In this document: positions 1 through 25,849 of the stretch, one piece after another
Layout: the number at the start of each line of letters is the position of its first letter
How positions within the stretch are numbered: the first letter of the stretch is position 1
Source: Fimbriimonadaceae bacterium
GTDB taxonomy: Bacteria > Armatimonadota > Fimbriimonadia > Fimbriimonadales > Fimbriimonadaceae
Assembly (NCBI GenBank): GCA_022402505.1
Contig: JAKRSE010000138.1
Span: 1 to 25,849, forward strand
DNA: 25,849 nucleotides
Reading direction: 5' to 3'
Program-made: the position numbers and the translations under genes
The notes under the pieces: generated by a model
The model's database searches: none
Told to the model about the DNA's origin: nothing
Seen by the model: the letters and a program-made list of their open reading frames with translations, nothing else

Positions 1-51
1 GACCGAGTGAACGCGTGAGCCGAAGGGCGAACCCGTGAACCCGGGCGGCGG

Positions 52-501
52 TCAGGAGGGACGGGGGCGGCGCTTGGGGCCTTCCATCACCCGGACGATC
101 GATCGCGGAGGCACGGGCTCGGCCGGAGGTCCGGCCAGGGCGACCGCCTGCCGAACCAGAGCGGCCGCGTGGGCATCCAGATCCTCCACCCGCTCCAGCC
201 GGATGTGCCGAATCCGAGCCCCGGCGCCCTTCAGCCGACCCTCAAGATCCTCGAGCTGTACCCCCTGGGAGAACCCGAGGTTCACATACCGGGTGTAGAC
301 CGGGAGGTGGATGAAGTGGTCTCGATTCTTCTCGGTGAACCCGTAGGCCACCCCGACCGCGTTCGTCGCATCCCAGACGGTCTCGATGCACGGAGGCAGG
401 AGCTCCACCAGCCGGTTTCGCAAAGTGCGGGCGAGCTCCTGGGTCGCCGCCGGATAGGGGCTCAGGAACTCAACCCATTCGGGAGATTCGGGCAGGACCA
501 T
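52..501 (-). CDS. DUF1801/YdhG-like protein (149 aa)
   Basis: Start re-assigned to ATG at 501 (MVLPESPEW...), 2 bp after the VOC stop. Pattern 'R..L.ELLPPCIETVW...V.YG....HFIHL..YTRYVNLGFSQGVQLED..G.LKGAG..IRHI' resembles DUF1801. The ORF-track extension to 663 overlaps the VOC gene. Confidence 0.65.
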   Translation of the reverse strand: MVLPESPEWVEFLSPYPAATQELARTLRNRLVELLPPCIETVWDATNAVGVAYGFTEKNRDHFIHLPVYTRYVNLGFSQGVQLEDLEGRLKGAGARIRHIRLERVEDLDAHAAALVRQAVALAGPPAEPVPPRSIVRVMEGPKRRPRPS

Positions 502-503
502 GG

Positions 504-857
504 TCAATGGTATCGGCAGATGCTGAAGGTGTTCCCTTCCGTATCCTTCACCCGGGCGATGTCGCAGACGGAGGGGATGGTCACCTTCGGCATGGTGATC
601 TCGCCGCCGTTCGCCACGATCAGCGCCGAGACCCGGTCCACATCGTCCACGGCGATGGAGCATTCAAAGTTGCCGATGACGGTCGGAAAGGGCTCGTCCT
701 GCCGCTTCTGGATGGCCGAATGGAGGCCGCCGACTTCGGTCATGTAGAACCCGGGCGGACCCCAGGCGGTGTATTGCCAGCCGAAGACGGCCCCGTAGAA
801 CCCGACGGCCCGGTCAGGGTCCTCGGCGTTGATGGCGAAGTGGGAAAGCGTGTTCAT
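504..857 (-). CDS. VOC/glyoxalase-bleomycin resistance family protein
   Basis: MNTLSHFAINAEDPDRAVGFYGAVFGW...IAVDDVDRVSALIVANGG...KDTEGNTFSI is a typical VOC pattern. An alternative in-frame ATG lies at 875. Confidence 0.85.
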   Translation of the reverse strand: MNTLSHFAINAEDPDRAVGFYGAVFGWQYTAWGPPGFYMTEVGGLHSAIQKRQDEPFPTVIGNFECSIAVDDVDRVSALIVANGGEITMPKVTIPSVCDIARVKDTEGNTFSICRYH

Positions 858-908
858 CGAGCGTTCTTGAGCCATCCTGCGATTCTTGCACCGCTCGGGA
901 GTGTCGTG

Positions 909-1670
909 ATGCAGAATGATCGACAGAAAATGTCGATTTCCTGCCGGCCGGGTGATGCCGGCGTCCTGGTTCGGTTCTGGACCACCGACCACGTTCGGCC
1001 GGAGCCCGTTCTCTGGACCGAGAGCGAGTGGACCAAGCTCGTCTACGCGGCCGAGGGAGCCCTGCTTCTGACCCTCGATCAGGAGAGGCACCTTCTGCCC
1101 GCCAACCGCGCCCTCCTGCTGGGCCCTGGGCAGAGGCACCAGACGAGGACCACGGGCCGAGCCCGGATCAGGACCCTTTTCTTCGCCCCGAGCCTCGCGA
1201 TGCCCGGACGGTCCGGAGCCTTCGAGGTCCGCCCCCTGTTCCGCGAGCTGATCCGCGAGGCCTGCCGGGTGGGCCCGCTGCTGGAATCCGACCCGACCCA
1301 TGCCGCCCTCGCTCGACTCCTCATCTCCGAGGCGGCCTCCGCGCCTGAAGACTCCTTCAGCCTCAAAATGCCGATCGCCGAGTGGGCGACGGACTGGGCC
1401 GAGGCCTTTCTCGCCGATCCCGCCGAAGCCCCGGCGCCCGCCTGCTCGCGACGGACCCTGGAGCGCACGATTCTCCGAGAGACCGGCCTCACCCTGGGCG
1501 AGTGGAGCCGCCAGGCCCGCATGATGGCCGGGGTCCGCCTCCTCGCCGAAGGGGCTGCGGTCCAGGAAGCCGCCATGGCCGCCGGCTACCGGACCGCGGG
1601 AGGATTCATCCAATCACACCGACGGTTCTTCGGGCGGACGCCCGGCCGGAGGCTTCAAAGCTCAGACTGA
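909..1670 (+). CDS. AraC-family transcriptional regulator (N-terminal cupin-like domain, C-terminal double HTH)
   Basis: C-terminal SRRTLER...ETGLTLGEW.RQARM...LL..G..V...A..AGY....F.....RRFFG.TP matches AraC. It is divergent from the VOC gene. Start is ATG 909 or 930; the track start at 507 overlaps the VOC gene. Confidence 0.85.
   Translation: MQNDRQKMSISCRPGDAGVLVRFWTTDHVRPEPVLWTESEWTKLVYAAEGALLLTLDQERHLLPANRALLLGPGQRHQTRTTGRARIRTLFFAPSLAMPGRSGAFEVRPLFRELIREACRVGPLLESDPTHAALARLLISEAASAPEDSFSLKMPIAEWATDWAEAFLADPAEAPAPACSRRTLERTILRETGLTLGEWSRQARMMAGVRLLAEGAAVQEAAMAAGYRTAGGFIQSHRRFFGRTPGRRLQSSD
919..937. promoter_or_regulatory. Inverted repeat ATCGACA-N5-TGTCGAT, possible operator
   Basis: Perfect 7-bp arms seen directly at the araC start, near the divergent VOC start. 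Function is inferred. Confidence 0.3.
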
Positions 1671-1693
1671 GCGAGGACGCAAACTGATGTCGG

Positions 1694-1707
1694 TATGATC
1701 AAGGAGG
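1694..1707 (+). promoter_or_regulatory. TATGAT (-10-like) followed by Shine-Dalgarno-like AAGGAGG
   Basis: Sequence reads TATGAT-C-AAGGAGG-AC-ATG(1710). The SD-to-ATG spacing is only 2 nt, so support for the 1710 start is weak. Confidence 0.3.
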
Positions 1708-1709
1708 AC

Positions 1710-2957
1710 ATGAGGCCCATCGGCGAAATTCCTCCAGAAAGAATGGCGCCTCGGCCGGCCGCCGGAGACCTGATCCTCCTGGCGATCTTCGCCTTCACGC
1801 TCGCGGCCGTCTCGTTCCGAGGACTCTCCCCCTATGTCATCCTGCAGACCGCTCCCGGGTACGAATTCGGCTTCGCCCGCCGAGGCCTCCTCGGATTCCT
1901 GATCGGCCGCGTCTCCGAAGACGCCCTGCTCGGGATGCTGATTCTCGGGGCCGGGGGAATCGTGCTGGCGACCGTGATGGTTCTGGTCCTGCTCCGTGAA
2001 TGGTCGCGCCTGCTCCCGAACCGAGTGGACGCCGGACTCATCGCGCTGCCCGTCCTCGCCTCGTCGTTCACCCTTCAGCAGTGGGCGAGCGACCTCGGAC
2101 GGGCCGACATCTGGGCCGTTTCCGCCCTGGCCGCCGTCGCCTGGGCGGTCATCCGAGGAGCCTGGAACCTCGCGCTCGGCTTCGCTGTGGCGTCCGGTTT
2201 GATCCTGGCCCTGATGCATGAAGGCGTCGCGTTCTGGTTCTGCATCGCCTCGGCCGGGCTGTTGTGGAGCGTCGCCGCAAGCGGACGGCAGAAGATCGCG
2301 GCCCTCGTGGCCGGAGCAGCCGGGCTCGCCGTCGCCGCCTTCGTCGCCATCCGCTTCCCCTTGAAGAATGTCGTGACCGAGGAGCGGCTCCTTCAGGCCA
2401 TGGAGGGGAGGTTCGCCGCGCGGACCATCGGGGAATGGCGTCCGTTCGAGGACTTCTTCTCAGTCGACGGCTTGACCGACCCGTTTCATCCGCTCCTGAT
2501 GCACCTGGCCGACCCTCGCGATCAAATCGCCGAGGCCCTCTCCCGACTCTTCAGCCTGGGCAGTCTGACGGCCCACCTCTGGTTCTTCGTGCTCTTCGGT
2601 CCGGTTCTGGCCGCCGCCGCCGTCCTGCTTGGGAAGATGATCGCCCGGGAACGGTCGCGGCTGACGATCCTGGGCGCCGTCTGCCTCGTTCCTCTGCTGC
2701 TGGGGTTCGTCGCCATCGACTACGGCCGGTGGTGGTCGATGGCGTTTCTCAGCCTGACCCTGCTGGTTCCCTCGGCCCTGATCGCCCGGGGACGAGCTTC
2801 GGAATTTGCCGAGGCCGTCCGAGAGAGCCGGGTCTGGATCGCCGCCGCCATCGTGTGGAGCCTCGCGGTCGGCCCGGTCTCGACCACCCTGGAATCGATC
2901 CGCTGGGAGGAGGCGAAATGGCGGATCATCGAGATGTTCTCCATGCTCGCCGGCTAG
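1710..2957 (+). CDS. Polytopic integral membrane protein of unknown function (GT-C-like topology possible)
   Basis: Many hydrophobic segments with polar loop motifs RRGLLG, DLGRAD, MHE and IDYGRW. Start may be 1695 or 1710. Confidence 0.7.
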   Translation: MRPIGEIPPERMAPRPAAGDLILLAIFAFTLAAVSFRGLSPYVILQTAPGYEFGFARRGLLGFLIGRVSEDALLGMLILGAGGIVLATVMVLVLLREWSRLLPNRVDAGLIALPVLASSFTLQQWASDLGRADIWAVSALAAVAWAVIRGAWNLALGFAVASGLILALMHEGVAFWFCIASAGLLWSVAASGRQKIAALVAGAAGLAVAAFVAIRFPLKNVVTEERLLQAMEGRFAARTIGEWRPFEDFFSVDGLTDPFHPLLMHLADPRDQIAEALSRLFSLGSLTAHLWFFVLFGPVLAAAAVLLGKMIARERSRLTILGAVCLVPLLLGFVAIDYGRWWSMAFLSLTLLVPSALIARGRASEFAEAVRESRVWIAAAIVWSLAVGPVSTTLESIRWEEAKWRIIEMFSMLAG

Positions 2958-3095
2958 GACCTGTTCACGCGTTTTCGAACCCGAGGCGATGGAGGCTCTT
3001 TCTGATCTCGGCGAGGGCCGACCCTGGGGTGCCCCGACCTGACGGCCGACTCAAGCCTGATGACGAAAGCCGTGACGGTTGGTCGGCCGCAGGTC

Positions 3096-3276
3096 GGGAA
3101 GCAGGGGGCTCGGCCATCGCGACGCACAACAGGGACCGTCGCTTGAACCTGGCCTGCGCCGGATCATGGCCTTTCCGCTTCGAGCCGGGCCGGCGGTCCG
3201 TCGACAGGCCAGGGCACCCACTGTCAGGCGGGCGCGAGTAGACAGGAACGTGTGAGCACGCCCTAGCCCTGTTCCC
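3096..3276. ncRNA. Candidate structured ncRNA, 6S RNA-like rod (~180 nt), strand uncertain
   Basis: By-eye pairing: 3096-3114 with 3260-3276 (closing stem), 3148-3156 with 3205-3213 (perfect 9 bp), 3157-3162 with 3190-3195, with a less-paired centre. The minus strand contains UGGGUGCC and CAGGUUCAAGCGACGG, which recall 6S motifs. No covariance-model search was run. Confidence 0.4.
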
Positions 3277-3373
3277 GCCTTCATGGGTCCGAGGCGGTGG
3301 AGGTTCCTGCTGTTCTCAGCGGGAGCCATTCGCAAGGTGCCTGGCCTCATGAGGGAAGCAGGGGGGCTCGGCC
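3096..3373 (+). repeat. Direct repeat GGGAAGCAGGGGG(G)CTCGGCC, copies at 3096-3115 and 3353-3373
   Basis: Two copies are identical apart from one extra G in the G-run. A partly complementary segment lies between them at 3260-3276. Confidence 0.8.
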
Positions 3374-3396
3374 TTCGGAGTGCGCCGGCTGAACAG

Positions 3397-3421
3397 CTCC
3401 CCTGGTTTGAAGCCAGGGGAG
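3397..3421 (-). terminator. GC-rich hairpin downstream of the cyclophilin pair (terminator-like, no U-tract)
   Basis: CTCCCCTGG-N7-CCAGGGGAG, 15 bp past the stop codon at 3437. Confidence 0.4.
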
Positions 3422-3436
3422 TGTGGACGCACGGGG

Positions 3437-3967
3437 TCAGGCCAGAGGCCAGGTCTGAACCGTGACCGACTCCATCACCGCCGGATTCTCATCCAGCGGG
3501 TTGTCGTTGCGGTCCCGCTTCAGGGCGACGATCTTGTCGACGACATCCAGGCCGTCGATGACCCGACCGAAGACGGTGTACTGGCGGTCCAGATGCGGCA
3601 CCCGGTCCACGCAGACGAAGAACTGGCTGCCGGCCGAGTTCGGATCGCTGGTCCGAGCCATGCTCAGAATCCCCTTGGTGTGGGGAATCTCGTTGAACTC
3701 GGCCGGCACCGTATAGCCCGGGCCGCCCGTGCCGTGCAGGTGTCGAGGCTTGTCCTTGGTGTTCGGGTCGCCGCCCTGGATCACGAAGCCGGGGATGATC
3801 CGGTGGAACTTCACGCCGTTGTAGAAGCCGTCGCTGCTCAGCTTCTTGAAGCTCTCGACGTGCTTCGGAGCGACCTCGGGGAAGAACTGAAAGACCATGC
3901 GGCCGAGGTTGGTCTCCACGACCACGACCTCTTCGCCCGCCACCGCATCCTTCGGGACGAAGCTCAC
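3437..3967 (-). CDS. Cyclophilin-type peptidyl-prolyl cis-trans isomerase, cytoplasmic (176 aa)
   Basis: FHRIIPGFVIQGGDP, GILSMAR, SAGSQFF, LDRQYTVFGRV. GTG start at 3967 overlaps the upstream TGA (GTGA), with AGGAGG upstream. Confidence 0.92.
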   Translation of the reverse strand: MSFVPKDAVAGEEVVVVETNLGRMVFQFFPEVAPKHVESFKKLSSDGFYNGVKFHRIIPGFVIQGGDPNTKDKPRHLHGTGGPGYTVPAEFNEIPHTKGILSMARTSDPNSAGSQFFVCVDRVPHLDRQYTVFGRVIDGLDVVDKIVALKRDRNDNPLDENPAVMESVTVQTWPLA

Positions 3968-4707
3968 TGAGCCTCCTCCTTCGGTGCGGCCGGACCGTCG
4001 GCCTTCACCCCGTCGACCGGCCACTTGTCCATCCGGATCGACTTGACCACGACCGCGTTGGCCGGCTCGACCGAACCGTTGTTGTTCACGTCGCCCGTCT
4101 TCACAATCTGGTCGATCACGGTCATTCCGGCCACGGTCTCACCGAAGGCCGAATACTGCCCGTTCAGGCCCTCGTTGTCGGCCTGCATGATGAAGAACTG
4201 GCTGCTGGCCGAGTTCGGATCGTTGCTGCGGGCCATGCTCAGGACGCCGCGCTTGTGGCTCAGGTCGCTGGGCTCCAGGGCGACCATCCGCTCCCGGCCT
4301 CCCTCCATGAATCCGCCGGTGCCCCACTCGGCCGCTCGACTCATCTCCTTGGAGTTCGGGTCGCCGCCCTGGATCATGAAGCCCAGGATGCAGCGGTGGA
4401 ACCGAGTGCCGTCATAGAACTTGCGGCCGACCAGGTCCTTGAAGTTTTCGACATGCTTCGGCGCCTTGTCCGGGCGGAACCGAACCACGATCTTGCCCTT
4501 GTCGGTGTCGATGACCGCCACTTCCTCGCCGGGCTGAACCGTGGCCGAGACTTCGGCGGCCGGCTCCGGCTTGGGGGTCACCGCCGCTTCGGTTTCGGCT
4601 TCGGGAGTCGGGGCAGGCTCGGTCGGAGCGGGCTCGGACGGGGCGCAGCCCCAGGCCAGGCTGAACGCCGCCACGGCCAACGTCGGGATCCAGAACGGAA
4701 CCTTCAT
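3964..4707 (-). CDS. Cyclophilin-type PPIase, probable lipoprotein with Pro/Ala/Glu-rich linker (247 aa)
   Basis: Start MKVPFWIPTLAVAAFSLAWG|C gives a plausible, slightly non-canonical lipobox. Motifs FHRCILGFMIQGGDP, GVLSMAR, SASSQFF, LNGQYSAFGE. Confidence 0.9.
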   Translation of the reverse strand: MKVPFWIPTLAVAAFSLAWGCAPSEPAPTEPAPTPEAETEAAVTPKPEPAAEVSATVQPGEEVAVIDTDKGKIVVRFRPDKAPKHVENFKDLVGRKFYDGTRFHRCILGFMIQGGDPNSKEMSRAAEWGTGGFMEGGRERMVALEPSDLSHKRGVLSMARSNDPNSASSQFFIMQADNEGLNGQYSAFGETVAGMTVIDQIVKTGDVNNNGSVEPANAVVVKSIRMDKWPVDGVKADGPAAPKEEAQ

Positions 4708-4714
4708 AGGTTTG

Positions 4715-4720
4715 ATGGTA
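4715..4720 (-). promoter_or_regulatory. -10 element TACCAT of a probable leaderless promoter
   Basis: Minus strand reads TACCAT-caaacct-ATG(4707), with no SD sequence. Confidence 0.4.
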
Positions 4721-4867
4721 CCGGCGCAGCGAAAACCGCCTCCGGGAGGGACCGCCGGTCGAAAAACCTCAAGCGACACTCCAGAGATCGGGTCTGCCGC
4801 CCGAACATCTGATGTGGAGCCGTTCCGGGCCCGGCATATCTGCCGGCTGCCCCTGAGGACGGATGGC

Positions 4868-6100
4868 ATGGCAGCGATGTGGGAACTGGGTGCAGCGGCA
4901 GGAGCCGGATTGGCAGCGGGCATGGTCGGCATGCGCCTCCTCGCCGGGCGATCCAGGAGGAAGGGGCCCGCCCTCTCCGAGAGCGCCCTGGCCGCCGCCT
5001 GTGAACGCATGAGCGAGACGGGAGGAGATGACGACTCGCTCGCCCAGGCCGTCGCCTCAGCCGCCCGACTGGTCGGCGCCGAAGCCGCCGGACTCTACCT
5101 GACCGAAGGCGAAGGCATCCTCTTCATCTGCGCCGCCACCTGGACGAGCCGCGATTCCGTCGCCTTTCCCCGCCTCGTCACCATGGGACAGGGCCTGATC
5201 GGTCACGCCGTGGAACTGGGTCAGGAGATTCGAGCCTCGCGCAACGGCGAGGACCCCGGCGCCCTGATCGAGCTGGACTCCAGAACCCAAGCGGTCGTCG
5301 TTCTTCCCCTCTCCACCGCCCACCACCCCGCCGGAGGCACCCAGAGGGTCAACCGGGTTGTCGGCGCCCTCGTTCTCAGCCACTTTTCCGACGTCAAGGC
5401 TCTGGCCGGAGCCGGACTGGAACCCGCCCGAGCCGCCGCCTCCGTGCTCGCAATGGCCATCGGCTACCGAATGCTCGAGCAGTTCCAGCAGGAGACGCTG
5501 GTCCAGGCGATGCAGGCCGTTTCGCACCACCTGGAAGAGAAGGATCCCTATGTGGCCGGGCATTCGCACCGGGCGGGAGCGCTGGCCCTGCTCATCGGTC
5601 GCCGACTCCAGCTCGACCGCACCTCCCTCGATCACCTGCGCCTGGGGATGGCCCTGCACGACATCGGCAAGGTCGCCGTCTCCGACGAGATCCTGCACAA
5701 GACCACGAAGCTGACCGACGAAGAGTTCCGACAGATCGCCCGGCACACTGAGGTCGGGTTCGAAATCTGCCGGCCGCTCCGACTCCCGCCCGAAGTCCTT
5801 TCGATCATCCGCAGCCACCACGAACGGCTGGATGGTTCGGGCTACCCGGACGGACTCCGCGCCGACGAGATGCCGCTGATCCTCCGCATCGCCGGAGTCA
5901 GCATCGCCTACGACGCCATGAAGTCCAAGCGGCCGTGGCGACCCGCCCTCACGGCAGCCGAAACCCTGACCGAACTCGCCAAGGTCGCCGGCCGCCATGT
6001 GGACCCGACGGTCGTCCAGGCCCTCCAGTCCGTGGTCACGGAAGGCGACTACTTCGACATCTATCCTGAAGACCGACCGGAACGACTGGGGGCCGCATGA
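4868..6100 (+). CDS. N-terminal hydrophobic segment + GAF + HD-GYP domain protein with a non-canonical active site
   Basis: EEKDPYVAGHS, LHDIGK, RH..VG and HHERLDGSGYPDGL are present. The conserved 'VAD.(F/Y)DAM' reads VSIAYDAM. GAGGA lies upstream of ATG 4868 (alternative start 4877). Confidence 0.85.
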   Translation: MAAMWELGAAAGAGLAAGMVGMRLLAGRSRRKGPALSESALAAACERMSETGGDDDSLAQAVASAARLVGAEAAGLYLTEGEGILFICAATWTSRDSVAFPRLVTMGQGLIGHAVELGQEIRASRNGEDPGALIELDSRTQAVVVLPLSTAHHPAGGTQRVNRVVGALVLSHFSDVKALAGAGLEPARAAASVLAMAIGYRMLEQFQQETLVQAMQAVSHHLEEKDPYVAGHSHRAGALALLIGRRLQLDRTSLDHLRLGMALHDIGKVAVSDEILHKTTKLTDEEFRQIARHTEVGFEICRPLRLPPEVLSIIRSHHERLDGSGYPDGLRADEMPLILRIAGVSIAYDAMKSKRPWRPALTAAETLTELAKVAGRHVDPTVVQALQSVVTEGDYFDIYPEDRPERLGAA

Positions 6101-7182
6101 GCCCGGCGCTCGGAGTGGACCTGGGACGCGGCGAAATCAAGGTCGCCGCCCTCGCCCGGACCCATCGCAAGATCCGGGTCGTGGGCGTCGCCGTGCTGCC
6201 CGCCAAGCCGGACGATCCTCGATCGGCGGCGCGAAGCCTGCAGAAGCTCTGCCAGGCCCGAGGCTGGTCCGGAGCTCCCTGCGCCTTCGGAGTCGATCTC
6301 GACGAGACGACCCTGAAATGGACTCAGATGCCGCCCGTCGCCCCGGAAGACCGTCTCGGCGCGGCCGGGTCGATCATCCGCCGGGATCTCAACTCGCCGC
6401 TGGAAGAGACGTTCCTCGCCCTCCATTCCGGAGCGGACGACGAATCGCTGATCACCGCCGTTCATCGGGACTCGCTCGACCGCCGAGCCAACCTTCTGCT
6501 CGGGATCGGGCTCCAGCCGGTCCACGCCGAATTCGAAGGCCTCTCGATCCACCGCCTGGTTCAAAAGGCGCGGGCCGGGATGGTCGGAGGGGCCAGCACC
6601 ACCGTCGTCGATCTGGGCCGACGATCCACCCGGATGTACATTCTCCAGGGGAACCGCTTCCGGTTCTCCCGCACCATCGCCTTCGGGGCCGACGGACTGA
6701 TCCAGCGGCTTGTGAACGACCTGGACATCGGCCCGGATGAGGCGGTCGAGCTGCTTCACGACCCGGATTCCTACCTCACGATTCAGGGCTCGCTCCATCT
6801 GCCGTTTCGGAACAGCCATGCGGTCGTTTCGGTGGTCGAAGAGCTCCGGCTCCTGGCCCGCGAGTTCAGCCGGCTCATCAAGTACTTCCGATCGATCCAC
6901 CCCAGCCGCAGCTTCGGAGGACTGCTGGACGCCTTCCAGCTCACCGGCGGCCTGGCCGGCCTGATCGGACTCAGCGACTTCATCGGCCAAGAGGTCGGGA
7001 TGGCGGTTCAGTCGTTGAACCCCTTCGCCGGACTCGCCATGGACCTTCCCGCCGACGAACTCCGATCGGCCCTCATCTCTCCGAACCGGTTCGCCGCCGC
7101 CGTGGGCCTCGCCCTGGCGCTCGAACCGGATTTCGCCGCCCCTGCCCGAGAGGTCGGACATGTCTGGACCCGCGACGCTTGA
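6097..7182 (+). CDS. pilM: PilM-like actin-fold assembly protein
   Basis: LGVDLG..EIK, VVDLGRRST and LTGG actin-like motifs; FRFSRTIAFGADGL..RL. ATGA overlap with the HD-GYP gene. Confidence 0.8.
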   Translation: MSPALGVDLGRGEIKVAALARTHRKIRVVGVAVLPAKPDDPRSAARSLQKLCQARGWSGAPCAFGVDLDETTLKWTQMPPVAPEDRLGAAGSIIRRDLNSPLEETFLALHSGADDESLITAVHRDSLDRRANLLLGIGLQPVHAEFEGLSIHRLVQKARAGMVGGASTTVVDLGRRSTRMYILQGNRFRFSRTIAFGADGLIQRLVNDLDIGPDEAVELLHDPDSYLTIQGSLHLPFRNSHAVVSVVEELRLLAREFSRLIKYFRSIHPSRSFGGLLDAFQLTGGLAGLIGLSDFIGQEVGMAVQSLNPFAGLAMDLPADELRSALISPNRFAAAVGLALALEPDFAAPAREVGHVWTRDA

Positions 7183-7756
7183 AGCCGAATCCACCCGCCG
7201 CCAAGGCAACCTGCTGGACGCCTGGATCCGCGAGAAGCGCGATCTTCTGGCCCGCTCGCGCCGGATCAACGCCGCCATCATCGGCGCGTCCCTGGTCCTC
7301 ATCGGCAGCCTGGGCTGGTTCCCCGCACGGATCTTTTCGCTGATGAGCGCCGACGCCCTCAACCAGCGCCGGATCGAGGAAATGGGGCAGAGCTCCAGCC
7401 AGGTCCAGGCCCTGGACGTCCAGCTGGCGCAGGCCCGCGGCTACCGCGACCTCACCGCCGGCCTCGACAAGACCCACCGCAGCCTCTACGGCCGCCTGGT
7501 CACGGTGATGAACTCGGTGCGGCAGGGCACGGTGCTGATCACCTTGAACGCCGCCGCCGTGGACGGCCGACTGCAGCTCTCCGGCACCGCCGAAGTCGCC
7601 TCGTTCCAGTCCGGCCGAGACTTTCTGCAGAACGTCGAATCCGCCTTCGACTCCGGCCAGGTCCGAGCCGTCATGACCGGATCCAAACCATCGCCGGTTC
7701 TGGGGCCCCAGGGCCAGACCATCGACTTCCTGATCGTGGAGGAGACGCGACGGTGA
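7160..7756 (+). CDS. PilN-like bitopic membrane protein
   Basis: One N-terminal TM, a coiled-coil, then a ferredoxin-like segment (LQLSGTA...FLQNVES). Located directly after pilM. Confidence 0.65.
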   Translation: MSGPATLEAESTRRQGNLLDAWIREKRDLLARSRRINAAIIGASLVLIGSLGWFPARIFSLMSADALNQRRIEEMGQSSSQVQALDVQLAQARGYRDLTAGLDKTHRSLYGRLVTVMNSVRQGTVLITLNAAAVDGRLQLSGTAEVASFQSGRDFLQNVESAFDSGQVRAVMTGSKPSPVLGPQGQTIDFLIVEETRR

Positions 7757-8340
7757 TCGGAGGCCTCCCGGCAAGCGGGCAGATCCTGGCCCGACGCGCC
7801 GCCCTGGCACGAGGCCTGGCGATCGCCGCCGGCGTGCTCCTGGTCCTCGGCTTTGGCGCCGACCTGCTCCTCGCCGGGCGCGAAGGCAGATCGGCCCGAG
7901 AAGCCGACGAGCTCGAAGCGCAGATGAAGGCCCGGCGGACCGACCTCGCAGCCCTGGAAGAGCAGGCCCGAGACACGATGACCGGCCTCCAAGCCGTCAC
8001 CCGCATCCAGGAGTCTCTGGTCCAGCTGGGCCGCACGGTTGGAGTCTCCGTCACCTCATTCCAGAGCTCGCCCCAGCTCGCTCCCTTCCTATCCGGCTAC
8101 GGAACCCCCGCTCCCGGAGGATGGCTGATGGCCGGCGTCGAGATGGAGGCGGAGGGCAATGCCCTCGCCCTCGCCCGGTTCATCCGCTCCTTCCCGGAAA
8201 GCGGTCTCCGGTTCGAGGTCGCCGAAGTCCGGCTCACCCCGGGGCCGGCCGCGCCGGAAGGCAAGACCATGATCACCGCCGGCCTCAGACTCGTCGTGCT
8301 GACCCGAGACCCGGCTGCATCGACCGGAGGCCGTTCGTGA
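7753..8340 (+). CDS. PilO/GspM-like bitopic membrane protein
   Basis: One TM, a coiled-coil, then 'VEMEAEG..LALARFIRS'. ATGA overlap and position after pilN. Confidence 0.55.
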   Translation: MIGGLPASGQILARRAALARGLAIAAGVLLVLGFGADLLLAGREGRSAREADELEAQMKARRTDLAALEEQARDTMTGLQAVTRIQESLVQLGRTVGVSVTSFQSSPQLAPFLSGYGTPAPGGWLMAGVEMEAEGNALALARFIRSFPESGLRFEVAEVRLTPGPAAPEGKTMITAGLRLVVLTRDPAASTGGRS

Positions 8341-9011
8341 AGTTCGACGGCAAGACCATCGCCCTCCTGGCCCTGATGCCGGTGATGATGGCGGTCGCCC
8401 TGATGAACGTGCTGCCGATGCTGATGCGCAAGCCTGCGCCGCCGCGACCGCCAAGGCAGACGAGCGTGGACTACTCTGCCAAAGTCCTCAACCCCGACCT
8501 GGTCACCGACCCCTTCTACCATCCGGCCCTGGTTTCGGCCACGACGCCGACTCCCGGCCCCGGAGCCCTGCAGGCCCCTTCGACTCCGGTCATGCCCGCT
8601 CGGCCCTCCGCTCCGGCAGTGCTGCCTCCGCCGACGATGGCGGGCAGGATGGATCCGGGCATGGGCGACGCCGGACTGCAGCCTTGGACTCCCCCAAGCC
8701 CCGGAAGCCCATCGGCGCCCCTGCCTTCCGCCACCGGACCCCTGCCCCCCACGGGCCCGGCCCAGAGCTTCAGCCCATCCGAACCTCCCCTGCCGTCCAC
8801 GCCGCTCCTCGCCTTCACGGTGAAGGGGATCGTCTGGGGCGACCGGCCCTTCGCCTTCATCTCGGTGGAAGGCGGCCCCTCCGACCGCTTCTTCATCGGC
8901 GATTCACCCGCCGAAGGGGTGCTGGTCCAAGCGATTTCATCCACGAGCGTGACCCTGGTGCGCGGCAAGACGGCCAAGACCCTGGGTTCGGGAAAAAGTG
9001 ACACCCTATGA
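8337..9011 (+). CDS. GspC/PilP-like protein (TM anchor, Pro-rich linker, C-terminal beta domain; 224 aa)
   Basis: GTG start at 8337 overlaps the upstream TGA. C-terminal VKGIVWGDRPFAFI...FFIGD....GVLVQAIS.TSVTL resembles the HR/PilP domain. No lipobox Cys. Confidence 0.55.
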   Translation: MKFDGKTIALLALMPVMMAVALMNVLPMLMRKPAPPRPPRQTSVDYSAKVLNPDLVTDPFYHPALVSATTPTPGPGALQAPSTPVMPARPSAPAVLPPPTMAGRMDPGMGDAGLQPWTPPSPGSPSAPLPSATGPLPPTGPAQSFSPSEPPLPSTPLLAFTVKGIVWGDRPFAFISVEGGPSDRFFIGDSPAEGVLVQAISSTSVTLVRGKTAKTLGSGKSDTL

Positions 9012-10885
9012 TCCCTTCCTTCTTCGCCGTCGCAGCCGGCCTTGCTCAGCCTGAGCCGATCCTGCCGCCCGTCCATCCGATGCCGGTGCTTCGCCGACCG
9101 TCGGGTTCGGAGCTTCGACCTGTCGATCCCCTCTCGGACGCCGGATTCATCGTCCGCTCGGGAGCCGAAACGATTCCGGCCGGAGCCCAGGGGCGAAACG
9201 AGGCCTTCACGGCCGCCCTGGCGATGATCTTCGGACCCGCTCCGACGCCTCCGCCTGTCCCGGCGGCACCCGTCGCGGCGCCTCAGGCCCCCGAACCGGC
9301 TCGGACTCCCCCCGTCAGCCTGGCCGGCCCCGTGGATTCCCGGCGAGGGCGATCACAGGTGCTGCCGCCTGCGGCCAGGCCCGTTCCCCCGGCTCCTCGG
9401 GTGGAACCGCAGCCGGCCCCGGCCGCCCTGGCCGCCAATCTGACGACCGCCCCCTCCTCCCCGACCGGACCGCGAGGACAGGCGACCGATCCCGGCGACC
9501 CGATGATGCCGGAGATGGCGCCCGCCTCCGTCTCCACCCCGATCGCCCGGCCCGTGGATGTCAAGGCCCTGCCGATCAAGGCCTCGGGCACCGCCGCCTC
9601 CCTCAGCCTGGACGTGGTCGATCTGGAAGTGAGCCGGGTGCTTCAGGTCATCAGCGAACAGGCCAAGACGAACCTGATCCTGCTCAGCAACCCGCAGAAG
9701 ACGCTCACGATCCGGCTGCAGAACGTACCGCTGGACGAGGCCCTCACCCACGTGTGCGCCATCGCCGGACTCCGACGTCTGAAGATCGGCACCACCTACG
9801 TGATCGCCTCTCCCGAGGAGCTGTCCGCCGCCTATCCCGAGGAGTACCGAGCCGCCTATCCTTCGGCCGCCCCCGCCGTGCAGGGACCCGCCGTCCCCGA
9901 GGCGAGGGAGCTGATCGTCCTGCAGGTGAGCTTCACCAGCGCCCCGGCCCTGGCCAAGGTGCTCCAGGAAACCTTCCCCAAAGATGAGCTGACCGTGGTC
10001 GTCGGACCCGCCCAGCATGTGCCCCGCCTCTCGGACTCCAACACCGAGGACAAGACCGGCGTGCAGACCGGGCTCCTGACCGAGGAAACCGGCCAGGGCG
10101 GCTCGGGGAACGATGGCGGCGACCCGAACAGCCGGATCATCGTTCTCCAGGGAACCCCGTCCGTGCTGGAACGAGCCAAGATCGTGGCCCAGGCGATGGA
10201 CCGAGCCCGGCCGCAGATCAGCATCTCGGTCCGGATCATCGACGTGCAGAATGAGGCCCTCCGAGACCTCGGGGTCAGCTGGTCCTTCAGCGATTCCACC
10301 ATCAGGGAACAGGAAGGCGGCGGGTTCAACATCCGCAGCTTCGACCGCAGCCCGCAGACCTTCTCCGCCGCCCTCGCCGCCCTCCAGAGGAGCGACCGGG
10401 CCAAGATCCTGGCCGAACCGAACATCAGCGTCCTGGACAACCAGCGCGCCTTCATCCTGATCGGCCAGCGGCTCAACTTCCCGACTCTGATCGGCTACAC
10501 CCAGGCCAACACTCCGATCTTCAGCCCCAAGGAAGAGAAGGTCGGCATCTACCTGCAGGTGGCGGCTTCGGTCGCCCCGAACGGCGAGATCACCATGAGC
10601 CTCTACCCCCAGGTCAGCACCGTGACGGGCTTCCTGGAAGTGAGCGGCGGCAGCTACCCCCAGATCGCCACCCGCGAAGCCCAGACCACCGTCCGGGTCT
10701 CCAGCGGCGAGACGATCATGATCGGCGGCCTGATCCGCGATGATGAGATCAGGAACGTGCAGAAGGTGCCCTTCCTCGGAGACATTCCGATCCTGGGCGA
10801 GTTCTTCCGGAAGACGCGAACCCAGCGGACCTCCAGCCAGATCATCATCAGCATCACCCCGACCGTCACCCCGCCCCGCCCCTGA
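9008..10885 (+). CDS. Secretin (GspD/PilQ family) with a long Pro/Ala-rich N-terminus
   Basis: STN-like domain, N3-like domain, and secretin motifs AKILAEPNISVLDNQRAFILIG and VSSGETIMIGGLI....VQKVPFLGDIPILGEFFR. Confidence 0.92.
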   Translation: MIPSFFAVAAGLAQPEPILPPVHPMPVLRRPSGSELRPVDPLSDAGFIVRSGAETIPAGAQGRNEAFTAALAMIFGPAPTPPPVPAAPVAAPQAPEPARTPPVSLAGPVDSRRGRSQVLPPAARPVPPAPRVEPQPAPAALAANLTTAPSSPTGPRGQATDPGDPMMPEMAPASVSTPIARPVDVKALPIKASGTAASLSLDVVDLEVSRVLQVISEQAKTNLILLSNPQKTLTIRLQNVPLDEALTHVCAIAGLRRLKIGTTYVIASPEELSAAYPEEYRAAYPSAAPAVQGPAVPEARELIVLQVSFTSAPALAKVLQETFPKDELTVVVGPAQHVPRLSDSNTEDKTGVQTGLLTEETGQGGSGNDGGDPNSRIIVLQGTPSVLERAKIVAQAMDRARPQISISVRIIDVQNEALRDLGVSWSFSDSTIREQEGGGFNIRSFDRSPQTFSAALAALQRSDRAKILAEPNISVLDNQRAFILIGQRLNFPTLIGYTQANTPIFSPKEEKVGIYLQVAASVAPNGEITMSLYPQVSTVTGFLEVSGGSYPQIATREAQTTVRVSSGETIMIGGLIRDDEIRNVQKVPFLGDIPILGEFFRKTRTQRTSSQIIISITPTVTPPRP

Positions 10886-10900
10886 GAGGCACACCCACCC

Positions 10901-12613
10901 ATGCATGCCGAACGCAGCATCATCGACGTCCTGATCGAAGAGCAGCTCGTCACCCCGGAACAGGTGAACGAGCTGCTGGCCAACCGTCGCGACCTGACGG
11001 TGGAAGTGGATGAACTGGCCGTTCAGCAGGGGCTCATCTCGCAGGCGGACCGGTGCCGATGCCTGGGACTCGCCACCGGAATCCCCTTCCACGACCTTCG
11101 ACGCCTGCCCCCCAGCCCGGCGGCGGCCTCCTCGCTTTCGGCCCGACTCGCCAGCCGATTCGTCGCCGTTCCGGTGGACCTGACCGACTTCGCCGCCACC
11201 GTGGCGATGGCCAACCCCCTGGACCTGGAGGCGCTGGACGCCCTGCAGCACGCGCTGAACCGCGAGATCGACCCCATGTGGGCCGTCGCCGACGACATCA
11301 AGGAGGTCCTCGTCCGCACCCACGGCAAGCTGGACGAACTGGCAAACCTCATCGGCGAACTGGCGATCGGCGACCACGACATCGAACTCGCCACCGAGGT
11401 CGATGAGCCGGAAGGTCAAAACGCGGTGGACATGCGGCTCATCGCCGACGACGCCCCCGCGATCAAGCTCGCCAACGCCCTCATCAGCCGGTCGGTCAAG
11501 GTCGGCGCGAGCGACATCCACATCGAACCCGGCGAGAAATCGGTCCGGGTCCGGTTCCGCATCGACGGCCTGCTCCAGGAGGTCATGCAGGTGCCCAAGG
11601 ACCTCCAGCGGTCGCTCATCTCGCGGCTCAAAGTCATCGCCGGGCTCGACATCGCGGAACGCCGCGTGCCTCAGGACGGCCGAATCACCATGTACGTCCA
11701 GGAGGGCAGCTTCGACCTCCGCGTCGCCACCTACCCCTGCGCCTACGGCGAGAAGATGATCATCCGCGTGCTGAACAAGGCGGCCATCTCCATGCAGCTC
11801 ACCGAACTCGGCATCCCGCCGCAGTCGTTGATGAGCCTGATCCACGCCGCCGAGCAGACTCAGGGCCTGATCCTGGTCAACGGACCGACCGGCAGCGGAA
11901 AGACGACGACCCTCTACTCCGTCCTCAACCACCTGAACCGCGTCCATCGGCACATCATCACCATCGAAGACCCGATCGAATACCGGCTGGACGGCATCGT
12001 CCAGGGCAACGTCAACAACGCGGCCGGGCTCACCTTTGCCCGAGGGCTGCGGGCGATGCTCCGCGCCGACCCCGACGTGATCTTGGTCGGTGAAAGCCGC
12101 GACCCGGAAACCGCCGGCACCGCCATCGAAGCCGCCCTGACCGGCCACCTGGTGCTCACTTCGCTCCACGCCAACGACGCCGCCTCGGCCGTGGTCCGAC
12201 TCGGCGAAATGGGCGTCGAGCCCTTCCTCGTCGGTTCCGCCGTCACCTGCTCGGTCGCCCAGCGGCTGCTGCGGAGGGTCTGCCCGAACTGCCGCACGGA
12301 ATACATGCCCGACCACGCCGCCATGCTCCTGCTCGGCCTCGATCCGGGCGAAACCTTCCTCCACGGAGCCGGCTGCGACATGTGCAACGGCAGCGGCTAC
12401 CGCGGCCGCGTCGGGGTCTACGAGGTCATGACCGTGACGCCCAAGATCCGAAGACTGATCTATCAGAACGCCCCGGGCCATGAGATCACCCAGGTCGCCA
12501 AACGCGACGGGATGATCGGCATGAGGGAGGACGCCCTGAGCAAGGTCCGCGCCGGAATCACCACCGTCGAGGAAGTCCTCCGCGCCACCCCCGAAGACGA
12601 GGCCGCCGCATGA
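10901..12613 (+). CDS. GspE/PilB-family extension ATPase
   Basis: ASDIHIEP, PQDGR, Walker A GPTGSGKT, Asp box TIEDPIEY, Walker B DPDVILVGE, His box GHLVLTSLHAN, and tetracysteine CPNC...GCDMC. Confidence 0.95.
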   Translation: MHAERSIIDVLIEEQLVTPEQVNELLANRRDLTVEVDELAVQQGLISQADRCRCLGLATGIPFHDLRRLPPSPAAASSLSARLASRFVAVPVDLTDFAATVAMANPLDLEALDALQHALNREIDPMWAVADDIKEVLVRTHGKLDELANLIGELAIGDHDIELATEVDEPEGQNAVDMRLIADDAPAIKLANALISRSVKVGASDIHIEPGEKSVRVRFRIDGLLQEVMQVPKDLQRSLISRLKVIAGLDIAERRVPQDGRITMYVQEGSFDLRVATYPCAYGEKMIIRVLNKAAISMQLTELGIPPQSLMSLIHAAEQTQGLILVNGPTGSGKTTTLYSVLNHLNRVHRHIITIEDPIEYRLDGIVQGNVNNAAGLTFARGLRAMLRADPDVILVGESRDPETAGTAIEAALTGHLVLTSLHANDAASAVVRLGEMGVEPFLVGSAVTCSVAQRLLRRVCPNCRTEYMPDHAAMLLLGLDPGETFLHGAGCDMCNGSGYRGRVGVYEVMTVTPKIRRLIYQNAPGHEITQVAKRDGMIGMREDALSKVRAGITTVEEVLRATPEDEAAA

Positions 12614-13845
12614 GCGCATTCAAGTACAAGATCCTGACCGGCGACGGAGAGACGAAGACCGGGGAAGTTCAAGCGGGGGGGCTGGAAGAGGCCGAGCGCC
12701 GGCTGCAGCAGCAGGGCGCGACCGTCATCTCCCTGGTTCCCCTCTTTGAGAAGAAGGCCAAGGAGGCGGCGGGCGCCAAGCCGCTCACCCAGGTCCGCGT
12801 GGGGAAGGCCAAGGCAAAGCCCGCCGAGCTCGCCACCGTCCTGAGAAACCTGGCCGTCCTCGCCGAATCCGGCGTCCCCTTCTATGAATCGCTGAACGCG
12901 GTGCAGGAAGGAGCCGAGTCTCCCGCCCTCCGCGAGGGCCTGGAAAAGGTCAAGAGCCAGGTGATGGCGGGCCGGACCCTCGGCCAATCCCTTCGCTCGG
13001 CCCCGGAGCTCTTCACCCCCATGGTCTGCGACATGGTGGCCACCGGCGAAGAGAGCGGCCGACTGGACAAGGCCCTGACCGGAGCCGCAGCCTACATGGA
13101 CCGGGCCGTCGCCCTCCGGGCCAAGCTCGTCAACGCCCTCATCTATCCCTCCATCCTGCTCGGAGTCGCCGGCCTCACCGTCTCGGCGCTGGTTTTCTTC
13201 ATCATGCCGCGTTTCGCCGAAACGTTCAAGGGCATGAACATCAAGCCGCCGGCCGTCACCCAGGCGCTCATGGATTTCGGCACCACCGCCTCCACCAAGC
13301 CCTGGCTCTTCATCGTGGTGCCGCTCGCGGTCGTCTTCCTGATCAAGTTCATCGCCGCCAAGCCGGTGCTCCGAGACTTCTTCCTTCGGCTCTCCCGCCG
13401 GATTCCGGTCCTCGGGCCCGTGCTGCGACAGCTGAGTCTCGCGAGGATGCTCAGCACCCTGAGCAGCCTGCTGGGAAGCGGAGTCAACCTCCTGCCGGCC
13501 CTGGAGAGCGCGGGCAAGGTCTCCGGCGATCCCGACATCGAAGCCGCCTGCGAGGCCGCCCACCAGGACGTTCACGGCGGCGGAATGCTGAGCGAATCCT
13601 TCAAGCGGACCCGAGTCCTGCCCCCGACGCTGGTCCAGATGGTCGCCGTCGGCGAGCGGAGCGGAAGGCTGAGCACCCTGGTGGAACGGGCCAGCGAGGA
13701 GATGGAGGTTCAGGCCGACGCCCGGCTCAAATCGCTCATGGCGATCTTCGAGCCGATCATGATCCTCGTGATGGGCGGCGTCATCGGCCTGATCACCTTC
13801 TCCCTGATCTCGCCGCTCTTCTCGGTGCTGCAGAACGTGAGGTGA
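12610..13845 (+). CDS. GspF/PilC inner-membrane platform protein
   Basis: Two T2SSF repeats (ATGEESGRLD; AVGERSGRL), YPSILL and EPIMILVMGG.IG. Confidence 0.95.
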   Translation: MSAFKYKILTGDGETKTGEVQAGGLEEAERRLQQQGATVISLVPLFEKKAKEAAGAKPLTQVRVGKAKAKPAELATVLRNLAVLAESGVPFYESLNAVQEGAESPALREGLEKVKSQVMAGRTLGQSLRSAPELFTPMVCDMVATGEESGRLDKALTGAAAYMDRAVALRAKLVNALIYPSILLGVAGLTVSALVFFIMPRFAETFKGMNIKPPAVTQALMDFGTTASTKPWLFIVVPLAVVFLIKFIAAKPVLRDFFLRLSRRIPVLGPVLRQLSLARMLSTLSSLLGSGVNLLPALESAGKVSGDPDIEAACEAAHQDVHGGGMLSESFKRTRVLPPTLVQMVAVGERSGRLSTLVERASEEMEVQADARLKSLMAIFEPIMILVMGGVIGLITFSLISPLFSVLQNVR

Positions 13846-14267
13846 TCTTGAGGCGGCGCGGATACAGTCTGCTGGAGGTTCTCATGGGAGTCTCGGTTCT
13901 GGCCATCCTGCTTGGACTGACCATGCCCGCGCTCCGGGGCATCTCGGCCAACTCTCAGGAGTCGGAGCTGAAGCGGCGACTGCTCCTGGTGCGGCAGGCA
14001 TCGGGGCGGGCCTCGGCCGACATCGGCTGCTTCATCGGTCAGCTCTCCGATCTGACCCTTTCCGCCTCGCCGGGAACCTGCTTCAATGAGAACGGCGATC
14101 CGGTCTCGATTCCGGTCGGCTCTTGGCGCGGGCCCTACCTCGCCTCTCTCCCCATCGACCCGGTCAGCCGAGCGCCCTTCACCTACCAGACCGGCAGCGG
14201 CATGGGCCGTGTCGCCAGTTCCGCCTCCGGCAACGACAGCAAAGGGGTGCCTTTTGCGGGCTACTAG
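13842..14267 (+). CDS. GspG-like prepilin 1 (class III signal G|YSLLE)
   Basis: GTG start overlaps the gspF stop. RRRG|Y with E5, hydrophobic helix, WRGPYL..LP.DPVS. Confidence 0.85.
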   Translation: MILRRRGYSLLEVLMGVSVLAILLGLTMPALRGISANSQESELKRRLLLVRQASGRASADIGCFIGQLSDLTLSASPGTCFNENGDPVSIPVGSWRGPYLASLPIDPVSRAPFTYQTGSGMGRVASSASGNDSKGVPFAGY

Positions 14268-14670
14268 ACGAGGCTTCAGCCTGCTGGAGCTGATGATCGT
14301 TTTGGCGATGGTCGCCACGCTCGCCGCCATCGCCGCCCCCAACCTCATCCTCCAATCGCGGAGAGGCAAGGAGGCCGAGCTCGGCCGACGGCTGCAGCTG
14401 GTTCGGGCGGCCCTGAACGCCTTCCACTCCGACCTCGGCTGCCATCCGACCGCCCTCGCCCAGCTGGAGGCGGTCACCGTGACCCAGTGCCTGGCCCCCA
14501 ACCAGGCGACCATCACCCCGCCCGGAATCGTGCGCGGCCCCTATCTTCCCAAAGTCCCGCTCGATCCGGTCTCCGGCGCTGCGTTCACCTATTCCCCTGC
14601 CTCCGGATTCACGGTCGGCTCATCCGCGACAGGCACCGATCTTGCCGGACGCGCCTACTCCACCTACTGA
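14254..14670 (+). CDS. GspG-like prepilin 2 (class III signal G|FSLLE; 138 aa)
   Basis: Start re-assigned to TTG at 14254 (MRATRRG|FSLLE), preceded by AAAGGGG and overlapping pilin 1. RGPYLPKVPLDPVS. Confidence 0.85.
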   Translation: MRATRRGFSLLELMIVLAMVATLAAIAAPNLILQSRRGKEAELGRRLQLVRAALNAFHSDLGCHPTALAQLEAVTVTQCLAPNQATITPPGIVRGPYLPKVPLDPVSGAAFTYSPASGFTVGSSATGTDLAGRAYSTY

Positions 14671-14703
14671 AGAAGCGGCCCGCCCTGCCGATGATCTAGG
14701 GTG

Positions 14704-15117
14704 ATGAGACGTCGCGGCTTCACCCTGGTGGAACTGATGGTGGCCGTCGCCATCATGGGAATGGTGATGGCGATCGCCGTGCCCAACCTGCAGCTGGCCG
14801 GTCGGCGTGCGCGGGAGTCGGCGCTGCGGAACGATCTTGCCGTCGTCCGGGCCGCCATCCAGATGTTCCGGACCGACGTGGGCTGTCATCCCACCCAGCT
14901 CGCCCACCTTTCGGGGCTCGCGGCTCCGGCGACCTGCACCACGGTCGGCGGGGGCTCGACTCCGGTGATCGCCTCCCGCTATCGCGGTCCCTACCTCCCG
15001 GCAACCCCGGTCGATCCGGTCAGCCGGACCGCCTTCGGCTACACCGCCGCCACCGGAGTCGTGCTCAGCTCGGCCGCCGGCAACGACATCAACGGCAGCC
15101 CCTATTCCGGCTACTGA
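14704..15117 (+). CDS. GspG-like prepilin 3 (class III signal G|FTLVE)
   Basis: MRRRG|FTLVELM and YRGPYLPATPVDPVS. An alternative GTG start lies at 14701. Confidence 0.9.
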   Translation: MRRRGFTLVELMVAVAIMGMVMAIAVPNLQLAGRRARESALRNDLAVVRAAIQMFRTDVGCHPTQLAHLSGLAAPATCTTVGGGSTPVIASRYRGPYLPATPVDPVSRTAFGYTAATGVVLSSAAGNDINGSPYSGY

Positions 15118-15129
15118 TCCCAGAAGGGC

Positions 15130-15585
15130 TCAAGGGCAGGCGACGCACCGGTCGGCCACCGCCTCCAGGTGCATGTGGACGTCCTGAAACCCCTGGTCGA
15201 TCGCCCGGCGAAGGGTCTCCTCCAGAACGCCCTCCGGGAGGGCGACCTCCTGCACCCGGCCGCAGTTCCGGCAGACGATGTGATGGGTGTTCTCCCCGTG
15301 GCTGTGCTCCAGCCGACAGGCCAGGTAGCCGTCCACCGAAGCGAGATGGTGGACCAGGCCGAGCCGGACAAAGACGCTCAGAACCCGGTACACGCTCACC
15401 GCATCCATCCGACCGCCGGACTCCAGCACCCGGGTGTGGATCTCGTTCGGGCTCAAGGCCACCTCGCTGGCCATCAGCACCTTGACCACCTCCAGCCGAG
15501 GGCCGGTGATTCTCATCTCCGCATCGCGCAGAGCCTGAATGGCGCGATCGCGGAAGGTGGCGGGTACGGGTGCGCCCGGTGACAT
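15130..15585 (-). CDS. Fur-family metalloregulator (Zur-like)
   Basis: RITGPR..V, 'AVSVYRVL..F...GLVH', His-rich HSHGENTHHIVCRNCGRVQE, and a C-terminal CVAC. Confidence 0.9.
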   Translation of the reverse strand: MSPGAPVPATFRDRAIQALRDAEMRITGPRLEVVKVLMASEVALSPNEIHTRVLESGGRMDAVSVYRVLSVFVRLGLVHHLASVDGYLACRLEHSHGENTHHIVCRNCGRVQEVALPEGVLEETLRRAIDQGFQDVHMHLEAVADRCVACP

Positions 15586-15591
15586 GGGGAA

Positions 15592-15597
15592 ATGTTA
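15592..15597 (-). promoter_or_regulatory. -10 element TAACAT of a probable leaderless promoter
   Basis: Minus strand reads TAACAT-ttcccc-ATG(15585), with no SD sequence. Confidence 0.4.
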
Positions 15598-15754
15598 CCG
15601 GGACCGCTGAGGGGCTTTTCTCGCCGAGGGTCTTGCAACCGAGGCGTTGAAGCGGCAATACTCACTGTTCGAAGCCGCGCCCGGCCTTTTTGAATGGGAT
15701 GCGGCGGTTTGGGAGGGTCGGTCGCCATGATTCGGTCCTACAGAGGAAACAAAG

Positions 15755-15952
15755 GTGCAATTTTATAACCTGAAGAAGCGATCCCACGTCGATGTGCCCG
15801 ATTCGGCAGTCAAGAAGACGAAGATTGTCCGAGAGACGAAGAGCGGTGAGCAGATCCGCTATGCCTTCAAGGCGGAGTTCGAAGGGGACACCCTGTTCAA
15901 GTTCGTCAGCAAGGCTGTCTTCGACAGCACGTCCGTTCCGGAGATCAGCTGA
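15755..15952 (+). CDS. Small Lys-rich hypothetical protein (65 aa)
   Basis: GAGGA lies upstream of the GTG start. Composition is protein-like, unlike the Arg/Pro-rich shadow ORFs. Two hairpins follow. Confidence 0.75.
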   Translation: MQFYNLKKRSHVDVPDSAVKKTKIVRETKSGEQIRYAFKAEFEGDTLFKFVSKAVFDSTSVPEIS

Positions 15953-15998
15953 ACCTTTTCCAGGCAGACGGCCGATAGCGCCGCTGTCTGGAGCGACC

Positions 15999-16035
15999 GG
16001 AAGGGGTGTGCGGACGACTCCGCGCACCCCTTTCC
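15999..16035 (+). terminator. Probable intrinsic terminator after the small gene
   Basis: GGAAGGGGTGTGCGGA-cgac-TCCGCGCACCCCTTTCC. A second hairpin lies at 15960-15991. Confidence 0.5.
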
Positions 16036-16149
16036 TGCAAACGCCCCTCCCTCTCCCCTGAACCCTGATCCGGACAGCGTCGTCCCGTGTTCCGGCCCGG
16101 CATCAGACCGAGCCATCCGCGCCGACACCAGGCGCAAGACCACTCCACC

Positions 16150-17136
16150 ATGAACCGGGTTGACGTCTCCATCATCGGCGGAGGTCCGACGGGCCTCTTC
16201 GCTTCGTTTTATGCCGGCCTGCGGGGCCTCTCCGTCCGCATCATCGACAGCCTGCCCGAACTGGGAGGCCAGCTGACCGCCCTCTATCCCGAAAAGTTCG
16301 TCTACGACATGCCGGGATTCCCCCAGGTCCTCGCCAAGGATCTGGCCGCCGGGCTGATCCGCCAGGGAACCCAGTTCCACCCCGAGCTCGTGCTGGAAGA
16401 GACCGCCGAAAGCCTGGAGCAGGACGACGAGGGCTACACCATCATCGGCGCCAAAGGGGAACGCTATCCCACCCGGACCATCATCATTTCGGCCGGAGCC
16501 GGAGCCTTCTCCCCCACCAAGATCGGACTCGCGGATGAAGACGCCTGGGTCGGCCGAGGGCTGGCCTACGGAGTCCGCAGCCTGGAGGCCTTCCGGGACA
16601 AGCGGGTGCTCATCCTCGGCGGCGGCGACTCGGCCTTCGACTGGGCCGTCCACCTCCACCCGATCGCCGCGTCGGTCGCCCTGGTCCATCGCCGCGACGT
16701 CTTCCGCGCCCACGAAGAGACGGTGAAGGAGGCCGAGGCGCTCGGCATTCCCTTCCACCTCTTCCAGGTCGTCAAGGAGATCCGAGGGGCCGAAGCGGTG
16801 GAATCGGTGGTCCTGGAAGACACAAGGACGAAGGAGTCGACCGAACTCCCCTGCGACGCCCTGGTCGTCAACATCGGCTTCAAGTCCAGCCTCGGCCCGC
16901 TCAAGGACTGGGGGCTGGAGATCGAAAAGAACCAGATCAAGGTCAACGAGCTTTACGAAACCTGTCTGCCCGGCGTCTTTGCCGTGGGGGATGTCTGCAC
17001 CTTCGAGGGCAAGATCAAGCTGATCGCCACCGGGGTCGGGGAGGCAGCGACCGCCGTGTGCGTCGCCAAGACCCGACTCGATCCCACGGCCCGACTTTTT
17101 CCCGGCCACAGCAGCGATATGGACCTGCAAAAATGA
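16150..17136 (+). CDS. Ferredoxin-NADP(+) reductase, TrxB-like (YumC type)
   Basis: IIGGGPTG, LGGQL.ALYPEK.VYD.PGF, ILGGGDSA.DW, HRR..FRAH, GVFAVGD and C-terminal PGHSS. No redox CxxC, which argues against thioredoxin reductase. Start at ATG 16150. Confidence 0.85.
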   Translation: MNRVDVSIIGGGPTGLFASFYAGLRGLSVRIIDSLPELGGQLTALYPEKFVYDMPGFPQVLAKDLAAGLIRQGTQFHPELVLEETAESLEQDDEGYTIIGAKGERYPTRTIIISAGAGAFSPTKIGLADEDAWVGRGLAYGVRSLEAFRDKRVLILGGGDSAFDWAVHLHPIAASVALVHRRDVFRAHEETVKEAEALGIPFHLFQVVKEIRGAEAVESVVLEDTRTKESTELPCDALVVNIGFKSSLGPLKDWGLEIEKNQIKVNELYETCLPGVFAVGDVCTFEGKIKLIATGVGEAATAVCVAKTRLDPTARLFPGHSSDMDLQK

Positions 17137-17205
17137 CGAAAACGTCGGGATCGCAACCGGTTTCGGGCCCGGACGTAGTAGGATGCAGTCCGAAGGAGCG
17201 ACCGC

Positions 17206-17610
17206 ATGTTTGCAGCCCTGTTGATTGCATCTGAAACCGGCCTGGTCGGCGGAGAGGTCCTCCAGACGAGGGACCCGCGCCCCCGGCTGGAGCTGCGCAT
17301 CCCCGAACTCGATTTCCGGAGCCGCGGCCCGGCCATGGTCGAAGTGCAGACCCGCCAGAAGGAGGAGGAGATTCAGGCTCGGGCCACAATCCTGGTGGAA
17401 GACGAGCTTCCGATCATCCGTCCCTCCGCCGGAATCGAAGGCTTGGTGAGCGCCCTGCGCATCCGAGCACGAGAGGACCGCGACCTCATGCCCGTCGAAG
17501 GGATCCACCTGAAGGTCACCCCCAAGATGGTCGAAACCCCGGTCTCGGAAGAGACCGAACAGGCCTTCGCCATCCATTCGGCCGTAGAAGGCGTGATCCT
17601 CGGCGTCTGA
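17206..17610 (+). CDS. Hypothetical protein with a short hydrophobic N-terminus (134 aa)
   Basis: GAAGGAG lies 7 nt before the ATG, and the ORF fills the intergenic space in the operon direction. No family recognised. Confidence 0.55.
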   Translation: MFAALLIASETGLVGGEVLQTRDPRPRLELRIPELDFRSRGPAMVEVQTRQKEEEIQARATILVEDELPIIRPSAGIEGLVSALRIRAREDRDLMPVEGIHLKVTPKMVETPVSEETEQAFAIHSAVEGVILGV

Positions 17611-17630
17611 AATCGTCTGATTCCAGGCAG

Positions 17631-18674
17631 ATGAGCCTTTCCACCATCGCCCTGCTTCTGGCGGCGGGGCAGCCCGTCTGGGTGCCGCCGCCCCCCACCG
17701 AGTTTCAGAACGGAACCTGGGGACCCATCCGCCTGGGCGTCTCGCGCGACGCCGACCTGAAGGCCGCCCTGGATGCCGGGAAGGGAACCGTCCGACCCGA
17801 AGGCCTCCTCGTGCCCACCCACCCCGAGAGCGGCATCCGTGTGGATGTGCTGATGCAGGGCCGCGGAAGGGACGCCCTGGCCCGCGCCGTCCGCATCCAG
17901 TACCGCCCGGGAGTCTCCCCCAGCCTGGACTCGGTCGCCGAGCTCTGGGGTCCGCCCAGAATCGCCTTCGCTCCCATCCGCTGGGAAGACTGGGCGATCA
18001 TGGCCTGGCCGGATCGCGGAGTGGCGGTCGAGAGCCGCCGGGTCGCCGATGAGAACGGCAGCCCTGTTTGGCGGCCGGAAGTCTGGTTCCTCGCCTCGCC
18101 GGACCGGCTCGACGCCGCCCTGGCCCCCTTCGTCGCCGAAGAGACCCCCGTCACCCGCCCCCCGGACCCCGGCGAGGATTGGGACGGCATCTATCGGTAC
18201 AGGTTCGTCCGGGCCTCGGTCTCGATGGACAACAGCCCCGTGGTTCCGGCCGATCTGACCCGGAGGCGGCTGGAAGAGCTTCAGCGCCTCCTGATCGACG
18301 ACCTGGGCCGCCGGGTTCCCGGGCCCATCGCCGGCAACGGGGACCGGGGGACGATCTCCGCCAACGTCCGTTTCGGCGGCATCAACCGGGAGGGCGAATC
18401 GAAGGTGACGGTCTCGGTGACGCTGGAGGCGGAGACCCCCTACGGCACCCGCCGGCTCTCGGCCTCAGAAGAACGGGTCATGACCTTCGACTTTCGCCGC
18501 CGAGCCCGCGATCTGGTGGACTCGGCCTTCGCCAACGTGGTGCGACGGATCGACGACGATCGAAGAAGGCTCGGACCGCCCGAAGTCGGCGAACGGCGCG
18601 AACAGGGACAGCAGATCTTCATGAACATCCTCGCCGGGGCCGTCGGCGGTCAGGAGTCCGGTCGAGGCCGGTAA
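17631..18674 (+). CDS. Hypothetical exported protein (347 aa)
   Basis: N-terminus MSLSTIALLLAAGQP is signal-like. The ORF tiles with its neighbours. No family recognised. Confidence 0.65.
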   Translation: MSLSTIALLLAAGQPVWVPPPPTEFQNGTWGPIRLGVSRDADLKAALDAGKGTVRPEGLLVPTHPESGIRVDVLMQGRGRDALARAVRIQYRPGVSPSLDSVAELWGPPRIAFAPIRWEDWAIMAWPDRGVAVESRRVADENGSPVWRPEVWFLASPDRLDAALAPFVAEETPVTRPPDPGEDWDGIYRYRFVRASVSMDNSPVVPADLTRRRLEELQRLLIDDLGRRVPGPIAGNGDRGTISANVRFGGINREGESKVTVSVTLEAETPYGTRRLSASEERVMTFDFRRRARDLVDSAFANVVRRIDDDRRRLGPPEVGERREQGQQIFMNILAGAVGGQESGRGR

Positions 18675-18745
18675 ACTGGTTGGGTCGGCAGGACGCCGAA
18701 CGTCCTTGGAAGGCGGTGGAACCGCCGCTGTTCGTTGAGTCCCTC

Positions 18746-20341
18746 GTGAAGCCTTCCGCCCGCCTTGCCCTCTGCACCGCCCTGACTCTGGGGGCGGCGG
18801 CGGCGTTCGCCTCACCCCTGCCCCGGCGCATCCTGGTGATCCCGCTGGACGACCGGCCGGCCTCCGCCCAGCTCCCCGCCATGATCGCCGGACTCGCGGG
18901 AGCCGAAGTGGTCATGCCTCCCCGCGACATGCTCGGCCGCTTCGACCGCAACGGAGACCCGGAGAGGATCCTGGCCTGGCTTCGGAACTCGGTTGAGGCC
19001 TCCCGAGTCGATGCCGCCGTGGTCAGCCTGGACATGCTCGTCCATGGCGGCCTGATCGGCTCGCGAGCCCCGGAGCTGGGGTTCGAAGCCGGGAGGAGGA
19101 GGCTCATGGGGTTTTGGGCTTGGCGGCAGTCGCTGCCCCAGGTTCCGGTCTACGCCTTCTCCGCCATCACCCGCCTGGCTCCCACCGCCACGCTCGACCA
19201 GGCTCCCTGGCGGATGCAGGTCGCCCGGCTGGTCGAGTTGGAATCCCAGTGGGGACCTCGCCCGACCGCCGAGCAGGCCCGCCGGCTGCAGGCGCTCCGG
19301 CTGAAGATCCCGGCGCAGGACCTGGTCCGCTATCGGCAGACGCGCCGGAGAAACCTGGACCTCGCCCGGACCATGATCCAGATTCTGGGAGCCGGAGGCA
19401 TGACCCATCTCGCCTTCGGGCAGGATGACGCCGCCGTCCACGGACCCCACCGAGACGAGCAGGCCCGCCTGGAATCCGAGACCGCCCGGGCCGGACTGGA
19501 ATCCAGAACCACCTTCCTTCAAGGGATCGACCAGGTGGCCTCGGTTCTGGTGGCGCGGGCGATCGTCCAGGGGGCGGGGGCGAAGATCACGGTCGAGCCT
19601 CGCTGGGCCGACCCGGCCGGAGCCGCCCTCACCGCCCTCTACGAATCGGAGCCGGTGGCCGCCAGTCTGCGCGGCCAGGTCCAAGCCGCCGGCGCTGAAG
19701 TGGGTTCGGGCCCCGAGGCCCTCCAGGTCCACGTCAACACGCCCGGTTCGACTCCGGACCATGTCGAATTTCTCACCAGGTCCATCCTCGCCGACCTGCA
19801 GGCCGGGCGACAGGTGGGATTGGCCGACATCAACCTCGGCAAGGCCGGAATCCCCGACGCTCGCCTGACCCCGCGGCTGCTCCGGCCCGACCTCTTCCCC
19901 CGGCTCGGAGCCTGGGCGGGTTGGAACACCGCCGCCAACACCATGGGGACCGTGATCCCGGCCATGATCGTGCGCGAAGCGGCGCGGATCGGGGGCGTGG
20001 ACCCAGGCAAGACCGCCCTGGAGACCCGCCGGCTCCTGCTTCATCGCCTCATCACCGACTGGCACTACCACGCCTTCACCCGGCCCCTCGCCTTCGCCAT
20101 GATCGACGGAACCCCCGCCCCGCGCGAAAGCCTGCCGGCCCCCACCCTGTCGGCGGTCGAGGCCCTGGTGCGGCGCGACCTGGCGCCCCGAGCCCAGCGC
20201 TCCTTCCATGACCTGGTGGAAGGCGACGCGGCGGAAGGCCTGCGCATCACCGCCCTGCAGAGCCTGGACATCCGCCTGCCCTGGCCCCGAGCCTATGAGG
20301 TCGAAGTCGATTTTCAGCTGCTTTCTGAGCGGACACGATGA
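18746..20341 (+). CDS. DUF4127-family protein with signal peptide (531 aa)
   Basis: GTG start at 18746 gives the signal peptide ...AAAAFA|S. Motifs ILVIPLDDRP, SLDML.HGGL..SR, GQDD and AWAGWNTAANT.G. Confidence 0.8.
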   Translation: MKPSARLALCTALTLGAAAAFASPLPRRILVIPLDDRPASAQLPAMIAGLAGAEVVMPPRDMLGRFDRNGDPERILAWLRNSVEASRVDAAVVSLDMLVHGGLIGSRAPELGFEAGRRRLMGFWAWRQSLPQVPVYAFSAITRLAPTATLDQAPWRMQVARLVELESQWGPRPTAEQARRLQALRLKIPAQDLVRYRQTRRRNLDLARTMIQILGAGGMTHLAFGQDDAAVHGPHRDEQARLESETARAGLESRTTFLQGIDQVASVLVARAIVQGAGAKITVEPRWADPAGAALTALYESEPVAASLRGQVQAAGAEVGSGPEALQVHVNTPGSTPDHVEFLTRSILADLQAGRQVGLADINLGKAGIPDARLTPRLLRPDLFPRLGAWAGWNTAANTMGTVIPAMIVREAARIGGVDPGKTALETRRLLLHRLITDWHYHAFTRPLAFAMIDGTPAPRESLPAPTLSAVEALVRRDLAPRAQRSFHDLVEGDAAEGLRITALQSLDIRLPWPRAYEVEVDFQLLSERTR

Positions 20342-21042
20342 ACACGGGATTCCTTGAATACGAGCACGCCGGCCGACCCTATGTGGTCTTTGTCCCCCGT
20401 GAGGCCGAAACGCCGCCCCCGGCCATCCTCTTTCTGCACGGCAGCGGGGAGTCCGGCACCGACGGGCTGAAGCAGATCCTCACCGGCCTGGGCAGCGCCG
20501 TCATGCTCGACCGGGAGAAGTGGCCGTTCCAGATCGTCTTTCCCCAGAAGCCAGATTTTCGGCAGCTCTGGCCGACGGAGCTTGAGGCGCTGAACGGCAT
20601 CCTCCGGGAAGTGGAGCAGAGGCACCCCTCCGACCCTCACCGGCGGTACCTCACCGGCCTCAGCCAGGGAGGCCACGCCGTCTTCAACCTCGCCGACAAG
20701 CTCCACTGGCAGTTCGCCGCCTGCGCCCCCGTCTGCGGCTGGCTGACGATGCGCGAAGGGATGGGCGCTGAGCCGCCCGCTCCGGGCGAGGCCGCCGCGA
20801 TCGCCCGCCGCGAGGCCGAAGAGGCGATCGGCCGGTTCCGATCTCTGCCGATCTGGGCGTTCCACGGCGGGAAGGACGGCGTCGTGGGCCCTGGTCCGGC
20901 CGAGGCGATCATCCGAGCCATTGCCGAGTCGGGAGGCGACGCAAAGTTCACCCTCTTCCCCGAAGCCGACCACAACTCCTGGGATCCCGCCTACCGAACC
21001 CAGGACCTGGGGAGCTGGTTCCTGCGGCACACCCTCCGGTAG
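20338..21042 (+). CDS. Alpha/beta hydrolase (esterase/peptidase-like)
   Basis: LFLHGSGE, nucleophile elbow YLTGLSQGG, WAFHGGKD.VV and ADHNSW give an intact Ser-Asp-His triad. ATGA overlap with DUF4127. Confidence 0.85.
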   Translation: MNTGFLEYEHAGRPYVVFVPREAETPPPAILFLHGSGESGTDGLKQILTGLGSAVMLDREKWPFQIVFPQKPDFRQLWPTELEALNGILREVEQRHPSDPHRRYLTGLSQGGHAVFNLADKLHWQFAACAPVCGWLTMREGMGAEPPAPGEAAAIARREAEEAIGRFRSLPIWAFHGGKDGVVGPGPAEAIIRAIAESGGDAKFTLFPEADHNSWDPAYRTQDLGSWFLRHTLR

Positions 21043-21052
21043 ACTGATGTCT

Positions 21053-21637
21053 ATGATCTCGCGCCTCTCCGGCCGGCTCCTGGAGCTGGGCTCCGACCGG
21101 CTGGTCGTCGACTGCCACGGAGTCGGCTACGAGGTCCATGCCTCCCAGGGGACCCTCGCCTCGGCCGGGGAGATCGGCGAGGACGTGGACCTTTACGTCC
21201 GCCAGATCATCCGGGAGGACGAGCACCTCCTCTACGGCTTCCTGACCCCCGGGGCCCGAAGGCTCTTCGACCTGCTCCGCGAGGTGAAGGGCTGCGGCGC
21301 GAAGATCAGTCTCGCCGTCCTCGACACTCTCGGCGAGGAGGGGGCGGCAGCCGCCCTCGCCTCGGGAGACGCCCGGGCTCTCGCCCAGACCTCGGGAGTC
21401 GGTCCCAAGCTCGCCGAACGCATGATCCTCGAGCTGAAGGACAAGGCGGCGGCGGTCGGCGCACCGCTGCGGCCGGTCGTGAAGGAACGGGCCGCTCCAA
21501 CCGACGAGCTTGTGGAGGCCCTGATGGCCCTCGGCTACCGGCGAGGCGAGGCCGAAGAGGCAGCCGGACCGGCTCGGGCCGAAGCCGAGGACCTGGAAGG
21601 CAGGCTCCGCGCCGCCCTGAGGAGGCTGAACCGCTGA
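21053..21637 (+). CDS. ruvA: Holliday junction branch migration protein RuvA
   Basis: MISRLSG, GVGYEV, LYGF, HhH motifs VKGCGAK and [18 protein letters not shown], and a C-terminal ALMALGY. Confidence 0.95.
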
Positions 21638-21638
21638 C

Positions 21639-22676
21639 ATGACTCGCCACGACGACTCACTGGACCCCCGCGAAGTGGTCGGCGACGGCTCGGGCGATCC
21701 GGGCCTGCGGCCCAAGACGCTCGACGGCTTCATCGGTCAGCCGGAGATCCGCTCAAACCTCTCCGTCTACCTGAAGGCCGCCCTGCAGCGAACGGAACCC
21801 CTCGACCACGTTCTGCTCTACGGCCCGCCCGGACTCGGAAAGACGACGCTGGCCCACATCGTCGCCTACGAGATGGCGGCCTCGATCCATGTCACCAGCG
21901 GCCCGGCGATCCAGATTCCAGGCGATCTGGTGGGCATCCTGACGAATCTGGAGGCGGGCTCCGTCCTCTTCATCGACGAAATCCACCGGCTCAGCCGACC
22001 GGTCGAAGAGATCCTCTATCCGGCGATGGAGGACGGCAAGGTGGACATCCTGATCGGCAAGGGGCCCGCCGCCCGGTCGATCCGCCTGGACGTGCCGCCG
22101 TTTACCGTGATCGGGGCCACCACCCGCCAGGGTCTGCTCACCGGACCTCTCCGCGACCGATTCGGCATCGTCCTCAGCTTCGGCTTCTATCCGCCGGACG
22201 AGCTGCGCCTGATCATCGAGCGGACGGCGAGCCTCCTGGGATTCCCGGTGACCGCCGATGCCGCCGAAGAGCTTGCCCGACGCAGCCGAGGCACCCCCCG
22301 CATCGCCAACCGCCTGGTCCGAAGGGTCCGCGACTTCGCCCAGGTCGGCGGCAGCGACCGGATCAGCCTGAACACCGCCCAAGACGCCCTGGACCGGCTC
22401 CAGGTAGATGCCCGTGGGCTGGACCGGATCGACCGCCTGATCCTCAACGCCCTCACCGAACGCTACCGGGGCCGCCCCGTGGGACTGGACAACCTGGCCG
22501 CCACGATCGGCGAAGACGCCCAGACCCTGGAAGAGGTCTACGAGCCCTATCTGATCCAGCAGGGCCTGATGCTGCGCACGCCTCGGGGCCGGTGGGCCAC
22601 GCGGGCCGCCTGGGAACACCTGGGTCGGACACCTCCCTCCGACTCCGACGCCTCGCCCGGACTCTTCGAAGAATGA
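21639..22676 (+). CDS. ruvB: Holliday junction branch migration ATPase RuvB
   Basis: [60 protein letters not shown] and EPYLIQ.G...RTPRGR. Confidence 0.97.
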
Positions 22677-23632
22677 GGCCGGGAGTCTCCGTCCACCGCT
22701 TCGGCCGAACCCGAGGAGCGGGGTCGCTCATCGGCCTCCACCCCGAACTCAGCCCCGGCGTCTTCCGAAACGAGGAGGTCCTGGCCGATGTTCTGACCCG
22801 CATGTTCGACGGACTCAAGTCTCTGGGGCTCCTCACATCCCAGACCGCCGTCGTCCTCCCCCAGCACCTGGGGCTGAGCCTCTATCTGATGAACGAGTGG
22901 CCGTGGGTCACCAGACAGGCGCAGTCGTCCCAGGCGCTGCTCTGGTCGGTGCTGGACGACAAGGTCTGGATTCCGGTCGCCGCCCTGGGAGCCGCCTGGC
23001 AGAGACCTTATGGCGAGGCGGTTCGTGGGCTCTTCCTCCGATGGAAGGCGCCTCGGGTCGCGGGCGTGTGGCAGGCGGTCATGAGCCGGCTCGCCGAGCA
23101 GTTTCGGGTCATCCTGATCCCCGGAACGGTTCCTCTGCCGGAGCCAGGAGCGGCCGACGGACGGCTGACCTGCGGGCGCGACGTGTGGACCGGAATGGCC
23201 TCCACCGGCGTCATCTACGGCCCGGATGGGGCCCTCCTGAGCCCGCCGGCAATCGGAAGCCGCCCGGATCGACTCGAATCGAGCCTGCTGTTCATGCAGC
23301 CCCGGACGCCTGAACCGAGGGTCGTCTCCACGCCGCTTGGACGCCTGACCGTCGGCATCGGCCAGGAGGCGACCGACCCGGACTGGATGACCGAGCTCCA
23401 GATGGCCGACATCATCGCCTGCCCCGCCTCGCCGTTCGGTTCGCCGGAGTCCGATGCCGGGTGGCAGAAATCGATGCAGCAGCTCGGCGCCCTGGCCGCC
23501 GTCCGGGTGATGATGCAGGGGAGGTTCTTCGAATACAGCCTCTCCGGTCTGCCTCAGGCGTCTCTGCTGGGCGAGGCCTGCCCGATCCCCCAGAGCGGCT
23601 CGGCGACCCGCATCCTTCAGCTGGGCTTGTGA
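22673..23632 (+). CDS. Carbon-nitrogen hydrolase (nitrilase)-fold protein with an apparently lost catalytic triad (319 aa)
   Basis: ATGA overlap with ruvB. AVVLPQH corresponds to 'VVFPE', VILIPGT and IYGPDG match the scaffold, and [13 protein letters not shown] corresponds to 'TPxGRxGVxIC'. Confidence 0.55.
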
Positions 23633-24465
23633 TTCGCCGCCAGCCGGGCGAAGAAGTTCGCCTTCAGCCGGTCCGAATCGAAGTCCAAGACGACCTGAAT
23701 CGGGCGTGAACCGTTTTCAGGCGGGCCGGCGACCGTCTCGATCCTCGCCGCCGAGGGGTCCAGCAGAATCTCCACCAGGGCCAGATCCCACAAGACCCGC
23801 AGGTCGCGGCCCCGATCCAGGTGGCCGTACCAGTGGTGCATCAGAAACTCGCTCACGGGTCCGGCTGGAAGCCCGGCGCGGGTCTCGTCCCAGCCGAACG
23901 TGAACCGGGCGGCCACGTTCACCGGGAGGATGAGGGTCGGCAGGTCGGCGACATCCAGCACCTCGTCGATCGCATGAATGTCCATCGAGCAGTTGAAGTC
24001 GCGCTTGCGCCAGATTCCGGTCGCCTCGTCATACGATGTCCCGAGCAGCGCCAGGCTCATGCCGCTCACGATCTCCGGGTGGATCATGAGGGCCGAAGCG
24101 ACGTTGGTCAGGGCCCCCAGACCGAGGACGGTCACCCGGTTCTCCGGCCCTCGCGCCGAAGCCTCGGCGATGATCGTCCGGGCCGCCGTGGAATCCTGCC
24201 ACCTCTGATCGCCGAAGTCATAGACCCGCCGAGCCGCCCCGCGTGGATGCGGGATGTCCAGACGGCCGAGAAGCGAGAGCAGAACCTCGTTCAGCCTCTG
24301 GCTCGCTTCCAGCGTCTCCGGCACCGCCCAATGAGCCACCTGCCACTGGGCCGAACCCAGGGCCAAGACCTCGAACTCGGGAGCCCGGACGGCGCCGACA
24401 ATGGCAAACAGGTCGTCGACCTCATTCGCCGTGTCGGCGTCGATGATGACGGGCAAGGGCGGCAT
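23617..24465 (-). CDS. Inosine/uridine-preferring nucleoside hydrolase family protein
   Basis: N-terminal VIIDADTANEVDDLFAI, LGLGALTNVASAL, DFN and LWD. The 3' end overlaps the convergent gene by 16 bp. Confidence 0.85.
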   Translation of the reverse strand: MPPLPVIIDADTANEVDDLFAIVGAVRAPEFEVLALGSAQWQVAHWAVPETLEASQRLNEVLLSLLGRLDIPHPRGAARRVYDFGDQRWQDSTAARTIIAEASARGPENRVTVLGLGALTNVASALMIHPEIVSGMSLALLGTSYDEATGIWRKRDFNCSMDIHAIDEVLDVADLPTLILPVNVAARFTFGWDETRAGLPAGPVSEFLMHHWYGHLDRGRDLRVLWDLALVEILLDPSAARIETVAGPPENGSRPIQVVLDFDSDRLKANFFARLAANHKPS

Positions 24466-24516
24466 CAGGGATCACCCTACCCGCCTTCCTGCCTGGTCCG
24501 CTCGACCGGGGCGGGC

Positions 24517-25848
24517 TCAGCTTCCCGGCCCGGCCAGCAGGAACCCGTAGGCCGCCGACTGAGGACCGGTCTGCTGGTGGATCGTGAACTCGCTTGCCAG
24601 GGGCGAGCTCCGGTTGCTGAACCAACGCTCCGCCCCCGGCCACTGCCGGATGTCCGGGTGGACCGTCTTGAAGGCCCACTGCTTGTCCCACGCCCCCAGA
24701 CCGCTCGGCTCGCCCTCGATCCGCCACGGTCCATAGGGGGTCAGGCCGGGGTGAAACTCGCCCCGCACGAAGGAGTCCATGTGGAAGATCACTTCGGGAT
24801 GCCGCGGCCCGATGCCCGTGATCCAGGTCATGTTCAGCGGGTTCGCCCCCATGAAGTAGTCGGCCGTCGTCTCGACGGCGGTGTGATAGGCGGCCGCCCG
24901 GGCCGGATCGGACCGCCTGGCAACCCCCCAACCGACGATGGCGGGCAGAGCCCAGGGAGTGGTCTGCTGACCGATGAGCATCGGCATCGAGAAGTTGCCG
25001 CCGAAGCGCATCGCCCGGCGCTCGGCTGTAGCGGTGAAGCTGTCGGCCGCATTGAGGGCCAGCCGGCGGGTCTTGGCATGAATCGCCTGGTCCGGGGTCC
25101 CCTTGCCGCCGGGCAGAGCGTGAAGCATGAGCGCCCAGGCCGGCAGATCCCAGAGAAGCTCGGCATCGGGGATCGGCTGGACGTACCGACCCACCTCGGC
25201 TTCGAAGGCCTTGTCTCCGGTGGCTCGGAAGAGGGCCGCCGCCGCATAGGCTCGGTAGGCCGCCAACCGAGCGCCCCCGACCTCCTTCGCCTCATCGCCC
25301 GGCCGGATGTTCTTCCCCGCCCAGGCATACGACTCCCGGGCCTCCTTGATCCAGTCGACCCCTTCCGGATCACGAACCCCGGCGATCGCCAGAGCCTGGG
25401 CCAGCTGGGCCGCCGCTCCGGCATACTTGAAGGTGCTGAACGGGTCCTCTCCGCTCACCGTGTAGGTTCGGTGGACGTCCTGCCAGCTGCCCAGGCGGAC
25501 GTTGTTCGGGCCGGAGTCGCTGCCGAAGTGGTCGCCACAGACCCGCGAGCCGACCCCGCCCGTGCCCCAGCCCTTCACGATCAGCTCGCGGCGGAGCCGG
25601 TGGTAGAACCTCGGCAGCCAGGCCGCTTCGTCGATCATGTCGGGCACCCGGTTCCCGCTCTCGGGAATGTTCAGGTCGCCGTCCCGGAAGGCCGCCGGCT
25701 TCAGCTCATAGGTGACCAGCATCTCCATCGCGGGCCGAAGGTGGCTCAGATAGCCGTCCCAGTCGCCCGCATCCTGGTACCAGCCCCAGACATCCAGCGG
25801 ACCTCGAAGGCCGGCCTCGATGGCGGGCTTGTCCTCCGGCGCATTGTC
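24517..25848 (-). CDS. Glycoside hydrolase family 9 protein, 5'-truncated by the window edge
   Basis: The frame stays open to the window end and includes GWYQDAGDWD (GH9 DAGD motif) upstream of the track's Met. It also has DYFMGANPLN..WITGIG and EFTIHQ (candidate catalytic Glu). Confidence 0.8.
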   Translation of the reverse strand, partial: DNAPEDKPAIEAGLRGPLDVWGWYQDAGDWDGYLSHLRPAMEMLVTYELKPAAFRDGDLNIPESGNRVPDMIDEAAWLPRFYHRLRRELIVKGWGTGGVGSRVCGDHFGSDSGPNNVRLGSWQDVHRTYTVSGEDPFSTFKYAGAAAQLAQALAIAGVRDPEGVDWIKEARESYAWAGKNIRPGDEAKEVGGARLAAYRAYAAAALFRATGDKAFEAEVGRYVQPIPDAELLWDLPAWALMLHALPGGKGTPDQAIHAKTRRLALNAADSFTATAERRAMRFGGNFSMPMLIGQQTTPWALPAIVGWGVARRSDPARAAAYHTAVETTADYFMGANPLNMTWITGIGPRHPEVIFHMDSFVRGEFHPGLTPYGPWRIEGEPSGLGAWDKQWAFKTVHPDIRQWPGAERWFSNRSSPLASEFTIHQQTGPQSAAYGFLLAGPGS

Positions 25849-25849
25849 C

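Follow-up and report, generated by a model that had tools for sequence, protein, structure and literature searches.

What does an HD-GYP protein do at the head of a pilus-type operon when isoleucine stands in the place of one of its metal-binding aspartates? The question arises from a Fimbriimonadaceae contig of 25,849 nucleotides (JAKRSE010000138.1, hereafter the window), in which the gene for such a protein immediately precedes a pilM-like gene. The RuvB encoded in the window shares 67–72% identity with proteins that carry the NCBI names of Fimbriimonadaceae, Fimbriimonadales or Armatimonadetes MAGs. Degenerate HD-GYP domains and the control of pili by c-di-GMP are both already known. Altered HD-GYPs that act as c-di-GMP receptors are only now emerging, DvhD being one example (PMC13090378).

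The gene lies at 4868..6100 on the forward strand and is a stop-free ORF of 410 amino acids, the first of its operon. The public gene call begins at the second ATG (4877), giving 407 amino acids; a GAGGA lies 8 nt upstream of the ATG at 4868. Pfam assigns the protein to the HD-GYP family with two models above their gathering scores, HD_5 (residues 218–382, 5519..6013 on the forward strand; E-value 2.6e-32, 112.4 bits for a cut-off of 27.2) and HD (1.6e-16, 61.1 bits for a cut-off of 22). A GAF domain precedes it (residues 57–195, 5036..5452, same strand), matched by Pfam GAF at 23.6 bits (cut-off 22.4) and by GAF folds. This is the GAF-HD-GYP architecture of PmGH from Persephonella marina, the alignment with which begins in the GAF domain of PmGH. 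An AlphaFold2 (AF2) model built from 68 homologues had a mean pLDDT of 90.3, and its closest folds were PmGH (4mcw), DvhD (9rbz) and PA4781 (4r8z), followed by Bd1817. While PmGH was the best fold match, it came second by sequence among solved structures, marginally behind the cGAMP-specific V-cGAP3. At the N-terminus, an Ala/Gly-rich hydrophobic helix followed by RSRRKG occupies about residues 5–26 (4880..4945, forward strand). The Kyte-Doolittle scan found a single hydrophobic segment in the protein, at residues 7–25, and AF2 placed a helix at residues 2–26 with low pLDDT. The helix is probably a single membrane anchor, with the remainder of the protein predicted to be cytoplasmic, in line with the membrane association proposed by the first-pass annotation.

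The substituted residue is Ile346, encoded by ATC at 5903..5905 of the forward strand within the motif RIAGVSIAYDAM. In HMMER alignments with solved HD-GYPs, it is matched to the leading Asp of S-D-V-F-D-A-L in PmGH (4mcw), and likewise to the corresponding Asp of V-cGAP3 (5z7c) and PA4781 (4r8z). The PmGH residue is D311 in the SEQRES record, whose numbering, judged from the HH pair, is 6 higher than that of the literature, where the residue is thus D305. Both the codon and the alignment thereby bear out the Asp-to-Ile exchange that had been reported from the sequence alone. The description of this Asp as an established metal ligand also agrees with the PmGH structure, in which the protein ligands of the iron centre are E185, H189, H221, D222, H250, H276, H277 and D305 (PMC4159591). 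H189 and H221 are associated with the H site, and the proposed catalytic pair is M-H with a bridging hydroxide, D305 being a ligand of that pair (PMC4159591).

The rest of the site is largely intact. The alignment retains H232, H264-D265, H293 and H317-H318 (followed by E319) as ligands, together with the GYP motif (G325-Y326-P327), the catalytic pair D226/K268 and the structural pair D349-R235; on the forward strand, the HD codons are at 5657-5662, HHE at 5816-5824 and GYP at 5840-5848. The residues that contact c-di-GMP in PmGH (K235, Y285, R314 and K317) correspond to K278, Y326, R355 and R358, the last being a change from Lys to Arg. The position of E185 is occupied by Tyr228, so two of the eight PmGH ligands are missing and not one. 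The first-pass statement that most ligands are present is therefore correct for H, HD, H, HH and GYP, and the "E..D" that it had listed is ruled out as the equivalent of the E185 ligand. Because of Tyr228 at this position, the sequence places the protein in the Y/F (binuclear-type) HD-GYP subfamily rather than with the trinuclear E/D-T-G proteins such as PmGH and TM0186; the Y/F subfamily was predicted to be binuclear by Bellini et al. (PMC4159591).

A substitution in a single metagenome-assembled genome could in principle be a sequencing or assembly error, or a mutation private to that genome. The change from Asp (GAY) to Ile (ATH) requires two base changes, which disfavours both. The same Ile is found in an independent genome of the same genus (G002), in 11 metagenome clusters from several sources (P0003-P0013, about 50% identical to the window protein and about 408 amino acids long) and in a more decayed member of the family, G006. 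Within the clade, Ile is invariant and its codon varies (three sequences have ATC, two ATT), while all the long syntenic orthologues carry Asp (GAC/GAT). The first-pass annotation had asked whether orthologues share the change, and had named as fatal to its reading an error or a set of orthologues that all carry Asp; every close orthologue carries Ile, and we rejected the error or private mutation, whose probability we regard as negligible.

Ile346 is thus a clade character. Among 121 homologues, the position is occupied by Asp in 105, Ile in 13 and Asn in 3, all 13 Ile sequences belonging to the window's own clade, with the window itself counted under two start calls. The counts for 146 representatives at 50% identity are 136 Asp, 5 Glu and 2 Ile. 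The Ile clade is monophyletic in the maximum-likelihood tree (support 99/94) and in a larger tree (97–99 SH-aLRT). K278, Y326, R355 and R358 are invariant across it, and, with G006 set aside, so are all the remaining metal ligands and D226/K268, over a divergence of about 50%. A second change fixed solely in the Ile clade, N277H, adjoins the c-di-GMP-binding Lys278; from its position, His277 could in principle serve as a substitute metal ligand.

These observations bear on the possibility that the protein is still a competent local phosphodiesterase, which would hold its second metal through H232, H264 and D265 with the help of water or His277 and keep c-di-GMP low beside the machine. The invariance of the remaining ligands and of D226/K268 in the Ile subclade, as well as the fixation of N277H, are in its favour. 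So is the chemistry of PmGH, whose ligand alanine mutants are dead except for E185A and D305A, which are markedly reduced in activity, and in which, as its authors suggest, small anions may replace solvent-facing ligands (PMC4159591). On the other side, Ile is unable to coordinate a metal and the E185-type carboxylate is also absent (Tyr228). Two further objections come from relatives outside this subclade. Sister short lineages have lost the HD-motif His, a residue whose replacement by alanine abolishes the activity of PmGH, and G006 has lost three further catalytic-site residues and retained the gene. We consider a competent phosphodiesterase unlikely, though it is the alternative that deserves most attention.

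The genes that follow form a pilus-type cluster, all on the forward strand. The stop codon of the HD-GYP gene (TGA, 6098-6100) overlaps the start of the pilM-like gene (ATG, 6097-6099) in the tetranucleotide ATGA at 6097..6100, as had been noted and as is seen directly in the sequence. The PilM-like gene (6097..7182) matches Pfam PilM_2 at 4.6e-15 and TIGR01175 at 85 bits, below the cut-off of the latter. PilN-like (7160-7756) and PilO-like (7753-8340) genes are assigned by position, with weak similarity to relatives, and the fifth gene, GspC-like, ends at 9011 with an uncertain start, its equivalent in relatives having a weak T2SSC match. Then come a secretin gene (9008..10885; Pfam Secretin, 8.4e-44), a gene for a PilB/GspE-type ATPase (10901..12613; T2SSE, 4.4e-127) with a degenerate N-terminal MshEN motif, an ATPase to which the PilB and GspE models assign similar scores, each under its cut-off, a gene for a PilC/GspF platform protein (12610..13845; T2SSF, 2.2e-52) and the first pseudopilin gene (14086..14670), whose product has the N-terminal methylation motif. 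Of the components that a type IVa PilMNOPQ module with its ATPase and PilC would have in one cluster, Pfam thus matches four, through PilM_2, Secretin, T2SSE and T2SSF.

Of the 41 genomes sampled from the order, 15 contain this PilM subtype, and each of the 15 has a GAF-HD-GYP gene directly upstream of it. The order HD-GYP, pilM, secretin, ATPase, PilC is kept in each of these 15 genomes and in the three metagenome contigs that were checked (3/3); on those three contigs the upstream neighbours are unrelated, which identifies the HD-GYP gene as the first of the unit. In nearly all of the 15 syntenic loci, the stop codon of the HD-GYP gene overlaps the start of pilM or lies no more than 4 nt from it (ATGA, TTGA, GTGA, TAATG and similar arrangements). 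In several relatives the Shine-Dalgarno sequence of pilM, GGAGG, falls within the last HD-GYP codons, which explains the conserved C-terminal "...AA" of the HD-GYP family; the window has GGGGG there. No terminator-like site was found between the HD-GYP gene and pilM, and a scan of 4500–6300 in both directions for promoter and terminator consensus sequences gave no match. In a same-genus genome that is 98% complete (G001), neither the HD-GYP gene nor this pilM was found. Four PilM homologues of weaker similarity in other genomes (E-values between 1e-16 and 1e-21) lack an HD-GYP gene within 1.5 kb and were set aside as belonging to another pilus system.

The syntenic orthologues are of two kinds. 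Eleven of the 15 are long (about 550 amino acids), with at least four hydrophobic segments before the GAF domain and the full ligand set including Asp. The other four have about 390–416 amino acids and one hydrophobic helix, and all of them are altered: the short orthologues of G000 and G002 carry D346I, that of G003 has MD in place of HD together with K268N, and that of G006, which still heads its operon, combines D346I with H232R, QD in place of HD, and K268S. An exhaustive profile search extended the contrast. Among representatives covering GAF and HD-GYP, at least one substitution at the catalytic site (D226, H232, H264, D265, K268, H293, H317, H318, D346) was present in 15 of 16 short forms and in 3 of the 27 long forms; the Fisher p of 8e-8 is descriptive and not a test, since the rows are related. 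The 16 short forms fall into one clade in the larger tree (SH-aLRT 92), and the change differs by subclade, being H264M/L/I in a clade of eight and D346I, H264L, H293Y or D226G in others. H264Q likewise occurs among short forms. Fourteen of the 16 members of this main short clade are altered at H232, H264 or D346, and one of the 16 at a G-site ligand, counts that are taken over representatives and are not phylogenetically independent. GYP, R355 and R358 are kept throughout. The HD-GYP proteins also evolve faster in the short lineages, as judged from the ratio of HD-GYP to ATPase identity, which is 0.77–0.81 in pairs that include short forms and 0.93 between long forms, and the window branch is long in the tree.

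These patterns suggest that selection on catalysis has been relaxed in the short clade, and to that extent they are consistent with the catalytic impairment proposed by the first-pass annotation; the further step, impairment down to the level of a receptor, is less certain, given that D305A of PmGH still hydrolyses c-di-GMP, at a reduced rate. From its sequence, the protein is quite likely impaired. The alternative that the altered site reflects another substrate, such as 3'3'-cGAMP or pGpG, or another chemistry, instead of a loss of function, draws on the narrow lead of the cGAMP-specific V-cGAP3 among sequence matches and on the variation in substrate range among HD-GYPs (PMC8177086). V-cGAP3, however, keeps the Asp, and the loss of the HD-motif His in sister lineages points to lost catalysis and not to retuning, making a change of substrate very improbable.

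In the genome, which is 73% complete, there are at least four GGDEF proteins, one EAL and one PilZ protein, alongside five HD-GYP matches, and c-di-GMP signalling therefore exists in it. The ATPase of the operon has an N-terminus of the MshEN type. The MshEN motif consists of two tandem repeats of RLGxx(L/V/I)(L/V/I)xxG(L/V/I)(L/V/I)xxxxLxxxLxxQ (PMC5013675). The window ATPase has neither the RLG nor the final Gln in either repeat, and so falls outside the MshEN definition; the window and G002 ATPases have also lost the "xLG" Gly from each of their two motifs. With the c-di-GMP motif model NF053729, the window ATPase reaches 20.6 bits where 38 are required, and c-di-GMP binding by this ATPase was accordingly left out of the mechanism proposed below. 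In the operons with a canonical HD-GYP, the ATPase scores range from 29.5 to 46.3 bits and three of six pass the cut-off; in the other short-form operons, the scores are 26.0 (G002), 27.0, 32.3 and 41.1 bits. Mean scores of about 29 bits with an altered HD-GYP and about 37 bits with a canonical one, over 11 related operons, are a weak trend to be taken as a lead only. In so small a set of related operons, two readings fit: a waning of c-di-GMP control in the genus to which the window belongs, or a shift of sensing to the HD-GYP protein.

If the first were true, control by c-di-GMP would have been abandoned in this genus, leaving the HD-GYP protein as a structural partner of PilM that acts independently of any nucleotide, or as a decaying relic. 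The low scores of the window and G002 ATPases beside those of the canonical operons agree with this, as does the long window branch. It is difficult to reconcile with the invariance of GYP, K278, R355, R358 and six metal ligands over about 50% divergence, with an intact ORF translationally coupled to pilM, or with the conservation of Ile itself through synonymous codons. We regard it as distinctly improbable.

Our best explanation is instead that the protein is a membrane-anchored, PilM-coupled regulator that binds c-di-GMP with weak or no hydrolysis. The ancestor would have been a longer and fully canonical HD-GYP phosphodiesterase, of the kind that heads this operon across the order. The short lineage would first have lost the multi-segment membrane module, and ligands of the M/H pair would afterwards have been swapped for other residues, the aliphatic D346I in the window and, in its sister lineages, L, M, I or Q for H264. 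Selection would have spared the G-site ligands D265, H293, H317 and H318, the GYP motif and the contacts K278, Y326, R355 and R358. The domain may then still bind c-di-GMP at a crippled metal centre where hydrolysis is slow or absent, and could act on the cytoplasmic side of the pilus or secretion machine as a sensor or "trigger"-type regulator, in place of a bulk phosphodiesterase. It is because the M/H ligands are dismantled in various ways while the G site and the pocket are kept that we infer a slow or non-hydrolysing c-di-GMP binder. Support for such a state comes from PmGH, which was caught with unhydrolysed c-di-GMP in a monomer retaining only the G-site Fe (PMC4159591). The invariance of the remaining ligands and of D226/K268 in the Ile subclade counts against this explanation, as it would be expected of a functional metal centre. 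For the explanation as a whole we would put the chances at about even; that the protein serves the machine as a receptor or regulator is plausible, with chances at or slightly below that level.

A broader proposal is possible but rather doubtful. The Fimbriimonadales machine would carry its own HD-GYP subunit, and lineages that had lost the sensor module would each have lost one M/H ligand independently, giving rise to a G-site-only c-di-GMP receptor docked at PilM, which in the window's genus would have taken over sensing from an ATPase with a decayed MshEN. If true, this would define a class of machine-integrated HD-GYP receptors so far undescribed.

To our knowledge, almost no experimental cell biology exists for the Armatimonadota, and a strictly conserved HD-GYP-PilM coupling in one of their hybrid pilus/T2SS-like machines is so far unstudied. 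We found no description of the HD-GYP and pilM arrangement in the literature, as judged by titles and abstracts; nor did we find described the combination of order-wide HD-GYP-pilM coupling, a clade-fixed change from Asp to Ile and repeated loss of M/H ligands after loss of the membrane module. A single syntenic orthologous gene here offers a natural series, from canonical forms through one that is one ligand short (Ile346) to a heavily degenerate one (G006). With this series one can ask which ligands separate hydrolysis from binding, and if a G-site-only centre is the receptor state suggested by the crystal structure of PmGH with c-di-GMP.

Among characterised proteins, PmGH (4MCW/4MDZ) shares with the window protein the GAF and HD-GYP domains, the H, HD, H and HH ligands, the GYP motif and the c-di-GMP contacts. 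It differs in being a soluble, active phosphodiesterase with a trinuclear Fe centre and both the E185 and D305 carboxylates, whereas the window protein has Tyr228, Ile346 and a predicted membrane anchor at its N-terminus, and its gene belongs to a pilus operon. DvhD of Desulfovibrio vulgaris, a PAS-HD-GYP protein (9RBZ/9RC0) described in 2026, is degenerate and metal-free, and acts as a c-di-GMP receptor without hydrolysis (PMC13090378). Like the window protein, to whose model it has a target-normalised TM-score of 0.86–0.88, it is a membrane-anchored HD-GYP in which the terminal Asp is replaced (by Asn in DvhD), and it regulates an envelope machine. By analogy, this precedent shows that a degenerate HD-GYP such as ours may serve as a c-di-GMP receptor. 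DvhD, however, lacks both HD (SQ in its place) and HH, whereas the window protein retains HD, HH, H232 and H293 and so is not of the metal-free DvhD type, G006 being nearer than the window protein to this kind of ligand loss. Moreover, DvhD controls an adhesin protease, while the window gene sits in a pilus operon. Bd1817 of Bdellovibrio (3TM8) is another member of the HD-GYP family with the terminal Asp replaced, and is inactive on c-di-GMP (PMC8177086). Unlike in the window protein, the replacement is Asn, which can coordinate, two Fe are present, the Tyr of GYP is absent and the N-terminal domain is DUF3391.

Links between type IV pili and c-di-GMP are familiar from other bacteria, where they involve the HD-GYP protein RpfG together with GGDEF, PilZ and PilT/PilU proteins in Xanthomonas, the HD-GYP protein PmxA in Myxococcus and MshE, through its MshEN domain, in Vibrio. 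RpfG, PmxA and MshE are encoded away from pilMNOPQ and are catalytically canonical, whereas the HD-GYP of the window is the coupled first gene of the operon, in which the MshEN motif of the ATPase is degenerate.

The HD-GYP gene meets pilM at window positions 6080-6100, and this junction was compared with those of the syntenic loci L013-L026 and L110-L112. The Shine-Dalgarno sequence and start of pilM, of the form GGAGG-N4-ATGA/TTGA/GTGA, coincide with the C-terminal '(E/G)-A-A-stop' of the HD-GYP protein, an ending conserved across the whole pil-linked HD-GYP family. Translational coupling to pilM therefore shapes the C-terminal end of these proteins. Two tandem genes encoding cyclophilin-type PPIases (3437-4707, minus strand) are divergent from the operon, and the upstream one carries a lipoprotein-like signal (LAWGC lipobox), provided that its start lies near 4707.

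At the other end of the protein, the long orthologues P0017, P0019, P0123 and P0124 possess an N-terminal membrane module (residues 1-160) with at least four hydrophobic segments and no match among Pfam families. This module, the ancestral one, may represent a membrane sensor domain, not described so far, that is linked to GAF-HD-GYP. The HD-GYP/PilM operon as a whole occurs patchily: it is carried by 15 of the 41 genomes sampled from the order (the window's own genome and 40 relatives). A search of G001, a genome of the same genus that is 98% complete, did not find it. Elsewhere in the window's genome (contig C231, 6198-7170), a PilZ-domain gene directly follows another HD-GYP gene.

The fifth operon gene (8121-9011) has an uncertain start, since beginning at 8121 it would share about 220 nt with the PilO-like gene; the true start is thus probably internal. 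Its counterpart in relatives shows a weak match to T2SSC (GspC), not PilP. Downstream of the pilin genes, 18068-20341 encodes a large DUF4127 protein (1.2e-103).

The N-terminus of the operon PilB/GspE ATPase carries a degenerate MshEN c-di-GMP motif (10901-11090), both repeats lacking the Gly of 'xLG', which scores 20.6 bits with NF053729 against a cut-off of 38; the corresponding range is 29.5-46.3 bits for ATPases from related operons whose HD-GYP is canonical.

Follow-up and report, generated by a model that had tools for sequence, protein, structure and literature searches.

A conserved 11-gene operon predicted to encode a third pilus-type machine in freshwater Armatimonadota

The DNA described here comes from a Fimbriimonadaceae-like Armatimonadota MAG, and the window refers to the whole stretch analysed, 25,849 nucleotides in length. 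Between positions 4868 and 15117 its + strand carries 11 co-directional, mostly overlapping genes, as confirmed by open reading frame and protein family checks. Their order runs from a GAF/HD-GYP gene through PilM, PilN, PilO, a membrane-anchored protein of GspC/PilP fold, a secretin, an assembly ATPase and a platform protein to three GspG-like pilins. A first-pass annotation had described a cluster of this kind, and all of its genes were recovered on the + strand at the coordinates below.

4868..6100, + strand: first gene, GAF and HD-GYP (HD_5) protein of the c-di-GMP phosphodiesterase type (Pfam HD_5 5e-32, HD 3e-16, GAF 1e-4)
6097..7182, + strand: PilM, actin-like cytoplasmic alignment protein (Pfam PilM_2 4.6e-15; TIGR01175 85 bits, cut-off 133)
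7160..7756, + strand: PilN, bitopic, with N-terminal NLL motif (NLL invariant in 12 orthologues; Pfam PilN in 5/12)
7753..8340, + strand: PilO/GspM-family bitopic protein (AF2 pLDDT 85, Foldseek matches to PilO)
8337..9011, + strand: TM-anchored Pro-rich protein with C-terminal HR domain of GspC/PilP fold (profile match 3OSS_C; Pfam T2SSC in 7/12 orthologues; Foldseek)
9008..10885, + strand: secretin, with signal peptide, variable Pro-rich stretch, N0-like domain (~residues 196-275), one Secretin_N and secretin domain (Pfam Secretin 8e-44, Secretin_N 7.5e-6)
10901..12613, + strand: PilB-type assembly ATPase with N-terminal MshEN (T2SSE 4e-127, MshEN 2e-14)
12610..13845, + strand: inner-membrane platform protein, PilC/GspF family (T2SSF x2, 2e-52)
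13842..14267, + strand: pilin 1, GspG-like, Tyr at +1 (N_methyl 1.4e-4; TIGR01710 30 bits; family alignment A4)
14254..14670, + strand: pilin 2, GspG-like (N_methyl 4.9e-6; SD AAGGGG before TTG; family alignment A4)
14701..15117, + strand: pilin 3, GspG-like (N_methyl 5e-10; T2SSG 22.6 bits, cut-off 21; TIGR01710 57 bits)

Overlaps of 4 nt (6097-6100, 7753-7756, 8337-8340, 9008-9011, 12610-12613 and 13842-13845) join many of the genes, with longer overlaps of 23 nt at the PilM/PilN junction (7160-7182) and 14 nt between pilins 1 and 2 (14254-14267), and gaps of 15 nt between secretin and ATPase (10886-10900) and 30 nt between pilins 2 and 3 (14671-14700). The start of pilin 2 was reassigned from a site inside pilin 1 to the TTG at 14254, upstream of which lies the SD sequence AAGGGG, and the GspC-like gene begins with the GTG at 8337. 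The absences first proposed also hold, as the 11-gene cluster contains no PilT, GspH-K, GspL fusion or prepilin peptidase; minor pilins and PilY1 are likewise missing in cis.

The genes following the HD-GYP gene encode the PilM/PilN/PilO alignment subcomplex of the type IVa pilus (T4aP), with PilM and PilN encoded individually and not fused as in GspL, an identification on which Pfam, the NLL motif and fold matches agree with the original proposal. In PilN, residues N17-L18-L19, corresponding to the motif that binds PilM in studied systems, are unchanged in an alignment of 12 orthologues, five of which matched Pfam PilN (best E 2.9e-6). The PDB profile match of PilO to PilO has an E of 0.013, and its AF2 model (pLDDT 85) has the M. 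xanthus and P. aeruginosa PilO proteins as top folds in Foldseek, the matches comprising 3JC8_Oa PilO (9e-6), 2RJZ/5UVR PilO, Amuc_1100 and PulM. The next protein had been proposed as a TM-anchored, GspC-like replacement for the lipoprotein PilP, and it does have a TM helix and an HR domain of the GspC type, with no lipobox Cys and no PDZ domain. A PDB profile search matched this domain to the HR domain of GspC (3OSS_C, E 0.0018), Pfam T2SSC was found in seven of the 12 orthologues, and the C-domain model (AF2 pLDDT >90) is closest to 3OSS_C (TM 0.80), then GspB and then PilP 2Y4Y (0.60). Prediction of a complex between the HR domain and secretin N0 scored 0.38 against 0.00 for the best control, with contacts agreeing at least 94% between runs and a partner pLDDT of at least 79; this predicted pairing lends weak support, and, the two domains being a textbook pair, resemblance to 3OSS may account for the score.

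The secretin, ATPase and platform were assessed by both model scores and trees. The secretin scored 194 bits with PilQ and 171 with GspD, both under cut-off; its conserved core begins at residue ~196 and contains an N0-like domain and one Secretin_N only, not N0-N1-N2-N3, and a Pfam scan gave no AMIN match. In its tree, where branches are long and starred nodes few, it falls on the PilQ side (92/91). The ATPase scores are similarly close, at 551 bits for PilB (TIGR02538, cut-off 676) and 546 bits for GspE (TIGR02533, cut-off 630); in the tree it has a separate clade (100/98), whose sister group is the PilB-type ATPases of PilM-N-O-X-secretin cassettes (95/94), followed by the lineage's T4aP PilB (91/89), with GspE and the lineage's T2SS ATPase placed elsewhere, and joining of this clade to GspE was not rejected by the AU test (p 0.072). 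The platform also forms its own clade (99/96), outside both GspF+ArmB and PilC+ArmC. Its best NCBIfam match is GspF (TIGR02120, 315 bits, cut-off 424), and the label 'GspF-like' stems from HMM scores only; since the platform lies outside the PilC and GspF clades alike, the description 'T4aP-derived' draws on two of the three markers plus PilMNO. The three core proteins, then, are not nested in proteobacterial T2SS or T4aP, as had been anticipated, in trees where the window and a same-genus genome (G002) sit on long branches and where the small reference sets held few Proteobacteria and one MSHA locus, without T4bP, Com, Bacteroidota or Chlamydiota systems.

The pilins were annotated from the outset as GspG-like, and the profile and PDB sequence matches support this. 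TIGR01710 gave 30-57 bits for the two scanned (pilins 1 and 3; cut-off 88.85), Pfam T2SSG was found for pilin 3 only, where its 22.6 bits pass the 21-bit cut-off, and among PDB sequences only PulG (5WDA) gives a match extending as far as the globular domain of pilin 3. Over 2000 relatives of the family are in the databases, where they already bear the automatic name GspG, and here the pilins are triplicated and have gained a Cys pair (family alignment A4); a type IVa major pilin with a minor pilin set was not seen in the operon or in orthologous loci. The early view of the machine as a T4aP/T2SS 'hybrid' stands in part: the GspC-like domain and the globular domain of the pilins are T2SS-like, but the ATPase and secretin lie on the PilB/PilQ side and the platform is outside both PilC and GspF.

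Two parts of the operon relate to c-di-GMP and would tie assembly of the machine to this second messenger, namely the HD-GYP gene and the MshEN domain. The former is the first gene in 12 of the 14 orthologous loci, a GGDEF gene taking its place in the sister cassette P0015, and in most orthologues the HD-GYP catalytic motifs are intact and the MshEN motifs largely kept. In this genus the MshEN motifs are degenerate, and an HD-GYP metal-ligand Asp is replaced by Ile (VSIAYDAM), a change found only here and in one other locus, so that c-di-GMP control in these organisms may be altered or lost.

The same layout occurs in at least 12 relatives from several Armatimonadota families, with 1-3 pilins each, and a secretin orthologue was found in 32 of 301 genomes of the phylum. 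Syntenic in at least 12 further genomes, the arrangement is not due to chance, and this recurrence, together with the size of the pilin family, argues against a single occurrence. G002 carries the operon, while the sister species G001 yielded no more than weakly similar paralogues of its secretin, making the operon patchy within the genus. Separate systems are also encoded in G002, namely a T2SS (GspD-E-F-G-H-I-J, the GspD having N0 and three Secretin_N domains) and a T4aP (PilB-PilT-PilC and PilM..PilQ, with a PilQ of 901 aa). These ATPase, platform and PilT sets recur in the window's own genome, which also has one prepilin peptidase; at least four PilT-like genes lie outside the operon, one of which adjoins the other PilB. 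The components missing from the cluster might have completed a standard system from elsewhere in the genome; PilT homologues and a prepilin peptidase do exist there, but beside separate, full T4aP and T2SS, and since G002 has both a full T2SS and a PilT-equipped T4aP, the operon represents an extra, third system and not a fragment.

Compared with the T4aP of M. xanthus, P. aeruginosa and Thermus, the operon shares PilM, PilN with its NLL motif, PilO, a connector of HR/PilP fold, an N0-N1-secretin core and a PilB-type ATPase with MshEN, and its ATPase and secretin fall on the T4aP side of the trees. It differs in having no PilT, minor pilins or PilY1 in cis, a connector that is TM-anchored and nearer GspC instead of a lipoprotein, a secretin without detected AMIN, GspG-like pilins and a platform outside the PilC clade, and the genome has a separate T4aP. 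The backbone gene order is that of the MSHA pilus of Vibrio and Aeromonas, here compared with the Aeromonas locus (mshH-I-J-K-L-(M-N)-E-G-pilins), in which a c-di-GMP-type gene is followed by PilM/N-like, PilO-like and PilP-like genes, secretin, ATPase, platform and pilins, and which likewise has an MshEN-bearing ATPase and no retraction ATPase or prepilin peptidase. Unlike the operon, Aeromonas has two genes between secretin and ATPase, which we take to be MshM/N, and the operon has no MshO/P/Q-like genes after its pilins. The operon secretin reaches only 119 bits to MshL (TIGR02519, cut-off 250), its ATPase branches apart from the MshE-like protein of Aeromonas, and in a phmmer comparison the window's PilM did not match the ORFs at the MshI position of the Aeromonas locus. 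Xcm of Pseudomonas putida, to which the pilin triplet had at first been likened, is described as a second cluster of the T2SS-like kind, on which Mn-oxidase export depends (PMC13689576; PMC4509608).

Gene content, folds, synteny and tree placement agree with the single-operon, uncharacterised type IV filament machine of the first-pass annotation. Judged from these sequence comparisons, the 11-gene operon is genuine and conserved and would encode a third, self-contained pilus-type machine in freshwater Armatimonadota, an uncharacterised variant of known machinery and not a novel type of system; single-operon PilM-N-O-X-Q-B(-T) cassettes are present in other bacteria. We favour, at somewhat better than even confidence, the reading as a whole of a complete type IV filament machine, a T4aP-derived offshoot of this lineage that would be c-di-GMP-linked, lack its own PilT and build an attachment pilus. 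Here, PilM, PilN and PilO would form the inner-membrane alignment complex, which the TM-anchored HR-domain protein would bridge to N0 of the short PilQ-type secretin, while the MshEN-bearing ATPase and the platform would polymerise one to three small GspG-fold pilins matured by the genome's single prepilin peptidase, encoded elsewhere. The c-di-GMP tie through the HD-GYP gene and MshEN would parallel the MSHA pilus, with its same gene order. The product would most likely be an attachment pilus under c-di-GMP control with no retraction motor of its own, and it is this filament type, gating and function that we infer. Against this reading, the GspG-type pilin and GspC-like HR domain fit a secretion pseudopilus, and the AU test does not reject the ATPase-GspE joining (p 0.072). 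We regard it as possible, if rather doubtful, that the cassette is a distinct, unnamed family of diderm type IV filament machines, equal in rank to MSH or T2SS among T4aP derivatives; it would have ATPase, platform and secretin clades of its own, it has so far been found only in Armatimonadota, and one pseudopilin-like subunit would be enough, with neither a minor-pilin tip complex nor a dedicated retraction motor needed.

The features shared with T2SS, a GspG-like pilin globular domain matching PulG/GspG only (and named GspG by public pipelines), a TM-anchored protein whose HR domain is nearest GspC, the absence of a retraction ATPase (PilT) in cis and a single operon, together with a platform that has GspF as best NCBIfam match and an ATPase whose joining to GspE the AU test does not reject, would suit a second, minimal T2SS-like system, in which a short GspG-like pseudopilus pushes folded substrate through the secretin and the HR protein gates it. 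We consider this unlikely, given that GspH-K tip pseudopilins were in none of the loci examined, that PilM and PilN are separate instead of a GspL, that the ATPase has MshEN, and that the secretin has N0 and one N domain as opposed to an N1-N3 array, such as the N0-N3 vestibule of the lineage's GspD. Moreover, all three core markers lie outside the GspE/F/D clades, whereas the lineage's own T2SS (ArmB) falls with them, and no conserved candidate substrate gene adjoins the operon.

A competence pseudopilus for DNA uptake, akin to the Thermus PilMNOWQ/PilF translocator with its pseudopilin-like pilins, would have the same PilMNO-secretin-PilB backbone, and one report describes T. thermophilus pilins as similar to T2SS pseudopilins (PMC5131608). 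A quick ATPase tree put the Deinococcaceae PilF-like ATPase with the lineage's T4aP PilB, weakly (85% SH-aLRT), and the careful tree left it at the base with no firm placement. Such a role seems improbable, as the flanks examined contain no comEA, comEC or dprA, the operon is patchy in the genus, and a c-di-GMP link is more typical of adhesion pili. We give as little credence to genus-specific drift toward loss or changed function, for which the degenerate c-di-GMP parts confined to this genus and one other locus, the long branches of the window and G002 in all trees, the pilin duplication and the lack of the secretin orthologue in G001 could speak; all 11 reading frames are nonetheless intact in both genus members, with translational coupling kept, and the triplicated pilins with their Cys pair look like innovation, not decay.

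Freshwater and soil commonly harbour Armatimonadota, which are nearly unstudied experimentally; those considered here have at least four filament machines per genome. While the cassette opens no new category of system, it cautions against taking 'GspG / type II secretion' labels assigned automatically in Armatimonadota as evidence of a T2SS. With 9-11 genes, 1-3 pilins and a built-in c-di-GMP enzyme, it is also compact, making it a candidate minimal model for two questions, namely how a type IV filament is assembled without minor pilins and how pilus-type machinery uses pseudopilin-like subunits.

The eleven genes between 4868 and 15117, all on the plus strand and joined by overlaps of 4 to 23 nt or set apart by gaps of 15 and 30 nt, include all the structural parts of a diderm type IV filament machine, and these parts are conserved. 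Profile searches recognize a GAF and HD-GYP protein, PilM, a secretin, a PilB/GspE-type ATPase with an MshEN domain, a PilC/GspF-type platform protein and three prepilins; together with orthologue alignments and with fold matches for genes 3, 4 and 5, they bear out the parts list of the first-pass annotation, with two gene starts corrected, that of the GspC-like gene to 8337 and that of pilin 2 to a TTG at 14254 preceded by the Shine-Dalgarno sequence AAGGGG. After the operon lies a convergent gene:

15130-15585, convergent to the operon: Fur-family gene

On the other side, the cyclophilin ORF at 3964-5010 (minus strand) extends too far at its 5' end: judging from a lipoprotein-type signal, MKVPFWIPTLAVAAFSLAWGC, its real start seems to lie near 4704, which leaves a divergent intergenic region of ~160 nt ahead of the operon. 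A scan for consensus promoters and terminators gave no informative match. The sequencing runs returned for the stretch are all DNA metagenomes, with no holder of RNA among them. The contig (C43) belongs to a 2.32-Mb MAG, 73% complete, whose probable source sample is labelled freshwater metagenome, and since the best matches of its RuvB, at 66-68% identity, are MAGs labelled Fimbriimonas, Fimbriimonadaceae and Chthonomonas, the host is a member of the Armatimonadota of the Fimbriimonadia type.

Orthologue alignments were made for genes 3, 4 and 5, as the window's own copies have no Pfam match. Gene 3 is PilN: the N-L-L motif close to its N terminus is invariant, and Pfam PilN matches five of 12 orthologues. 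A PDB profile search with it returned coiled-coil noise only. The predicted product of gene 4 (pLDDT 85) has a transmembrane helix followed by a long coiled coil that leads to a ferredoxin-like domain; structurally it comes closest to PilO (M. xanthus, P. aeruginosa), Amuc_1100 and PulM. Gene 5 encodes a transmembrane helix and, after a Pro-rich linker, a beta domain at the C terminus. Structure 3OSS_C, a GspC HR domain, matches this beta domain by profile (E 0.0018) and comes closer to it in fold (TM 0.80) than PilP does (2Y4Y, 0.60); Pfam T2SSC is found in 7/12 orthologues. In a predicted complex, this HR domain pairs with the N0 domain of the secretin at a score of 0.38 (best control 0.00), the runs sharing at least 94% of their contacts, with partner pLDDT no lower than 79. 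Of 80 solved complexes, 58 reached the mark set for such predictions, as did two of 110 mismatched pairs; only 7 of those 80 solved complexes score 0.60 or under, as do both passing mismatches and the present pair, so that the pass is weak and lends slight support to the HR domain docking on N0; as this is a textbook pair, likeness to 3OSS may itself explain the result.

The same genomes carry T2SS and T4aP machinery of their own. That of the window encodes six ATPases of the PilB/GspE type and at least four of the PilT type, along with several platform proteins and one prepilin peptidase, and G002, a nearly complete genome of the same genus, has four secretins and six assembly ATPases, with the following sets:

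T2SS locus: GspE-F-G-H-I-J with a GspD carrying N0 and three Secretin_N domains
T4aP core: PilB-PilT-PilC
PilM to PilQ cluster, with a 901-aa secretin
additional cluster, PilM to secretin

Because these complete sets are separate, the operon is one more system, and we reject the idea of a partial T2SS or T4aP whose missing components are supplied in trans. The genome search for missing parts proposed by the first-pass annotation did find PilT-type ATPases and a prepilin peptidase. A T2SS has been reported in Armatimonadetes (Denise et al. 2019, PMC6668835); the supplementary tables of that study do not name the genes, and the report is most simply taken to refer to the GspE-F-G-H-I-J locus rather than to the operon. 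Three PilT-type ATPase genes stand in a row on a small contig (G000:C265:1108-4022), a triple that recurs at G002:C3:152755-155620, and the 1303-aa protein encoded at G002:C1:742608-746519 (L199) has a long N-terminal stretch ahead of MshEN and T2SSE. In a Calditrichota MAG (L213, G045:C552:1392-5388), two PilB/GspE-type ATPase genes, each of full length, lie in tandem, and each scores near the GspE as well as near the PilB cut-off.

Phylogenies of the core proteins tend to place the operon outside the T2SS. In a careful IQ-TREE analysis of the ATPase (57 rows, PilT outgroup), the operon proteins form one clade (100/98) whose sister group (95/94) comprises a paralogue from the same genomes and two metagenomic proteins, encoded in the orders PilM-N-O-X-secretin-ATPase-PilT and PilM-N-O-X-secretin-ATPase-platform-GGDEF. 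The sister cassette, with a sigma70-GGDEF gene instead of one for HD-GYP, reads:

L299:3628-13183: PilM, N, O, X, secretin (with STN), ATPase, platform, then a sigma-70/GGDEF fusion protein

The lineage's T4aP PilB joins next (91/89), and the GspE references and the lineage's T2SS ATPase are placed elsewhere; an arrangement in which the operon clade is joined to GspE is worse by 25.8 log-likelihood units but is not rejected by the AU test (p 0.072). In the platform tree (careful, 25 rows), the lineage's PilC clusters with the PilC references and its GspF with those of GspF, and the operon platforms make up a third clade (99/96) outside both, which makes the best-HMM label 'GspF-like' not a phylogenetic one. 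The operon secretins group with PilQ-type secretins (92/91), away from GspD and MshL, with long branches and moderate support, and the window and G002 lie on long branches in all three trees. The hybrid proposed at first pass thus holds in part: its pilins and HR domain resemble those of a T2SS, the ATPase and secretin branch on the PilB/PilQ side, and the platform belongs to neither clade.

The secretin begins with a signal peptide and a variable Pro-rich stretch; an N0-like domain that starts at about residue 196 is followed by a single Secretin_N and by the secretin domain, an architecture that amounts to a PilQ core without AMIN domains. T2SS-like features are only the pilins and the HR domain: PulG/GspG is the only PDB match to the pilins past the N-terminal helix, Pfam T2SSG just passes its cut-off in pilin 3, and the GspG equivalog model stays below its own. 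Pseudopilin-like pilins are described for a pilus-type machine of Thermus (PMC5131608). As for the likeness to Xcm clusters suggested at first pass, a scan with P. aeruginosa XcpR gave no P. putida genome; the five Pseudomonas genomes looked at contained no triple-GspG cluster, and two weak GspG-like matches proved to be ordinary T4aP minor-pilin clusters.

The backbone order is that of the Aeromonas MSHA locus (MshH, I, I2, J, K, L, (M, N), E, G, (F), pilins), yet the operon is not a member of the MSH family, since the MshL model scores far under its cut-off on the secretin, there are no genes at the MshM/N or MshO/P/Q positions, and the ATPase branches apart from the MshE-like protein. Two of its parts suggest a link to c-di-GMP, namely the MshEN domain of the ATPase and the HD-GYP protein encoded by the first gene. 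The HD-GYP motifs are complete in most orthologues, with Asp changed to Ile (VSIAYDAM; window 5903-5905) in the window's genus and one other locus, and the two MshEN motifs, recognizable in most orthologues, are degenerate in that genus (window 10901-11090); the loci concerned, besides these window segments, are L116 and L124. It is also in this genus, in the window and G002 only, that there are three pilins with a conserved Cys pair (window 13842-15117; pilin alignment A4), other orthologues having one or two pilins with Gly, Ala or Ser at these positions.

Searched by tblastn with the eleven proteins, at least 12 of 14 relatives' loci keep the same order: HD-GYP, PilM, ~2 kb of small genes, secretin, ATPase, platform and one to three pilins. 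A secretin orthologue (E <= 1e-55) occurs in 32 of the 301 genomes sampled from the phylum, mostly in two families (13/31 and 12/15) and sporadically elsewhere; within the genus, G002 has the operon and the sister species G001 gives weak, paralogue-level secretin matches only. Used alone as the query of a word search, pilin 3 retrieved nothing but its own sequence; a profile search finds over 2000 relatives of the pilin family at E <= 1e-8, all those with names being Armatimonadota, usually auto-annotated as 'GspG' or 'prepilin-type'. Among 1.84 billion representatives, about five single-domain ATPases exceed 470 bits before a plateau at 420-445 bits, which indicates a small, isolated clade; the best matches of that search (P0001-P0011) are ~1000-aa proteins with two T2SSE modules in tandem. 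Plasmid-borne ATPase relatives (Acaryochloris, Deinococcus) are orphan genes with no machine around them. In the plasmid collection, NZ_AP026896.1, NZ_CP104448.1 and NZ_OL790696.1 (4.1-4.9 Mb) are clearly entire chromosomes (Aeromonas caviae, A. baumannii, E. coli), and the Aeromonas record has its PilB (TapB) gene in two pieces, 473804-474574 and 475839-476750. Just before the HD-GYP gene, two to three genes (~170, 228 and 345 aa) are conserved in four to six loci:

L117:1896-4121: conserved upstream genes, with equivalents in L118, L119, L120, L126 and L127

These match no Pfam family, and the flank comparison shows no obvious substrate. Two relatives carry doubtful labels: CALRMU020000001.1 (L011/L116, G002:C1), titled 'Synechococcus sp. 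UW140', is a same-genus relative with a syntenic operon, so that the label looks wrong, and JBGTAD010000182.1 (L012), a 1.5-kb contig binned as 'Candidatus Absconditabacterales' that encodes an operon-type secretin (54% identity), is probably a mis-binned Armatimonadota fragment.

Taken as a whole, we lean, by a modest margin over even chances, towards a c-di-GMP-gated type IV filament machine building an attachment pilus. PilM would bind the NLL tail of PilN, with PilNO and the HR protein bridging to the secretin; the single PilD, encoded on contig C247, would cleave the GspG-like pilins, which the ATPase and platform would then polymerize, with assembly gated by c-di-GMP, whose level the HD-GYP of the operon would help to set. 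The product would be a surface attachment pilus lacking its own retraction motor, a specific function that we hold with less confidence than the overall reading. The GspG-like pilins and HR domain could instead serve a minimal secretion pseudopilus, which we consider unlikely, and a pseudopilus for DNA uptake is less probable still. That the system is changing or losing its function in the window's genus, where the c-di-GMP motifs are degenerate, is similarly improbable.

Literature searches found no description of this cassette. It can be placed among the unassigned, 'generic' type IV filament systems, of which Denise et al. 2019 (PMC6668835) count hundreds, and it is a tentative, rather doubtful proposition that it forms a separate TFF family needing no minor pilins. 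Conserved as it is in a little-studied phylum, the cassette is a useful minimal model.
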